Below are positions 1 to 64,000 of a DNA stretch of 64,000 nt, one piece after another. The notes beneath the pieces were generated by a model. It saw only the letters and a list, made by a program, of their open reading frames with translations. It was not told where the DNA came from and did no database searches. Source of the stretch: Candidatus Undinarchaeota archaeon (lineage in GTDB: Archaea; SpSt-1190; JASMDC01); assembly GCA_964519305.1 (NCBI GenBank), contig CAZFHY010000014.1, forward strand, positions 32,001-96,000, given 5' to 3'. The first letter of the stretch is position 1; each line of letters starts with the position of its first letter. Both the position numbers and the translations under genes were made by a program.

Positions 1-1272
1 TACTCACGTACGTCCCTGGGGTATCGGTGTCTGGCTTAGTCCCGTCCATTTTCAGGACCCGCACTCTCAATGAGTGAGCTGTTACGCTGTCTTTAAAGGA
101 TGGCTGCTTCTAAGCCTACCTCCTCACTGTTTTTGAAAGTGGACCCTTTCACCCTTTCACACTTAGCCAGATCTTTGGGACCTTAACCCCAGTCCGGGTT
201 GTTCCCCTCTAGGTTGCCAAGTTTACCCCGGGCAACCCTTCTCCCGCTTTCGGAAGGACACAGGTTCGGAGTTTGACAGCGGGCCGACGCCTTTCGGCAC
301 CTAAACCCCCAATCAGTGCTCTACCCCACGCCCATTCTCAAGCGAGGCTAACCTACGAGTTATTTCGGAAGGAACCAGCTATTACCGCTCACGATTGGCA
401 TTTTACCCCTTACCCCAAGTCACGGGAACGCTCAGGACGCAGTTGCCCTATCAGGCCTCCACGAGCCGTTAGGCCCGCTTCACCTTGCTCAGGGTAAGAT
501 CGAGCGGTTTCGGGTCTATACCGTGTGACTTCTCGCTAGCAAACGATGTCCCTCCCTTGCGGTGCGGACCTATCGGTTTCCCTACGGCTTCCAGGATGAT
601 CCTGTTAACCTTGCCACACGATATAACTCCCCAGCACGTTATTCGAAACGTACCATGCAACCCCACTCAGCCCACCTCGTTACCTTCGGCGGGCGTCATT
701 CTTTCTGGGCTGCATCGGGCTATCACCATTCGGTTTCAGGCACTTTTCAACCCCCGTTACGGGTGCTTTTCAGTTTTCCCTCACGGTACTAGTGCGCTAT
801 CGGTCTCAAGACGTGTTTAGGGTTGGGAGTTGATGCCTCCCACATTCATGCTCAATTTCCAATGAACACTACTCTGGAACCACCACCATCTTTCCTGCTT
901 GCGTCTACGGGGCTTTCACCCTCTTCGACGTCCCGTTCCAGGGAACTTCGACTTAACAGACGAAGACAGTATACGGTGGCCCATACACCACATGTCCACA
1001 CCGTTTCCGATGCGGATTCGGTTTGCCCTTTTCCCTTTTCGATCGCCTCTAATCAGGGAATCGCTATTGCTTTCTCTTCCTCCCCTTACTAAGATGTTTC
1101 AATTCAGGGGGTTAACCTTCCCCGAAGGGAATCCCACGATTTCACGTGGTAGAGATGTCTCATTCGGTAATCCAGGGATCTTAGATTGCCTGCATCTCCC
1201 CCTGGCTTATCGCAGCTTGCCACGACCTTCATCGTCGACTTGAGCCTAGCCATCCTCCGAATGGTTTAGTAT
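1..1272 (-). rRNA. rrl: 23S rRNA, 5' part (continues beyond window start; 5' end approximate)
   Basis: Reverse complements of conserved LSU motifs, e.g. cttttccctcacggtact-like, gagctgttacgc, ggatggctgcttctaagcc, tactaagatgtttcaattc. Confidence 0.97.
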
Positions 1273-1365
1273 TTCTTCCGAACGAATGCATGGCATCATC
1301 ATGACATGTGAGGTCATTACGCCGCCGGCCGCAAGGGGTTACCTTACGGACGGGATCAGGCTTGA

Positions 1366-1454
1366 TGGACCGGGCGGGATTTGAACCCGCGGCCATTGCC
1401 TTTCTTGTGATTTCTCATTGCAAGGGCAACACTCTTCCACTGAGCTACCGGCCC
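1366..1454 (-). tRNA. tRNA-Ala(UGC) with 17-nt canonical 37/38 intron (1402-1418)
   Basis: Revcomp GGGCCGG TA GCTCAGTGGAAGAGT G TTGCC CTTGCA[ATGAGAAATCACAAGAA]A GGCAA TGGCC GCGGG TTCAAAT CCCGC CCGGTCC A; cloverleaf plus bulge-helix-bulge; CCA not encoded. Confidence 0.96.
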
Positions 1455-1509
1455 TCGCGAGTGAAATGAGAGAGGACAATTTGGTGCCCGACTACAAGAG
1501 CCGAGTTCT

Positions 1510-2979
<1,470 letters not shown>

Positions 2980-3216
2980 TAATTGGGCTGCAACGCTTAT
3001 AATTTGAAACTAAAAGGGTGGCAACCTTCCTGTAAAAGGAAGGTATAGCCCTTGTAGTCGGGTTTCACCTATGTCCTCCCTCAGACCCGAAGGATCACTT
3101 CGGGCCCTCATATTATGCCGCACACGGAATTAGCCCCATCCTCGCAAGGGGTTACCCCTTACTCAAAGGCCTCGCCTACGGTGCGGTATCAGGGAGGTCA
3201 ACGGCAGGACATTAAC

Positions 3217-3231
3217 CTTAAATACCTTTCG
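3217..3231 (-). promoter_or_regulatory. rRNA operon promoter (BRE + TATA box)
   Basis: Minus strand CGAAAGG-TATTTAAG about 240 nt upstream of the 16S 5' end. Confidence 0.6.
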
Positions 3232-3456
3232 GTGGGTCGCCGGCGTCCCTTGTTATCGTATATAGAGATTGAATCTCCACCCTTCCATTTATACCTGTGA
3301 ATAGTCGTAACACATTACTATATTTCATAAAATAATCACGACTGAATTGGGGGTCTTACATCCGACGATTCCTCGTCACATGTACCCGGAATGCCACGCC
3401 AGAGCGAGCCCCCGGATTGGTTTGATTAATAAAGATTACATCCCTTCATCCCATTC

Positions 3457-4728
3457 ATGATGGAGAATCTCGGCATCAAGGTCGTGTTCGATAACTCTCA
3501 TGGGGAGATCGTGGGGGTGCTGTCCTTCGCCAAGGAGGATTACTCCACCCTAGCAAGCATCTTCCAGCTCTTCGGATGCAGGCTTGATGTCATTATGGAC
3601 CGCATCAGCAATCAGCACCTGGCTGGCAGCCAGGTCCTCATAGTCCCTGTTCCTACAAAGCAGTTCCAGCAGGACGAGGTCCTTGCGATCAAGCAGTTCG
3701 TCGAGGGCGGAGGTGGCCTCCTGCTCATCGGTGAGTACGGTGGTTACGCCAACAATGACACATATCTTAACCAGCTGGGACAGTTGTTCGGCATCCAGTT
3801 CAACCGGGACGTCATCTGCGACAGCCAGGCACGTCTTACGAACGCTGCCGCGGACCCAAAGAAGGCTATGGTCTGTCCGATCGTCGACGGCATAGCGCAG
3901 CACCCCGCTCTGGAAGGTGTAACGAAGCTCCGACTCGAACTGTCCTGTTCGGTGACCGCGGGCGGTAGTGCCATTCCACTGGCGTGGGCCGGTAACTACT
4001 CATTCGCGGACCGCGACTTCAATTACCTGGCCGATACTTACGAGCAGCGTGGCAACGTGATATTCCTTGCCGCTACCCAGGCCGGTGCAGGTCGTGTGGT
4101 CTGCATGGGCGACTCTTCGCTCCTCTCGAACGAGAACCTACTGGACCCGAACCACAGCAAGCTCGGACTGAACCTCATCCGCTGGCTCGCAGGGATCGCG
4201 CAGGGCGCAGCCCCTGGTGTCGGTGCCATGCCGGCAGCCGCTCCTGCTATGGGTGGGCCGGGGCCGATCCCCAGTATGCCCTCCGCGCCTCCAGCCGCTC
4301 CGCCGGTCACAGCGCCTGCGGGACCTCCGGGCTTCGCTCCTCCGGTCGTAGCACCTCCTCCTACTGCTCCACCTGGTCCGCCATCTGCGGCACCGCCCGG
4401 TTTCGGTCCTCCGACCGCCGCACCACCACCTCCTACTGCTCCACCTGGTCCGCCATCTGCGGCACCGCCCGGTTTCGGTCCTCCTGTGGGAGCACCTCCA
4501 TCGCCCTTACCGGATCTCGCGCCTCCCGGTATACCACCCGGAGCGCCTCCCGGTATACCTCCTGGGGCACCCCCTGGCGCACCTCCCGGTTCGCCCGGTG
4601 CAGCGGGGCCTTTTGGTCCTCCACCTTCTATAGGAGGGCCGGCCGTTACGGGCGCTCCCGAAGCAAGCCCACCTAAGGACAAACCCAGGATACCGCCACC
4701 ACCACCTCCTCCTCCCCGGAAGAGCTAG
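3457..4728 (+). CDS. GldG/DUF4350/IFT52-like (GIFT-type) domain protein with long proline-rich C-terminal tail
   Basis: VVFDNSHGE, FVEGGGGLLLIGE, LNQLGQLFGIQF, GAGRVVCMGDSSLLSN motifs; about 175 aa P/G/A-rich tail; no signal peptide seen. Confidence 0.75.
   Translation: MMENLGIKVVFDNSHGEIVGVLSFAKEDYSTLASIFQLFGCRLDVIMDRISNQHLAGSQVLIVPVPTKQFQQDEVLAIKQFVEGGGGLLLIGEYGGYANNDTYLNQLGQLFGIQFNRDVICDSQARLTNAAADPKKAMVCPIVDGIAQHPALEGVTKLRLELSCSVTAGGSAIPLAWAGNYSFADRDFNYLADTYEQRGNVIFLAATQAGAGRVVCMGDSSLLSNENLLDPNHSKLGLNLIRWLAGIAQGAAPGVGAMPAAAPAMGGPGPIPSMPSAPPAAPPVTAPAGPPGFAPPVVAPPPTAPPGPPSAAPPGFGPPTAAPPPPTAPPGPPSAAPPGFGPPVGAPPSPLPDLAPPGIPPGAPPGIPPGAPPGAPPGSPGAAGPFGPPPSIGGPAVTGAPEASPPKDKPRIPPPPPPPPRKS
4357..4484 (+). 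repeat. Perfect 56-nt direct repeat (4357-4412 / 4429-4484) inside the Pro-rich tail
   Basis: cctcctactgctccacctggtccgccatctgcggcaccgcccggtttcggtcctcc occurs twice with a 72-nt period. Confidence 0.9.
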
Positions 4729-5006
4729 TGACGACGTAATCGTCCCGGACCCTGTCTCCCTCGGGGAGATGGTGTTCTGAACTCAGGTTGATCGATAGAC
4801 CCAAGTCTGACCTTTGTTTACCCGTTAATAGAAACATGTCCCGCGCCACTGTCACGCGTTATCATGACACGCGTGTGCCAGTATGCCACGGAAAAGCTCA
4901 AATCTTCCGTTATTTCTCGAAATAAGCCGAAATATTCCGAGAATCCCGTTTTAACCTTTAAATATATATATAGTCCATGGGGGCGCACGCAAGGACTGTG
5001 GCGTAT

Positions 5007-6926
5007 ATGGGACTTCCTCTAGCGCGAAAGATACTCGAAGAGCACATCGTCGAGGGCAAGTACGTCATCGGCGAGGAGATCGGCATCAAGGTAGATCGGA
5101 CCCTCACCCAGGACGCGACGGGTACCATGGCGTACCTGCAGTTCGAGGCTCTGGGCATACCACGTGTCAAGACGGAGCTGTCGGTGAGCATCATCGACCA
5201 CAACACGCTTCAGAACGACTTCAGGAATGCTGATGACCATAAGTACCTGCAGAGCGTGGCGGCCAAGTATGGCATCAAGCTCTCAAAGGCCGGGAACGGC
5301 ATCTGCCACCAGGTACACCTTGAGCGGTTCGCCAAGACCGGACGCACGCTCATTGGTTCCGACAGCCACACACCTACCGCAGGTGGGGTGGGTATGATCG
5401 CCATCGGTGCGGGCGGTCTCGACGTGGCCGTCGCCATGGGTGGCGCTCCCTTCTATATGAAGGCGCCTAAGATAATGGGCATCAAGCTCACTGGCGAGCT
5501 CCAGCCCTTCGTATCGGGTAAGGACGTCATCCTCGAAGTGCTGCGCCGTATCGATGTCAAGGGAGGCGTGGGCTACATCCTAGAATACTTCGGACCCGGG
5601 GTAAAGTCGCTCGACGTGCCCTCGCGTGCGACCATCACAAATATGGGTGCCGAGACCGGGGCTACTACTTCCATATTCCCTTCCGACGATGTGACGCGGG
5701 AGTTCTTCAAGCAGCAGGGTAGGGAGGGCGAGTGGTTCCCGCTGGGCGCGGACCCTGACGCCGAGTACGATGAGGTCATGGAGATCGACCTATCCGCTGT
5801 CGAGCCATTGGCCGCGTGCCCACACAGCCCTGGCAAAGTGGTGCCTGTCACCGAGCTCGCCGGGATGAACGTGGACCAGGTCGCAATCGGCTCATGTACC
5901 AACTCCTCCTACCGCGATCTCATGACCGTCGCGGGGATGCTTAAGGGAAAGAAGGTCGATCCGACGACCTCTCTCAGCATCTCCCCTGGCTCCCGCCAGG
6001 TCCTCGTGACCCTGTCGCGTAACGGTACGATGGCCGACATCGTAGAGTCCGGCGCTCGTATCCTCGAGTGCACCTGTGGTCCCTGCATCGGCATGGGCCA
6101 GGCCCCGTCGACCGACGGCATCCGCGTGTGCACGTTCAACCGTAACTTCTTCGGTCGTACCGGGACCAAGTCAGCGAGCGGTTATCTGGTGAGCCCCGAG
6201 ACCGCTGCTGCTACGGCCATCAATGGTGTGATGACTGATCCTCGCACAATGGGCGAGCTCCCGACGTTCGACTACCCGGAGCTGTTCCCCATCGACGATT
6301 CGATGGTGCTCGAGCCATCCGACGATCCGGACAGCGTGGAGATCATCCGCGGGCCGAACATCAAATCCCTTCCAAAGAAGGATCCCCTGCCCGGCGTGCT
6401 CGATGGCAAGGTCCTCATCAAACTGGAGGACAACATCACTACCGACCACATAATGCCCGCAGGTTCCAAGATCCTGCCTCTGCGCAGCAACGTGCCCGAG
6501 ATATCCAAGTACGTGTTCGAGCAGATCGATCCGGACTTCCACGCGCGTGCCCTTGAGATGGGCGGCGGATTCATCATCGGTGGGGGGAACTACGGTCAAG
6601 GATCGTCCCGCGAGCACGCAGCGCTCGCACCGATGTACCTGGGCGTTAAGGGCGTGATCGTCAAGTCGTTCGCACGCATTCACCTGGCGAACCTGATCAA
6701 CTTCGGGATCATCCCGCTGGAGTTCGTAGATGCCGCGGACTATGACGCCATAGAACCTGGCGATATCCTGTCCATCGATGTTAGCGACCTTAGTGGCGAT
6801 CTTGTCCTGAAGAACACGACCAAGGGTAAGGAAATCCCCGTGCGCCACCACATGAGCGAGCGGGACAGAGCCATCCTCAAGGCCGGCGGAAAGCTGCCGT
6901 TCACCGCACAGGGGGGGGTGGCCTGA
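5007..6926 (+). CDS. Aconitate hydratase (short ~640 aa type)
   Basis: TQDATGT, DH, GICHQ, DSHT, GSCTN, CGPCIG, NRNF, TTDHI, GSSREHA; ATG 5007 preferred to 4977 (TATA at ~4957-4972). Confidence 0.93.
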   Translation: MGLPLARKILEEHIVEGKYVIGEEIGIKVDRTLTQDATGTMAYLQFEALGIPRVKTELSVSIIDHNTLQNDFRNADDHKYLQSVAAKYGIKLSKAGNGICHQVHLERFAKTGRTLIGSDSHTPTAGGVGMIAIGAGGLDVAVAMGGAPFYMKAPKIMGIKLTGELQPFVSGKDVILEVLRRIDVKGGVGYILEYFGPGVKSLDVPSRATITNMGAETGATTSIFPSDDVTREFFKQQGREGEWFPLGADPDAEYDEVMEIDLSAVEPLAACPHSPGKVVPVTELAGMNVDQVAIGSCTNSSYRDLMTVAGMLKGKKVDPTTSLSISPGSRQVLVTLSRNGTMADIVESGARILECTCGPCIGMGQAPSTDGIRVCTFNRNFFGRTGTKSASGYLVSPETAAATAINGVMTDPRTMGELPTFDYPELFPIDDSMVLEPSDDPDSVEIIRGPNIKSLPKKDPLPGVLDGKVLIKLEDNITTDHIMPAGSKILPLRSNVPEISKYVFEQIDPDFHARALEMGGGFIIGGGNYGQGSSREHAALAPMYLGVKGVIVKSFARIHLANLINFGIIPLEFVDAADYDAIEPGDILSIDVSDLSGDLVLKNTTKGKEIPVRHHMSERDRAILKAGGKLPFTAQGGVA

Positions 6927-8191
6927 TGGCGCAGCGAGCTATTCGCGAGGTCGACGCCCGACGGCTCCTGGCTGCCCATCTCGGAGGAGGGTTCCCCTTC
7001 CCGGACAAGGCTGTCCAGGTCACGGCCGAGACCGACTGGGACAAGCTGGCCAAAGACCATCCCTGGCTCGACTCCGAGAAGCTCGTGTGCAAGCCGGACC
7101 AGCTCTTCGGCAAGCGCGGGAAGCACAACCTCATCCTTCTGGACGCTACACTCGCCGAGCTCAAAGCTTGGGTGAATGAGCGATTGGGCACAGAGGTCAC
7201 CATCGGCAAGGCGCCTGGGGTGCTGACCCACTTCCTCATCGTGCCCTTCACGCCGCACGACGGGGAGATGGAGTACTACGCGGCCATCAAGAGCGAGCGG
7301 GATGGCGATGTCATACTTGTCTCCCCCAAGGGGGGCATCTTCGTGGAAGAGCATTGGGACCAGGTCGAGCAGACCCACGTACCTATCGATGCCGATATCG
7401 GCTCACTCGAAATAGGCATGCCCTCGGGCATCCCTGCCGAACATCACGAGCAGGTGACCGGGTTCATCAGAGCGCTCTACAAGTTCTACGCGGACCTGCA
7501 ACTGGCGTTCTTGGAGCTCAATCCCTACACTCTGGTCGATGGCGTACCCATCGCGCTGGACATGCGCATCAAGCTCGACGACACCGCTGCCTTCGAGGCA
7601 GGGCGCAAGTGGGGGGACATCGAGTTCCCCGTGCCCTTCGGCCGGACCACCTCTGCAGAGGAGTCCTACATCAAGGAGATGGACGAGAAGAGCGGTGCAT
7701 CGCTCAAGCTTACCCTGCTCAACACCAAGGGTCGCGTGTGGACCATGGTGGCTGGCGGTGGAGCGTCCGTCATCTATGCTGACACGATCTCGGACCTCGG
7801 TTACGGGAAGGAGATGGCCAATTATGGCGAATACTCCGGTAATCCCAAGACCGATGAGACCTACGAGTACGCCAAGACCATCCTCGACCTCATGACCCGG
7901 GAGAAGGATCCTGAGGGCAGGGATAAGGTCCTCCTCATCGGCGGCGGTATCGCCAACTTCACCGACGTGGCAAAGACCTTCACCGGTATCATCAAGGCGC
8001 TCAAGGAGTACGCACCCAAGCTCAAGGAGACGGGTGTTCGCATCTACGTCAGGCGCGGCGGCCCGAACTACCGCTATGGGCTCAAGCTCATGCGCGAGCT
8101 CGGTCAGGAGATGGGAGTGCCCATTGAGGTGTACGGTCCCGAGACCCACATGACACGCATCGTGTCCATGGCACTTGGAGGTGAGCAATAA
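6926..8191 (+). CDS. aclB: ATP-citrate lyase subunit B (ATP-grasp + citrate-binding domain)
   Basis: AIREVDA, KPDQLFGKRGK, WTMVAGGGASVIYAD, NYGEYSG, GGGIANFTDVA, RRGGPN. Confidence 0.95.
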   Translation: MAQRAIREVDARRLLAAHLGGGFPFPDKAVQVTAETDWDKLAKDHPWLDSEKLVCKPDQLFGKRGKHNLILLDATLAELKAWVNERLGTEVTIGKAPGVLTHFLIVPFTPHDGEMEYYAAIKSERDGDVILVSPKGGIFVEEHWDQVEQTHVPIDADIGSLEIGMPSGIPAEHHEQVTGFIRALYKFYADLQLAFLELNPYTLVDGVPIALDMRIKLDDTAAFEAGRKWGDIEFPVPFGRTTSAEESYIKEMDEKSGASLKLTLLNTKGRVWTMVAGGGASVIYADTISDLGYGKEMANYGEYSGNPKTDETYEYAKTILDLMTREKDPEGRDKVLLIGGGIANFTDVAKTFTGIIKALKEYAPKLKETGVRIYVRRGGPNYRYGLKLMRELGQEMGVPIEVYGPETHMTRIVSMALGGEQ

Positions 8192-10020
8192 TGGCGAAGG
8201 ATTACGACCTCTTCCACCCCGACACCGTGAGCGTGGTGTACGGCATGCAGACCAACGCGGTCCAGCGCATGCTGGACTTCGACGCGGTGTGCGGACGCAA
8301 GCGGCCGTCGGTGGCCTGCATGGTCAACCCCGGCAGGACGACGACGCACAAGGCGTTCTTCGGCGAGAAGGAGATCCTCATCCCCGTCTACCCTGACGTG
8401 GCGACCGCGTGCGCGGCCCACACCGACGTGGACGTGATGGTGAACTTCGCCTCGTTCAGGTCGGCGTACGCCGCGACCAAGGAGGCCTTCGAACAGGACC
8501 AGCTCCGGACGGTGGTCATCATCGCAGAAGGCGTTCCAGAACGTCGCATCCGCGAGCTCACAGCTGACGCGAGAAAGCTGGGCAAGGTCATCATCGGCCC
8601 CGCCACGGTGGGCGGGATGGTGGCCGGTGCCTTCAAGATCGGCAACACGGCCGGTACGATCGACAACATCATCGCATCCAAGCTCTACAGGCCAGGATGC
8701 GTGGGCTTCGTATCCAAGTCGGGCGGGATGTCCAACGAGATGTACAACATCATAGCCCGCAATACCAATGGTCTATACGAGGGTGAGGCCATCGGCGGAG
8801 ACGCCTATCCTGGTTCGACGCTGCTGGAGCACCTTCTTCGGTACGAAAAGAACCCGAAGATCAAGATGCTGGTGTGTCTGGGCGAGGTCGGCGGGACCGA
8901 CGAGTACGACATAGTGGAGGCTGTCAAGGAGGGTAAGCTCACCAAGCCCCTCGTGATGTGGGTGACCGGTACCTGCGCCAAGGTGTTCCCTACGAGCGTC
9001 CAGTTCGGACATGCAGGGGCCAAGGCGGACTCCGATGCCGAGACCGCCGATGCCAAGAACGAGGCCCTCAAGGCCGCCGGTGTCATCGTACCCCACAGCT
9101 TCGACGACTTCAACGAGAAGATCAAGGAGACCTTTGAGGACCTCATCCGCAAGGGAGAGGTCATCGAGGCGCCCGAGGAGGAACCGCCCTCCCCGCCCAT
9201 GGATTACGCCATGGCCGTAAAGATGGGCAAGGTCCGGAAGCCGACCAGCTTCATCTCGACGATTGCTGACGACCGGGGCGAGGAGCTGACGTACAACCAC
9301 GTGCTCATCAGTGATATCGTCAAGGACCAGCGTGGAATCGGTCACGTCCTCGGTCACCTGTGGTTCAAGAAGGACCTGCCTCCGTGGGCGACACAGTTCA
9401 TAGAGATCGTCCTGAAGCTCACGGCCGACCACGGCCCCTGCGTGTCCGGTGCCCACAACGCTATCGTGACGTCGCGGGCGGGCAAGGACCTGATATCGTC
9501 GCTGGTGTCAGGGCTGCTGGCCATCGGACCGAGGTTCGGCGGCGCAATCGACGGCGCGGCCAAGCACTTCACCGAGGCCTTCGACCGGGGATTGGGACCG
9601 CACGAGTTCGTGGGTGACATGAAGAAACGGAACATCCGTATCCCCGGGATCGGCCACCGCGTGAAGTCGGTGCAGAACCCGGACATGCGCGTCACCCTGC
9701 TCCAGGAGTTCGCGCACAAGAACTTCCCCAAGACCGAACTGCTCGACTACGCCCTCGAGGTGGAGAAGGTCACCACGGCCAAGAAGAACAACCTCATCCT
9801 GAACGTGGACGGATGCATCGGCATCCTGTTCGTGGACATGATGAGGAGCCTGCCCGACCTCTTCACCAAGGAGGATATCAAGGAGGTCCTCGCGTTGGGG
9901 TACCTCAACGGGCTGTTCGTCCTGGGCCGCTCCATCGGGTTCATCGGCCATGTCATGGACCAGAAGCGGCTGAAGGCAGGGCTCTACCGGCACCCGTGGG
10001 ACGACGTGCTATACCTGTAG
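8191..10020 (+). CDS. aclA: ATP-citrate lyase subunit A (CoA-binding, phospho-His ligase, citrate-synthase-like domain)
   Basis: NFASFRSA, IGPATVGG, SKSGGMSNE, QFGHAGA, ADHGPCVSGAHN, PGIGHRVKS, LNVDG. Confidence 0.95.
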   Translation: MAKDYDLFHPDTVSVVYGMQTNAVQRMLDFDAVCGRKRPSVACMVNPGRTTTHKAFFGEKEILIPVYPDVATACAAHTDVDVMVNFASFRSAYAATKEAFEQDQLRTVVIIAEGVPERRIRELTADARKLGKVIIGPATVGGMVAGAFKIGNTAGTIDNIIASKLYRPGCVGFVSKSGGMSNEMYNIIARNTNGLYEGEAIGGDAYPGSTLLEHLLRYEKNPKIKMLVCLGEVGGTDEYDIVEAVKEGKLTKPLVMWVTGTCAKVFPTSVQFGHAGAKADSDAETADAKNEALKAAGVIVPHSFDDFNEKIKETFEDLIRKGEVIEAPEEEPPSPPMDYAMAVKMGKVRKPTSFISTIADDRGEELTYNHVLISDIVKDQRGIGHVLGHLWFKKDLPPWATQFIEIVLKLTADHGPCVSGAHNAIVTSRAGKDLISSLVSGLLAIGPRFGGAIDGAAKHFTEAFDRGLGPHEFVGDMKKRNIRIPGIGHRVKSVQNPDMRVTLLQEFAHKNFPKTELLDYALEVEKVTTAKKNNLILNVDGCIGILFVDMMRSLPDLFTKEDIKEVLALGYLNGLFVLGRSIGFIGHVMDQKRLKAGLYRHPWDDVLYL

Positions 10021-10065
10021 GTGATTGAGAACGACATCAGACCTAATGCGACATTGTCAAGTTAA

Positions 10066-12309
<2,244 letters not shown>

Positions 12310-12344
12310 AACTGAAGAAAGGGGCAAACGGACGGGATACGAAA

Positions 12345-12370
12345 GGGCGGCGTCCGGGGGGGCGTCGCCC
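12345..12370. terminator. GC-rich hairpin downstream of icd
   Basis: GGGCGGCGTCC pairs with GGGCGTCGCCC. Confidence 0.45.
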
Positions 12371-12419
12371 GACACCCTTCATAGTAGATATAAAACTGCA
12401 CGCCCGTCACCATGATGCC

Positions 12420-12827
12420 ATGGACGCAGACAGGTACCGTAACGACTACGGTAACAACGTCGCTGTTATCGGTGCATCGTCCAAGCGGGACCGTTACTCC
12501 AACAAGGCAGTCAGAGCGCTGGTGGAGGCAGGCTACAACGTCTTTCCCATACACCCGAAAGAGACAGAGATCGAGGGACTCCGGGTCTTTCCCGACATCA
12601 AGTCGGTCAATGGTGATATTGACCTGGTCTCCATCTACCTCAATCCCCAGGTCGTGCTCCGGTCCGGACTAGTTGGGCAGTTGGAGGGGCGAGGGATCAA
12701 GGCCGCTATTCTGAATCCAGGGACACAGGATCCCGCTCTGATCAAAGAGCTCGAGGGCAGCAGTATCATCGTGCTCCAAGAGTGCACTCTCGTCAATGGG
12801 CTCGGCCGGAGCCCTTCAGAATTCTGA
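12420..12827 (+). CDS. CoA-binding protein (YccU-like)
   Basis: VAVIGASSKRDRYS...VFPIHP...IDLVSIYL...NPG...CTLV; TATA gatataaaa about 25 nt upstream. Confidence 0.88.
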   Translation: MDADRYRNDYGNNVAVIGASSKRDRYSNKAVRALVEAGYNVFPIHPKETEIEGLRVFPDIKSVNGDIDLVSIYLNPQVVLRSGLVGQLEGRGIKAAILNPGTQDPALIKELEGSSIIVLQECTLVNGLGRSPSEF

Positions 12828-12884
12828 TATCGATCCCGGCCTGAACCGCTACCTATATATACACCCTGCGGGCGCCGGCGATGT

Positions 12885-14471
12885 GTGGACGAGGTAGTGG
12901 ACCCTGTAATGACCGAGGCCGATGCCCGCGTCTATTTAGGGGACGCCATGCAGCAGGCCGAAGAGGTCCGCCGGCAGGGTATGCTCGGACACTGGGAGCT
13001 GTACACCACCGGGAGCCACACCGCATCGGAGCGGGCGGACCGGGAGGCCCGCGCGTTCTACACGGATCCCGTTCTCTCCTCGACCCTCGAGTCATGCTAC
13101 GACATCGTAACCGATCCCGAACTCACCGAGAACATCGACTACCTCTACAACCGGACCAAGGTCTATACATCCCAAGCCGATAACGAGAACGCGATAGATG
13201 CGAAAGCACGTGAAGCGGGGACGCTCCAGATGTCCCACCGTGCCACCTATCAGGGAGCCGAGACCACGGACCAGGCAATGGACAATGTGCTCGAGACCGA
13301 GAAGGACCCGGCCATGCGCAAGGAGGCCTGGTACGCACGCAACGCCAAGGGCGATGCGGCGGCGTCCACCATCGTCGAGCTTGTCAAGCTGCGCAATGCG
13401 TACGCCCGTGAGCAGGGTCATGCCAACTACTACGAGATGTGCCTCGAAGAGGAGGGCTACGATCCGGAAGGTCTGTACGAGTTCCTTGAAGAGGTCGACC
13501 GGGACACCGTGTTGAGCTACAATGCCAAGAACGAGGACCGGAAGGCCGAGCTGGCCGCGGCATTCAGCATCGGTGTGGACGACCTGCGCCCCTGGCACTT
13601 CGGTCTTGATGTCGACGGGCTGACCAAGGAGATCGACGCGTACTTCCCTGAGGGGGAGCAGATGAAGATGCTCGAACGCTCGTACACCGACATGGGCTTC
13701 GATCTGAAGGGGCTAGGTATCACCTACGACACCGATCCGCGACCCGGGAAGAGCCAGCACTGCTTCGCCATGGGCATCAGCATGCCCGATGACGTGCGCG
13801 TGCTCGCCAACAAGGAGGCGACCTACGACTTCCAGCAAGTGCTACACCACGAGTCGGGGCACGCTATCTACTATGCCGATATGGATCCTAAACTTCCTTT
13901 CTACGACAGGGGGGCGCCTACGAACACCATGAACGAGGCCGTGCCCATGCTCATGGAACAGGTGTGCTCCACCGCCCAGTGGCTCGAAGAGTACGCCGGT
14001 GTGCCCACGGAGCTCGCCGCGCGTGTGGAGGCTGACAACCTGTGGGGCGAGGAGCGCTCCATCCGCAAGATACTCTCCGTCGCCGCCTTCGAGCGGCGGA
14101 TGTACGAGAATCCTGACCAGGACCTGGCGGCTCTTTGGTGGGAGCTGAAGGAACGATATGAGGGCATACCGAAGCCCGACGACACCTCGGTCAACGCCTG
14201 GGCGGCTCTACCTCACTTCATCGACTATCCCGCCTATTATCAGGATTACCTTATGGCCAGCATGGCCGCAAGCCAGCTCCGGGTCGCTATCGAGTCCGAG
14301 AACGGTACGGTCCAGGGGAATCCCAAGACCGCGGTGTTCCTGCGCGAGAAGGTGTTCGCCCCCGGCCAGAGCACGGGCGAGTCCGAGATCATGGAGGGCG
14401 CGACCGGTGAGGAAGTGAATACCCAGGCCTACTTCGAGTGGGTGTACGGTGCGGACGAGGACGATGCCTAG
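12885..14471 (+). CDS. M3/M2-type zinc metallopeptidase (gluzincin)
   Basis: HHESGH zinc motif, downstream NEA, DPRPGKSQH, PHF...YYQDY. Confidence 0.88.
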   Translation: MDEVVDPVMTEADARVYLGDAMQQAEEVRRQGMLGHWELYTTGSHTASERADREARAFYTDPVLSSTLESCYDIVTDPELTENIDYLYNRTKVYTSQADNENAIDAKAREAGTLQMSHRATYQGAETTDQAMDNVLETEKDPAMRKEAWYARNAKGDAAASTIVELVKLRNAYAREQGHANYYEMCLEEEGYDPEGLYEFLEEVDRDTVLSYNAKNEDRKAELAAAFSIGVDDLRPWHFGLDVDGLTKEIDAYFPEGEQMKMLERSYTDMGFDLKGLGITYDTDPRPGKSQHCFAMGISMPDDVRVLANKEATYDFQQVLHHESGHAIYYADMDPKLPFYDRGAPTNTMNEAVPMLMEQVCSTAQWLEEYAGVPTELAARVEADNLWGEERSIRKILSVAAFERRMYENPDQDLAALWWELKERYEGIPKPDDTSVNAWAALPHFIDYPAYYQDYLMASMAASQLRVAIESENGTVQGNPKTAVFLREKVFAPGQSTGESEIMEGATGEEVNTQAYFEWVYGADEDDA

Positions 14472-15316
14472 CGCGCGAGCGCCTTGAGCGGCTCTTCTAA
14501 TGTAACGTGCTGTTTCAATGTCTTCGCTAGGCATGCGATGAGCCATGTTTTCGTGGGCTCTTTCTTACCGAGGCCGAGGTCATCGACAGGCTGGTCAGAG
14601 CCCAGCCATGCGGACAGCTTCCTGAACTCCTGCCTCGCAAAAGAGGTGACCTCAACGCTGGCGGAGCCACACCCCTCGAAACCGGCCACCGGCTCGAGCC
14701 TGTCTATCCCCCGAATCACCTTCTCCAGGTTCTGAGGGAAGGCGTAGTGACAGATGTCGCAGGACAAGATCTGGAGATTCAGCCCACTGAGCTCACCATC
14801 GCCGAGGTGGGCCTCAAGATTGCGACCGAGGAGGCGGTCGAGGAGGAGGTTCACATAACGTACCTTCTCATCGCTCTTCTCACCGAGGGATGCATCGATC
14901 CATCCCTGGATCTCGTCAAGACCGCCCAGGTCACGGGAACCCTCCTCGCCCAGCCACGAGCATAGGGCCGTGATGTAGCGCATGCCCACCTCGCTCCGTC
15001 CGGTGGTGTCCTTTTTCCATGCATCCCCTTTATGACAGGGATGATGGGCACCGATCCGCTTGACATCGATGACCGGGCGCAGTTGCGCGATGGAGCGAAG
15101 GATGTTCCGGTAATGACGCTCCACCTTGAAGTGGCAGATCTCGAACCGGGTGATGAGCTCGCGGACAGCAACTACCTTATCCGGCAGCTCGCCCAAGTCC
15201 TTCTCCATGCGGTCGATGACGGCGATCTCCTCGTCCTCCGGTGCTACGATGATGTTGGCCCATGCACCTTGTCCTGCGGTTTCCATAGACTCTTCTCTCC
15301 GTGTTGCCATACCCAA
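14468..15316 (-). CDS. Hypothetical protein (several Cys/His)
   Basis: 282 aa ORF with coding-like codon use, 8 nt downstream of the flavodoxin gene. Confidence 0.65.
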   Translation of the reverse strand: MGMATRREESMETAGQGAWANIIVAPEDEEIAVIDRMEKDLGELPDKVVAVRELITRFEICHFKVERHYRNILRSIAQLRPVIDVKRIGAHHPCHKGDAWKKDTTGRSEVGMRYITALCSWLGEEGSRDLGGLDEIQGWIDASLGEKSDEKVRYVNLLLDRLLGRNLEAHLGDGELSGLNLQILSCDICHYAFPQNLEKVIRGIDRLEPVAGFEGCGSASVEVTSFARQEFRKLSAWLGSDQPVDDLGLGKKEPTKTWLIACLAKTLKQHVTLEEPLKALAR

Positions 15317-15324
15317 GTGTTGAT

Positions 15325-15846
15325 CTAACGAATTAGCTTCCCTGTCACATCGCTCACACGCTTGCCCAGTTTCCTGCAGCTCTCGAGCAGCACCTCGTTC
15401 GGTGGATCATCGTAACCGATACCGTCGGCCATTGTGCCCAACATCCCGGGCCACCCTTCCTCGCGCCCCGGTGCGCTTACGATTACCATATCATGCATAG
15501 CCAGGGCCGTGATCAGTGAGAGGACCGTCGTCTCTGCTCCGGTACCTGTCCCCGCTGCCGATACGAAGGCCGCTCCTACCTTGTCCCTGAGCTTACTCTC
15601 ACCGTATAGAGAGACCGACTTGTCCACGAATGCCTTCATCCGGCCGGTCATATTGCCGAAGTAGGTCGGTGAGCCAAGGACGATCCCATCGGCCCATACA
15701 AGGTCATCCATCCCTGCCTTAGTTACCTTCTTCAGGAGCACTTCAGCGCCAGCGTCCTTGGCACCCTGCTCCACTGCCTTAGCCATGGCCTCGGTGTTGC
15801 CCGTATGGGTGTCGTAAACGATCAGTACTTTTACCATGGTCTTCAT
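15325..15846 (-). CDS. Flavodoxin/WrbA-family NAD(P)H-dependent oxidoreductase
   Basis: IVYDTHTGNTEAMA, DGIVLGSPTYFG, KVGAAF. Confidence 0.9.
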   Translation of the reverse strand: MKTMVKVLIVYDTHTGNTEAMAKAVEQGAKDAGAEVLLKKVTKAGMDDLVWADGIVLGSPTYFGNMTGRMKAFVDKSVSLYGESKLRDKVGAAFVSAAGTGTGAETTVLSLITALAMHDMVIVSAPGREEGWPGMLGTMADGIGYDDPPNEVLLESCRKLGKRVSDVTGKLIR

Positions 15847-15928
15847 TCCCCCGATTCCCAACGCCTTCTACTCGTTAAGTGATAAATATTTCCACCAGAG
15901 CATCGCAGCGCCATGCAAGGGCGGTCAA

Positions 15929-16732
15929 TCATCTCTCGTTTGGAGGTGAGTCCAGCACTGATCGCGTGATGTCCTGCAGGTATCGTGAACCTATTGCGAT
16001 TCGCTCCTCGAGCGTGTTCGCAGTGTTCGTCTCAATCACATAGGAGAAAGGTGTCCGCTCGTCCTCGACCTTGCGAAGGGTCCCATCTGAGCTCGTATCG
16101 GGGGAGATCACAGGCCAGTAGCCTTGCGCGGTCAGTGCATCACCCGTGGGATGGGCCTTCGCAACCGCGCCCGGGTCCGTCGCGCACACCATGTGCATAG
16201 AGCCCAGCGAGAATCCGGACTTGGAGGTCTCGTGGATGTCGAAGGCCAAGGCCAGCGGTCCGTACTGCTTTTCCGCCCGAGTGAGCGTTTCCAGTACGGC
16301 CTGCTCCTCTGGGACCTGTGATCCCGTCGGGGAGTAGCCGCTGTTCATCACCTGCCCGGAAGCGTTGGTCTCGTCCTTCTCGATGGGGAACTTACCGGGA
16401 TCGGCCATATCATATCGGTCAGCGTTGACCACCGGTGCCATGACCAGTGAATAGCGCTCACGTATCCCCTCGAAGACAGAATCGCTCAGATAAGTATCGA
16501 GGAAGTCCAGTGCTGCTGACACGGAGGCGGGTTCGCTGACGTGCTGCCCCGCTGTCACGTAGATCAGCCCCTGTGATTCGCCGCTGGCGGCGACTTCGAT
16601 GAGCGGAATGTCCTTACCCTGGGATGAGGCCCCCTCGGCGCGGCCGAAGCTGACACGGTCACCATAAGTGTCGGCCAGTGAGGAGCAGTACTGCTCTACG
16701 TCCGACAATGTGTAGAGCGCAGCACCTTCCAT
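15929..16732 (-). CDS. M14 family zinc carboxypeptidase-like protein
   Basis: AGQHVSE (HxxE), PVVNAD, FDIHET, C-terminal VIET. Confidence 0.75.
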   Translation of the reverse strand: MEGAALYTLSDVEQYCSSLADTYGDRVSFGRAEGASSQGKDIPLIEVAASGESQGLIYVTAGQHVSEPASVSAALDFLDTYLSDSVFEGIRERYSLVMAPVVNADRYDMADPGKFPIEKDETNASGQVMNSGYSPTGSQVPEEQAVLETLTRAEKQYGPLALAFDIHETSKSGFSLGSMHMVCATDPGAVAKAHPTGDALTAQGYWPVISPDTSSDGTLRKVEDERTPFSYVIETNTANTLEERIAIGSRYLQDITRSVLDSPPNER

Positions 16733-16807
16733 TGTTGTTACTACTAGTCAGTAGTGATATAAATACTTACCGCATTATCCGGCATGATACCGTTCAGGCT
16801 ATCTTCA

Positions 16808-17617
16808 CTACGTCCTAGAGCTCTGCCCTTCCTCGATACCTTCCCTGATGCTACGGGCGAATGCACGTATTTCGTCCAACGAGGCATCAGGATCGTCAAG
16901 ATACTGCTCATAGATGCTCCCTATTGCGCTGCCGGTGATCACGCCATCGGCGCCGGCTGAGACCACCGCGGTCGCCTGTTCCTGCTTCGAAATTCCGAAA
17001 CCGACAAGGAGCGGGATGTCAGAGTGAGCTCGAACCCTCTCGATGAGCCTTAAAGTCGCCTCATGGAGCGATTCCCTGGCACCGGTGACACCGGCGACGG
17101 AAACCACGTAGACGAATCCACGGGCAACTGAAAGGATCTTTTCGAGACGGTCGTCAGGGGTGGTCGGGGCGACGAGGAAGATAATATCGATACCGTTCTG
17201 CTCACTTGCCTCTAGCAGGTCATCAGCTTCCTCTATCGGGACATCGGGAACGATAAGGGCGCATGCTCCTGCGTCCTTGATCCTCTTGACGAAAGACCCT
17301 ACCCCCATATGGTAGATGATGTTATAGTAGGAGGTGACGACGATGGGTTGCGTGATGCCCTCATCCCGGAGCTTACTGATCGACTCTATGGTCTTAGAAG
17401 GGGTCATACCGGCCTTCAGCGCCCGCTCGCAGGCCCGCTGGAACACGGGACCATCGGCAGTGGGGTCCGAGAATGGTATACCCAGCTCGATGATGGACAC
17501 GCCGCTATCGCACAGTGCTTTGATCTCCTTCAGGGAGAACCCTTCGCTGGGATCGCCGTAGTATACATGTGCCATGTACGCTACCTTTTCCTTGGCGAAC
17601 AGCTCACTGAGGTTCAC
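16808..17617 (-). CDS. trpA: Tryptophan synthase alpha chain
   Basis: [29 protein letters not shown]. Confidence 0.97.
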
Positions 17618-18795
17618 AGGCTCACCCCCTCTAGTCCAGCGATCATATGGACGTCCTTATCCCCCCTGCCAGAGAGGCAAACGATGATAATGTCATCCTT
17701 CTCGAGGCTCGGAGCAAGGTCCTTGAGATGCGCAAGTGCGTGCGAACTCTCCAGAGCGGGGATGATCCCCTCGACCTTGGACAGGAGGTGGAACGCCTCG
17801 ACCGCTTCGTCGTCGGTCACAGCGACGTACTCAGCTCGCTTTAAGTCATTGTAGAACGCGTGCTCCGGCCCGACGCCCGGGTAGTCCAGGCCCGCCGAGA
17901 TGGAGTGCGCCTCGCGGATCTGGCCGTTCTCGTCCTGGATGAAGTAGCTCTTCTTACCGTGCATGATACCTACCTCGCCGGCACCAATGGAGGCACCGTG
18001 CTTGCCGGTAGCGATACCCTTACCAGCGGCCTCGACGCCCACCATACGGACATCGTCATCGAAGAAAGGATGAAAAAGACCCATAGCGTTACTGCCACCG
18101 CCGACACAAGCGACGAGGCAGCTGGGAAGCTGTCCCTCCTGCTCCAGTATCTGTCGCCTGGCCTCGATACCGATGACGGCCTGGAAGTCGCGAACCATGG
18201 TCGGATAGGGATGCGGGCCCACGACCGATCCGATGACGTAGTGGGTGTTCCGGCAGTTTGCGGTATAGTCCCTCATTGCTTCATTGACAGCATCCTTGAG
18301 CGTCCTGGAACCAGAGGTGACCGGTACGACCCGTGCACCGAACAACCGCATTCTGAAAACGTTCAGTGATTGGCGCTGGATGTCGACCTCACCCATATAT
18401 ACGTCGCACTCGAGCCCTAGAGCTGCCGCTGCCGCAGCTGTGGCAACGCCATGTTGACCAGCTCCAGTTTCTGCGATTATCCTCGTCTTTCCCATCCGCT
18501 TAGCAAGGAGCACATGGCCCAGGGTGCTGTTGATCTTGTGGGCTCCAAGGTGGGCGAGGTCTTCGCGTTTAAGGTAGATCTTGGCACCACCAAGAAGCTC
18601 GGTCAGACGATGTGCGAGGTACAGCGGTGTCGGCCTGCCCGCGAACTTTTCCAGGTATAGTCTCAGCTCCTTCTGGAAATCCTCGTCGGTCTGCACCTCC
18701 CTGTACGCTGCGTCCAGCTCCTGGAGTATGGGCATGAGCGTCTCAGGGACGAACTGGCCACCGTACTCGCCGAAATAAGCATCATCGTTCCTCAT
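17614..18795 (-). CDS. trpB: Tryptophan synthase beta chain (TrpB1)
   Basis: [50 protein letters not shown]. Confidence 0.98.
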
Positions 18796-19430
18796 TCTTT
18801 ACACCTCTTCACGAACTGTCTGACCTTCTCAGGGTCTTTTCTCCCGTCGTCCGACTCGACACCGGAGGACACGTCGACCATGTACGGACCGAGCTTAAGC
18901 GCCTCATCTACGTTGTCGGGTGTAAGACCGCCAGCGATGCTGAATCGCGGGCAATATCGTATATAGGGGGAGAGCGCGGTCGCGTAATCGGTACTCAAAC
19001 CCATGCCGCCGACCTTCCCGTCATGCGTCGGCTCGAAAAGTAAAAGGTCACAGACCTCCACGAACCCCTCGAGCTCTTCGATGGTCGACGAGAGCTTCCC
19101 GGTCATGACATCGACGCCTACTGCACGAACGATTCTGAAGCCGCTGTCCCGCATCCTTGTGAGCTGACTAGCGGTCAGTGTGTACACCTGCAGCACGTCG
19201 GCCTTGACGCGCTCTCCCTTCTCGATGAACTCCTCTGCTGTAACGGGGAATCCGATGAGCGTAGAATCGACCGAGGGGCCCAAACGTCCGATGATGTCCT
19301 TGATCTGTTCAAGTGGGACGTTCCTCTTCCGGCCCTCAACGCTGACGAAACCGATGGCGTCCACACCCGCGGCCTTGCATATCAATGCATCCTCGAAGCT
19401 CCGAACCCCGCAGACCTGCACCTTCGTCAT
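18792..19430 (-). CDS. trpF: Phosphoribosylanthranilate isomerase (divergent)
   Basis: [20 protein letters not shown]; operon position. Confidence 0.9.
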
Positions 19431-20221
19431 CGTACCACCTCATCTCCCGCGGCTACAAGCTCTGCGACCTTTCTGGAGACGCTGTCGGCCGTCATCAGGG
19501 ACGAGCCGACCAGGACCGCATCCACACGACCGCCCGACGATGCGTACGCATGCTCGATGTCGGCTGCTGTCGATATGCCAGAGGCGCTCACGAAAGCGAT
19601 GTCGTTCGCCAGCCCCTTGCCGATGGCGGCATTCTTGAGGTCGAAAGACAGATCGCCGTAGATGTCCCGGTTGTTTATCTCGATGATCGTAGCGCCAACG
19701 CCCAATGCCTTTTCGATCTCGTCGGGTGTGTTGGCTTCGATGAACGCTTCCATACCAAGGGCCTCGCCAAGCTCGATGAGCCTGCCCGCATCCTGTAGGA
19801 CCGCGTCGACGACACGGACCATGAGCAGATAGGCGTCCGCGCCCGCTACCATGCACTCCGCCAGCTGACGTGGTGAGAACAGGAAGCCCTTGGCGAGTAA
19901 TGGTAGGTCGGTGCACTCTCGCACTGTCCTGAGGTTCTCGAGGCTACCCCCGAAACGCCGTGGCTCCACCAGGACCGAGATAGCATGCGCACCGCCCGAT
20001 TCGAGCTCCTCGACTATTGAAGGTATCTCACGTGCTCCAATGCTCCTGAGCTCTCCCCTGCTGGGGGAGGACGGCTTAAGCTCGGCGATGACACGCACTC
20101 CATTCCTGCGACCGTCGCGGAGAGCGTCGTACATACCACGGACGTTCTTTTTTTCACGCAGTATATCGTCGACTATATCCCCGACGGCCTTCCCCAGGAG
20201 CTCGTGCGTACTCATCGTCAC
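19427..20221 (-). CDS. trpC: Indole-3-glycerol phosphate synthase (divergent)
   Basis: IAELKPSSPS, AISVL, INNRD, LVGSSLM. Confidence 0.93.
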   Translation of the reverse strand: MTMSTHELLGKAVGDIVDDILREKKNVRGMYDALRDGRRNGVRVIAELKPSSPSRGELRSIGAREIPSIVEELESGGAHAISVLVEPRRFGGSLENLRTVRECTDLPLLAKGFLFSPRQLAECMVAGADAYLLMVRVVDAVLQDAGRLIELGEALGMEAFIEANTPDEIEKALGVGATIIEINNRDIYGDLSFDLKNAAIGKGLANDIAFVSASGISTAADIEHAYASSGGRVDAVLVGSSLMTADSVSRKVAELVAAGDEVVR

Positions 20222-21234
20222 TAGTTCCCGAAACCCTTGGACCGCTCGATCAGCTGATCGAGCTTCTCCCGGGCCTTTCCGCTCTTGATGGCCTGGCGTG
20301 CGAGCTCGATACCCTCTGCGATGTCGCCGGCCTTGTCGGCGGCATAGAGGGCAGCGCCCGCGTTCAGAAGGACGATGTCCGTGTACGGCGAGTCATCACC
20401 GTCCAGCACCGAGCGGGTGATGGCGGTGTTATCCTCTGGAGTCCCGCCCTGGATGTCCTCGAGCTTGGCACGGTCGAGCCCGAACTGCTCGGGGGTCAGG
20501 TAGTAAGTCTCCACCTTGCCGTCCTTCAGTTCAGAAACCTTCGTCCTATCGATGGTGGAAAGCTCGTCCAGGCCTGAGCCGTGCACTACCAGAGCGTGGC
20601 GGAGACCGAACTTGCCCAGCACGCGGGCCAACGGCTCGGTGAGCCGTTCGTCGTACACACCGATAACCTGGTGCGCCACGTTCGCGGGATTCGTAAGAGG
20701 TCCGAGCACGTTGAACACTGTCCGGATACCGATCTCCCTCCGCGGGCCGATTGCGTACTTCATGGCCTTGTGGAAAGTCGGCGCGAAGATGAAGCCGATC
20801 CCAACGTCGCGTATGCACGTCTCGACGTCCTTTGGTGACAGGGTGATATCCACGCCCAAGCTCTCGAGGAGGTCGGCGGACCCAGACCTGCTCGATACGC
20901 TCCTGTTCCCATGCTTGGCGACGGACACACCCGCACCGGCCACGACGAACGCGACAGTGGTACTGATGTTGAACGTCCCGGCGCAGTCGCCGCCCGTCCC
21001 GCAGGTGTCCACCGCAGTGCCCTGGACCGAGATGCTCTCGGCCTTCTGTCGCATCACGGTAGCGCATGCGAAGATCTCATCCACTGTCTCGCCCTTCAGT
21101 CTGAGCGCGGTCAGGAACGCAGCGATCTGCGCGGGCGTAGCGTCACCGCCCATGATCTCGTTCATAACGTCGAGCGCCTCTTTCTCCGACAGGTCCTTGC
21201 CTTCGATGACTTTCTTGATTGCATCTTTTATCAT
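20221..21234 (-). CDS. trpD: Anthranilate phosphoribosyltransferase
   Basis: DTCGTGGD, FNIST, KHGNRSVSSRSGSAD, GLDE. Confidence 0.98.
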   Translation of the reverse strand: MIKDAIKKVIEGKDLSEKEALDVMNEIMGGDATPAQIAAFLTALRLKGETVDEIFACATVMRQKAESISVQGTAVDTCGTGGDCAGTFNISTTVAFVVAGAGVSVAKHGNRSVSSRSGSADLLESLGVDITLSPKDVETCIRDVGIGFIFAPTFHKAMKYAIGPRREIGIRTVFNVLGPLTNPANVAHQVIGVYDERLTEPLARVLGKFGLRHALVVHGSGLDELSTIDRTKVSELKDGKVETYYLTPEQFGLDRAKLEDIQGGTPEDNTAITRSVLDGDDSPYTDIVLLNAGAALYAADKAGDIAEGIELARQAIKSGKAREKLDQLIERSKGFGN

Positions 21235-21804
21235 TCATGCTCCCTCCAGGAAGTTTCTGAGGATGTCCCTACCATGTTCTGTGAGTATAGATTCGGGATG
21301 GAACTGGACGCCGTGGATCGGGTACTCGCGGTGCCGGACCGCCATGATCTCGTCGGCCTCTGTCCTGCCTGTGATCTCCAGCTGGTCGGGGAAACCTTCA
21401 AGGGCGATGACGAGCGAGTGGTATCTGGTCGCGGTGATGGGGGTCGGTACATCGGCGAAGATGCCCGTGCCGGTGTGATGGACGCGGCTCGTCTTCCCGT
21501 GAAGGAGGTTGGCCGCCCGCTCGATCGTGCCCCCGAACACGAGCCCCATGGCCTGATGGCCCAGGCACACACCGAGGGTCGGTATCTTCCTGCTCATCGT
21601 CCGCAGTATGTCGAGGGTGACGCCCGAGTCCTTGGGATGGCCGGGCCCCGGACTGAGCACGATCCTGTCCGGTTTTGCGGCCATGGCCTCCTTAAGGGTG
21701 ATGTCGTTCCTCTTAACGATGATCTCTGCTCCCATCTCGCCAAGGTACTGTGCTATGTTGTACACGAACGAGTCGTAGTTATCGATGATGAGGACCCTGA
21801 CCAT
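21235..21804 (-). CDS. trpG: Anthranilate synthase component II (glutamine amidotransferase)
   Basis: IDNYDSF, SPGPG, GVCLGHQ, RYHSL, QFHPES. Confidence 0.97.
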   Translation of the reverse strand: MVRVLIIDNYDSFVYNIAQYLGEMGAEIIVKRNDITLKEAMAAKPDRIVLSPGPGHPKDSGVTLDILRTMSRKIPTLGVCLGHQAMGLVFGGTIERAANLLHGKTSRVHHTGTGIFADVPTPITATRYHSLVIALEGFPDQLEITGRTEADEIMAVRHREYPIHGVQFHPESILTEHGRDILRNFLEGA

Positions 21805-21805
21805 C

Positions 21806-23203
21806 TCAGCCGCCCCCCAGCACCGACATCATGGCGCCCATCTTGTTCTCCGTTTCGATGAACTCGTTCTCTGGGACAGAGTCCGCGACGATACCGGCGC
21901 CCGCCTGCAGGTACGCCTTGTTCCCCTTAGTGAATATCGATCTGATCGTGATGGCGAAGTCCATGTTCCCGCAGAAGTCAAAGTATCCGACCGCGCCAGC
22001 GTAAGGCCCCCGCCGGGTCATCTCGAGCTCCTCGATGATCTCCATTGCCCTGATCTTAGGAGCGCCCGAGACGGTGCCCGCCGGGAAGCATGAGCGCAGC
22101 GCGTCGAAGCAGTCCCGGTCCTTACGCAGCCTGCTCGTGACGTTCGAGACGATATGCTGGACATGTGAGTACTTCTCGCAGCCCATGAGCTCGTCCACCT
22201 TGACAGATCCGTACTCGGAGACGCGGCCCATGTCGTTGCGGTGCAGGTCCACGAGCATGATGTGCTCGGCCCGCTCCTTCTCGTCGAGAAGCATGCTCAC
22301 TTTCAGCTTCTCGTCCTCCTCGGGGTCCTTGGACCGGGGACGCGTGCCGGCCAGTGGCCGGGTGGTCAGGACGCTGTTCTCGAGCCGCACGAGCATCTCG
22401 GGAGAGGAACCGAAGACCTTCGACTCGGCGAAGTCGATGTAGAAGAGGTAGGGTGAGGGATTCACTTGCCTGAGGATCCGGTACATGTCGAACTCATTGC
22501 CCTTGAAGGTCGCTTCCGTCCGCCTCGAGATTACCGACTGGAATATGTCGCCCGCCCGGATGTACTCCTTCGCCTGCTCGACCGCGTTCTCGAATGCCGG
22601 GCTCTTCATATTGGTCCTCGGCTTACCGATCGTGAGCTCTTCTCGTTCCTCATCTCGATAGCTGTTGATAAGACCCTCGACCTCTCGGGCGGATCCGTGG
22701 GAGATCAGGTAGGCCTTCTGGTTGATGTGGTCGAAGCAGACGACCTGTGACGGAATGATGAAGTGCGCATCGGGAAGGTTCAGCTCGTCCGTTCTCAGTT
22801 CAGGGAGCCGCTCGAAGAACCTGACGATATCGTAGGAGAAGTATCCCACCATTCCACCCGAGAACGGGAGGAAGTCGACGGGCTCGGCACTGAAGTCGTA
22901 GAACTCGCGTCGCAGATAGTCGTACGGGTCCTCGCACTTCTCTCGGGTGCCATTGAACCGCACCTCGTGTCCCTTGGACCTGAAGGATAAGACCGGATCG
23001 AATCCGATAAATGAGTACCGCGCGGTCTTCTTGGTCCCCTCCACCGACTCCAGGAGGAAGCTCTCGTCCTTGTACTCCTGTTTGATCGCAGCGTATGCGC
23101 CCACGACGTCGAACCTGTCGAGACGGAGGTTCCGGACACGTGTTTTCAGAAGGTGTGGGTTGGACGTGGGACTACCTTTGCGCTTCTTTCCGCCGACGCC
23201 AAA
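21806..23203 (-). CDS. trpE: Anthranilate synthase component I; start unresolved (first canonical in-frame start is GTG 23104; frame stays open up to the TGA at 23221-23219)
   Basis: FLLESVEG, RYSFIG, NPSPY, SSPE, RPLAGT, AEHIMLVDL, FPAGTVSGAPK; TrpE-like sequence appears to extend upstream of 23104. Confidence 0.95.
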   Translation of the reverse strand, partial: FGVGGKKRKGSPTSNPHLLKTRVRNLRLDRFDVVGAYAAIKQEYKDESFLLESVEGTKKTARYSFIGFDPVLSFRSKGHEVRFNGTREKCEDPYDYLRREFYDFSAEPVDFLPFSGGMVGYFSYDIVRFFERLPELRTDELNLPDAHFIIPSQVVCFDHINQKAYLISHGSAREVEGLINSYRDEEREELTIGKPRTNMKSPAFENAVEQAKEYIRAGDIFQSVISRRTEATFKGNEFDMYRILRQVNPSPYLFYIDFAESKVFGSSPEMLVRLENSVLTTRPLAGTRPRSKDPEEDEKLKVSMLLDEKERAEHIMLVDLHRNDMGRVSEYGSVKVDELMGCEKYSHVQHIVSNVTSRLRKDRDCFDALRSCFPAGTVSGAPKIRAMEIIEELEMTRRGPYAGAVGYFDFCGNMDFAITIRSIFTKGNKAYLQAGAGIVADSVPENEFIETENKMGAMMSVLGGG

Positions 23204-23222
23204 GATGATCCCTCCTTTTCAT
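23172..23222 (-). CDS. Candidate trp leader uORF MKRRDHLWRRRKEAQR with putative +1 slip site CTT-TGG (23204-23199)
   Basis: ATG 28 nt downstream of a TATA box; single Trp codon; a +1 shift enters the trpE frame. Confidence 0.6.
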   Translation of the reverse strand: MKRRDHLWRRRKEAQR

Positions 23223-23250
23223 GTGACCGAATAGAATAGACGCTTCCAGC

Positions 23251-23258
23251 TATATAAA
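23251..23258 (-). promoter_or_regulatory. trp operon TATA box
   Basis: TTTATATA on the minus strand in an AT-rich intergenic region. Confidence 0.75.
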
Positions 23259-23271
23259 GATTGCTATTATA

Positions 23272-23312
23272 TGTTGATAATTGTACATTATTGTCCATTT
23301 TATTATTGTCCA
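23272..23312. promoter_or_regulatory. TRP-box-like operator array
   Basis: TGTTGA-N4-TGTACA-N4-TGTCCA-N9-TGTCCA; includes an ATTATTGTCCA direct repeat. Confidence 0.55.
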
Positions 23313-23357
23313 CCCCTAGTAAAAGTATAAGAACCGGATCAGGCCGCATCCCGCCAC

Positions 23358-24734
23358 ATGGACGCTGAACACCTAGTTCCGCCAGATGAGCTCTACGACA
23401 AGGCGGTAACCTTCTTCGAGGGTGTCAGCAAGTACGACAAAGTGCTGGTCTATGGTGACGGTGATCCTGATGGGATGACCGCAGCGGTATGCGTGTCCGA
23501 GGTGCTGGACGCCCGACTCGCCACCTATGATGTGCGGTTCACCCGGGGCCAGCTCAATACAAAGGATGTCGAACAGGTGGCACGTGGCGGGTACAACAAG
23601 ATCTACTGCACTGACTTCTGGGAGATCTACGAGTCGCCCGTAGAGGTCGTCGCCGACATGGTCGAGAAGGTGAAGGAGTTCGTGGTGTATGATCATCATG
23701 ACATCCGCACCGCGGGGCGAGAGAACCTCGACCGCCTGTACGAGGAACTTGACAGGCGTGGCATCCGTGACCGGTTCACTCTCATAAATCCTAATCTGGA
23801 GGGCGTCGTCGAAGTCCCCAATGGCTCGGCATGGGAGTACCGGGTCGCCGAGCGGTACGTCGCCCGCCACCCGCGGGCGTTGCTCGGTAAGCATATGGCG
23901 CGACTCAAGGAGGTGGCGACAGCAGGAGCGATCCTCGACTACTGTGCACCACAGTCTGCCGACCTCGTGGCCGAGACGCTGCTCGAGCATCCCGATTCCC
24001 TCGACTGCGACCGGACGGTCCTGAGGAAAGCGCTGGATGACTACCAGAACGCCATACCGGAGGACGCTGTTACGTTTACTGCACTGAAGGAAGCACTGCC
24101 GTCGCAGAACGAACTGCTCGGCTCAACCTTCGGTCTCGCCGGGCGTAACACGTTCGCCAATTGGATTGTCGCTGGATGGCGCGGAGCACAGGACGTGTAT
24201 AAGGCGGCCAAGTCCATGGTCCGCGGAACTGGCTCCTTCAATGACCTCGTAGAGGACACGGGCAGGTTCCCTGCGTACTTCAAGAACGTGAACCGCGTGG
24301 AGGGCGAACTGACTTCACAGTACGCGATATTCGAAAAGGACCTGGAGCGTCACGAGCGGGGAGAGGATACGACCGCGACCTCGTTCGATGACGAGCTGGA
24401 GCTCGCTGTGTTCCAGTACTCCTCGGAGGATCCCTTGCGTTTCGCCAGCCATCTGTCCACAAACCTGCGCGACCGACATCCAGAGTTCACTTGGTTCGTA
24501 TACCAGATCAACGAGGAGAAGGGGTGGGCCGGTGGGAGCCTGCGTCTTGACGAGGAGCATTTCCCACAGTACGACCTCGCCCGCGCTGTAGCCGAAGCGT
24601 CAAAGGGCATTGACGGGGCACGCGGTGGTGGCCACAGTGCCGCCAGTGGAGCGAGCATGGCCGAGAAGGACCTCCCGCAGTTCATTGAGCGTATCAAGGA
24701 AGAGCTCAGGCAGCAGCGGAGTGCACCTGAATAA
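23358..24734 (+). CDS. DHH-DHHA1 family phosphoesterase (divergent RecJ-like)
   Basis: GDGDPDG, CTD, YDHH, GGSLR, GGGHSAASG. Confidence 0.85.
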   Translation: MDAEHLVPPDELYDKAVTFFEGVSKYDKVLVYGDGDPDGMTAAVCVSEVLDARLATYDVRFTRGQLNTKDVEQVARGGYNKIYCTDFWEIYESPVEVVADMVEKVKEFVVYDHHDIRTAGRENLDRLYEELDRRGIRDRFTLINPNLEGVVEVPNGSAWEYRVAERYVARHPRALLGKHMARLKEVATAGAILDYCAPQSADLVAETLLEHPDSLDCDRTVLRKALDDYQNAIPEDAVTFTALKEALPSQNELLGSTFGLAGRNTFANWIVAGWRGAQDVYKAAKSMVRGTGSFNDLVEDTGRFPAYFKNVNRVEGELTSQYAIFEKDLERHERGEDTTATSFDDELELAVFQYSSEDPLRFASHLSTNLRDRHPEFTWFVYQINEEKGWAGGSLRLDEEHFPQYDLARAVAEASKGIDGARGGGHSAASGASMAEKDLPQFIERIKEELRQQRSAPE

Positions 24735-24876
24735 ATGTCCGCATGATGCCAGTGGGACACCGTTCGACCAATCCCGACATGCCGGTGTCGTCCCGGCACC
24801 TCGCGGTATAACAATTTAAAACTGAGATACCTCTAGCTTGTTGATACACCGATGGGTGTATAGGAGGTGGCATCTT

Positions 24877-25152
24877 ATGTGTAGTAACGAATTCGATGCA
24901 AGGACCGCGGGTTTCTTTGTCCTCTCACTCTGCGCCATGCTGATGTTGTTGAAGTTCATCTCGCCGGAAACACTGCTCCTGTCGATGATCAGTCTGATCC
25001 TTCTGGTCCTGATCATTTTCCTCAGGATCGATGTTATTGAGAACCGGAAGATTCTTTCCGATATCAGGGATGAGTTGAAGAGTCTGAAGGATAAGAAGGA
25101 CGAAAAGAAGGACGAAAAGAAGGACGAAAAGAAGGACGAAAAGAAGAAGTGA
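24877..25152 (+). CDS. Small membrane protein (2 TM) with KKDE-repeat tail
   Basis: SD aggaggtg; two hydrophobic stretches; charged tail. Confidence 0.7.
   Translation: MCSNEFDARTAGFFVLSLCAMLMLLKFISPETLLLSMISLILLVLIIFLRIDVIENRKILSDIRDELKSLKDKKDEKKDEKKDEKKDEKKK
25093..25146 (+). repeat. 12-nt tandem repeat (aagaaggacgaa)x4.5
   Basis: Read directly; encodes (KKDE)4KK. Confidence 0.95.
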
Positions 25153-25173
25153 GGTCCCCACAAAGGGGCCTCA
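25150..25173 (+). terminator. Hairpin overlapping the stop codon
   Basis: TGAGGTCCC pairs with GGGGCCTCA. Confidence 0.4.
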
Positions 25174-25250
25174 TTCCCTCTTTTCGGGGGTAAGGGGGCC
25201 GAAAAACCGTGTTATTTTTATACTCCGGACGCTGCTCCCCTCTACTATCC

Positions 25251-26036
25251 ATGCGAAGTGCTGTCACGCTACTAGTGCTCGTTCTCATCTGCGGCTGCAC
25301 CGGCGGTCCGGCGGACGACCTCGCAGCCAACACCACTACAGCAGGTACGGACGCACATGATAGGGCGAACCTATTATCGAAGGAGGCGTTACCGCTCCGT
25401 GTAGCACAACGTGAGCCGCTGGACCTCACAAGTGTCGAGAGCTTCGGACATTACCAGCGTTTCTGCAACGAGACCAACGTCCTCGTCGACGAGATGAACC
25501 GGGAGTTCGACCTCGGGATGCCTCGCATGGAGGCCACGCGTGAGGGCTGGGATAAGGCCGCCGTGACGATCAATGAGTATGGCCCGCTCATCCGCACGCA
25601 CAACGAGCTCATCGACACGGCCCGCGCTTATGAGAAGGAGCCTACAGAGGCGAACCTGGAACTCTTCTATCGCAAGTCAGGACGCTTCGCCCTGGAGACG
25701 ACGCTCATCTCAGGCCTGGTATTCTCGGTCCCCGGAATCACCATCATCAGAGTGGGTTATCACGCGACCAAGGTCAACCGGTTCGACTGGGACCGTTCCA
25801 GCAGCGTCACCAGGATGCTCAGTGAGGCCAGGGACACGACGAAGGAAGTGCTCGTCGAGACGAGCCAGACGCCGGCCGACGAGGCGATCGAGGGTATCCT
25901 CGAGATGGCGAAAGAGCAGGATGGGATTGAAGCGAGCTTCGATGATCTGAACGAGTCCCTCGGCGACCTGAAGGACGAGCTCGTCAGCGGGCTCGACGAT
26001 GTCCGACGTCAGGCGGCCGAGATCACGGACAGCTGA
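25251..26036 (+). CDS. Hypothetical lipoprotein
   Basis: MRSAVTLLVLVLICGC lipobox-like signal; TATA tttttata 28 nt upstream. Confidence 0.75.
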   Translation: MRSAVTLLVLVLICGCTGGPADDLAANTTTAGTDAHDRANLLSKEALPLRVAQREPLDLTSVESFGHYQRFCNETNVLVDEMNREFDLGMPRMEATREGWDKAAVTINEYGPLIRTHNELIDTARAYEKEPTEANLELFYRKSGRFALETTLISGLVFSVPGITIIRVGYHATKVNRFDWDRSSSVTRMLSEARDTTKEVLVETSQTPADEAIEGILEMAKEQDGIEASFDDLNESLGDLKDELVSGLDDVRRQAAEITDS

Positions 26037-26424
26037 TCTGCGGGACGGACGTCAGTGATACCGATTGTGCATGCCTGCGATGCTCATGCTCTGGAATAGA
26101 TGGTCCCGTAGCTCATGCTCCCGCGGCGCAGTATGACTCGATAAAAGGCGCGGATGAGCGTCCATCTAACGAGTTCCATGCGAAGGAGCTGGCTCAAGGA
26201 CATTTCCGAGATATCGGGGCGGGCATGCGAAGGCCTTTTCATACCTTCGGCAGGGGGGGGCATACTCTGCATCTAGCAATGAGCTACGACCTCGGGCCAT
26301 ATGAACCTTGCACACTTATTCTCTATACGATATCAATGGTAAAGATGTCCCCATCTACCAATGGCCCGATGTGACGTCACCGAGGGAGAGATATTTAAGA
26401 GTCGTTCGTCGTTTAAAGAACGTC

Positions 26425-26661
26425 ATGGGTGTTGCCGACCGGGATTACATGAAGGGCGGGTACGATGAGGGTGACCACCCACCTGCATGTACCTGCTGGA
26501 AATGTAACGAGGTCCGGCGTCGCCGTCGCGCAGAAGAGGGGCCGAGGTCGGAAGATGGAGGGGAGGAAATGTTCGAAGGGCTCCCGGGGATCCTCCAGAA
26601 CCGTGTGTTCTGGGCCGCGATCGCCATGCTCGCGGGATTCTTCCTCCTGCGGGCGCTGTGA
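26425..26661 (+). CDS. Small protein with MGxxDRDYM N-terminus, HxxxCxCxxC motif and C-terminal TM
   Basis: Motifs read from translation; TATA tatttaag upstream. Confidence 0.65.
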   Translation: MGVADRDYMKGGYDEGDHPPACTCWKCNEVRRRRRAEEGPRSEDGGEEMFEGLPGILQNRVFWAAIAMLAGFFLLRAL

Positions 26662-26753
26662 GCGGTCCTGGAACGAAATATATATTTTGTATGGGTATTT
26701 TGGATACTCACATAACCGCTGAGTGGCACATAGATTATTAGGGAGGCATAGGA

Positions 26754-29700
26754 TTGGTAATCAAGTTATCCGCACATGGACGCAACAGGGCACAAATGGC
26801 AGTGGAGTTCCTGTTGAGCTATGGGTGGCTTATGGTCATCATCGTGATCGCGGGGGCAGCCATGTACGCCATGGGCATCCTCCGCCCAGGTACCTATGTC
26901 AAGACACATTGTGTTGGATTCGAGAGGCTCCATTACCACGACCACCTCTTCGGTGCTCCGGGGGAGCCCTTCATCTGGAACATGGAACACGATGATAGCG
27001 ATTATGACGACCGTGAGAGCGTGTTCGATCTACGGATCCAGAACGGTGCTGGGATCATGCTACGCGTCACTGAGATGGACGTGCATTATCCCGAGGGCAC
27101 TCACGTGAAGTGGTCCGAGAAGGGCTTTGGCTGCGCCTATTACAATACAGCAGGGAACGTCAGCTCGGGATGCCGCGAGCAGAACGTGTCCGAGGCCGAG
27201 CTGACGACCCTCTCCGTCGAGGACGTCGGAGCGGGCACGCTGGACCTGAAGCATGGCTCGGTCTATCATATGAAGGTGAAGGTGACCTTCGACATTTTCA
27301 CACAACTCGGAGACCATTCAGAGACGGCAATCTGCTCTGGCAAGATCGAGGCTGGAGGGACGACCATCTCGGCCATGTCCGTACAAACGTACACCCTCGA
27401 CTCGAGCTTCGGAGGTGCGGACGCGGTGTATGCCACGGACATTGACGGTGACGGGGACAATGACATCCTGGGAGCTTCGTTCAACCTCGACGATATCTCG
27501 TGGTGGGAGAACGGCAATGACTGGGCAAAACACGACGTCGACACGAATTTCGACGGTGCTCGATTCGTTTATGCCGTAGATATTTCCGGCGACAGTGTCG
27601 TGGACGTGTTCGGTGCGGCGAATGGAGGGAACGAGATCGCGTACTGGACGAACAACGGGGATGGATCGAGCTGGTCCAAGACCAGCATCGACTCGAGCTT
27701 CGGTGGCGCCTGTTCTGTGTACGTGGCGGACATCAACGGTGACGGCAGCCTGGACGTCCTCGGAGCGGCCAACCTGACCGACCAGATCGCTTGGTGGAAG
27801 AACACCGGTGGCGGGTGGTCCAAGGGCACGCTCGCCAGCGATTTCGATGCGGCGCGCGACGTATATGCAGTGGACATCGACGGTGACGATGACCTCGACG
27901 TTCTCGGAGCGGCCTACAACAGCGACGAGATCGCCTGGTGGGAGAACGGCGGTGGCACATCGCCCTCATTCTCAAAGCACACAATCGACTCGAGCTTCGA
28001 CGGTGCCAGTTCGGTCATGGGGATCGACATGGACGGCGACGGCGACAATGACGTCGTCGGAGGCGCTTATGAGGCCGGTAGTATCGTCTGGTGGGAGAAC
28101 GACAACGGCGATGGTTCCAGCTGGACGAGCCATGAGATATCAGGGGATTACGAGCACGTGACATCGATCTTCGCCATGGATATGGACGGTGACGGGGATA
28201 TCGACGTCGTCGCCGCCCAGTACAACGACGGATCGGTCTCCTGGTTCGAGAACACAGGTGTCCGCTGGGAGCAGCGGATGGTACAGAGCAGTTTCCACGG
28301 AGCCATGTCGGTCCACGCGGCCGACCTATCGGGTGACAGCTTCCCCGACGTGCTCGGGGCCGCAGAGATTGTCGACACGGTCTCCTGGTGGGAACTGACC
28401 CACACACGACGGGCAGGACAAGGACGGGGCGGTACATCAGGCTCGTCCTCCGGCAGCGGTACCGGCAGCGGTACCGGCAGCGGTACCGGGAGCGGAACGG
28501 GCAGTGGAACCGGTTCAGGCACAGGGACCGGCACCGGTAGCGGTTCTGGTGGCGACACGAGCCCGCCGTCCATCACGCTCACATCGGTCGGAGGCGACAG
28601 TTCCACCGCCTATTCGACCTCTGACAACACACCCGATATTGCTATCACTACCGACGAGAACGGGTCCTGCCGTGCCAGTGCGACCGACGAGAGCTACACA
28701 GACATGAGCGATGACATCACCTGCTCCGGCGGCGGTAGCACCAGCCACACATGCACGTTCACAACGCTTTCCGATGGTTCAACGACGCTATATGTCGCCT
28801 GCACAGATACGAGCAGCAACGAGCACACAGCATCCACGAATACCGGGATAACTCTTGAAGTCGACACAGCGACACCCACCCAGTCCGGATGGGACCCGGC
28901 CGACCAGGCATCCGTGTCCTCCAGCTCACCGACGATCAACATAACGCTGAACGAGAACGGTGACTGCAAGTGGAGCCTCACCGACCAGGCCTACGGTGAC
29001 ATGACGGGCGACTGCACGGGCGACGGGACCACGTCGATCTTGTGCGCGACCAGCGGGCTCGTGACCGGGACCGAGGAGATCTTCATCGCGTGCCGCGACG
29101 ACACCGACACTTCGCCGAACGCTGACACAACGGACTCCAACTCGGAGCTCACGTACACGGTCAGCGAGGGCGGCGTCGCCGGTATCACCCTCACGTCCGC
29201 GGGCGGAGATTCCTCCACTGGGGACGTCTCGACCTCCGACAACACTCCTGAGATAGTCATCACCACCGGCGAGAACGCCTACTGCCGTGCAGGAACCTCC
29301 GACGAGAGCTACGGTGATATGGCGGACGACATCACCTGCACCGGTGGCGGTGGCACCAGCCACACTTGCACCTTCCCGACACAGTCGGATGGGACCGTGA
29401 CGCTACACGTCTCGTGCAAGGACGGTGACGGCAACGAGGACACCTCGGAGACGAACATCGACATAACCATGACCATCGACACCCAGCCGCCATCGACGTC
29501 CGGTGAGTCACCGTCAAGCGGATCGACTGTCACCACAACCTCTCCGACCATCACCATCACCCTTGACGAAGCAGGAGACTGCAAGTGGGACCTTGACGAC
29601 GACGCCTACGCTAGCATGTCGGGCGACTGCACCGGCGATGGTACGACGTCCATCTCGTGCGCTACCAGCGAGATACACGCGGGCGAGGAGATAGTCTACA

Positions 29701-30848
29701 TAGGGTGCCGTGACGAGACCGAGGGCGGTGGGGCCAACGGCGACACCGCGGATACCAACACCGAGATATCGCTCACCGTTGACGCGGACGCGATCGCGGA
29801 CACGGAGGCCATCGGTAGCGGCTACAGCGTGGTCATCGGCGACACCGGAGGCTACGTGACGATCCTGCGTAACGACTATGCGGACAACACACACTGGACG
29901 GCCATCCAGGTGGACCAGCACGACAACGTCGGTGATGTGGCCGTCGGCGATTTCAACGGCGACGACGAGGTCGATATCGTATCGGGCTCGAGCACAGGCC
30001 GTATCTACTTCTACGAGCAGACCTCGAGCGGTGACGGCTCGGCATGGGACACGATCACGTGGACCGGGAGCTCATCCGCTGTGAAAGGCATCGCCCTGAT
30101 GAACCTTGACGGTGATAGCGACGATGACATGGCGACCGCTCATTCAGGCGGTGAGGTCAGACGCTCCCTCAATCCCGGCACCGGTGGCGCTTGGACTAAC
30201 ACCACGATCGCGGACTTCAGCAATCCTGTCGCGCTCACATCGCTCGACGTGGGCGACGTCGACGGCGACAACGACCTGGACTACGTGGTAGGGGACGGTG
30301 CGAACAAGGTTCGGCTGGTCCTGGATAGCGGCGGTTGGAGCTCCTTGACGGTATACAGCGGGACCAAGGACGTCAACGATGTGGCCTTCGGCAACATCAA
30401 TGGCGCGGGCGGCCTGGACATAGTCATGGGCGGTACCGATGCGGCCGTCAGCTTCCTCACCAACACCGGCGGCTCGTTTACAGGACCCACCACGATCGGC
30501 AGCCTCTCCAACACGCTCTGGGCGCTGGACGTCTACGACGTGGACGGTGACGGTGACCTCGATGTCGTGACCGGAGACGGTGGAGGCAGCACCGGATACG
30601 TCAAGCTCCACCGCAACGGTGGTGGCGGGAGCAGCTGGACCTCGGTCACTGTGCGCACGTCCTCGGGTGGCGACATCAACGCCGTGGAGATCATCGACGT
30701 GGACCAGGACGGCGACGGCGACGTGCTCTCGGCTGGAAAGGACAACCTCGTGGTGCTGAGCATCAACGACGGTAACTACAACGACAACTGGTCGTCGTCA
30801 ACGATGTACACCGCGACCCACACGGTCAACACGCTGGCGCCCATCTGA
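26754..30848 (+). CDS. Giant class III (type IV pilin-like) signal peptide surface protein: FG-GAP/VCBS propeller - GT/GS linker - duplicated Ig-like units - second FG-GAP propeller
   Basis: RA|QMAVEFLLSYGW; many DxDGDGDxD Ca-binding repeats; paired-Cys beta-sandwich units. Confidence 0.88.
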   Translation: MVIKLSAHGRNRAQMAVEFLLSYGWLMVIIVIAGAAMYAMGILRPGTYVKTHCVGFERLHYHDHLFGAPGEPFIWNMEHDDSDYDDRESVFDLRIQNGAGIMLRVTEMDVHYPEGTHVKWSEKGFGCAYYNTAGNVSSGCREQNVSEAELTTLSVEDVGAGTLDLKHGSVYHMKVKVTFDIFTQLGDHSETAICSGKIEAGGTTISAMSVQTYTLDSSFGGADAVYATDIDGDGDNDILGASFNLDDISWWENGNDWAKHDVDTNFDGARFVYAVDISGDSVVDVFGAANGGNEIAYWTNNGDGSSWSKTSIDSSFGGACSVYVADINGDGSLDVLGAANLTDQIAWWKNTGGGWSKGTLASDFDAARDVYAVDIDGDDDLDVLGAAYNSDEIAWWENGGGTSPSFSKHTIDSSFDGASSVMGIDMDGDGDNDVVGGAYEAGSIVWWENDNGDGSSWTSHEISGDYEHVTSIFAMDMDGDGDIDVVAAQYNDGSVSWFENTGVRWEQRMVQSSFHGAMSVHAADLSGDSFPDVLGAAEIVDTVSWWELTHTRRAGQGRGGTSGSSSGSGTGSGTGSGTGSGTGSGTGSGTGTGTGSGSGGDTSPPSITLTSVGGDSSTAYSTSDNTPDIAITTDENGSCRASATDESYTDMSDDITCSGGGSTSHTCTFTTLSDGSTTLYVACTDTSSNEHTASTNTGITLEVDTATPTQSGWDPADQASVSSSSPTINITLNENGDCKWSLTDQAYGDMTGDCTGDGTTSILCATSGLVTGTEEIFIACRDDTDTSPNADTTDSNSELTYTVSEGGVAGITLTSAGGDSSTGDVSTSDNTPEIVITTGENAYCRAGTSDESYGDMADDITCTGGGGTSHTCTFPTQSDGTVTLHVSCKDGDGNEDTSETNIDITMTIDTQPPSTSGESPSSGSTVTTTSPTITITLDEAGDCKWDLDDDAYASMSGDCTGDGTTSISCATSEIHAGEEIVYIGCRDETEGGGANGDTADTNTEISLTVDADAIADTEAIGSGYSVVIGDTGGYVTILRNDYADNTHWTAIQVDQHDNVGDVAVGDFNGDDEVDIVSGSSTGRIYFYEQTSSGDGSAWDTITWTGSSSAVKGIALMNLDGDSDDDMATAHSGGEVRRSLNPGTGGAWTNTTIADFSNPVALTSLDVGDVDGDNDLDYVVGDGANKVRLVLDSGGWSSLTVYSGTKDVNDVAFGNINGAGGLDIVMGGTDAAVSFLTNTGGSFTGPTTIGSLSNTLWALDVYDVDGDGDLDVVTGDGGGSTGYVKLHRNGGGGSSWTSVTVRTSSGGDINAVEIIDVDQDGDGDVLSAGKDNLVVLSINDGNYNDNWSSSTMYTATHTVNTLAPI
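28452..28552 (+). repeat. Degenerate 12-nt tandem repeat encoding a (GSGT)n linker
   Basis: ggcagcggtacc x3 then synonymous variants. Confidence 0.85.
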
Positions 30849-30958
30849 GCGGAACGGGCCGACCGTTCAAACGGTTGCGCGAGCGTTGCGGGACGGTTAC
30901 AGGGAACCGATTTAAACAATCGAGCACATAGTCTATCAACAAGGTAGGTGGAGCAGTA

Positions 30959-33958
30959 ATGAAGTTCACGTTCTCACGCAAAGGTCAGGCATCCTTGGAG
31001 TTCCTGATGAGCTACGGGTGGCTGATGGTGATCATCGTCATCGCCGGAGCAGCGCTGTATGGTATGGGTATCCTCAATCCATCCACGTACCGCAAGACCG
31101 GCTGCATCGGTTTCGAGAAGATACACTACCGCGACCATCTCTTCCGTGCCACGGGAACGACGGGGATCTGGGACCTTACCATGGACAATGTGGATGCTGA
31201 CGACCGGGACAGCGACTTCAAGCTCCGTATCCAGAACGGTGGGGGGATGCAGATCCGCGTAAGCAACGTCGACGTCGAGTACCCGGAAGGTGTGCACGTG
31301 ACGTGGGCGGAGCGCGGGTACAACTGTGACTACTACAATACAGCAGGCGACACGACCAGCGGCTGCCGCGAGCAGAACGTGTCCGAGGGCGAGATCGGTA
31401 CGCTCTCCATCGAGGACGTGGGCGCCGGGACGGTGGACCTGCGCCATGGTGCCGGCTACCGGGCCAAGGTGAAGGTCTCCTTTGATGTGTTCAACGCAAT
31501 AGGCGACCATTCCGAGACCGCCATCTGCTCGGGCAAGATCGCGGGCGGCCAGGACCCCGAGGCAATCAGCCTCCTAGTCTCGTCGGGTGCCATCGACGAG
31601 GACGCTGGTACGTCCACCATCACCGCCCGGCTCTCGGGCCACAATGACCTGGACGTGCATGTCGTATTCACCATCTCGGGCACCGCCATTGACGGCACCG
31701 ACTATACCGTTGACCTTTACGAGGTGACCATCCCGCAGGGTGAACTGGAGAAGAGCATCACGATAACGTCCATCCACGACAGGGTGGACGAGGACGACGA
31801 GACCGTCGTGGCGACGATACAGAGCGTCTCCAACATCGCCCACAACCAGCATGGACAGTCGGCGACGGTCACCATCACGGACGATGACGACTCGGGCATC
31901 GTCACCGACAGCACGCCCGAGGTCTACGAGGACTCGGGCGATGGCTCGACGACGGACACGTACCAGGTCAAGATGAACAGTGATCCAACCTCGACCGTCA
32001 CCATCACGCTCGCAGAGACCGTCGACCATCACTCCGAACTTATTATCACGAGCTCGACGACGCTGACGTTCACCGGCGGCTCCGGTGGCACCTGGGACGA
32101 CTATCAGACCGTTACCATCGCTTCCGTGGACGATGACTATGACGAGCCGACCGATGAGCACAGCGGCCACATAACCCACACCGCCGCGAGCTCCGATCCG
32201 CGGTATGACGGGCAGTCACGCCAGATCAATCCTACTATCCACGACGATGACGTTGCCGGCATCACGCTCACCGAGGCCGGCGGGTCCACGGCGGTCGACG
32301 AGGATGGGGATCCCGACTCCGATACCTACACGGTCGTGCTGAACACCAGGCCGTACGAAGACGTCGTCATCTCAGTCACCGACGATGACGAAGCGTACAC
32401 CGACAAGAGCAGCCTGACGTTCAGCAACAGCGACTGGAGCTCGGCGCAGACCGTAACCGTCACCGCGTTCAAGGACTACATCGACGAGGTGACGGAGCCC
32501 CACTCGGCCACAGTCAGCCACAGTGTGTCCAGCTCCGACAACAAGTACAACGGCATGTCGCTCTCGTCCGTGTCGGTCAGCATCACCGACGATGATGCTG
32601 CGGGAGTGCAGATACCCGACAAGGATGATGAGGTCGACGAGGGTGCGACGGGTGACGGGTACTATGACATCGTGCTCACCAGCGAACCCGTCGGGACCGT
32701 GACCGTTACTATCGTGGACTTCGATGAGCAGTTCGAGGCAATGAGCCCGCTGACCTTCAATTCGGGCAACTGGAACTCCAGCCAGCGGGTGACCGTTACG
32801 GCCACCAACGACGACGTGGACGAGGCGGCAACGCACTTGCATTACATCTGGAACAGCTTCTCCAGTACAGGTCCCAAGTACACTTCTGGTTTCGTGGGCG
32901 TGGGTTTCACCATCACCGACAACGACGACGCTGGTATGATCCTCACAGAGTCAGGCGGCTCCACCGACGTCACCGAAGGCGGGGCCACCGACAGCTACAC
33001 CGTGGTCCTCGAGAGCGATCCTAACATGACCGTGACTGTGACCATGGCCAACGACGCGGACCTCCAATCAATGACGGCGCTCACCTTCAATGCCGGCAAC
33101 TGGAACTCTGCCCAGCCCGTTACCGTAACGGCCAATGACGATTCGCTGGACGAGACCTCACCGGAAACGAGTACGATCACCCACACGGTTACGAGCTCCA
33201 ACACCGACTACAATGGCTATGCACTGGGCAACGTCGATGCCGCAGTGACCGACGACGACGTGGCGACCATCACCCTCAACCTCGTTGACTCCCCGCTGAC
33301 TGAGAACGGCGGCACGGCCACGGTGAGCGCGACCGCGAGCACGCCAGTGGCGGCCGAGGTCACGATAACGCTGGCGTTCTCCGGGACGGCGGTCCTCACG
33401 ACCGACTACACCCGCTCGGGGACGAGCCTGACCATCCAGGCGGGCCAGACCTCGTCCAACACGGTCACCCTCACGGGTGTCAACGACGATTTCGATGACG
33501 ATCCCGTGACGGTGATCGTGGACATAGATGGCGTGAGCCCGGCAGAGAACGCAGCCGAGAGCGGCACCCAGCAGGAGACCGCGACGATCACCGACGACGA
33601 CACGGCAAGCATCACGGTCACTGAGTCTGGCGGCTCTACCGATGTCGACGAGGAAGGCGAGACATCGGACACCTATACGATCGTCCTCACGAGCGAGCCG
33701 ACAGCAAGTGTCACGATTGACATCTCATCGGCCGATGAGATCAACGGTGCGACCGTAAGCCCATCCCAGGTAGTGTTCGATGGCGGGAATCCCTGGAACA
33801 CACCGCAGACGGTGACTGTGACGGCAGAGGATGACGTCGATGATGAGGCGGATCCGCATACGGTCCTGATCACGAACGGGGCTGCCACCAGCGGTGATGG
33901 TGATTACAGCGGCATGAACCCGGCCGACGTGACCGCGAACATCACCGACAACGATTAG
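30959..33958 (+). CDS. Giant class III signal peptide surface protein with Calx-beta-like repeats
   Basis: KG|QASLEFLMSYGW; repeats ending TITDDD; LTFxxxNWNxxQxVTVTA motifs. Confidence 0.88.
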   Translation: MKFTFSRKGQASLEFLMSYGWLMVIIVIAGAALYGMGILNPSTYRKTGCIGFEKIHYRDHLFRATGTTGIWDLTMDNVDADDRDSDFKLRIQNGGGMQIRVSNVDVEYPEGVHVTWAERGYNCDYYNTAGDTTSGCREQNVSEGEIGTLSIEDVGAGTVDLRHGAGYRAKVKVSFDVFNAIGDHSETAICSGKIAGGQDPEAISLLVSSGAIDEDAGTSTITARLSGHNDLDVHVVFTISGTAIDGTDYTVDLYEVTIPQGELEKSITITSIHDRVDEDDETVVATIQSVSNIAHNQHGQSATVTITDDDDSGIVTDSTPEVYEDSGDGSTTDTYQVKMNSDPTSTVTITLAETVDHHSELIITSSTTLTFTGGSGGTWDDYQTVTIASVDDDYDEPTDEHSGHITHTAASSDPRYDGQSRQINPTIHDDDVAGITLTEAGGSTAVDEDGDPDSDTYTVVLNTRPYEDVVISVTDDDEAYTDKSSLTFSNSDWSSAQTVTVTAFKDYIDEVTEPHSATVSHSVSSSDNKYNGMSLSSVSVSITDDDAAGVQIPDKDDEVDEGATGDGYYDIVLTSEPVGTVTVTIVDFDEQFEAMSPLTFNSGNWNSSQRVTVTATNDDVDEAATHLHYIWNSFSSTGPKYTSGFVGVGFTITDNDDAGMILTESGGSTDVTEGGATDSYTVVLESDPNMTVTVTMANDADLQSMTALTFNAGNWNSAQPVTVTANDDSLDETSPETSTITHTVTSSNTDYNGYALGNVDAAVTDDDVATITLNLVDSPLTENGGTATVSATASTPVAAEVTITLAFSGTAVLTTDYTRSGTSLTIQAGQTSSNTVTLTGVNDDFDDDPVTVIVDIDGVSPAENAAESGTQQETATITDDDTASITVTESGGSTDVDEEGETSDTYTIVLTSEPTASVTIDISSADEINGATVSPSQVVFDGGNPWNTPQTVTVTAEDDVDDEADPHTVLITNGAATSGDGDYSGMNPADVTANITDND

Positions 33959-33979
33959 GAGAGGGTGCGCCCCCCGGCC

Positions 33980-35248
33980 TCAGTCGGGACCGGTCGAGTA
34001 CACGCACCGCCGCAGGAACAGCTCGGGCTTCCCCACCACGGCACGGTCCAGGTCGACATCCATGCCCAGGTCGGCGAGGAACCTGCCGTGCGCTCTCCCC
34101 AACCTGCACTCGACGTCCGACGGTACCGTGTACGCAAGCTCCGGAGCTTCCGAGAGCACCTTCATGTTCGTGTCCCGTGTCCGTCCCACGGGCATGTAGA
34201 CCAGACCGTACCTGGCGAACTGGCCGAGGTTGAGCGAGACCGCGGCCTTGAGCACCTTGAGCATACGCTCACGCTGGAGCGGCTTGAGGGAGATGGAGTA
34301 GAGCACGTCCTCGTGGGATAGCACATAGAAGCTCGGCAGCCTGTAGGTGCTCTGGAGCCGTTCGAGCCGTTCCCTATGCCTCTCCTCCCGTCTCCTGAAG
34401 TGCTTGAGGATGACCACGCTCCGGTCGGTACCCGGTACCCTGCTGCTAACTAGGGTACGAAGGCGGGTGGGCGGCGACCTGGCTCCCCATCGGTGCAGCC
34501 GCCCGAAGATGGTGCGGACCATTGAAAATGGTCGTTCATCTCCCCAGAAGGGGATCCTGGGAGCAGGATAGTATACGCGCTGCACGCGTTTAAGGATTTC
34601 GTCCACGGGTCGGGCGACCTCGTCCCGTGAGAGCACCGTGCACACGTACCCGGTCTTGGCGTTGATGGTCCCGGGGATGCGGAAGATGCGGCGCGTGTCA
34701 ATGGTCGTCTTCCCGTCAACGACGATCCCCGCCTCGCCGACCTCCTCCACCATGGCCTTGTTGGCCTCCTTGTACGCGTCCTCCCGCGCCTCGGGATCGG
34801 GCTCTGCGATGCGCTCGTTGTCGCACACGACATGGAACCCCTTGCTCCCGCTGAAGGCGATGTAGCGCACGTTCACACCCTTGCCATCAAGGAACCCGAG
34901 AAGAGAGAGCGTCTGCTTCCGCACGTCCTCCAGCGTCCTGAGTTCTTCTCCCACGTCCAGGTCGAAAACGAGGTCGTTGTAGAGGAACATAGCCGTCTTG
35001 AGTGCCTTGGGCCCCAGTTTCTCAGGTGTCAGAAAACAGGATGTCGTGTAGTAGGCGTCCTGTGGCGCGTGGCGTACGAGCTGCTCCTTGAGCTGGTCGG
35101 CAGTACGCACATGCTCCTTGATCTTCTTGAACCGACCGTCGATGCGGAACCGGAAGTGACGGAACCGTACGTTCGGGATGGGGAACGCGGGCGTCAGTCC
35201 CCTGTAGTACGATTCAGCCTTCTTGTCGGACCCTGACCAGATTACCAT
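33980..35248 (-). CDS. Second AEP-superfamily primase/polymerase (PriS-like) with C-terminal extension
   Basis: PQDAYY, LVFDLD, FSGSKGFHV, IDTRRIFRIPGTINAKTG; ATG 35248 overlaps the upstream ORF. Confidence 0.85.
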   Translation of the reverse strand: MVIWSGSDKKAESYYRGLTPAFPIPNVRFRHFRFRIDGRFKKIKEHVRTADQLKEQLVRHAPQDAYYTTSCFLTPEKLGPKALKTAMFLYNDLVFDLDVGEELRTLEDVRKQTLSLLGFLDGKGVNVRYIAFSGSKGFHVVCDNERIAEPDPEAREDAYKEANKAMVEEVGEAGIVVDGKTTIDTRRIFRIPGTINAKTGYVCTVLSRDEVARPVDEILKRVQRVYYPAPRIPFWGDERPFSMVRTIFGRLHRWGARSPPTRLRTLVSSRVPGTDRSVVILKHFRRREERHRERLERLQSTYRLPSFYVLSHEDVLYSISLKPLQRERMLKVLKAAVSLNLGQFARYGLVYMPVGRTRDTNMKVLSEAPELAYTVPSDVECRLGRAHGRFLADLGMDVDLDRAVVGKPELFLRRCVYSTGPD

Positions 35249-35462
35249 ACTTCTCGGCCGTGATGTAGGTCTCCAGCGCCTTGACGAAACTGTCGGGTGC
35301 ATCCCTGGGGCGGACACCGATGAGCGCGGACCTGATCTCGGCCTTGGTCATACCATCGCGGAACCGGTCACCGTGGTTGTCCTTTATCCACATGATCACC
35401 GAGTCATAGCCACCGTAGTCAGGCCCGTAGATGAGGTCCCAGATGAAGTCGAAGAGTCCCAT
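35214..35462 (-). CDS. Small hypothetical protein, probably co-transcribed with the AEP gene
   Basis: 82 aa; TATA-like tttaaa about 25 nt upstream; 35-nt overlap with AEP. Confidence 0.6.
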   Translation of the reverse strand: MGLFDFIWDLIYGPDYGGYDSVIMWIKDNHGDRFRDGMTKAEIRSALIGVRPRDAPDSFVKALETYITAEKYGNLVRVRQEG

Positions 35463-35556
35463 CGTACCCTACGCACTTGGGATGCTTTAAATCCTTGAGG
35501 CCGGGCGCGTGCAGCGAACGTCACACATAAAAAAACGAGGAGGCTCGAAGTAAACA

Positions 35557-36636
35557 ATGGATATCCAGACCTACTTCGATGATATGATCGCACGGGCCCT
35601 GGCGGTTAATTCGCCGCAGGCCTTGTTCACTGCCACGTTCGCGTTCATTGCCACGATCGTCATCCTGATGATCGTCAAGAGCACCATATGGCGTAAGTTG
35701 CAGGACCTCATCGCTGCCAAGGAGGAGACCCTCGACGGGGTTCTCTACTGGCTGATCGGCTCACTGAGCTACTCCTCATATGTGTTCATCGGCCTGTGCG
35801 TGGCCGTCCAGTTCCTCGTCCTCCCGGTCTGGGTGACGAAGATCATCTATGCCGTCACCATGGTCATCGTATCAGTCTACGCTGTCGTCGGTATACAGAA
35901 GGGCGTTGACTCCATCATCGAACGTGTAGCTGAGAAGAAGAAGGAGGAAGGCGAGAGGGTCGACTCTTCGCTGATCGATCTCACGGGCAAGTTCCAGAAG
36001 GTCGTCCTCTGGTGCCTGGCCACGGTGCTCATCCTGTCCAACCTCGGGTACGATGTCACGGCCCTGGTGGCCACCCTTGGTATCGGCGGCATGGCGCTGG
36101 CCTTCGGTCTCCAGCGGGTAATCGAGGACATATTCTCGTCCTTTTCGATCTATCTGGACGAGCCTTTCGAAAAGGGTGACTTCATCGAGGTGGGCAGCGA
36201 CGGCGGCACCGTCAAGCACATCGGGATAAAGTCCACCCGTATCCAGACGCTGCCCGGTACGGAGCTCGTCATCCCGAACCGCGACATCACCGGCAAGCGC
36301 ATCAACAACTACAAGGTGCGGGAGAAGCGACGTGTTGTGTTCGATTTCGGTATCAAGTACGAGACGCCCACGGCGAAGGTGAAGCGCGTCCCGAAGATCG
36401 TGACGGATCTCATCGAAGAGATGGAGCACGCTGAGGTCAGTCGTGTCCACCTGAAGGAGTTCGGGGACTACGCACTCAACTTCGGCGTCGTCTACCTGGT
36501 CGATACGACGGACTACACCGTCTACATCAACGTCCAGCAGGACCTCCTCCTCAAGATCAAGGAGGCGCTGGAAAAGGAAGGTATCCAGTTCGCCTACCCG
36601 ACGCAGACGCACTTCGTGGTGAACGCTGCGAAGTGA
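35557..36636 (+). CDS. mscS: Small-conductance mechanosensitive channel
   Basis: LGIGGMALAFGLQ, PFEKGDFI, GIKSTRI, IPN, IQFAYPT. Confidence 0.93.
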   Translation: MDIQTYFDDMIARALAVNSPQALFTATFAFIATIVILMIVKSTIWRKLQDLIAAKEETLDGVLYWLIGSLSYSSYVFIGLCVAVQFLVLPVWVTKIIYAVTMVIVSVYAVVGIQKGVDSIIERVAEKKKEEGERVDSSLIDLTGKFQKVVLWCLATVLILSNLGYDVTALVATLGIGGMALAFGLQRVIEDIFSSFSIYLDEPFEKGDFIEVGSDGGTVKHIGIKSTRIQTLPGTELVIPNRDITGKRINNYKVREKRRVVFDFGIKYETPTAKVKRVPKIVTDLIEEMEHAEVSRVHLKEFGDYALNFGVVYLVDTTDYTVYINVQQDLLLKIKEALEKEGIQFAYPTQTHFVVNAAK

Positions 36637-36651
36637 GTGGGTGGATCCGGA

Positions 36652-36984
36652 CTAGAACCCGAAGCCCAGGCCCAGTTCGCCATCGGAGTCGATGACGAGG
36701 CCGGGTGACACCTCTATGCCCATCTTACCGCCGTAGGTCATCCCAACGCCGGGACCGTCCCAGCCGTCGTCACCCTCAACGGGTGCACTGTTGTTGGTAG
36801 CGGGCGCCTGGTACTCACCGGGCTCGGCCGTGGCCGCGAAGTAGATGGCCGCACCGATACCTGCGACAGCAAGACCGCCGATTCCGATCATAGCATATTC
36901 CATGCCATCAAGGTCGTTGGTTGTAGAGTAGCCTGCTGCAGCGTCAGAATGAGCGTATTCGATTGTGTCGAGCTCGATGTCCAT
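36652..36984 (-). CDS. Small membrane protein, tandem paralogue 1 (ends DGELGLGFGF)
   Basis: 110 aa, one TM, own TATA-like box; clear paralogue adjacent. Confidence 0.8.
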   Translation of the reverse strand: MDIELDTIEYAHSDAAAGYSTTNDLDGMEYAMIGIGGLAVAGIGAAIYFAATAEPGEYQAPATNNSAPVEGDDGWDGPGVGMTYGGKMGIEVSPGLVIDSDGELGLGFGF

Positions 36985-37086
36985 GATCGTCCTTCCAGTG
37001 TTCCGCTGCCAGCAAGGCCGTTAATATACTTTTCTACGACCTTGTACGAAAAGAGGTCCCCCGTCCCGGACCACTTTCTCCTTTGT

Positions 37087-37419
37087 CTAGAACCCGAAGC
37101 CCAGCCCCAGCTCACCGTCGAACGTGTAGACGACGCCGGGTGCGATCTCGAGGCCTAGGTCACCACCATAGCTCATGCCAAGACCGATACCGTCCGAGCC
37201 GCTGTCCTGATATCCGGCGCCGGTATCGTTCGTGACAGGTGCCTGGTACTCGCCGGGCTCGGCCGTGGCCGCACAGTAGATCGCAGCACCGATACCGGCC
37301 GTCGCCAACGCCCCTACGCCTATCATCGCCCAGTCTGCACCGTCCAGGTCGTCAGCGGTAGAATAGCCGGAGGTCGCCTCGGCATGAGCATACTCGATGG
37401 TGTCAAGTTCCATGTCCAT
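37087..37419 (-). CDS. Small membrane protein, tandem paralogue 2 (ends DGELGLGFGF)
   Basis: ATG 37419 gives 110 aa collinear with paralogue 1; TATA ttatttaag upstream. Confidence 0.8.
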   Translation of the reverse strand: MDMELDTIEYAHAEATSGYSTADDLDGADWAMIGVGALATAGIGAAIYCAATAEPGEYQAPVTNDTGAGYQDSGSDGIGLGMSYGGDLGLEIAPGVVYTFDGELGLGFGF

Positions 37420-37601
37420 TATCATCACAGAGGGGGCAGGCACCCTAGTAATCTTAAATAACTTGCGCTTTTCGCCGACAAGTGGTAATATTGCTTCGTT
37501 ATTCGTAGTTCCTTCGCCAGTATACATAAATATTCGTTGTTTTAAGTCGAAACATAGAGCTAGGACAAGAAGGATCGATACGTGTACCGGATGAAACGGG
37601 A

Positions 37602-38126
37602 CTACTCGTCCGGATGCAGCTCTCTGAGCTTGTCGAGGAAGGCCTTCATGAAAGAAGGAAGGTCCTCGGCGAACCGGGATGTGACCAGATTACCGTCCAC
37701 GACGACGTCCTTGTCGACGATCTTGACGCCTGCTTCCTCCAGTTCGTTGGTGATGGCAAGGAAGCAGGTCATGGTCTTGCCCGAGAGGTCGAAGGCCTCC
37801 TTGAGCACGAGACCGCCGTGGCAGATCGCGCCGATGAGCTTGCCCTTGGCGCACATGTCACGGACGAATGCGACGGTCTCGGGATCCCTGCGCAGCTGGT
37901 CGGGCGAGTACCCGCCGGGGATGATAAGCGCGTCATAGTCGTCCGCTTTGACATCGCTTGCACCGAACCCGCTGACCACGGGGTACCCGTGCTTTCCCTC
38001 GTAGGAAGTACCCTTCTTCGGACCTATGATGTCGACGTCGTAGCCCTCTTCTCGAAGACGGAACTTCGGATAGTGGAGCTCTAGCTCGTCGTAGAGGTCT
38101 TCGGCGAGGATGGCGATACGGACCAT
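37602..38126 (-). CDS. pfpI: PfpI/DJ-1 family protease/deglycase
   Basis: LYDELE, IIPGGYSPD, AICHG, VVDGNLVTSR. Confidence 0.92.
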   Translation of the reverse strand: MVRIAILAEDLYDELELHYPKFRLREEGYDVDIIGPKKGTSYEGKHGYPVVSGFGASDVKADDYDALIIPGGYSPDQLRRDPETVAFVRDMCAKGKLIGAICHGGLVLKEAFDLSGKTMTCFLAITNELEEAGVKIVDKDVVVDGNLVTSRFAEDLPSFMKAFLDKLRELHPDE

Positions 38127-38175
38127 GATGCGTTCCCTAGCGGGGGTGACCCATTAAATAACTACCGTCGAGGGG

Positions 38176-38787
38176 CTATAGCCAGTCCACCACGTCAGCG
38201 ATCGGACGACGTGGACGTGGCTTGGGTGCTCGGGCCGGATGGCCTAGCGTTATGATGCCGGCCACCTCCCAGTTGTCCTCCGGTCGGCCCACCTCCTGCC
38301 TGATCCGCTGCTCGACCGTCGCATCGCCCGTGGCCACCATAGTCCAGCAGGCGCCAAGGCCTAGACCGTGGGCCGCAAGACAGATGTTCTCGATGGCCGC
38401 ACTCGCGGAGTGGACCGCGTATCCCTCACTTGTGTCCGCAAGGACCACGATGACGGCCGGGGCCCTACCGATGAAGCTGAAGAACCTACCGGTGGCCATG
38501 TCCTCCACCAGCGCCTTGCGCTTCTCCTCGGGCAATCCTGCAAAGCGCTCCTCGAGGACGTCCCGATGGGGCGAGAAGAGTGCCTTTGCGCCCATCTGTG
38601 AGTGTCGTCCGATGCGCTTGATGGTCTCTTTGTCCTGGACCACCACGAACCGCCAGGGCTGCTGGTTCTCGGCATTGGGAGCACGTACACCGGCCTCGAC
38701 GATCTTGATGAGGGCGTCCCTGTCCACGGGATCGTCGGTGTACCTGCGGATGCTGGCCCGGCTGGTGATCGCATCGAAGAGGTCCAT
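38176..38787 (-). CDS. Nitroreductase family protein
   Basis: RASIRRY, APNAENQQPWRFVVV, LAAHGLGLGACW. Confidence 0.92.
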   Translation of the reverse strand: MDLFDAITSRASIRRYTDDPVDRDALIKIVEAGVRAPNAENQQPWRFVVVQDKETIKRIGRHSQMGAKALFSPHRDVLEERFAGLPEEKRKALVEDMATGRFFSFIGRAPAVIVVLADTSEGYAVHSASAAIENICLAAHGLGLGACWTMVATGDATVEQRIRQEVGRPEDNWEVAGIITLGHPARAPKPRPRRPIADVVDWL

Positions 38788-38813
38788 TGCGTTCCGGAGA
38801 GGGGCAAGCTTCT

Positions 38814-41162
38814 TTAATCGTTCGCCTCGGCGTCCTTCTTCGCCATCGCTACCTTCTCGGCAGTAACGGGCATGGACGTGATGCGTACCCCCAGCGCGTC
38901 CTCGATCGCATTGGCCACGAGCGGTGCGGCCGGGATCATGGGATGCTCGCCTACGCCACGGGCGCCGAACGGCCCGTCCGGTTGGGCGACCTCCACGATT
39001 ATCGGGACGGTCTCGTCGGGGATGTCCATGGCGGTGGGGATCTTGTAGTCGGTGAAGTTCGGATTGAGGATCCGCCCGTTCTCATCGAACCGCATGTCCT
39101 CGTAGAGCACCGTTGCGAGTCCCTGGACGATACCTCCGACGATCTGGCCTTTGACCAGATCGGGATTTATCGCGCGCCCCACATCGATGGCCTCGGCCAC
39201 CTTCTTCACTTTCATACGACCTGTCTCGCGATCGACCTCGAGCACGATGCCGGCAGCACCCACGGTGTAATGGACGTTGGGTTTCCCTCCCTGGCTGGTC
39301 TTCGGGTCTGAGAGCGCCGAGGAGAACTCGGGCATGAACATGCCGCGCCCCATGATGGGCCCGCCCATGAACGTGCCGTCCTTGTTCATGATGCCTTCGA
39401 TGACGAAGTCCTTCAACGGGAGCTCGAAGTCGGGGTTCGATGTGGACCGGACCGCCTCGTCCTCAAGGTAGAGCGTCTTTACCTGATAGTCATGGGCCCG
39501 TGCGACGAGCTCGAATATCTGCTTACGCGCATCCTCGGCCGCCAGCTTTACGGCATTACCGCACGACCAGGTGACGTGTGAAGCCACTGTCTGCCACTCG
39601 TAAGGGTTGCGGTCCGTATCGGGGGTCTCCACCCTGATCTTCGAGGGGGGCACGGCCAGTACTTCAGCGGCTATCTGGGCCATGGCCGTCATGAACCCCT
39701 GACCGATCTCCATACCGGAGACCAATACGTTGATGCTCGCGTCCTCATTGAACTTGAGGTATGCTCCCGAAGACGCGTTGGGCGGCATGGCCGGCGCCTT
39801 CCAGAAACAGGCCACGCCCTTACCGATGGCTTTCGCCGGATCATCGCTGTCCTCCTTCACGCCCCAGTCGATGGCTTCTTCCACCCGATTGATGCACTGG
39901 TGCAGGCCGGACGGGTTCATGGCCGCACCATAGGCGAGCGTGTCCCCTTCCTTGATGGCGTTCTTGCGTCGGAACGCCACAGGGTCCATCCCGAGCTTGC
40001 GGGCGATGCGTGTCATGTGCGACTCGAGCCCGAAGGTGAACTCCGAGTATCCGAAGCCACGGTAAGCACCCGAGGGCGGGAGGTTCGTGTAGCAGCAGAC
40101 CGAGTCGATCCACACATTGTCGATACGGTACGGGCCGGTGGCCGAGAGGCCTACAGCGTTCACGATGTTGGCGCCGTACTCCACGTACGCACCCGCATCC
40201 CAGTTGAGTACGTGCTTGAGCGCGGTGATCCTGCCGTCCTTCTTGACGCCCACCTTCAAGCGTGCGACGACCGACTGGCGCTGGTAGGTGTTGTAGAACT
40301 CCTGCTCCCTGCTCCAGTTGATCTTCACCGGGTGACCGGGCACCATGACCGCAAGAGCGGCCGCGAATATCTCCATGGTCACTCCGGCCTTGCCGCCGAA
40401 TCCTCCGCCCACGAACGGTGCGATTACGCGCACGTCCTTGTGGCTGATGCCCAGGGGCGCGAGAGCCTCGGCGAACCCATGGCGCTGGGTGAACGGTGAC
40501 TGCGAAGATGCCCACACGGTAAGACGCCCGGCATGGTCGAAGCGCGCCGTCGCCCCGTGGTACTCGATCGCGCAGTGCACGTACCTCGGCACGCGGTAGG
40601 TGTCCTCGAACACAAGGTCCGCCTCATCGAAGCCCTTCTCGATATCGCCCTTGCGCGTTTTACGCCAGTGGGCGATGTTCGTGTCCGCCTCTGGGAAGAA
40701 CCAGGGTACGTGCGGGTAGTCGCCCAGGTCGGGATGGACCAGCACGCAGCCGTCTGCGAGCGCCTCGTCCGGATCGAACACGGGTTTCAGTGGTTCGTAC
40801 TCGACCTTCACGAGAGCTGCTGCTCTTTTTGCGGTCCTCACGTCACGGGCGATGACGGCGGCGACCTGCTCGCCGACGAACCGTACCTTGTCAGTGGGGA
40901 AGATGAACCGGTCCTTCATGTAGAGGCCGTACTTGTAAGGGAGGTCCTTACCGGTGACGATCTTCACGACGCCGGGCACCTTCTGTGCCTCGGACGTGTC
41001 GATGGATAGGATGCGTGCATGGGCGTGAGGGCTCTCCACGAGCACGGCGTGGAGTAGGTCTGGACCGAACTGCAGGTCGTCGATGTACCTGGCAGCGCCA
41101 GTGACCTTCTCAAGACCGTCCACGCGGGTCACGGGCGTTCCAACGAACCGCTCGCCCGCCAT
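38814..41162 (-). CDS. Xanthine dehydrogenase family molybdopterin-binding subunit
   Basis: KVTGAARY, GGGFGGK, AYRGFG, EIGQG, GARGVGE. Confidence 0.95.
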   Translation of the reverse strand: MAGERFVGTPVTRVDGLEKVTGAARYIDDLQFGPDLLHAVLVESPHAHARILSIDTSEAQKVPGVVKIVTGKDLPYKYGLYMKDRFIFPTDKVRFVGEQVAAVIARDVRTAKRAAALVKVEYEPLKPVFDPDEALADGCVLVHPDLGDYPHVPWFFPEADTNIAHWRKTRKGDIEKGFDEADLVFEDTYRVPRYVHCAIEYHGATARFDHAGRLTVWASSQSPFTQRHGFAEALAPLGISHKDVRVIAPFVGGGFGGKAGVTMEIFAAALAVMVPGHPVKINWSREQEFYNTYQRQSVVARLKVGVKKDGRITALKHVLNWDAGAYVEYGANIVNAVGLSATGPYRIDNVWIDSVCCYTNLPPSGAYRGFGYSEFTFGLESHMTRIARKLGMDPVAFRRKNAIKEGDTLAYGAAMNPSGLHQCINRVEEAIDWGVKEDSDDPAKAIGKGVACFWKAPAMPPNASSGAYLKFNEDASINVLVSGMEIGQGFMTAMAQIAAEVLAVPPSKIRVETPDTDRNPYEWQTVASHVTWSCGNAVKLAAEDARKQIFELVARAHDYQVKTLYLEDEAVRSTSNPDFELPLKDFVIEGIMNKDGTFMGGPIMGRGMFMPEFSSALSDPKTSQGGKPNVHYTVGAAGIVLEVDRETGRMKVKKVAEAIDVGRAINPDLVKGQIVGGIVQGLATVLYEDMRFDENGRILNPNFTDYKIPTAMDIPDETVPIIVEVAQPDGPFGARGVGEHPMIPAAPLVANAIEDALGVRITSMPVTAEKVAMAKKDAEAND

Positions 41163-41626
41163 TACCGCTCACCTCCGATGGTCTCGAGCACAGCATCGAT
41201 GATCGGTGCGTACCCTGTGCAGCGACAGAGGTTGCCCGTCAGGGCCTCCTGTACGTCCTCCCTCGAGGGGTTCGGGTTCCGTGCCAGGAGGTCGGTGACC
41301 GTGAGGACGATGCCGGGTGCGCAGAAGCCGCACTGGAACGCGTTGCGGTCAAGGAACGCCTGCTGGAGGGGTGTGAGGCCGTCCCGGTTGATGCCTTCGA
41401 GGGTCGTGACCTCATGACCTGCCACCTCCACGGCGAGCACCAGGCAGCTGCGGACGCTCCTGCCGTCCAGGAGCACTGTACACGCGCCGCAGTCACCACG
41501 GTCGCACCCGCACTTGGGGCTGGTGATGCCCATGCGGTCGCGCAGCACTTCGAGCAATGTCTCGTTGGGCTCGACCGGGACCCGGCGTTCCTCGCCGTTC
41601 ACAGTGATCGTCAGTTCCTGCACCAT
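41162..41626 (-). CDS. XDH family 2x[2Fe-2S] subunit
   Basis: GCDRGDCGAC, QCGFC, NLCRCTGY. Confidence 0.96.
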   Translation of the reverse strand: MVQELTITVNGEERRVPVEPNETLLEVLRDRMGITSPKCGCDRGDCGACTVLLDGRSVRSCLVLAVEVAGHEVTTLEGINRDGLTPLQQAFLDRNAFQCGFCAPGIVLTVTDLLARNPNPSREDVQEALTGNLCRCTGYAPIIDAVLETIGGER

Positions 41627-42514
41627 TCAGACCACCCGCTCCCCGTACTTGGGTCCCTCGCCTGCCCGACGGCGCACCGCCGTCCGCAGCGCCCGGGTGA
41701 GCAGAATCCCTGCCATGTGAGCGCGGTACTCCTTGGATGCCCTGATATCGGTTATGGGGGAGATAGCATCGGGCACCAGAGCCACGGCCTCTTCGATGAT
41801 GTCGGTATCCAGTGATCGGCCGTCGAGGGCAGCCTCGATGTCGCGTGCCCTGGTGGCTAAGGGGCCTACAGCACAGAACGCCACGCGGTACCGGTCACCA
41901 TCGAGAGCGAGCGCTGCCGCTCCCACCTGTGCCAGGTCCTCGCCCGCGTAACGGCCCGCTCGCGCGTAGCATCCGCCATGGGCGTCCTTTGGTAAAGGCA
42001 CCGTGATGCCTGTGACGAGCTCTCCCGCACCAAGGGCCGTCCGCTTGGGGCCCGTGAACCATTCAGTGATGGGGATCCTGCGTTGCCCGTCAGGACCGCG
42101 CACGAGCACTTCCGCTTCGTGGACGAGGAGGGCCGGCCCGCTGTCGAGCGACGGCACGGCCGAGCAGATGTTCCCGACAAGTGTCGCACGGTTGCGTACG
42201 CCCATGGATGCTACGGTCGTGGCAGCCTCCCAGAGCAGCGGGAGCTTCTCACGCACGAGCTCGGACTCGATGATGTCCGTGAAGGTCACGAGCGCACCGA
42301 TCAGGAGCGCCTCATCGGATGCCTCGAGCCGTTCCAGTTCCTTGATACCCTTGAGGTCGACGACCGCTCCGGGTTCGTCCGCACCGTCCTTGAGGCGGAC
42401 CACCAGATCGGTACCGCCAGCCAATGGCCGTGCGCTCTCGCCGTAGCGCTCCATGAGCATGAGCGCCTCGTCGAGGGAGGTAGGTCTATGATACTCGAAC
42501 CCGGCAGTGATCAT
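41627..42514 (-). CDS. XDH family FAD-binding subunit
   Basis: LAGGTDL, VRNRATLVGN, PITDIRASKEYR. Confidence 0.95.
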   Translation of the reverse strand: MITAGFEYHRPTSLDEALMLMERYGESARPLAGGTDLVVRLKDGADEPGAVVDLKGIKELERLEASDEALLIGALVTFTDIIESELVREKLPLLWEAATTVASMGVRNRATLVGNICSAVPSLDSGPALLVHEAEVLVRGPDGQRRIPITEWFTGPKRTALGAGELVTGITVPLPKDAHGGCYARAGRYAGEDLAQVGAAALALDGDRYRVAFCAVGPLATRARDIEAALDGRSLDTDIIEEAVALVPDAISPITDIRASKEYRAHMAGILLTRALRTAVRRRAGEGPKYGERVV

Positions 42515-42525
42515 CGTAACGACAC

Positions 42526-43347
42526 CTATTCCTCAGGGGCTCCGAAGGCGACCATGCGGCAGAGCGAGCTCTCGAGCTCCATACCCTTGAGCGGCATGCA
42601 ACCGATCCAGCAGCGCTTGTTGGACAGCTTCTCGATGTCGCCGCCCATGTTCTCCGCGTGGACGAGCTTCTCCGGGAAGAGCTTCAGGTGCATGACCTGG
42701 TAGTACACTTCTGGAGGGAACATCTCGTCCCATTCCTTCCCGTAGTTCTTCTTGAGCTTTGCCTCGGCTTCCTTGAAGAGCTTGGGATGCCAGTCGCGGA
42801 TGATCGTGTTCATAGGGTGATCGGCGGACCCGCAGTCCACACCGATCCACTTGAGCTTCATCTTGAGCGCCCACTTGTGGAACTCCGGTCCGGGGCCGGG
42901 ATGCTTGACGAAGTAGCGCACCTCGTCGCTCTCCGGCTCGTACCATGCGTACCGGTGGTAACCGGTGTTGATGATGAGGATATCACCCTCGCGGATGTCA
43001 GCGCGCTCGGTGAGCATCTCGGGCGAGTAGAGGTCGTAGTCCCCCACTTCCCCGGATATATCGACCACGACGCCGGGGCCCACCCACTCCTCCAGCGGGA
43101 CCTGACCGATGGTCCGGCCGCTACCGTGGAAGTGGATCTCCCCGTCCATGTGGGTGCCCACGTGGTTGGAAGTCTTGATTATCTGGCCGTTGGCGCCCTG
43201 ACCCATATGGGCTCCAGCGATGCGTTTGAAGTACTGCACCTGCAGCGGCATGTAACTGGGCCACGGTGGCGTGTGCACGCTCAGCGGCTGGGTAAGGTCG
43301 TACATCTTCACTTTGCTCATGAACTCAAGGAACTCGTTCGCGTCCAT
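42526..43347 (-). CDS. Cyclase family metal-dependent hydrolase (kynurenine formamidase/isatin hydrolase-like)
   Basis: YDLTQPL, HVGTHMDGEIH, GDILIINTG, GVDCGSAD, HAEN. Confidence 0.9.
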   Translation of the reverse strand: MDANEFLEFMSKVKMYDLTQPLSVHTPPWPSYMPLQVQYFKRIAGAHMGQGANGQIIKTSNHVGTHMDGEIHFHGSGRTIGQVPLEEWVGPGVVVDISGEVGDYDLYSPEMLTERADIREGDILIINTGYHRYAWYEPESDEVRYFVKHPGPGPEFHKWALKMKLKWIGVDCGSADHPMNTIIRDWHPKLFKEAEAKLKKNYGKEWDEMFPPEVYYQVMHLKLFPEKLVHAENMGGDIEKLSNKRCWIGCMPLKGMELESSLCRMVAFGAPEE

Positions 43348-43455
43348 CGTTTTTCACCCCGTTCCATCACCCTCTCGGGCGGGTGATGAGGACGACCTGA
43401 CCAATCATTAAAAGGGCTTCGGTCGGTGGTCGACGGGACTGCGGGGGAAAGGTTG

Positions 43456-44121
43456 ATGAACCTTCCTCCTCGTGTGAAGCCTGTGATAATCCCTCCCGAG
43501 GAGCGCTCGTCCCAACCGCTCGAGGGGCCGGCTGTGCTCACGCATCCCGACATGGAGCGGGCCTGGCGACATATCGTCGAGGAGTACGAAGCCCCCCGGC
43601 GCGAGTACTGCATCCTCCTCACCTGCTCCATGCGCAGACCATATCACGTGAGCCCCTCGCATCGTATCTACGACCAGATAATCTTCTCCGTGCTCCCCCG
43701 CGAGAAGGTCCATCTCGTCGTGTTCGGGACCTGTGGTGTGGTGCCCCGGGAACTGGACGGCGAGTACCCGTTCACTGACTACCGCTTCATGCTGGGAAAA
43801 TCCGATCCATCCGTAAAGCGCGCCTTCGTCCCCCATGAGGCGATGCGGCTCGCCGCTTACCTCGAGCGCAATCGGGACCATTACGAACACGTCGTCGCTT
43901 ATGCTATCGGGGTCTTCCGTGAGGCCGTCATGCTCGCAGGCGAGATGACGGGGATACCGATCAAGGTGCTTCCCCACGACGACACGATAACCGCGCTCAC
44001 GGACCCGTCGCGTCGTTTCCCCGCAGGCAGTCTCATGGCACAAGAATACCTGCAGGACCTGTCGGACGCTCTTGCTGACATAGAAGGGGTGCCTCGTAAA
44101 GAAGCGGTCTTTACACGCTGA
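43456..44121 (+). CDS. DUF5591-like protein (related to the archaeosine synthase catalytic region)
   Basis: ILLTCSMRRPYHVSPSH, GVVPRELDGEYPFTDY. Confidence 0.75.
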   Translation: MNLPPRVKPVIIPPEERSSQPLEGPAVLTHPDMERAWRHIVEEYEAPRREYCILLTCSMRRPYHVSPSHRIYDQIIFSVLPREKVHLVVFGTCGVVPRELDGEYPFTDYRFMLGKSDPSVKRAFVPHEAMRLAAYLERNRDHYEHVVAYAIGVFREAVMLAGEMTGIPIKVLPHDDTITALTDPSRRFPAGSLMAQEYLQDLSDALADIEGVPRKEAVFTR

Positions 44122-44122
44122 C

Positions 44123-45205
44123 CTAGTGGATGGGCAGTAACGTCGCGACGCCCGCGATGAGGACGGCCTTCTCGACATCGTACTTGAAGCGCTCGTTCAC
44201 GGCCTCCGTGTAGAGGTCCGGTTCGTAGTCGCCCTTGACCTTCTGCCAGAGGCGGCGCCCGCCGGCACCTACCATGTCATGGATGTGCACGTGCTTGAGG
44301 TCGTCGATGTCCAAGCGTCCCTCACGGTACTCCTCGAGGAAGTCGTTACCGCTCTTGTGCTCGTACTTGAGCGCCTTGAGGGCGACATCGTTGAATTCCG
44401 TTGGGATCGTTCCGAGGTACTTACCCGCTGCCCGAATGTCGTCGGTCGTGCTAACTGCCCTGAGCGTAGAAGTGGCACCGACCTTCCGTTCGTCGCCGGT
44501 CCGTATCGAGTATATCTCGTCCATGAAACGGACGGTCATGATGGTGGCCATCTCCTTCGAGAGCTTGGGAGAGATCGTGACCTTGTATGCGGAACCGTCA
44601 GGGCTGATCCCGAGCGAACCGAACTCGTTCCAGCCAAGTCTGTCGCTGCTGAACTCTACATCAACGTTGTCCAGGAGCTCAAGGCCCTGGTCATCCCAGT
44701 AATCCGAGCTGTTCATACGTTCCATAGCGCTCCTGTACACGTCAGCAGCGTCATCCTCGCCAAGGTCCTTGTGATGGAACTTACCCTCGCGATTGTAAAG
44801 GTCGATGTTGTGCTCGGTGAAGGGGATGGGGATGTATCCGCCTACGAGTATGTCGGTACCAAGGAGCCGTGCCAGCCGGCTCCCAGCACCCTTCCGCTCC
44901 TGGGGCTTGAGGGATTTGAGGTCCACATCACTGACATAGCAGCCTATCGTGTCCGAGTTGTGCCCGTCGAACCCGTCCAGCTCGTTCTCACCGACATGCT
45001 CGATGAAGTATGTGGTCCCGATCTGAGCTGCGACCTTGGCGCTGTAGTGGTACACCGCATCCATGGCGGAGGCCCCGACCTTGGGTATCTCGTGACAAAG
45101 GTTGGCCGTGGCGTACCCGGCAGCGAGGCCTACACCAGCGGCGACCCCGTCCGAGATGTACTCACGGTTGGGGATGCGCTCTGATGAAACGGTCAGGTAC
45201 TCCAT
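44123..45205 (-). CDS. Hypothetical protein
   Basis: 360 aa, strong C/G-ending codon bias, TATA tttataa upstream. Confidence 0.7.
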   Translation of the reverse strand: MEYLTVSSERIPNREYISDGVAAGVGLAAGYATANLCHEIPKVGASAMDAVYHYSAKVAAQIGTTYFIEHVGENELDGFDGHNSDTIGCYVSDVDLKSLKPQERKGAGSRLARLLGTDILVGGYIPIPFTEHNIDLYNREGKFHHKDLGEDDAADVYRSAMERMNSSDYWDDQGLELLDNVDVEFSSDRLGWNEFGSLGISPDGSAYKVTISPKLSKEMATIMTVRFMDEIYSIRTGDERKVGATSTLRAVSTTDDIRAAGKYLGTIPTEFNDVALKALKYEHKSGNDFLEEYREGRLDIDDLKHVHIHDMVGAGGRRLWQKVKGDYEPDLYTEAVNERFKYDVEKAVLIAGVATLLPIH

Positions 45206-45280
45206 CCAGTGGCGTTCGGCCAGAGTGACGGATTATAAATGTTACCTGGGGGTAGTAACAGTAGCAGGAGTGGGACGAGA

Positions 45281-45448
45281 TTAGAACCGCTCGGCATAGT
45301 ACGAGTGCTGGTCGCTGACGCTGGCGTTCCAGATCTTGTACATCACGAGGAGGAAGAAGGGCAGACCGCCGATCACGAAGCCCTTGAAGATGTTACTACC
45401 TTCGATGCCGCGCCAGACGATATCATCCGGCACTTCGTGATACGTCAT
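45281..45448 (-). CDS. 55-aa single-TM protein (below ORF-track cutoff)
   Basis: MTYHEVPDDIVWRGIEGSNIFKGFVIGGLPFFLLVMYKIWNASVSDQHSYYAERF; host-like codon usage; fills an intergenic gap. Confidence 0.65.
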   Translation of the reverse strand: MTYHEVPDDIVWRGIEGSNIFKGFVIGGLPFFLLVMYKIWNASVSDQHSYYAERF

Positions 45449-45505
45449 GGTGAGATTTGATTACGGACTTATTCTTTTATGGATTACCTCTCTAGTCCAC
45501 TATTG

Positions 45506-46366
45506 ATGGTCGAAGACACGGATGATATGACCACAGAAAAGGTGGAGACCATCGACAGGAGGACGATGCTCAACCGACTGGCCGCTCTCGGTATCGGACT
45601 GGTCGGACTACGGCTACTCAGCGACGGTCAGCTTCTGCGCGTGCTCCAGAGCGCCGAGCGTGAGCCTGAAGTTGCGTCAGCTCTATCAAAGAACAGTGGT
45701 GATCGTGTGGTTGTATCTAAAGGGAACGCGACCGACCTTGATCCGGAAGCCTCGCCCGAGGCCATACCTGCCGTAGGGGAGCTTGTCATCAGCCCTGACA
45801 CCCGGCGGGACAACCGCGTGCCGCCCGGCCAGCGCCTGACGAAAGGATTCCCGATAACCGGTGCCGGTCCCATTCAACGTATCGATCCGGCCCACTGGGA
45901 GTTCTCCATAACCGGGCTCGTGGATGAGGAACGGACGCTGTCCTTTGAGGAATTCGTTTCCCTTGAGCATGTCAAGGTGCTCTCGGACATCCATTGTGTC
46001 ACGACCTGGTCACGCTTGGATAATGTTTGGGAAGGTATCTCGACCCAGAAGATCAAGGACATCGTCGGCATACGGCCGGAAGCCCGTTTCGTCATGATCC
46101 ATGCAGCAGGGGGTTTCAGTGCGAACCTGCCTCTGGAGGACTTCTTCGAGGAGGATGTGCTTTTCGCACTCAAGCACAACGATCAGGAACTGAGCCCTGA
46201 GCACGGCTACCCGGTCCGCCTCGTCGTCCCACGGCTCTATTTCTGGAAGAGCGCCAAGTGGGTCACGGGCATCGAGTTCATGGCGGAGGACAAGGCTGGC
46301 TACTGGGAATCTCTCGGTTATCACATACGCGGAGATCCCTGGAAGGAAGAACGGTACAGCGGATAG
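45506..46366 (+). CDS. Sulfite-oxidase-family molybdopterin oxidoreductase (YuiH/MsrP-like) with Tat-like signal
   Basis: IDRRTML + hydrophobic stretch; VPPGQ, DIHCVTTWS, EHGYPVRLVVP, WKSAKWV, GYWE. Confidence 0.9.
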   Translation: MVEDTDDMTTEKVETIDRRTMLNRLAALGIGLVGLRLLSDGQLLRVLQSAEREPEVASALSKNSGDRVVVSKGNATDLDPEASPEAIPAVGELVISPDTRRDNRVPPGQRLTKGFPITGAGPIQRIDPAHWEFSITGLVDEERTLSFEEFVSLEHVKVLSDIHCVTTWSRLDNVWEGISTQKIKDIVGIRPEARFVMIHAAGGFSANLPLEDFFEEDVLFALKHNDQELSPEHGYPVRLVVPRLYFWKSAKWVTGIEFMAEDKAGYWESLGYHIRGDPWKEERYSG

Positions 46367-46402
46367 TGTTCTGCAAGTCAGTCCGAGGGTGTGTTCCCCG
46401 GT

Positions 46403-47554
46403 TCATTTGTCCTTCTTAGCTACCGATTCAGGTGGTAAGCGCTTGTAGAACACATGCCATGTCCGGTTTCCGATGTAGTTATGGAGCGTCGTACGGATGC
46501 GGTATCGACGCTCACGAAGAACGGTCGTGAGCATACCGCGTGCGGGAACAGTAGCGAACACCTTAGCGATGCCCTTCTTAGCAAAATGCTGTTCGCATCG
46601 TTCCACCAGTCGAGCAGATGCTTCAAGGGCGAGCGGTCCGTCCATCTCCATGATGGCCGATTCTACGAATCCGCAGTCGTCCTGGATAGCGGCGATGAGC
46701 CTTCCTACACGCTTGACTCCTAATGTGGCCGAGAGCGTGGTCGTGGCGCGTCCCGCGGTATCGTTGGTCCGCGAGGACTCTGTCAGTATCGAGAGCTCAT
46801 CACGGGGTACGAGAATGAGACGGTCCGGCTGGAGCGTCGTGTCCACACCGTGGAACGGTGCATGGACGCGACGAAGGAGAAGCAGGACATTGTCCTGGAT
46901 ATACTTGAGCACCTGAGGCCGTTTACCCGGATCGACGTCCTCTGCTAGAATGACACCTGTGCGCATGCCATGGGTGAAGAGCTCTCTGATGACCGGATAA
47001 GGGACTGGCGGCGGTGGGAGCTCACGTCGCGGGGCCGTTGTCTTTCTAGGTCGTTCCTTCGGTAAGGGCGTCCCCTTGGGGACATAATATGCCCGTCGTG
47101 ATGACTCGCGGATCTTCACGAGTTCCCTGGAGCGAACGAAACGCCGATAGACGCTGGCGAAGGATAGGTATCGGCGGTCCGTAGAGGGTAGGTTCCTGCC
47201 GTAGACCATCTTTATCGCAGCTTTGTAGGTGAGCTTCCCGTCTCGTTTGAGGACCTTATCGAGCTTCGTGTAAGCCGCCTCATCACGTCGGACGCGACGA
47301 GCATGTCGCGGACCGCTACCCCTTCTTTTCGTCGACTTGGGTACGAAGACGAGGCGTCCTTTCGAGCGCCGGCCACGACATAGGCTCATCTCCCGAACGA
47401 ACTGATCATAGAACGGACGTAGCTCAAGATAGCTGGGCGAACTAGAACTCAGGCGACGGCCGAAGACTGCGTTTACAGCCTCGGTGTAAGTGAGTCGGCC
47501 GTTCTGATGCAGCAGTTGATGGAGGGTGGTGAACACGCTGTCCCTTTCGAGCAC
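46403..47554 (-). CDS. Basic protein with two tandem winged-helix-like repeats and degenerate GNAT-like C-terminus
   Basis: Internal repeat GRLTYTEAVNAVFGRRL / GKLTYKAAIKMVYGRNL; GTG 47554 about 25 nt after TATA atatataa. Confidence 0.6.
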   Translation of the reverse strand: MLERDSVFTTLHQLLHQNGRLTYTEAVNAVFGRRLSSSSPSYLELRPFYDQFVREMSLCRGRRSKGRLVFVPKSTKRRGSGPRHARRVRRDEAAYTKLDKVLKRDGKLTYKAAIKMVYGRNLPSTDRRYLSFASVYRRFVRSRELVKIRESSRRAYYVPKGTPLPKERPRKTTAPRRELPPPPVPYPVIRELFTHGMRTGVILAEDVDPGKRPQVLKYIQDNVLLLLRRVHAPFHGVDTTLQPDRLILVPRDELSILTESSRTNDTAGRATTTLSATLGVKRVGRLIAAIQDDCGFVESAIMEMDGPLALEASARLVERCEQHFAKKGIAKVFATVPARGMLTTVLRERRYRIRTTLHNYIGNRTWHVFYKRLPPESVAKKDK

Positions 47555-47597
47555 TGTTCGTGGCTGTGGTGCCCGTATTATATATGTTTGAGCCCGT

Positions 47598-48548
47598 TCA
47601 GTATTCGTAGTCAAGGGATGTTGTTTCGAACGTCTGTTCACCGCACTCGGAACAGTAGATACTGCCCTCTTGCTCGAGGGTGCAGTCAGGACATACATAT
47701 CGTCCGCATGCCGAGCATTGCTCGGGATCATCAGTGTTGTTCCCGCACACCGCGCACTCTCTAATGGACACGAGTGCGTCCATCGAATAATAGATCGCTG
47801 CGAGCGTGAGCAGAACGAGAGAGACCACGATGATGAGAACTACCTTGTTCTGCATCATAAGTTCCCATACGGTCTCGGGCGGGCGAGGTGTCGTCGATCC
47901 CTGGACCACGTCTTCCAGGGTCTTGTTCGTGATCTTCAGTTCAATGTCCTGAACGAACGCCATGTGGGACGGGCCCCTGCTACTCGTGAAGGGCTCCAGA
48001 ACGACAAAATTCTCTCCAACGATGACCTTGCAGTTGTTCTTGTTCTTTAGCACTTCTTTACGGAACTTCGAGGCGAAGAGCTTCTTGCAGTCGTTCTCGA
48101 GAAAACCCTCGCAATCGAGCACGACACTGTCGATATGGCAGCATTTCTCTTCATTGTCTGGATCTTCGCATACCTTCACGGAGAAGGACGCGTGCTGCGC
48201 CAGATACATTCGTGAACCTTCCCTCACCGTGTGAACTGTCACGGTATCGATGAACTTCTGTTCAAGGACATCGAACACATACGTGAGACGGTCGTTCACA
48301 CCAGTGGGTCCGATGATGGCGACAGCACCCGTTTTGCTCTTTGGGCCGCATTCCTGGCCTTCAGCAATGGACGGGCATGCTCCGATTATCTTTTCCCTGT
48401 TCGTTTCACCGGGGAAGTAGACCGAATCGCCATTTAGCACAGGGTCCTGTGCAACTGCGAAAACAGTCAGGATGATCAAGCAGATTAGGACGTGTTTTAT
48501 GACATGCCTGTAGCTGTTCTTTCGATCACCTCCCATCCTGATGTTCAC
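47598..48548 (-). CDS. Single-pass membrane protein with Cys-rich ectodomain and cytoplasmic 4xCxxC zinc finger
   Basis: Signal peptide, C-terminal TM, CAVC..CSAC..CPDC..CSEC. Confidence 0.75.
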   Translation of the reverse strand: MNIRMGGDRKNSYRHVIKHVLICLIILTVFAVAQDPVLNGDSVYFPGETNREKIIGACPSIAEGQECGPKSKTGAVAIIGPTGVNDRLTYVFDVLEQKFIDTVTVHTVREGSRMYLAQHASFSVKVCEDPDNEEKCCHIDSVVLDCEGFLENDCKKLFASKFRKEVLKNKNNCKVIVGENFVVLEPFTSSRGPSHMAFVQDIELKITNKTLEDVVQGSTTPRPPETVWELMMQNKVVLIIVVSLVLLTLAAIYYSMDALVSIRECAVCGNNTDDPEQCSACGRYVCPDCTLEQEGSIYCSECGEQTFETTSLDYEY

Positions 48549-48612
48549 TCTCTTCTTCTTAGTTTATAAAATTCCTTCCACGCCCGAAGGTCGGGGTGAA
48601 CCTTCATAAATC

Positions 48613-48804
48613 ATGAGAGTAAATACCATGCCAACGGGGACCACGGATATGGAGAACGAATACTTTGAATCTTACATGGCCGAACCCCACAATATGGGGA
48701 ATGTGTTCGAGCAACTTGCTGAGCGCGAGCGTGACATGTGGATGTGCGAGCTGTACAAGGAGATCCAGCGAGACTACCACTTCTATTCCGTAGGCTGGCT
48801 ATAG
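48613..48804 (+). CDS. Small hypothetical protein
   Basis: 63 aa ORF; start uncertain. Confidence 0.4.
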   Translation: MRVNTMPTGTTDMENEYFESYMAEPHNMGNVFEQLAERERDMWMCELYKEIQRDYHFYSVGWL

Positions 48805-48853
48805 ATCGCCGTCCCCACCCCCTAGGTTCACTTTATATTGTTTGACTTAGTCA

Positions 48854-49573
48854 ATGGATTCGATGGCCAAGGGTGCGTCGGACAAACAGAAGGACCTTTC
48901 TGACGAGAAGAAACGGATCCTTAAAGAGCTCCTGAAAGTGGAGAAGGAGGAGCTTCGTATCGCCGAGACCGAACGGAAGCTTGCCCGGGACATCAAGACC
49001 ATCGAAGCAGAAGAGCACCGTATCGAAGAGGCAGAACACCGGATTTCCGAAACGGAGCGTCGTCTTAGTCAAGCTGAGCGTAAGCTCGAACGGGATCTTT
49101 CCATGGTCGCTGCCGGGGAGAAGCGGATCGAGGCCGAAGAGATCAAGATCGAGGAGGCCGAGGAGAAGATCGAAGAAGGTATCCGGAAGTTGGCCAAAGA
49201 AGAGCGCAAGATCGAGGCCGAGGAGCGCAAGATCGAAGCGGTCGAGAAGAATCTCGAAAAGAATATCGAGAAGCTCGCCAAGGAAGAGAGGCGTATCGAG
49301 GTCGAGGAGCGCAAGATCGAGGAAGCCGAGCAGAAGATCGCCAAAGATATCAAGACCATCGAGGAGAAGGAAGACGAGATCATTCGCACCGAGAAGCGCC
49401 TCGTTGAGACCGAGGAGTTCCTCAGACACGAGACCAAGGTCATCGAGTTCCTAGCCTTCATGGGCATCCTCTTTCTTGTGATGATACTCGCGGCCCTGGG
49501 ATTCTATATATTCTCTGGCGGTATCATTGCGGGAGCACCTCCGGTGAACGTGACCGGTGCGGGCGTACCCTGA
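48854..49573 (+). CDS. Tail-anchored heptad-repeat coiled-coil protein
   Basis: More than 20 consecutive [KR]IExxE[RK]-like heptads followed by a C-terminal TM. Confidence 0.85.
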   Translation: MDSMAKGASDKQKDLSDEKKRILKELLKVEKEELRIAETERKLARDIKTIEAEEHRIEEAEHRISETERRLSQAERKLERDLSMVAAGEKRIEAEEIKIEEAEEKIEEGIRKLAKEERKIEAEERKIEAVEKNLEKNIEKLAKEERRIEVEERKIEEAEQKIAKDIKTIEEKEDEIIRTEKRLVETEEFLRHETKVIEFLAFMGILFLVMILAALGFYIFSGGIIAGAPPVNVTGAGVP

Positions 49574-49745
49574 GGACCTCGTCCGGATTCCTGAAGGATT
49601 AGTTTTCATCGAGCGATCGCCCTAGATTGTCGACGATCACGAGAAAACCGCGAACAGGCGAGGGTTTGCCACTCGTTAGGAGTTACAAAAAAGGAAAACT
49701 ATATAAGGCCCGGGCGACACTAGTATCATCGGGTGTGGGTTTAAG

Positions 49746-51431
49746 ATGACTAATTCGCTTGATGTCGATGATCTAAAGGCCGATGTGAAGGAAGCGGCCA
49801 AGCGTGTAAAGGGGGTTATCGACAAGGGAGGAAAGATCCTCGTTGTCAGTCACAGCGGCGACACCGACGGAGAGACCGGAGGTGCTATCGCTCTAAAGGG
49901 CATTTCCCGCGCCTATGGATTCGACAGGCCCTATCTCTGGGACAACAGGGACGGCACCTTCGATGTGAAGGGGACACAGGGTAAGATCGATTACATGCCC
50001 GCATCATACAATCCTGACTCCGTGGAAAAGGTCGTCGAGATGGCCAACTCGGGTCAGTACGACATGGTTCTCGCGTTCGACTGGGGTTCTGGCCTGCTTC
50101 GCTCCCTAGGAAAGATCGACAACAAGGTCAGCGTGATCCTCGGTGACCATCATACTCAAGACATCTCAGAGACAGAGCGACAGAAGCCCGAGTACCAGAA
50201 CATCCTGGAGATCAATCCCAACCGGTACGGTCTCGATGAGGGCAAGGACGCCTGTGGTGCTTCTCTCTCTTATCTGGTCGCAAAGGGCGTGGACCCGCGT
50301 AACAAGGACCTTGCAGGCCTCGCCGTAATCGGCGCAAAGGGTGACATGCAGGACTTCAAGCGCGACGGTCTTGAGGGCGACATATACAAGGAGATACTCG
50401 CTGACGCCACTTCCTCGACCGGTACCAACAAGGTAACTGCCGAAAAGGGCTTCATCGTGTACGGACGGGACACAGTAGAGGTCCCCAAGCAGCTTCTCAC
50501 CTACTACAACCGCTCCGGTCCTCTCACACGAGCACTTGTGGCCAACCACGGGCTCGACCAGGACATCAGCCGCCGCAGGCTGCTCACAGCGTTCGGTAAG
50601 ATAATGACGAACGACTGGGGCATGGACGTGAAAGACAAGACGCTCTCACAGCTCTCCGACAAGGAGCAGAAGGAGATGTTCGACCACGTCTACCAGGAGC
50701 TCACGGACAGTGGTTACAAGATCGACAGGGCCCGGTTCGACGATGAGATAACGGGCACGGTCTTCACGCTCGACAACCAGCCCGAGGGCACCAAGTGGCA
50801 CAACGCCTCCGAATATTCCACAATCACCTCAGCCTGCTCGAAGATGGGCGAGCATGCTACTGCGATAAACGCGCTCCTCGACCACAAGCAGTCGAGGGAT
50901 CGAGCAGAGAACACTGTCTACAAGGGTTACAGACGCGAGATCGGAAGGGCTCTCGGCCAGGTCAAGTACGAGGACCGTGAAGATATCCGTGTCGCCGACG
51001 CCTCCGGACACAGGGCCACCATCACTGGTATCCTCGCCGGTATCTACGTGGACGACGATTTCGAGAAGCCCATGGTCAGCGTCGTCTACTCCAAGCTCCC
51101 TGGCGGTGGCTACAAGGGCTCGGTCCGCAGACCCGTGGACTCGCCCCTCTCCTGCTCGGACATGTGCCGCATCGCCGACAACTACGGAGGCGAGGGCGGC
51201 GGCCACCCGTTCGCTGCCGGATTCTTCGCCCCCGACGAGAAGGCCCTGAACAGCATACTCACCGACATGGAGGCATACGCCAAGCAGGGCGGCGGCTCGT
51301 ACGCTGCCAGCACTCCTGGCGCCAGCCTCAAACCCTACGAGCAGTTCATCATGCCGGGCTCCACAGGGATCAGCGGAAGGGATAACCACGTCCAGATCGA
51401 GGCGCCCGCCGAGGGCTACCAGATCGGATAG
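49746..51431 (+). CDS. Archaeal RecJ/GAN (Cdc45-like) DHH phosphoesterase
   Basis: SHSGDTDG, FDWGSG, GDHH, INPNRYGLDEGKDACGA, IGAKGDMQ, GGGHPFAAG. Confidence 0.88.
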   Translation: MTNSLDVDDLKADVKEAAKRVKGVIDKGGKILVVSHSGDTDGETGGAIALKGISRAYGFDRPYLWDNRDGTFDVKGTQGKIDYMPASYNPDSVEKVVEMANSGQYDMVLAFDWGSGLLRSLGKIDNKVSVILGDHHTQDISETERQKPEYQNILEINPNRYGLDEGKDACGASLSYLVAKGVDPRNKDLAGLAVIGAKGDMQDFKRDGLEGDIYKEILADATSSTGTNKVTAEKGFIVYGRDTVEVPKQLLTYYNRSGPLTRALVANHGLDQDISRRRLLTAFGKIMTNDWGMDVKDKTLSQLSDKEQKEMFDHVYQELTDSGYKIDRARFDDEITGTVFTLDNQPEGTKWHNASEYSTITSACSKMGEHATAINALLDHKQSRDRAENTVYKGYRREIGRALGQVKYEDREDIRVADASGHRATITGILAGIYVDDDFEKPMVSVVYSKLPGGGYKGSVRRPVDSPLSCSDMCRIADNYGGEGGGHPFAAGFFAPDEKALNSILTDMEAYAKQGGGSYAASTPGASLKPYEQFIMPGSTGISGRDNHVQIEAPAEGYQIG

Positions 51432-51639
51432 AGCTGCAAGCGCACCTAAGCACTCACCACGCCCCCAAGGTAGATACTGACCAGCGCGTTGACGGCCGTC
51501 CCACCCACCCAACGGCCACCGACCTGCTGTCCTTGTCTGCTATCGAGGTGCGCTGGCAGGATACGGATGTCCCGTACATAGATCGGTACGTCACATACGG
51601 AGGTCGGGCTCCAGGACGTGACATTTTTCAATCTAGCTG

Positions 51640-51984
51640 ATGATACAGTACTCGATGGTTCCTCCAGAGCAGATAAAGGTGCGATGTCCCGGCTGTGGGG
51701 TGCGGATGGGTGAAGCTCACCACCGTGCTTGCATGATCCCCATTTGCTCCGTTTGCGGAGAGCCTTTGAACCAGTGCGGGCACTTCCCGGAGGGTAACAC
51801 CGTATGGAACGGTATCCAGCACCGGGAAGAGGTGCTCGTAGCCGAGTTGCTAGGCCTCTTCGTGAAGTGGACCGGGAGCGAATGGATAACCTGTCCGCCT
51901 GAGGACCCGGGGGCCCGATACGATCTCGTTCGCGCGTCGATGATCATCAAGAAGGCTCTCAGGAAGATCCGGGGCAATCTGTGA
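51640..51984 (+). CDS. Small Cys/His zinc-binding protein
   Basis: CPGC-x6-HHRAC-x4-CSVC-x6-CGH...WNG. Confidence 0.65.
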   Translation: MIQYSMVPPEQIKVRCPGCGVRMGEAHHRACMIPICSVCGEPLNQCGHFPEGNTVWNGIQHREEVLVAELLGLFVKWTGSEWITCPPEDPGARYDLVRASMIIKKALRKIRGNL

Positions 51985-52058
51985 TCGTGACCGGTTGACC
52001 TGGACAGCGAGAGCTCAACGTGTTGAGATCGATTCCTTTCCGAAGGCTACGGTGCACA

Positions 52059-53069
52059 CTAGAGCGATTCTAGGATGAAGCCGTTCTCCATCACGTCGGC
52101 CGCGGGCAGGTCCTGTGGTTTGATCGAAGGTTTACGCGCCCTGGACCGGTTCCTCCGTGCCCGTCGCTCGCCCGGCGGCTCGAGGTTGAGATGCTCCTTG
52201 AGCTCATGGTACCGGTTCCGCAATGTGATCTCCGTGATACCGGCCACGGAGGCGGCCTGCTTCTGGGTGAAGCCCATCCCCTTGATCCTCGCTGCTAGGT
52301 AGAGGGCCGCGAGGGCGATCCCCTTAGGGTCCTTACCGTTGGTGATGTTCGTCTGTTCGGCAGCGCGAGTGATGCGGACTGCCTCCATCTCGACATCACG
52401 CGGTAGTTCCAGTGCCGAGGCGTACTTGGGGATGAAGTCCTCAGGGGAGGCGGGAGTGATCTTGATACCGAGCCCTCGTGATACGAGCCTGTGGGCCTTC
52501 CCGATGTCACGCTTGGGGATGCGGAACACCTGCGAGAGGTCCTTGAGGGTCACGGGGCACTTGTTCTGCTTGCATACGGCGTAGAGGACGCCTGCGAGCA
52601 CGCACTCTGACGAGCGTCCACGGATGCCCCGCTTCTTGAGGAAGTTACGGTAGAGGAAAGCGGCCTGCTCCTCGACGATACGGGGCAGGTTAAGGAACGA
52701 GGTCGCGCGGGTGAGCTCCGTTAGCCCCTCTTTTAGCGTGACGTCCTTGGACGGGGTTGAGAACCTGTTCTGCCATTTGCTCAAACGCTGGTACTGGTTG
52801 CGCATCTGACCGTTGGGCAGTTTGTTGAGATCTGCGGACGTACCGATCTTGGTCGCAAGTCCGCCGTCATGCTTGGTGAGCGAGAGTGGTGCTCCAACGC
52901 GCTCCTTGTCGTTACTGGAGTCATCGCTGAACGATCGCCATTCCTTGTTGGTATCCACCATTGATTCGCTGATAACGAGGCCGCAGGAGGAGCAGATGAG
53001 CTCGGCACGAATGGCGTCGTTTTGAAGATTGTTTGAACCGCATTCAGGACAGTCGTTGATGAACTCCAT
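52059..53069 (-). CDS. tfb: Transcription initiation factor IIB
   Basis: CPECGS..CSSCG Zn ribbon, EWRSF, RVGAP, RGRS, GKDP, TEITLRNRY. Confidence 0.96.
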   Translation of the reverse strand: MEFINDCPECGSNNLQNDAIRAELICSSCGLVISESMVDTNKEWRSFSDDSSNDKERVGAPLSLTKHDGGLATKIGTSADLNKLPNGQMRNQYQRLSKWQNRFSTPSKDVTLKEGLTELTRATSFLNLPRIVEEQAAFLYRNFLKKRGIRGRSSECVLAGVLYAVCKQNKCPVTLKDLSQVFRIPKRDIGKAHRLVSRGLGIKITPASPEDFIPKYASALELPRDVEMEAVRITRAAEQTNITNGKDPKGIALAALYLAARIKGMGFTQKQAASVAGITEITLRNRYHELKEHLNLEPPGERRARRNRSRARKPSIKPQDLPAADVMENGFILESL

Positions 53070-53255
53070 TGGAGGTATCCGTCGAAATTTCGCCCTTATA
53101 TATGTTTTCTTTTATGCGAAAGTTTCAGGCCGCATACCATAATTTCACGAAGTATTACGATAGCTCCGTGCATTGTTCTCACGCCGTTAATTACCGGAGA
53201 GACGCCCGCAGATAATCGACGCCTTTTTAAACTCAGACTTTCCTCTTTGATAGGG

Positions 53256-53777
53256 ATGGAACTGCTCCACATCCTTGCCCTCATCGTGTTAGGGGCCTTG
53301 GTTGTGTATATTATCAACGAGCGGCGTGCATTGTACTTCCCAAGTACGCGCCGTATAGTGGATACAATAGCGGAGTTTGCCCAAATAAAGGACGGTGATG
53401 TGGCCGTGGACCTTGGGGCGGGTGATGGGCGCGTATGCATAGAATTGGCGCGGCGTGGGGCCGTATGCATCGGTATAGAGCGTAATCCTTTCCTTTTCTG
53501 GAGAGCTTCGAACAAGGTCGCTGCAACGGAGGTGGAGGACAGGATCACCCTCGTCAAGCAGGACCTCAATGACTATGACCTGTCAGGTGCGTCCGTCGTC
53601 GTGGCTTTCCTCTCCCAGACCACAACGTACCCGCTCAAGGACAAGGTCCTGAAAGAAACGCGGCCTGGGACCCGTGTCATTCTTGTCGACCATCGCTTCG
53701 AGGACTGGGAGCCGGAGAAGATGGTTACCGTCCAGCGGATACCTGTCAGATTATATGTCGTCCCGGGGGCGAGCTAG
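53256..53777 (+). CDS. Class I SAM-dependent methyltransferase with N-terminal TM
   Basis: YFPS, VDLGAGDGR, GIERNP, PGTRV. Confidence 0.88.
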   Translation: MELLHILALIVLGALVVYIINERRALYFPSTRRIVDTIAEFAQIKDGDVAVDLGAGDGRVCIELARRGAVCIGIERNPFLFWRASNKVAATEVEDRITLVKQDLNDYDLSGASVVVAFLSQTTTYPLKDKVLKETRPGTRVILVDHRFEDWEPEKMVTVQRIPVRLYVVPGAS

Positions 53778-54583
53778 AACTCAAGCCTTGTCCGCAGCGG
53801 CTTGTTGGATGGTTCGGTGGTGGCGATGACCTCCACGTGCTCACGGAGCGCACTGGAACTTATCTTCTTACCGAGGATGCGCTGGACCTGGAAGATGCCC
53901 GCGGACTCTGTCATCTCCACCTCGAACCGGAGCGGCTTCTCTTTCCCCTCCACGATCCTGATCTTCCGGACGGCCATGGCTGATACTGAATGGATGTCCA
54001 CCTTGCCGAGCTTGTAGGGGATGCGGGAGCGGCCTGCGGCAAGATCGGTCCCATCGGCCACGGACACGATGCCTGACTCCAATGTGAGGGATTCGAGCTC
54101 CGGGTGCTCGTACACATCGTGGACATAGATACAGTTGAGGATCTCTGTCATGATCCGTGTGCGGACCATCACATCGGGGAAAATCTTGGGGAGGAGCCGG
54201 TCGAGCACTCCCTTTGCGAGCGTCACGGAGTGGATGAAGTGGTTGTCGCGGTGGACGGCATTGCCCACATCATGGAGGTAGGCGCCAGCGGCCACGATAC
54301 AACGCAGGTCGTCAGAATCAATAGATAGTAGCTTGGCCGTCTCCGAGGTGATGCCGGCGTTCTCGAGTATCCGCATCATGCGCAGAGCGTTATTAGCGAC
54401 GATGAGAGCATGGGTGCGTCCATGGTCCGTGAAACCGTACCGGAGGATCATCATAGTGTTAGCCTGCTCGAGGAGCGCGTCCGTCTCCTTGTCCTTTCGG
54501 AGCAGGTCCATGAGACCGGCGGCTTTTGGGGATGAGCGCAGCTCCTTATCGATGCCTTTTGAAGCGCGCTGGGCGATGTCCAT
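53774..54583 (-). CDS. HD-domain phosphohydrolase
   Basis: TDHGRTHA, LHDVGN, VADGTD, GRSRIPY, DIHSVSA. Confidence 0.9.
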   Translation of the reverse strand: MDIAQRASKGIDKELRSSPKAAGLMDLLRKDKETDALLEQANTMMILRYGFTDHGRTHALIVANNALRMMRILENAGITSETAKLLSIDSDDLRCIVAAGAYLHDVGNAVHRDNHFIHSVTLAKGVLDRLLPKIFPDVMVRTRIMTEILNCIYVHDVYEHPELESLTLESGIVSVADGTDLAAGRSRIPYKLGKVDIHSVSAMAVRKIRIVEGKEKPLRFEVEMTESAGIFQVQRILGKKISSSALREHVEVIATTEPSNKPLRTRLEF

Positions 54584-54692
54584 GGAGCCCACCGCCAGCG
54601 CAAACCTTAAAAATTGAGGCGGCGTCCGCAGGCATCTGAGGACGACCCGGTCCGTATATCGGGCTTGGTCGTGCCTGTCGAGGTGCATGAAT

Positions 54693-55148
54693 TTGGCACG
54701 TATGTATGCAAGAAAGCGTGGAAGTTCAGGGTCCACCAGGCCCCTGCGGACCACTGCTCCCAACTGGATACGGCACTCGGCCAAAGAGGTCGAACTGCTC
54801 GTTGTAAAGCTCCGGCGTGAGGGGATGGACCCCTCCAAGATCGGTCTAACGCTCAGGGATTCCTACGGTATCCCTTCCGTGAAGATCATCACCGGTAAGA
54901 AGATCACTCAGGTGCTCAAGGAGCACAAGATGCCCCTGGCCCTTCCCGAGGACCTTTCGAACCTCATCAAGAAGGCCATTCGCGTCCACAAGCATCTTGG
55001 GCCCAACAGGAAGGACCTGCATTCCAAGCGAGGACTACAGCTGAACGAGGCCAAGATCAGGCGGATGGTCAAGTACTACAAGCGACAGGGGATCCTCCCC
55101 GCCGAATGGAAGTACACTGCCGACAAGGCCGCGCTGCTGGTAGAGTAG
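54693..55148 (+). CDS. rps15: 30S ribosomal protein S15 (uS15), TTG start
   Basis: MARMYARKRGSSGS, IGLTLRDSYGIP, PEDL, KDLHSKRGL; SD gaggtg 7 nt before TTG. Confidence 0.97.
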   Translation: MARMYARKRGSSGSTRPLRTTAPNWIRHSAKEVELLVVKLRREGMDPSKIGLTLRDSYGIPSVKIITGKKITQVLKEHKMPLALPEDLSNLIKKAIRVHKHLGPNRKDLHSKRGLQLNEAKIRRMVKYYKRQGILPAEWKYTADKAALLVE

Positions 55149-55160
55149 GAGGGGTGAGGC

Positions 55161-55742
55161 ATGGCAAGACGAGTACGAAAAGACACATGGAAATCAAAGA
55201 AGTGGTACAAGGTCATGGCCCCGCCCATGTTCGGCGAGTTGGAGATCGGGGAGACCCCCGCCTCCGATCCGAACGCGATCCTCGGGCGCCGGTTGCAGAC
55301 CACCCTCAAGGAGCTCACGGGCAACATCCGCAAGGGTAGCAAGGTCAAGGTCGATTTCGAAGTGGAGTCTGTGAACGGGACCACGGCCAAGACGCAGTTC
55401 CATTCCCTGGAGCTCGTTCGCTCCTACGTCCGAAGCATGGTCCGACGGCGCATCTCGCGCATAGATCCCATCTTCATCGTTGACACGAAGGATGCGGGCA
55501 AGCTGCGGATCAAGGCCCTTCTCATCACAACCCGCCGTGTGCGCACGTCCATCAAGGACGCGCTCCGGAAGGAGACCGAGAGGCTCGTTACGGTCGCGGC
55601 CAAGGAGAAGACTACCGACGAGTTCGTCAACAGCATCGCTGATGATGCCATGACGAAGGAACTGAGGAACGGGCTGCATGCGATCTACCCGCTCAAGAAG
55701 GTGGAGATCCGAAAGATCGAGTCCATTCGGCCGAAGGCCTAG
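55161..55742 (+). CDS. rps3ae: 30S ribosomal protein S3ae (eS1)
   Basis: WKSKKWYKVMAPPMF, IYPLKKVEIRK. Confidence 0.96.
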   Translation: MARRVRKDTWKSKKWYKVMAPPMFGELEIGETPASDPNAILGRRLQTTLKELTGNIRKGSKVKVDFEVESVNGTTAKTQFHSLELVRSYVRSMVRRRISRIDPIFIVDTKDAGKLRIKALLITTRRVRTSIKDALRKETERLVTVAAKEKTTDEFVNSIADDAMTKELRNGLHAIYPLKKVEIRKIESIRPKA

Positions 55743-55753
55743 GTGATCTTCGG

Positions 55754-56167
55754 ATGGACCGTCTCGACAGAGAGCTCCTAGAGAGGCTGCGACGTAACGC
55801 TAGAATGCCGTTCGTCAAGATGGCCGAGGAGCTCGGAGTATCCGAGGGGACCATCAGGTCACGCGTGAGGAAGCTGGAGACCATGGGGATCATCCGGCGG
55901 TTCACTGTGATCACCGACTTCAAGGACGGCGTCGAGGCGTTGGTGAACGTGAAAACGAGCACCACTGCAGCGACACGGGACCTCGCTGATGCCATCTCAC
56001 AGATGGAGAACGTCGACTTCACCTTCGAGATAATGGGTGAGACAGATATCCTGACCCTAGTGAAAGCGGCATCGACTGCGGACCTGGACAACCGTATCGA
56101 GGACATCAGAAAGCTCCCCGGTGTGGAGAACACCACCTCCTCCCTTATCCTCCGTAAGTACTACTGA
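55754..56167 (+). CDS. Lrp/AsnC family transcriptional regulator
   Basis: DRLDRELL..NARMPF..LGVSEGTIRSRV..GIIRRF. Confidence 0.93.
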   Translation: MDRLDRELLERLRRNARMPFVKMAEELGVSEGTIRSRVRKLETMGIIRRFTVITDFKDGVEALVNVKTSTTAATRDLADAISQMENVDFTFEIMGETDILTLVKAASTADLDNRIEDIRKLPGVENTTSSLILRKYY

Positions 56168-56231
56168 GGTAATGAGGGAGGGGGTGGCCCCCTCTAACCT
56201 ATCTATTTCAAGGTTTTCATCCTGCAGGTCC

Positions 56232-56858
56232 ATGATGGCCATCGGATCGCGGAAGGTACTGGCCATGCGGCTGCAGGACGTGTCTCACTTCACACGTCCC
56301 CGGCTTGAGCTGGAGCAGTACGTGACCCCTCCGGACGTGGCAGCATCACTCCTCTGGGAGGCCAACCTCGCAGGCCATATCGAGGGAAGGGTCGTCGCGG
56401 ACCTGGGCGCAGGGACCGGGATGCTCACCATCGGCGCTCTCCTCCTGGGAGCGGAGCGTGTGATATCGGTCGAGATGGACGAGGACGCGGCCGATGACCT
56501 GGAGCGGAACCTCGATTCGTTAGGTCTTGACCTGGAACGCGTCGAGCTCGTGCGCGGCGATGCCCGAAAAGTGACCGTGAAAGCGGATACGGTCGTGCAG
56601 AACCCTCCCTTCGGTGTATGGCGACGTCACGCCGATGCCGATTTCGTGCAGGCGGCAAAGCGAACAGGTGGTGTGGTGTACACACTTCACAAGGAGGCGA
56701 CCGACGCAGTGACCTGGATGGAGGCACAAGCGGCTCCGGGGCACCGTTTGGAAACGCTGTCCCGCGTCGTAATGACCATCCCTCCGGTCCACGCATTCCA
56801 TAGGAAAAAGTTATATATGGTTGCCGTTCTGCTCTTCCGTCTAACGCCACGAGGTTGA
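56232..56858 (+). CDS. METTL5-family (16S rRNA m6A) methyltransferase
   Basis: LEQYVTP, DLGAGTG, QNPPFG, FHRK. Confidence 0.9.
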   Translation: MMAIGSRKVLAMRLQDVSHFTRPRLELEQYVTPPDVAASLLWEANLAGHIEGRVVADLGAGTGMLTIGALLLGAERVISVEMDEDAADDLERNLDSLGLDLERVELVRGDARKVTVKADTVVQNPPFGVWRRHADADFVQAAKRTGGVVYTLHKEATDAVTWMEAQAAPGHRLETLSRVVMTIPPVHAFHRKKLYMVAVLLFRLTPRG

Positions 56859-56863
56859 CAATC

Positions 56864-57142
56864 ATGCAAGTGGAGCTGCTTCATAAAGAAAAGAACACTT
56901 GGGTCCTCGGGATCCCAGATGAGGGCCACACGTTCCTCAATATACTACGCTCCACCCTCAATAAGAACAAGAGCGTGGAGGGTGCAGCCTATCGCATCGA
57001 CCACCCGCTGGTGGGCTTGCCCGAATTGATCGTGGAGACCAAGAAGAAGTCCCCCAAGGACGCCTTTGCCGGTGCGGCGAAGGAACTGCTCACAACCGCA
57101 GGGGATTTCCGCTCCGCGTTCGAGAAGGGGTTGCGACAGTAG
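56864..57142 (+). CDS. rpoL: RNA polymerase subunit L (Rpo11)
   Basis: EGHTFLNIL, AAYRIDHPL. Confidence 0.93.
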   Translation: MQVELLHKEKNTWVLGIPDEGHTFLNILRSTLNKNKSVEGAAYRIDHPLVGLPELIVETKKKSPKDAFAGAAKELLTTAGDFRSAFEKGLRQ

Positions 57143-57176
57143 GTCGGGCTCGCCCCGGCCGTACCGGGGAGGGGTC

Positions 57177-57809
57177 ATGGAGGAACCAATAGAACTAATC
57201 CCCGATGAGGGACAGGCTCATTTCTGGACCATCAAGTCAGAGGTCCGTGCCGTCGGCATCGATGACGGTCCTTTCGAGAAATACGAACCGGGAACGTCCA
57301 TGGTAGTGGGCGCCGTGTGCCGGGGTGGAGGCTGGCTCGATGGCATCATGCGCACGGACGTGGAGGTCGATGGTGACGATGCGGGCGCCCGTATAGCCGC
57401 TATGGTGAACGCCTCACGGCACAAGGGCCAGCTCCGGGTAATCTTTCTCAATGGTATCACCTTCGGCGGGTTCAACACCGTGGACATCGCCAGGCTCAAC
57501 CGGGAGACCGGGCTCCCCGTCATCGTTATCATGCGGCGGCGTCCGGACCGGGAGGGCATCCTCGAGGCACTTGAGAAGCTGCCTTACCGGGACCAACGCA
57601 TCGCGGCCATGGCGCACGCCGGCCCGGTGCATGCAGCATCGGGCGGGAAGGACAAGACCGTGTTCCTACAGGTATGCGGCATCTCGCTCGAGGACGCAAT
57701 GGAGGTCGTACGGATCACGTCCACGCGGAGCGTAGTGCCCGAGCCCCTGCGTCTCGCCCATCTAATCGCCTCTGGCGTAACTCTCGGTGATTCACGGGGG
57801 GGTGCCTGA
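57177..57809 (+). CDS. DUF99 family (endonuclease V-like) protein
   Basis: GIDDGPF, VDGDD, GITFGGFN, PEPLRLAHLIASG. Confidence 0.9.
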   Translation: MEEPIELIPDEGQAHFWTIKSEVRAVGIDDGPFEKYEPGTSMVVGAVCRGGGWLDGIMRTDVEVDGDDAGARIAAMVNASRHKGQLRVIFLNGITFGGFNTVDIARLNRETGLPVIVIMRRRPDREGILEALEKLPYRDQRIAAMAHAGPVHAASGGKDKTVFLQVCGISLEDAMEVVRITSTRSVVPEPLRLAHLIASGVTLGDSRGGA

Positions 57810-59530
57810 TGGCCGACGAGCTCTCTCCGATGGAGGTCGTGGAGTACTACTCACGAGATGACATCTCACAGGAGATGGTGAGCTCCGCTCAGGACCGCGA
57901 GGTCGGCGGGCGCTATCGCTCCGGTGGCTTCGGCAAGCGACCCGATGTGCTGATGTACCCTGCGGACGTCAAGGCCCTGGCACGGAGCGGTATTACCTCC
58001 TTCCATTTCTCGGTGGAACGATGGCGTAATCCGAAGATGCTCAGGCCCGGGATGGCGAAGAAGGAGCTGGACGCCCTCAGGTCAGGATGGGACCTGCTTC
58101 TCGACCTCGATCCAAAGGACTTTATCCTGGGTAAGATAGTCGCTGAGAAGTTCATCGAGGTGCTCAAGCAGCTCAAGCTGAGCAATGTGAGCGTGAAGTT
58201 CTCAGGGAACAAGGGATGGCATATCGCCATACCATTCGAGAGCTTTTCAGGTATCGAGTCGTACGATGGCAAACCCATCCAGGCACATTTTCCAGATGCT
58301 GTCCGGAAGATCTGCGAGTACCTCATGTACGAGAAGGTCTCGCCTCGTAATATAGACAAGAGCGGGACCCAGATTTTGCAGAACGACCTCGTGGACCAGT
58401 TCGAGGACCGACTTACCGTGGAAGAGTACCGAGTTCTCTCCGGAGCGTACCTGTTCAAATGGGACGATGTGCCCGGTACCGGGGAAGAACACCTCCGCCG
58501 GTTCCTCTCCAACGCTCCGTACAACCATCTCCACCTCGAACAGGCCCCCATAAACAAGAACTCGGCAGGAACCATGATAACTCTCCAATCCGCTTCCAGC
58601 TGGATCAAGTTCAGGCTCAGCGACGACCGACGGAAAGCGAGCCTGGAGACGAGCGACCGACGCTTCGCCAAACTGAGCGTGATGGAAGTGGAGGGTAGTG
58701 TCAACGTCTATGCGGACTCCGACGTGGCATGGACGAAGGACAACCACATCGATCCATTCAAGATAGTCGATGTCGATGCTCTCCTTATGACCAACAGGCA
58801 CATGATCCGTATGCCCTACAGCCTGCACGAGTCTTCATGGCTCGTGTCAGTCCCCCTCCCGTATGAACGCGGCGTCATCAACACGTTCGACAAGGAAATG
58901 GCCCGACCTCATAACATGCGTGTGAACGAGAGCTTCCTCAATGGGCGCTCCGCGACCAACGACGCCCTTGAGCTATTCGTCCGGGCATACAACTGGTCGG
59001 CGGAACGACATGGCAAGGAGGAGGAGAAGCTGCATGCCCTTTCCCAGGAGGCTCTATCCCGGATACCGAAGGACGCGATCCCCGTGGACCACTTCCCGCC
59101 GTGCGTGGGCCGGGCATTGGAGGGGCTCGAGGACGGACGCAAACGAATGGAGTTCATTCTCGAGGGTTTTCTCAGGAAGTCCGGGTGGGGATGGCCGCAG
59201 GTGGAGGCCCAGCTATTGGAGTGGGATGCCCGGAACACCCCTCCTCTGGGCGAGGGCTACATCAAGCGCCACATCCGCTATGGGATGAACCGGGAGCGAG
59301 ACGTCCTACCTCCGAACTGCCGGAACACGACCTTCTATCAGGAGTCGGGACTATGCCGCCCCGACGCCATATGCAAGAGTATAAAAAACCCCATCAGTTA
59401 TTCCCGCATCTCGCTGAAGCGGGCCAAGAGGAAGAAGGACGATGGCCGAAAACGAGGAGCGGATAACGTACGAGACGATAGTGAACAAGGAGCGTCAGGA
59501 AAAGAACAGCAAGCGCCTTCTGGACCTTGA
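57809..59530 (+). CDS. Fused DNA primase PriS-PriL(CTD), with ~88 aa insertion
   Basis: GWDLLLDLD, KFSGNKGWH, RHMIRMPYSLHE; then FPPC, RKR, PPNC..C..C..NP Fe-S domain. Confidence 0.92.
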   Translation: MADELSPMEVVEYYSRDDISQEMVSSAQDREVGGRYRSGGFGKRPDVLMYPADVKALARSGITSFHFSVERWRNPKMLRPGMAKKELDALRSGWDLLLDLDPKDFILGKIVAEKFIEVLKQLKLSNVSVKFSGNKGWHIAIPFESFSGIESYDGKPIQAHFPDAVRKICEYLMYEKVSPRNIDKSGTQILQNDLVDQFEDRLTVEEYRVLSGAYLFKWDDVPGTGEEHLRRFLSNAPYNHLHLEQAPINKNSAGTMITLQSASSWIKFRLSDDRRKASLETSDRRFAKLSVMEVEGSVNVYADSDVAWTKDNHIDPFKIVDVDALLMTNRHMIRMPYSLHESSWLVSVPLPYERGVINTFDKEMARPHNMRVNESFLNGRSATNDALELFVRAYNWSAERHGKEEEKLHALSQEALSRIPKDAIPVDHFPPCVGRALEGLEDGRKRMEFILEGFLRKSGWGWPQVEAQLLEWDARNTPPLGEGYIKRHIRYGMNRERDVLPPNCRNTTFYQESGLCRPDAICKSIKNPISYSRISLKRAKRKKDDGRKRGADNVRDDSEQGASGKEQQAPSGP

Positions 59531-60074
59531 TCGCACCTTCTATTCACAGATCAGACAGTTCTTCCTATCGCGTAAAGAGGCGTTCGCCAACGACCAGGTC
59601 GGGAACCAGCGCCTTATGTACCAATTGGCCAACGTCCAGAAATCCATCGAGCAGTTATACAAGCACCGCGAGAAGAAGGTGCTCATCCTCGCCCTCAACG
59701 ACTCACGGTCGGATAGCCAGTGTCCGGAGGTCTCCGACATGGTGCCCCACGAGAAGAAGCTCTACGGAGCGCTCATAAAGGTCCTCAACGAGCACCGCGA
59801 CCTGTACTATCTCCCGCTCTTCACCGACGAGAAGGGTGCGGCTCCGCCGTCGGTCCTCGTGGAAAGCCCCGCTCCAGTCAAAGTGGATGAGGCAGCTCCG
59901 AACGATAAGGATGATGGATTGGTGGAGTTGGAGTTCCTTGCCGACATACCGAGGACGCTGGGTATGGACGCCAAGGAGTATGGGCCCTTCAGACGTGGTG
60001 AGAAGGCCCGAATTCCGGCGGCCAACGCCGAAAACCTTATAAATAGAGGTAAGGCAAGGTCGGCGGAGGCCTAA
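59442..60074 (+). CDS. GINS subunit (Gins51/15)
   Basis: ITYETI..E...LDRTFY, REKK, B-domain FLADIP..GMD.KEYGPF..G; conserved position. Confidence 0.88.
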
Positions 60075-60076
60075 CG

Positions 60077-60352
60077 ATGAGGTTCCCTAAGGAGATCAAG
60101 ACGTACTGTCCTTTTTGCGAGAGTCACACTCTTCATGAGCTCAAGGAGGTCAAGAAGCACAAGGCGGGCGAGCTCACCTGGGGTCAGCGACAGTTCCGCC
60201 GCGTGCTCAAGGGGTACCGCGGATACCCGCGCCCTCTGCCCCACCATGAGAAGCCCACCAAGCGAAAGGATGTTCGTGTGTGGTGCAAGACCTGCAAGAA
60301 GGGACATGGACGCAAGGCCATCCGTTCGAAGAAGTATCAGATTGGGAGGTAG
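60077..60352 (+). CDS. rpl44e: 50S ribosomal protein L44e (eL42)
   Basis: [21 protein letters not shown]. Confidence 0.96.
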
Positions 60353-60357
60353 TCATC

Positions 60358-60540
60358 ATGGAGCTCATTCCACGTCCTAAGACCAAATTCATCAAGGTTA
60401 AGTGCAAGTGCAAGAACGAGCAGATTATCTTCGGGAACGCAGCAAGCCAGGTGAAGTGCCTCGTGTGCGACGAGGTCCTCGCCGAGCCGCGTGGCGGCAT
60501 GGCCGATGTAAAGGCCAAGGTGCTCGAGGTCCTGGAGTAG
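60358..60540 (+). CDS. rps27e: 30S ribosomal protein S27e
   Basis: FIKVKCKCKNEQIIF..CLVC..LAEPRGG; SD ggagg. Confidence 0.96.
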   Translation: MELIPRPKTKFIKVKCKCKNEQIIFGNAASQVKCLVCDEVLAEPRGGMADVKAKVLEVLE

Positions 60541-60546
60541 GCTCGG

Positions 60547-61335
60547 ATGCGTGTCAAGAAAGGATTCCCCAGCGCGGGCGACGTCGTCGCTTGCACCGTG
60601 AAGAGCGTATCCTCCTATGCTGCTTTCGCCTCACTTGATGAGTACGACAACCTGGAGGGCATGATCCACATTTCTGAGATCTCCACCAAATGGGTGAAGA
60701 ACATCCGGGACCATGTCAAGGAAGGTCGCAAGAACGTATGCAAGGTCCTCAGTGTCGATTCGCGGAAGGGCCATATCAATCTCTCGCTCCGTCGTATCAC
60801 GTCAGCTCAGGAAAAGACCAAGCTCGAGGAGGTGTCCCAGGCCAACAAGGCCGAGAAGCTCTTGGAGATGGTCGCCAAGGAAAAGGGCATAGACCTCGAA
60901 AAAGCTCTCGATATTATCGCTAGCCCCCTGGAGACGCAGTACGGTGCCCTCTACTATGCGCTCGAGGACTCTGTTGACAAGGGGGAGACGGTATTCACCG
61001 ATGTGGGCATATCTGCAGACTGGGCCAAGGCCCTTGTCGAAGTGGCCAAGCGCAACATCATCCCTCCGACAGTCACTATCTCTGGTGTGCTCACCCTTTC
61101 GAGCGAGAAGCCTACGGGCCTCGAAGACATAAAGAAAGCTCTCCTGGAGGCAGAGAAGGCGACGAAGGAAAACGAGAGCCAGGGTGAAGTAGTGGTCATC
61201 GCGGCACCCCGGTACCGCATCAAGATCACTGCTCCCGATTACAAGGTGGCAGAGTCGACGCTCAAACAGGCATACGAAAAGGCCATCAACATAGTCACAA
61301 AGGCTGGCGGTTCAGGCGCCTTCCAAAGGAAATGA
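60547..61335 (+). CDS. eif2a: Translation initiation factor 2 alpha
   Basis: S1 domain LDEY..EGMIHISE, GHINLSLRR, APRYRI. Confidence 0.96.
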   Translation: MRVKKGFPSAGDVVACTVKSVSSYAAFASLDEYDNLEGMIHISEISTKWVKNIRDHVKEGRKNVCKVLSVDSRKGHINLSLRRITSAQEKTKLEEVSQANKAEKLLEMVAKEKGIDLEKALDIIASPLETQYGALYYALEDSVDKGETVFTDVGISADWAKALVEVAKRNIIPPTVTISGVLTLSSEKPTGLEDIKKALLEAEKATKENESQGEVVVIAAPRYRIKITAPDYKVAESTLKQAYEKAINIVTKAGGSGAFQRK

Positions 61336-61520
61336 GGAAACTTCGCAAATGCTCGGAGTGCGGGACGTACACACTGCTCGAAGCTTGTCCTCGATGCGGT
61401 GCGGATGCAACCTGCCCACATCCCGCGAAGTTCTCTCCCGACGATCCCTACGGACGGTACCGCCGTCAGCGAAAGAAGGAGGTTATGGTAGATCATGGTG
61501 ACCCACCTGAACGTGCTTGA
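61332..61520 (+). CDS. nop10: H/ACA RNP protein Nop10
   Basis: KCSECGTYTL..CPRCG..HPAKFSPDDPYGRYR. Confidence 0.95.
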   Translation: MRKLRKCSECGTYTLLEACPRCGADATCPHPAKFSPDDPYGRYRRQRKKEVMVDHGDPPERA

Positions 61521-62280
61521 ACGCCCAAAGCTCACAAAACCCGTTCTTATAGAGGGGCTCCCCGGTATAGGGAACGTGGGCAAGGTCGTGGTGGAGTATC
61601 TCATCGAGATGCTCGGTGCCACCAAGTTCGCCGAGCTCCACTCCAGCCACTTCCCCTATCACGTCTTCGTCGGCGACGACGACACCGTGGACCTCCCGAC
61701 CAATTCGTTCTACTATTGGAAGAAGAAGAAGCGTGGGCAGCAGGATGTTATCATCCTCACGGGCGACATCCAGTCCATCACTCCCGAGGGTCACTACGAG
61801 GTCGTGTCCACGATCCTCGACCTCTGTCAGGAGTACAAGGTAAAGGAACTCATCACCATCGGCGGTTTCGGGGTACAGAAGATACCTGACGTCCCCAAGG
61901 TCATTGGTGCCGTCACCGACAAGAAGCTCAAGAAGAAGCTGAAGAAGAGCAAGGTCATCTTCAGCGGTGGCAACCGCGTAGGATTCATCGTCGGCGCGTC
62001 CGGTCTACTTCTTGGTCTGGGGAAGATCAGGGGCATAGATGGTTGTTGCCTCATGGGCGAGACCGTGGGTGCCCAACCCTTCTTCACCGACTCCAAGGCG
62101 GCCAAGTCCGTGCTTTCGGTCATAAACGACGTCCTTAAGCTCAAGCTGGACATGGCGGGTATCGACGAGATGACCCAGGACATGGAGAAGGCCATTGGCA
62201 AAGCCAAGGAGATCCAATCCCGCATTATCGAGGAGATGGGTCGTAGTGGCCCCGTGGAAGAACTGCGCTACATAGGGTAG
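61495..62280 (+). CDS. PAC2-family proteasome assembly chaperone
   Basis: IEGLPGIGNVGK, GDIQS, IVGASGLLLG, CLMGET, C-terminal YIG. Confidence 0.92.
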   Translation: MVTHLNVLERPKLTKPVLIEGLPGIGNVGKVVVEYLIEMLGATKFAELHSSHFPYHVFVGDDDTVDLPTNSFYYWKKKKRGQQDVIILTGDIQSITPEGHYEVVSTILDLCQEYKVKELITIGGFGVQKIPDVPKVIGAVTDKKLKKKLKKSKVIFSGGNRVGFIVGASGLLLGLGKIRGIDGCCLMGETVGAQPFFTDSKAAKSVLSVINDVLKLKLDMAGIDEMTQDMEKAIGKAKEIQSRIIEEMGRSGPVEELRYIG

Positions 62281-62285
62281 GTCCG

Positions 62286-62687
62286 TTGGTCAAGAAGACA
62301 CTGAAAACCAAGCATTCGAACGAGGGGGACTCGCTACTGGGTTCCATCAAGGACCTGTGCGGTAGGATCCTTCCCGGTCAGAAGGCCGTTCCAAAGGACA
62401 TCGTCGTAAATACAGAGGTCCATACCTCCAACACCTATGAGAAGGCGCTCGCCTTTGCCCGGGCGCACGATGACTTCACGCTCGAAGAGATCGAGGATGA
62501 CACGAAGTGCTCGCGCCAGAGCCTGAAGAACCAGTTGTCCTTCCTCGTCAAGGCCGGTGAGCTCGAGTCCGTTATGAGATGCTCGTTGTGTGGTTACATA
62601 TTCCGGGATGGTGAGGACATCTGTCCCACCTGCCGTAAGCGGAAGAGGGCCCACGCCTATCGTATCAAGAGCCGTAACGAGTTCTGA
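62286..62687 (+). CDS. Winged-HTH + zinc-ribbon putative regulator
   Basis: FTLEEI..CSRQSLKNQL..L; CSLCGY...CPTC. Confidence 0.65.
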   Translation: MVKKTLKTKHSNEGDSLLGSIKDLCGRILPGQKAVPKDIVVNTEVHTSNTYEKALAFARAHDDFTLEEIEDDTKCSRQSLKNQLSFLVKAGELESVMRCSLCGYIFRDGEDICPTCRKRKRAHAYRIKSRNEF

Positions 62688-62739
62688 ATCGTCCGGTTCG
62701 AACGATTCCCTTTTATGCTTTGGGTAGCCCCCACGCCAC

Positions 62740-64000
62740 ATGGAAAGACAGAGGAGTGTCGCGGTCTTTGTGGCCTTCCTGACGCTCCTTTTTCCAATTT
62801 CCGGGCTGGACGAACCGACGTTCGACTCGACCGTCTTTCTGGCATCGCTCCTCCCCGGTACGATCGACTGTCCTCCGGGCATGGTCCGCGTTGACGCCTT
62901 CTGGGGGAGCTTCTGCATCGACCAGTACGAGGCGTCCCGGGACGACCGTATGTGGCCGGTATCTCTTGCTGGCCGGAACCCGTGGACCAATATTACGTGG
63001 GAAAGGGCGCGGTTCGCATGCGGGCTCTCGGGAAAACGCCTGTGCACCGGTAGGGAATGGCTCGCTGCATGCGACCTCCAGGGTCAGAAGTACGATCTCA
63101 CACAGGAGGGGACAGCGGAGCTTTTCGATTGTTTCACTTACTGCTCCAACTGCACGCTCGTAGCGATCGCGAACCACGATACTGGTATGCATCCCGAGTG
63201 CAGGTCGGGCTCCAATGCCTTTGATATGGTCGGGAACGTATGGGAGTGGGTCGAAGAGACGGTGCCTGATCACGGCTGGTCCGGTTCGGAGCGGTCCGTG
63301 GGCGACGTGCTCGGCAAGGATCCCAAGCGGTACGGGAACGACCATGTATACCCTCCTCTCGATGGTTCGGGTAAGGGGTACCCGGTCAGGCGTGGCGGCT
63401 CGTGGAGCACAATATCCTTCCAGGGGGCCGAGCGGGCGGGTTGCTTCTCGCTCAATTTCGCGAACAGCGAGCCTGACGTGCGCACCGGTTACCGGTGCTG
63501 TTACGGTTTCGATTCAAGCCCCCTCCCCACCGGGACGCTCGCCGATGCGCTCGAGGACCGCAACAGCCTCTTCCTGGAGAGCATGCGCCAGGGTATCGAC
63601 CTCTCCCAAGAAGAGCGGTTCCAGGAAGCACTGATCGCCTTCGAGGATGCTCGCGCCATCTCGCCAGCTAGCAGCGAGGCCAATAACGGTCGTGCTGTCG
63701 CTCTGGCGGGACTTGACCGCTTGGACGCGGCACTCGCGGTGGTTGACAGCGTCCTGGACAACGATCCGGACGACACCTACTCGCTCGCAAACAAGGGTGC
63801 GTTCCTTATCCGTGCGAAGCGGTACGAGGACGCGATAAACACCTACGACCTCCTGCTCGAGGTCATTCCCGGGGATGAACGGGCCATCGGTAACCGTGAG
63901 TATGCTCTCGTCGCCATGGCTGCCGGGACCAACGCAACGTCTTCGCCGGTCCCCTCCCCTGAACCGCCTGTACCCACGCCGACGGCCGATCCCACAACGG
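62740..64000 (+). CDS. Secreted FGE-sulfatase/C-type-lectin-fold protein with TPR repeats (runs off window end; absent from ORF track)
   Basis: Hand translation: MERQRSVAVFVAFLTLLF.., CPPGMV, FCIDQYEAS, GKRLC..EW..AC, DMVGNVWEW, RGGSW, GYRCC, then TPR-like helices; no stop before 64000. Confidence 0.88.
   Translation, partial: MERQRSVAVFVAFLTLLFPISGLDEPTFDSTVFLASLLPGTIDCPPGMVRVDAFWGSFCIDQYEASRDDRMWPVSLAGRNPWTNITWERARFACGLSGKRLCTGREWLAACDLQGQKYDLTQEGTAELFDCFTYCSNCTLVAIANHDTGMHPECRSGSNAFDMVGNVWEWVEETVPDHGWSGSERSVGDVLGKDPKRYGNDHVYPPLDGSGKGYPVRRGGSWSTISFQGAERAGCFSLNFANSEPDVRTGYRCCYGFDSSPLPTGTLADALEDRNSLFLESMRQGIDLSQEERFQEALIAFEDARAISPASSEANNGRAVALAGLDRLDAALAVVDSVLDNDPDDTYSLANKGAFLIRAKRYEDAINTYDLLLEVIPGDERAIGNREYALVAMAAGTNATSSPVPSPEPPVPTPTADPTT

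Follow-up and report, generated by a model that had tools for sequence, protein, structure and literature searches.

A conserved leader precedes an archaeal trpE gene that lacks a canonical start codon

The trp operon and the start of trpE

In the window, the 64,000-nucleotide stretch of DNA that we analysed, the tryptophan genes lie on the minus strand in the order E-G-D-C-F-B-A. Adjacent genes abut or overlap: trpE, counted from its ancestral start position, occupies 21806-23167 and is followed by trpG, trpD, trpC, trpF, trpB and trpA (16808-21804). All seven genes are intact in this 3.6-Mb genome of a marine uncultured archaeon (G000). The trpE product scores above the TIGR00564 cut-off (518.5 versus 517.7 bits) and matches the Pfam families Anth_synt_I_N and Chorismate_bind, and the operon context, trpE and then trpG-D-C-F-B-A, fits anthranilate synthase component I (TrpE). 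It is the single TrpE of the genome; a paralog on contig C11 passes the PabB cut-off. Among the 17 genomes of the class and phylum, trpE is present only in G000 and its congener G001. Between these two, codons 29-470 show a dN of 0.022 and a dS of 0.51 (dN/dS about 0.04), and by this measure trpE is functional, with strong purifying selection acting on it in two species or more.

Nevertheless, neither genome offers an ATG, GTG or TTG able to yield the complete enzyme, and gene callers either cut TrpE short by 21 to 44 residues or assign it an invented CTG start. The trpE frame, which is +1 relative to an ATG at 23222, is free of stops from 23218, directly after TGA 23221-23219; its first ATG, GTG or TTG is GTG 23104 (23102-23104). 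The preliminary description of this DNA had already noted the lack of a canonical start and set this GTG aside, and the comparison with G001 agrees with it. In codons 28-38 there are three differences, all synonymous, so translation begins upstream of 23137 and GTG 23104 is not the trpE start. Two of its supporting observations failed, however: the GTG was said to have no Shine-Dalgarno (SD) element, and an SD-like AGGT lies 8 nt upstream, both being lost in G001 (CGA and GTC); and the GAACCT/AGGTTC hairpin described there is not kept in G001. ATC 23206, which is ACC in G001, was also rejected as a start; ATC 23209 lies only 1 nt past the SD element described below.

The ancestral start can be located through close relatives. 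In three proteins of the same 90% cluster (P0002, P0127 and P0129) the first methionine aligns without gaps to residue T18 of P0001, which is the ACG codon at 23165-23167, and three outgroup proteins, P0003, P0005 and P0006, have their starts at most a few codons away; identity to the outgroups is 63-64% in the N-terminal 140 residues and, for P0005, 74% along the entire protein. Judged from these alignments, the ancestral trpE start site is 23167-23165, with ACG in place of ATG in G000 and G001. A variable N-terminal linker follows (codons 19-27, 23138-23164), in which the two species differ at nine nucleotides, none of them synonymous in the trpE frame, and show no indels. Gene calls that imply no canonical start number 39 contig records versus five of the ATG type, counts that are not independent, since one stretch of DNA may enter them more than once through differing calls.

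The unusual layout is genuine DNA and not an assembly error. Region 22900-23500 shows no differences and no gaps in four of four run assemblies from two studies (depth 9-35), which possibly include the window's own source, and G001 and an independent metagenome contig (L025) carry the identical four-A ATGAAAAGG layout with identical frames. A sequencing indel, the first check that the preliminary description had called for, is thus rejected. At the distant TrpE loci L003-L014 every start is an ordinary one, and a leader like this was not found.

Promoter, short reading frames and predicted hairpin of the leader

A TATA box, TTTATATA (TTTAAATA in G001), lies at 23251-23258 on the minus strand. 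From its end to ATG 23222-23220 there are 28 nt, a gap equal to that at the gene with ATG 25251, whereas leaderless genes in this genome peak at 22-23 nt. Taking this peak as a guide, the transcript would start near 23228-23227, which would leave roughly 5-6 nt as 5' UTR. Upstream of the TATA box, three direct 11-nt repeats (23277-23312) form a candidate operator, and at the same position G001 has a perfect 10+10 palindrome around TGTACA. These repeated boxes suggest that a DNA-binding regulator acts as well.

ATG 23222 opens a near-leaderless frame of 16 codons, uORF1 (23172-23222), with one TGG (23201-23199) and the stop TAG 23174-23172, identical in G001 and L025 apart from a synonymous CAT to CAC change. 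The SD-like AGGAGG(GATC) at 23207-23216, recognized against the 16S 3' end GGATCACCTCC, stands in front of CTT-TGG (23199-23204), which had been proposed as a slip site; AGGAGG (23216-23211) ends 6 nt before CTT. On contigs C11 and C2 the 10-mer AGGAGGGATC serves as a genuine SD 2-3 nt before ATG, the 6-nt distance recurs on C11 between a AGGAGGGATC motif and a genuine ATG, and across the genome SD spacing has its optimum at 7-9 nt. A second frame, uORF2 (23146-23202), begins with TTG 8 nt past GGAGG, a spacing that fits this optimum, runs for 18 codons and ends at TGA 23148-23146, overlapping CTG 23149-23147; it is open in G001 as well. The SD of trpE is AAAGGT (23174-23179). Its AGGT stands 6 nt before ACG, within the interval of 6-9 nt ahead of start codons where this genome is enriched in AGGT; the ACG itself lies 4 nt past the uORF1 stop. 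The TATA box, ATG 23222, the 16-codon uORF, the frames, CTT-TGG, AGGAGG and the operon overlaps are all as first described.

The 58 nt of the leader differ at one position between G000 and G001, whereas segments of 58 nt from 31 kb of alignment average 7.5 differences. At most one difference is seen in 1.8% of these segments, which puts the leader in the most conserved 2% of the locus. By our own arithmetic it holds no synonymous changes where about 4.6 would be expected, and the conservation stops exactly at ACG. The sole substitution, T to C at 23205, is synonymous in the uORF frame and changes I to T in the trpE frame. That trpE has a conserved leader, carrying a short frame with an in-frame Trp codon that could sense Trp-tRNA, therefore stands as part of the preliminary description.

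RNA folding predicts a hairpin over 23168-23212, in which GGGAT and ATCTTTGGC of the 5' arm are paired to GCGCAAAGGT and GTCCC of the 3' arm; three extra pairs, present only in G000, extend it to 23215/23162. CTT-TGG belongs to the 5' arm and is the complement of the trpE SD, so that the predicted pairing sets the CTTTGG arm against AAAGGT and leaves the SD fully paired. Across the ensemble the bases of the stem hardly ever occur unpaired, and the substitution at 23205 turns a U.G pair into C-G. The hairpin has -21.8 kcal/mol in G000, where the minimum-energy structure accounts for 51% of the ensemble and 39 of 2000 shuffles are as stable, and -22.9 kcal/mol in G001 (70 of 2000 shuffles). Its stability is thus only modestly above that of shuffled sequences, 2-3.5% of which do as well, and the pairing is supported by only one half-compensatory change in the DNA of only two species. 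When a ribosome footprint was modelled that places TGG in the A site, a structure of only -1.2 kcal/mol was left in the 3' arm. As the two P sites are 37 nt apart in this model, a stalled ribosome would free the SD without covering it. No terminator-like site was found in 23130-23228, the only match lying inside trpE (23008-22992), and Rfam gave no relevant match in 22900-23500 even at E values up to 10.

How translation of trpE may begin

Whichever reading holds, something non-standard happens at translation: an ACG or CTG start, control by a leader peptide or hairpin, or a frameshift. A native ACG or CTG start, control of initiation by a leader or hairpin, and a frameshift would each be new for archaeal amino-acid operons. 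The explanation that we favour, with a probability of roughly 0.4, is translational control by the structured leader and its uORF, TrpE being started at the ancestral site, which is now ACG, or directly beside it. The approximately 60 nt before ACG would form a conserved translational control element. Hairpin 23212-23168 would hide AAAGGT and the pre-start spacer against the arm with CTTTGG and part of AGGAGGGATC, while uORF1 crosses this structure and has its stop 4 nt short of ACG. Ribosomes on the short frame would melt the hairpin. A ribosome awaiting Trp-tRNA at TGG would occupy the 5' arm and leave the SD and start free; TrpE initiation might in this way rise when tryptophan is scarce, following the logic of ermC/cat-type translational attenuation. 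Initiation at the near-cognate ACG could occur de novo or by re-initiation past the uORF stop, and a frameshift would not be required.

Use of the uORF, sensing of tryptophan and use of ACG are each putative steps of this leader control. About one sixth of 16-codon frames would contain a Trp codon by chance, as uORF1 contains one, and TGG may be present solely because CTTTGG must pair with the SD. Use of the uORF ATG is only putative, given its distance of 28 nt from the TATA end, against the leaderless peak of 22-23 nt; also counting against the favoured reading, the TTG 23202 frame is better positioned behind an SD. Since the uORF1 stop lies 4 nt before ACG, its full translation could drive re-initiation regardless of tryptophan. 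As to the start codon itself, no archaeal gene is known to us to start natively with ACG, and a start-codon mismatch at the middle position is expected to be weak. Initiator-like features were not found in the two of three tRNA-Thr(CGT) calls that were checked as possible readers of ACG; the first is a normal elongator tRNA, the second has an odd arm and is a doubtful call, and the initiator tRNA is Met_C8. In ribosome profiling of Haloferax volcanii, near-cognate sites are reported to make up about 30% of putative alternative initiation sites (PMC7261190). Two further tRNA calls may be recorded here. The third tRNA-Thr(CGT) call, on C21, has a 1564-nt 'intron'. A tRNA with the four-base anticodon 'ccag', reported by ARAGORN without intron mode, proved to be the intron-containing tRNA-Trp(CCA).

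The preliminary description had proposed that tryptophan gates trpE through a prfB-like +1 frameshift. The part of this proposal that concerns a gene without canonical start behind a conserved leader with a Trp codon holds, but the +1 shift as its output does not fare well, and we regard it as unlikely. According to it, translation would start at ATG 23222; with scarce Trp-tRNA, Leu-tRNA would slip from CTT to TTT and an N-terminally extended TrpE would be made, while with plentiful tryptophan ribosomes would stop at TAG after 16 codons. On the sequence, re-pairing from CTT 23204-23202 to TTT 23203-23201 does enter the trpE frame, and slippage at prfB and at yeast Ty1 follows the same logic, CTT-T standing ahead of a codon that is read slowly. 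A gene under purifying selection has no canonical start, and ACG-type genomes still need a non-canonical event for TrpE; G001 and L025 share ATG, frames, CTT-TGG and AGGAGG without change, the one leader substitution (23205) falls 5' of the proposed slip site, no stop interrupts the +1 frame between 23218 and the ancestral start, and genes for tRNA-Leu(GAG) and one tRNA-Trp are present. A pre-existing mechanism of this kind would also explain why the loss of ATG was tolerated. However, the main supports have other explanations. Only 17 codons upstream of the ancestral start are informative and need be open, for which we estimate a chance of about 0.4-0.5, and CTTTGG is accounted for as the SD-pairing arm. 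The close relatives P0002, P0127 and P0129 carry an in-frame ATG at the position of ACG 23167, a result that the preliminary description had itself named as refuting the shift, and by which the upstream region is an ancestral leader and not coding. The 6 nt between AGGAGG and CTT are initiation-like and relaxed compared with 3 nt in prfB, and the proposed slip site is itself part of the hairpin's 5' arm, which leaves it with no stimulator downstream. A genome scan for the same design (TATA, ATG at 28-39 nt, a frame of 4-40 codons and a long downstream frame) returned 10 loci with none comparable. Motif scans for an SD with CTT-T and TGG, TGA or TAR gave scattered intragenic matches only, and a codon-usage scan for other 'startless' genes was too noisy (1537 candidates, with trpE at rank 376).

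The same arguments against the need for any frameshift apply if the frame changes elsewhere, by a +1 slip of Lys-tRNA on the four A's after ATG (AAA-AGG) or a -1 slip from the TTG frame at A-AAG 23179-23176. Both sites permit perfect or wobble re-pairing into the trpE frame and AAA is a rare codon here (4.8 per 1000), but AGG is not rare (8.1 per 1000) and neither site has a stimulator, and we think it highly improbable that either is used. It is improbable, too, that TrpE starts at CTG 23149 by termination and re-initiation, through the CTGA overlap, from the frame that runs from TTG 23202 to TGA 23148-23146. In its favour are the TTG, at the optimum spacing of 8 nt past GGAGG, the conservation of this frame and its stop in G001, a conserved 10-nt island (23155-23146) within an otherwise neutral stretch, an N-terminus of normal TrpE length, and the NCBI protein for G001 (P0122), which begins at this CTG. 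Yet CTG is a weak start with no SD before it, and the TTG and its SD are buried in the hairpin. Of the two leucines encoded here, both are kept in the ATG-type proteins, where they are internal, and one in the outgroups, so protein constraint accounts for the island. Finally, the ACG allele might be weak or null, with trpE barely or not translated (for example, where tryptophan is taken up) and the leader an ordinary structured 5' UTR. In favour of this, an ATG form (P0002) and a non-ATG form (P0126, called from a far-downstream GTG) have identical cores (0 of 395 differences), which resembles recent switching. But G000 and G001 are both ACG at a dS of about 0.5 and a dN/dS of about 0.04, all seven trp genes are intact, and records whose calls imply no canonical start outnumber the ATG type, non-independent as they are; a weak or null allele has little probability.

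Were a frameshift to operate here after all, it would be the first +1 programmed frameshift in archaea, and no amino-acid operon before it would have been gated by frameshifting at a hungry codon; just one programmed frameshift is reported in archaea, a -1 shift in fucA1 (PMC8211752). That such a tryptophan-sensing recoding switch, slipping +1 on CTT-T at a hungry TGG, let several lineages swap ATG for ACG is doubtful.

Comparison with known systems

Known archaeal control of tryptophan synthesis is reported to be transcriptional, by TrpY in Methanothermobacter and Tar in Thermococcus (PMC6737238). These control the same operon, but act on transcription, whereas the element described here lies in the transcribed leader. 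In trpL-type attenuation of trp, his and leu operons a leader peptide with cognate codons likewise precedes the operon, and the position of the ribosome sets the RNA fold. Here, however, there is one Trp codon and not a tandem, there is neither a T-run terminator hairpin nor an alternative antiterminator, and the output would be translation initiation instead of transcription termination.

With bacterial prfB (RF2) the locus shares a CTT-T slip codon, a next codon at which decoding reads out the quantity under regulation, an upstream SD-like AGGAGG and a short 0-frame product that ends soon. In contrast to prfB, the A-site codon is the sense codon TGG and not a stop, the 0-frame stop comes nine codons further on, and the SD-like element is 6 nt away, a normal initiation distance here, instead of 3 nt. 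In addition, seven codons separate the slip site from a start that is near-leaderless, the organism is an archaeon, and close relatives have their own downstream ATG while G000 and G001 have no canonical start.

The attenuation of ermC, cat and cmlA in bacteria resembles the predicted arrangement in that the leader frame overlaps the 5' arm and the 3' arm hides the regulated SD, which a stalled leader ribosome would free. It differs in the proposed cause of the stall, a hungry Trp codon with uncharged tRNA instead of a drug-dependent arrest peptide, in the near-leaderless leader ORF and in the regulated start, ACG; no archaeal case of leader-peptide translational attenuation was among the literature matches listed. 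The AUU autoregulation of infC (IF3) is a further parallel, a conserved non-canonical start on a gene of essential function that is tolerated through the way it is used. In our case the codon is ACG and not AUU, there is no evident feedback by an initiation factor, and ATG and ACG forms coexist among close relatives, so that the two alleles on near-identical genes constitute a natural experiment.

The trpE leader and its surroundings

Re-reading the sequence bore out the layout given in the preliminary description. On the minus strand a TATA box (TTTATATA, 23258-23251) precedes the ATG at 23222, which opens a 16-codon frame (uORF1) ending at TAG 23174-23172 and containing AGGAGG (23216-23211) as well as CTT (23204-23202) followed directly by TGG (23201-23199). 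The trpE frame, +1 relative to the uORF1 ATG, is open from 23218 and offers no ATG, GTG or TTG before GTG 23104. The product is anthranilate synthase component I (TIGR00564, 518.5 bits against a cut-off of 517.7), encoded by the first gene of a trpE-G-D-C-F-B-A operon whose genes abut or overlap. The single trpE paralog in this genome (G000), on contig C11, scores above the PabB cut-off, and a PabA-like gene comes after it.

An indel introduced by sequencing or assembly, which the preliminary description had wished to see excluded, can be dismissed. Logan contigs of 4/4 runs from two studies (depth 9-35) show 0 differences and 0 gaps over 22900-23500, these runs being perhaps in part the window's own source and so not fully independent of the assembly. 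Independent support comes from G001, the only congeneric species in the comparison (95% protein identity), and from the metagenome contig L025, in which ATGAAAAGG, the reading frames and TAG are alike. One run (X3) also holds, beside the G000-type contig, a second contig at 22959-23157 (depth 3x, 17 differences) that is G001-like at the sites listed, so related strains share a habitat.

When TATA boxes ahead of 1051 ATG starts were scored, leaderless genes most often had their ATG 22-23 nt past the TATA end (17 and 20 of the scored pairs), with five pairs at 28 nt; the uORF1 ATG probably lies 5-6 nt inside the transcript. The spacing at uORF1, 28 nt, recurs at 25251 in a lipoprotein-like gene. 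At C6:+92653 and C13:+115544 of G000, TATA-proximal ATGs open short frames, of 23 and 7 codons respectively, and the long gene's frame opens 4 nt past the ATG, which gives the sequence ATGA; unlike trpE, these long genes have canonical starts within or just past the short frame.

Directly upstream of the trpE TATA box, at 23277-23312, an 11-nt motif occurs three times in direct orientation, reading ATTATTGTCCA in two copies and ATAATTGTACA in the other on the plus strand. The equivalent place in G001 (locus L002, 2492-2511) holds a perfect 10+10 palindrome centred on TGTACA, a sequence that resembles the TrpY 'TRP box'. By sequence this looks like a candidate operator through which one DNA-binding regulator would act on both trpE and its divergently oriented neighbour, a DHH/DHHA1 gene (23358-24734). 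Contig C54 of G001 aligns collinearly with the window on either side of a segment of about 7.3 kb (26697-33979), including a 1364-aa frame at 26754-30848, that has no counterpart there and may represent an insertion or deletion between the two genomes. The spacer separating the 16S and 23S rRNA genes holds a tRNA (1366-1454, minus strand) that is scored as tRNA-Ala(TGC) interrupted by a 17-nt intron when intron mode is on, and as tRNA-Cys(GCA) when it is off; many tRNA genes of G000 contain introns. The alanine reading agrees with what archaeal rRNA spacers usually carry. G000 and G001 measure 3.6 and 3.8 Mb, the other 15 genomes of the class and phylum 0.6-1.2 Mb, and no TrpE match was found in those 15. 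Public labels for the genus conflict ('Candidatus Undinarchaeales' and 'Methanopyri'), and the lineage merits attention for its placement or its biology.

Selection on trpE and the ancestral start

Between G000 and G001, dN is 0.022 and dS 0.51 (codons 29-470), showing that a working enzyme has been kept in both lineages since their split. GTG 23104 is GTC in G001 and ATC 23206 is ACC; the next canonical start in G001 is a GTG within the conserved LLESVEG segment, where the gene calls P0123 and P0130 begin at a loss of 55 residues of P0001, the trpE-frame protein of G000 (38 from the ancestral start). Codons 28-38 contain three nucleotide differences between the species, all synonymous, as are the next five. 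Both species therefore translate this segment, from a start that must lie upstream of 23137. Codons 18-27 show a neutral-like pattern, with nine differences, none of them synonymous, and no indels. TrpE must be made by some non-canonical event in both genomes. In G000 only, a 2-base synonymous CGA>AGG change at R35 and GTC>GTG give AGGT-N8-GTG within trpE (23105-23116); this may be a secondary start in the making, from which TrpE would lack the first 21 residues of the ancestral form.

Relatives were taken from a protein search, for which the N-terminal 140 residues served as query, and from the members of two 90% clusters. P0002, P0127 and P0129 (five contig records) have an initial M and then align without gaps to P0001 from T18, which places their ATG exactly at the ACG (23167-23165) of G000 and G001. 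An ordinary in-frame ATG in relatives was part of what the preliminary description had considered contrary to its proposal. Outgroups P0003, P0005 and P0006 (63-64% identity) begin within a few codons of the ACG site, and 12/12 more distant TrpE loci have ordinary starts, 10-30 residues ahead of the conserved N-terminal segment. Calls implying no canonical start number 39 contig records, which are non-independent, as one DNA can be counted under several gene calls. The core of the ATG-type protein P0002 is identical to that of P0126, whose call begins at the far GTG (0/395 differences), pointing to recent switching between ATG and non-ATG forms, more than once by the tree.

A conserved leader, its predicted hairpin and a possible mode of initiation

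Only one base differs between the two species, in which the leader DNA was compared, over the 58 nt from the uORF1 ATG to the ACG, and the conservation boundary falls exactly at the ACG. The background is a mean of 7.5 differences per 58 nt over a 31 kb collinear alignment; at most one difference occurs in just 1.8% of 30,992 such windows, and 14/1359 windows inside trpE are as conserved as the leader. The predicted fold (minus strand) pairs GGGAT (23212-23208) with GTCCC (23172-23168) in a lower stem and ATCTTTGGC (23206-23198) with GCGCAAAGGT (23183-23174) in an upper stem, with two more pairs closing an 8-nt loop. Its predicted energy is -21.8 kcal/mol in G000 (minimum-energy structure 51% of the ensemble; 39/2000 dinucleotide shuffles as stable) and -22.9 kcal/mol in G001 (70/2000). 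At the sole substitution, 23205 T>C, a U.G pair of the predicted stem is replaced by C-G. The 3' arm contains the trpE SD AAAGGT (AGGT 6 nt before ACG), the uORF1 stop and the spacer, and the 5' arm CTTTGG, which on this reading would be present as the complement of that SD.

The simplest account, to which we give a probability of roughly 0.4, is that the leader is a translational control element and that TrpE initiates in the ancestral region at the near-cognate ACG, the ancestral SD, spacer and codon position being retained. The hairpin would hide the trpE SD, and ribosomes on uORF1 would open it; a ribosome whose A site holds TGG would cover the 5' arm and loop with its footprint. In the footprint-constrained fold the 3' arm retains just -1.2 kcal/mol, and the two P sites lie 37 nt apart. 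A stalled footprint would free the 3' arm, so that a pause for Trp-tRNA would raise TrpE initiation. The role of TGG as tryptophan sensor, put forward in the preliminary description, is thus tentatively kept, whereas its output by frameshifting is replaced by a freed SD and initiation. Against this account, the hairpin's statistical excess is modest, the Trp codon is single, use of the uORF1 ATG is itself predicted from sequence, and we know of no native archaeal precedent for an ACG start. In Haloferax volcanii, near-cognate codons accounted for about 30% of putative alternative initiation sites (PMC7261190).

We consider it unlikely that TrpE is made by a +1 shift at CTT-TGG. In its favour, the reading frames are compatible and the +1 frame stays open; the single leader substitution lies ahead of the slip site and is silent for uORF1, and a low-level shift that already existed would account for the tolerated loss of ATG. 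However, the canonical start was lost through an ATG>ACG change whose position is known, the open stretch needed is only 17 codons, CTTTGG is explained by pairing with the SD, and the SD-like element stands at initiation spacing. The 16S rRNA 3' end is GGATCACCTCC. Ahead of the first starts of long frames (n = 4005), GGAGG is most frequent at a distance of 7-9 nt (43, 46 and 39 cases vs 18 at 6 nt). AGGAGGGATC is a genuine SD elsewhere in G000, where it precedes AC-ATG on C11 and, on C2, GTC-ATG. The 6-nt gap from AGGAGG to CTT is therefore relaxed and initiation-like, unlike the compressed 3-nt spacing that drives the prfB shift. The same design, sought genome-wide in G000, has no second example among 10 candidate loci. 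Each original support being otherwise explained, the weight falls against this shift; frameshifting at other slip sites would be most surprising. Initiation at CTG 23149, coupled to the stop of a TTG frame, seems quite improbable. TTG 23202, 8 nt past GGAGG, opens an 18-codon frame that is kept in G001 and whose TGA (23148-23146) overlaps the CTG, and NCBI gives the G001 protein (P0122) a CTG start at the equivalent position. A hypomorphic or silent trpE allele is just as improbable; two species that both bear ACG show a dN/dS of about 0.04, which argues against silence.

Comparison with known systems

The trpE leader fails two or three of the features that define prfB-type shifting: prfB has a stop in the A site and compressed SD spacing, whereas the leader has neither, and relatives of trpE possess their own start. 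A trpL-type transcription attenuator is not matched either, as the leader has one Trp codon and no terminator. No Rfam family matched the leader. Of the open-access full-text matches, the 15 of 21 listed for archaeal leader-peptide control of trp genes and the 12 of 153 listed for a tryptophan-sensing frameshift included no such case. The leader does match the in-silico features of leader-peptide translational attenuation, with a predicted hairpin and a putatively translated uORF1, and would share the logic of ermC/cat attenuation, here applied to a hungry codon.
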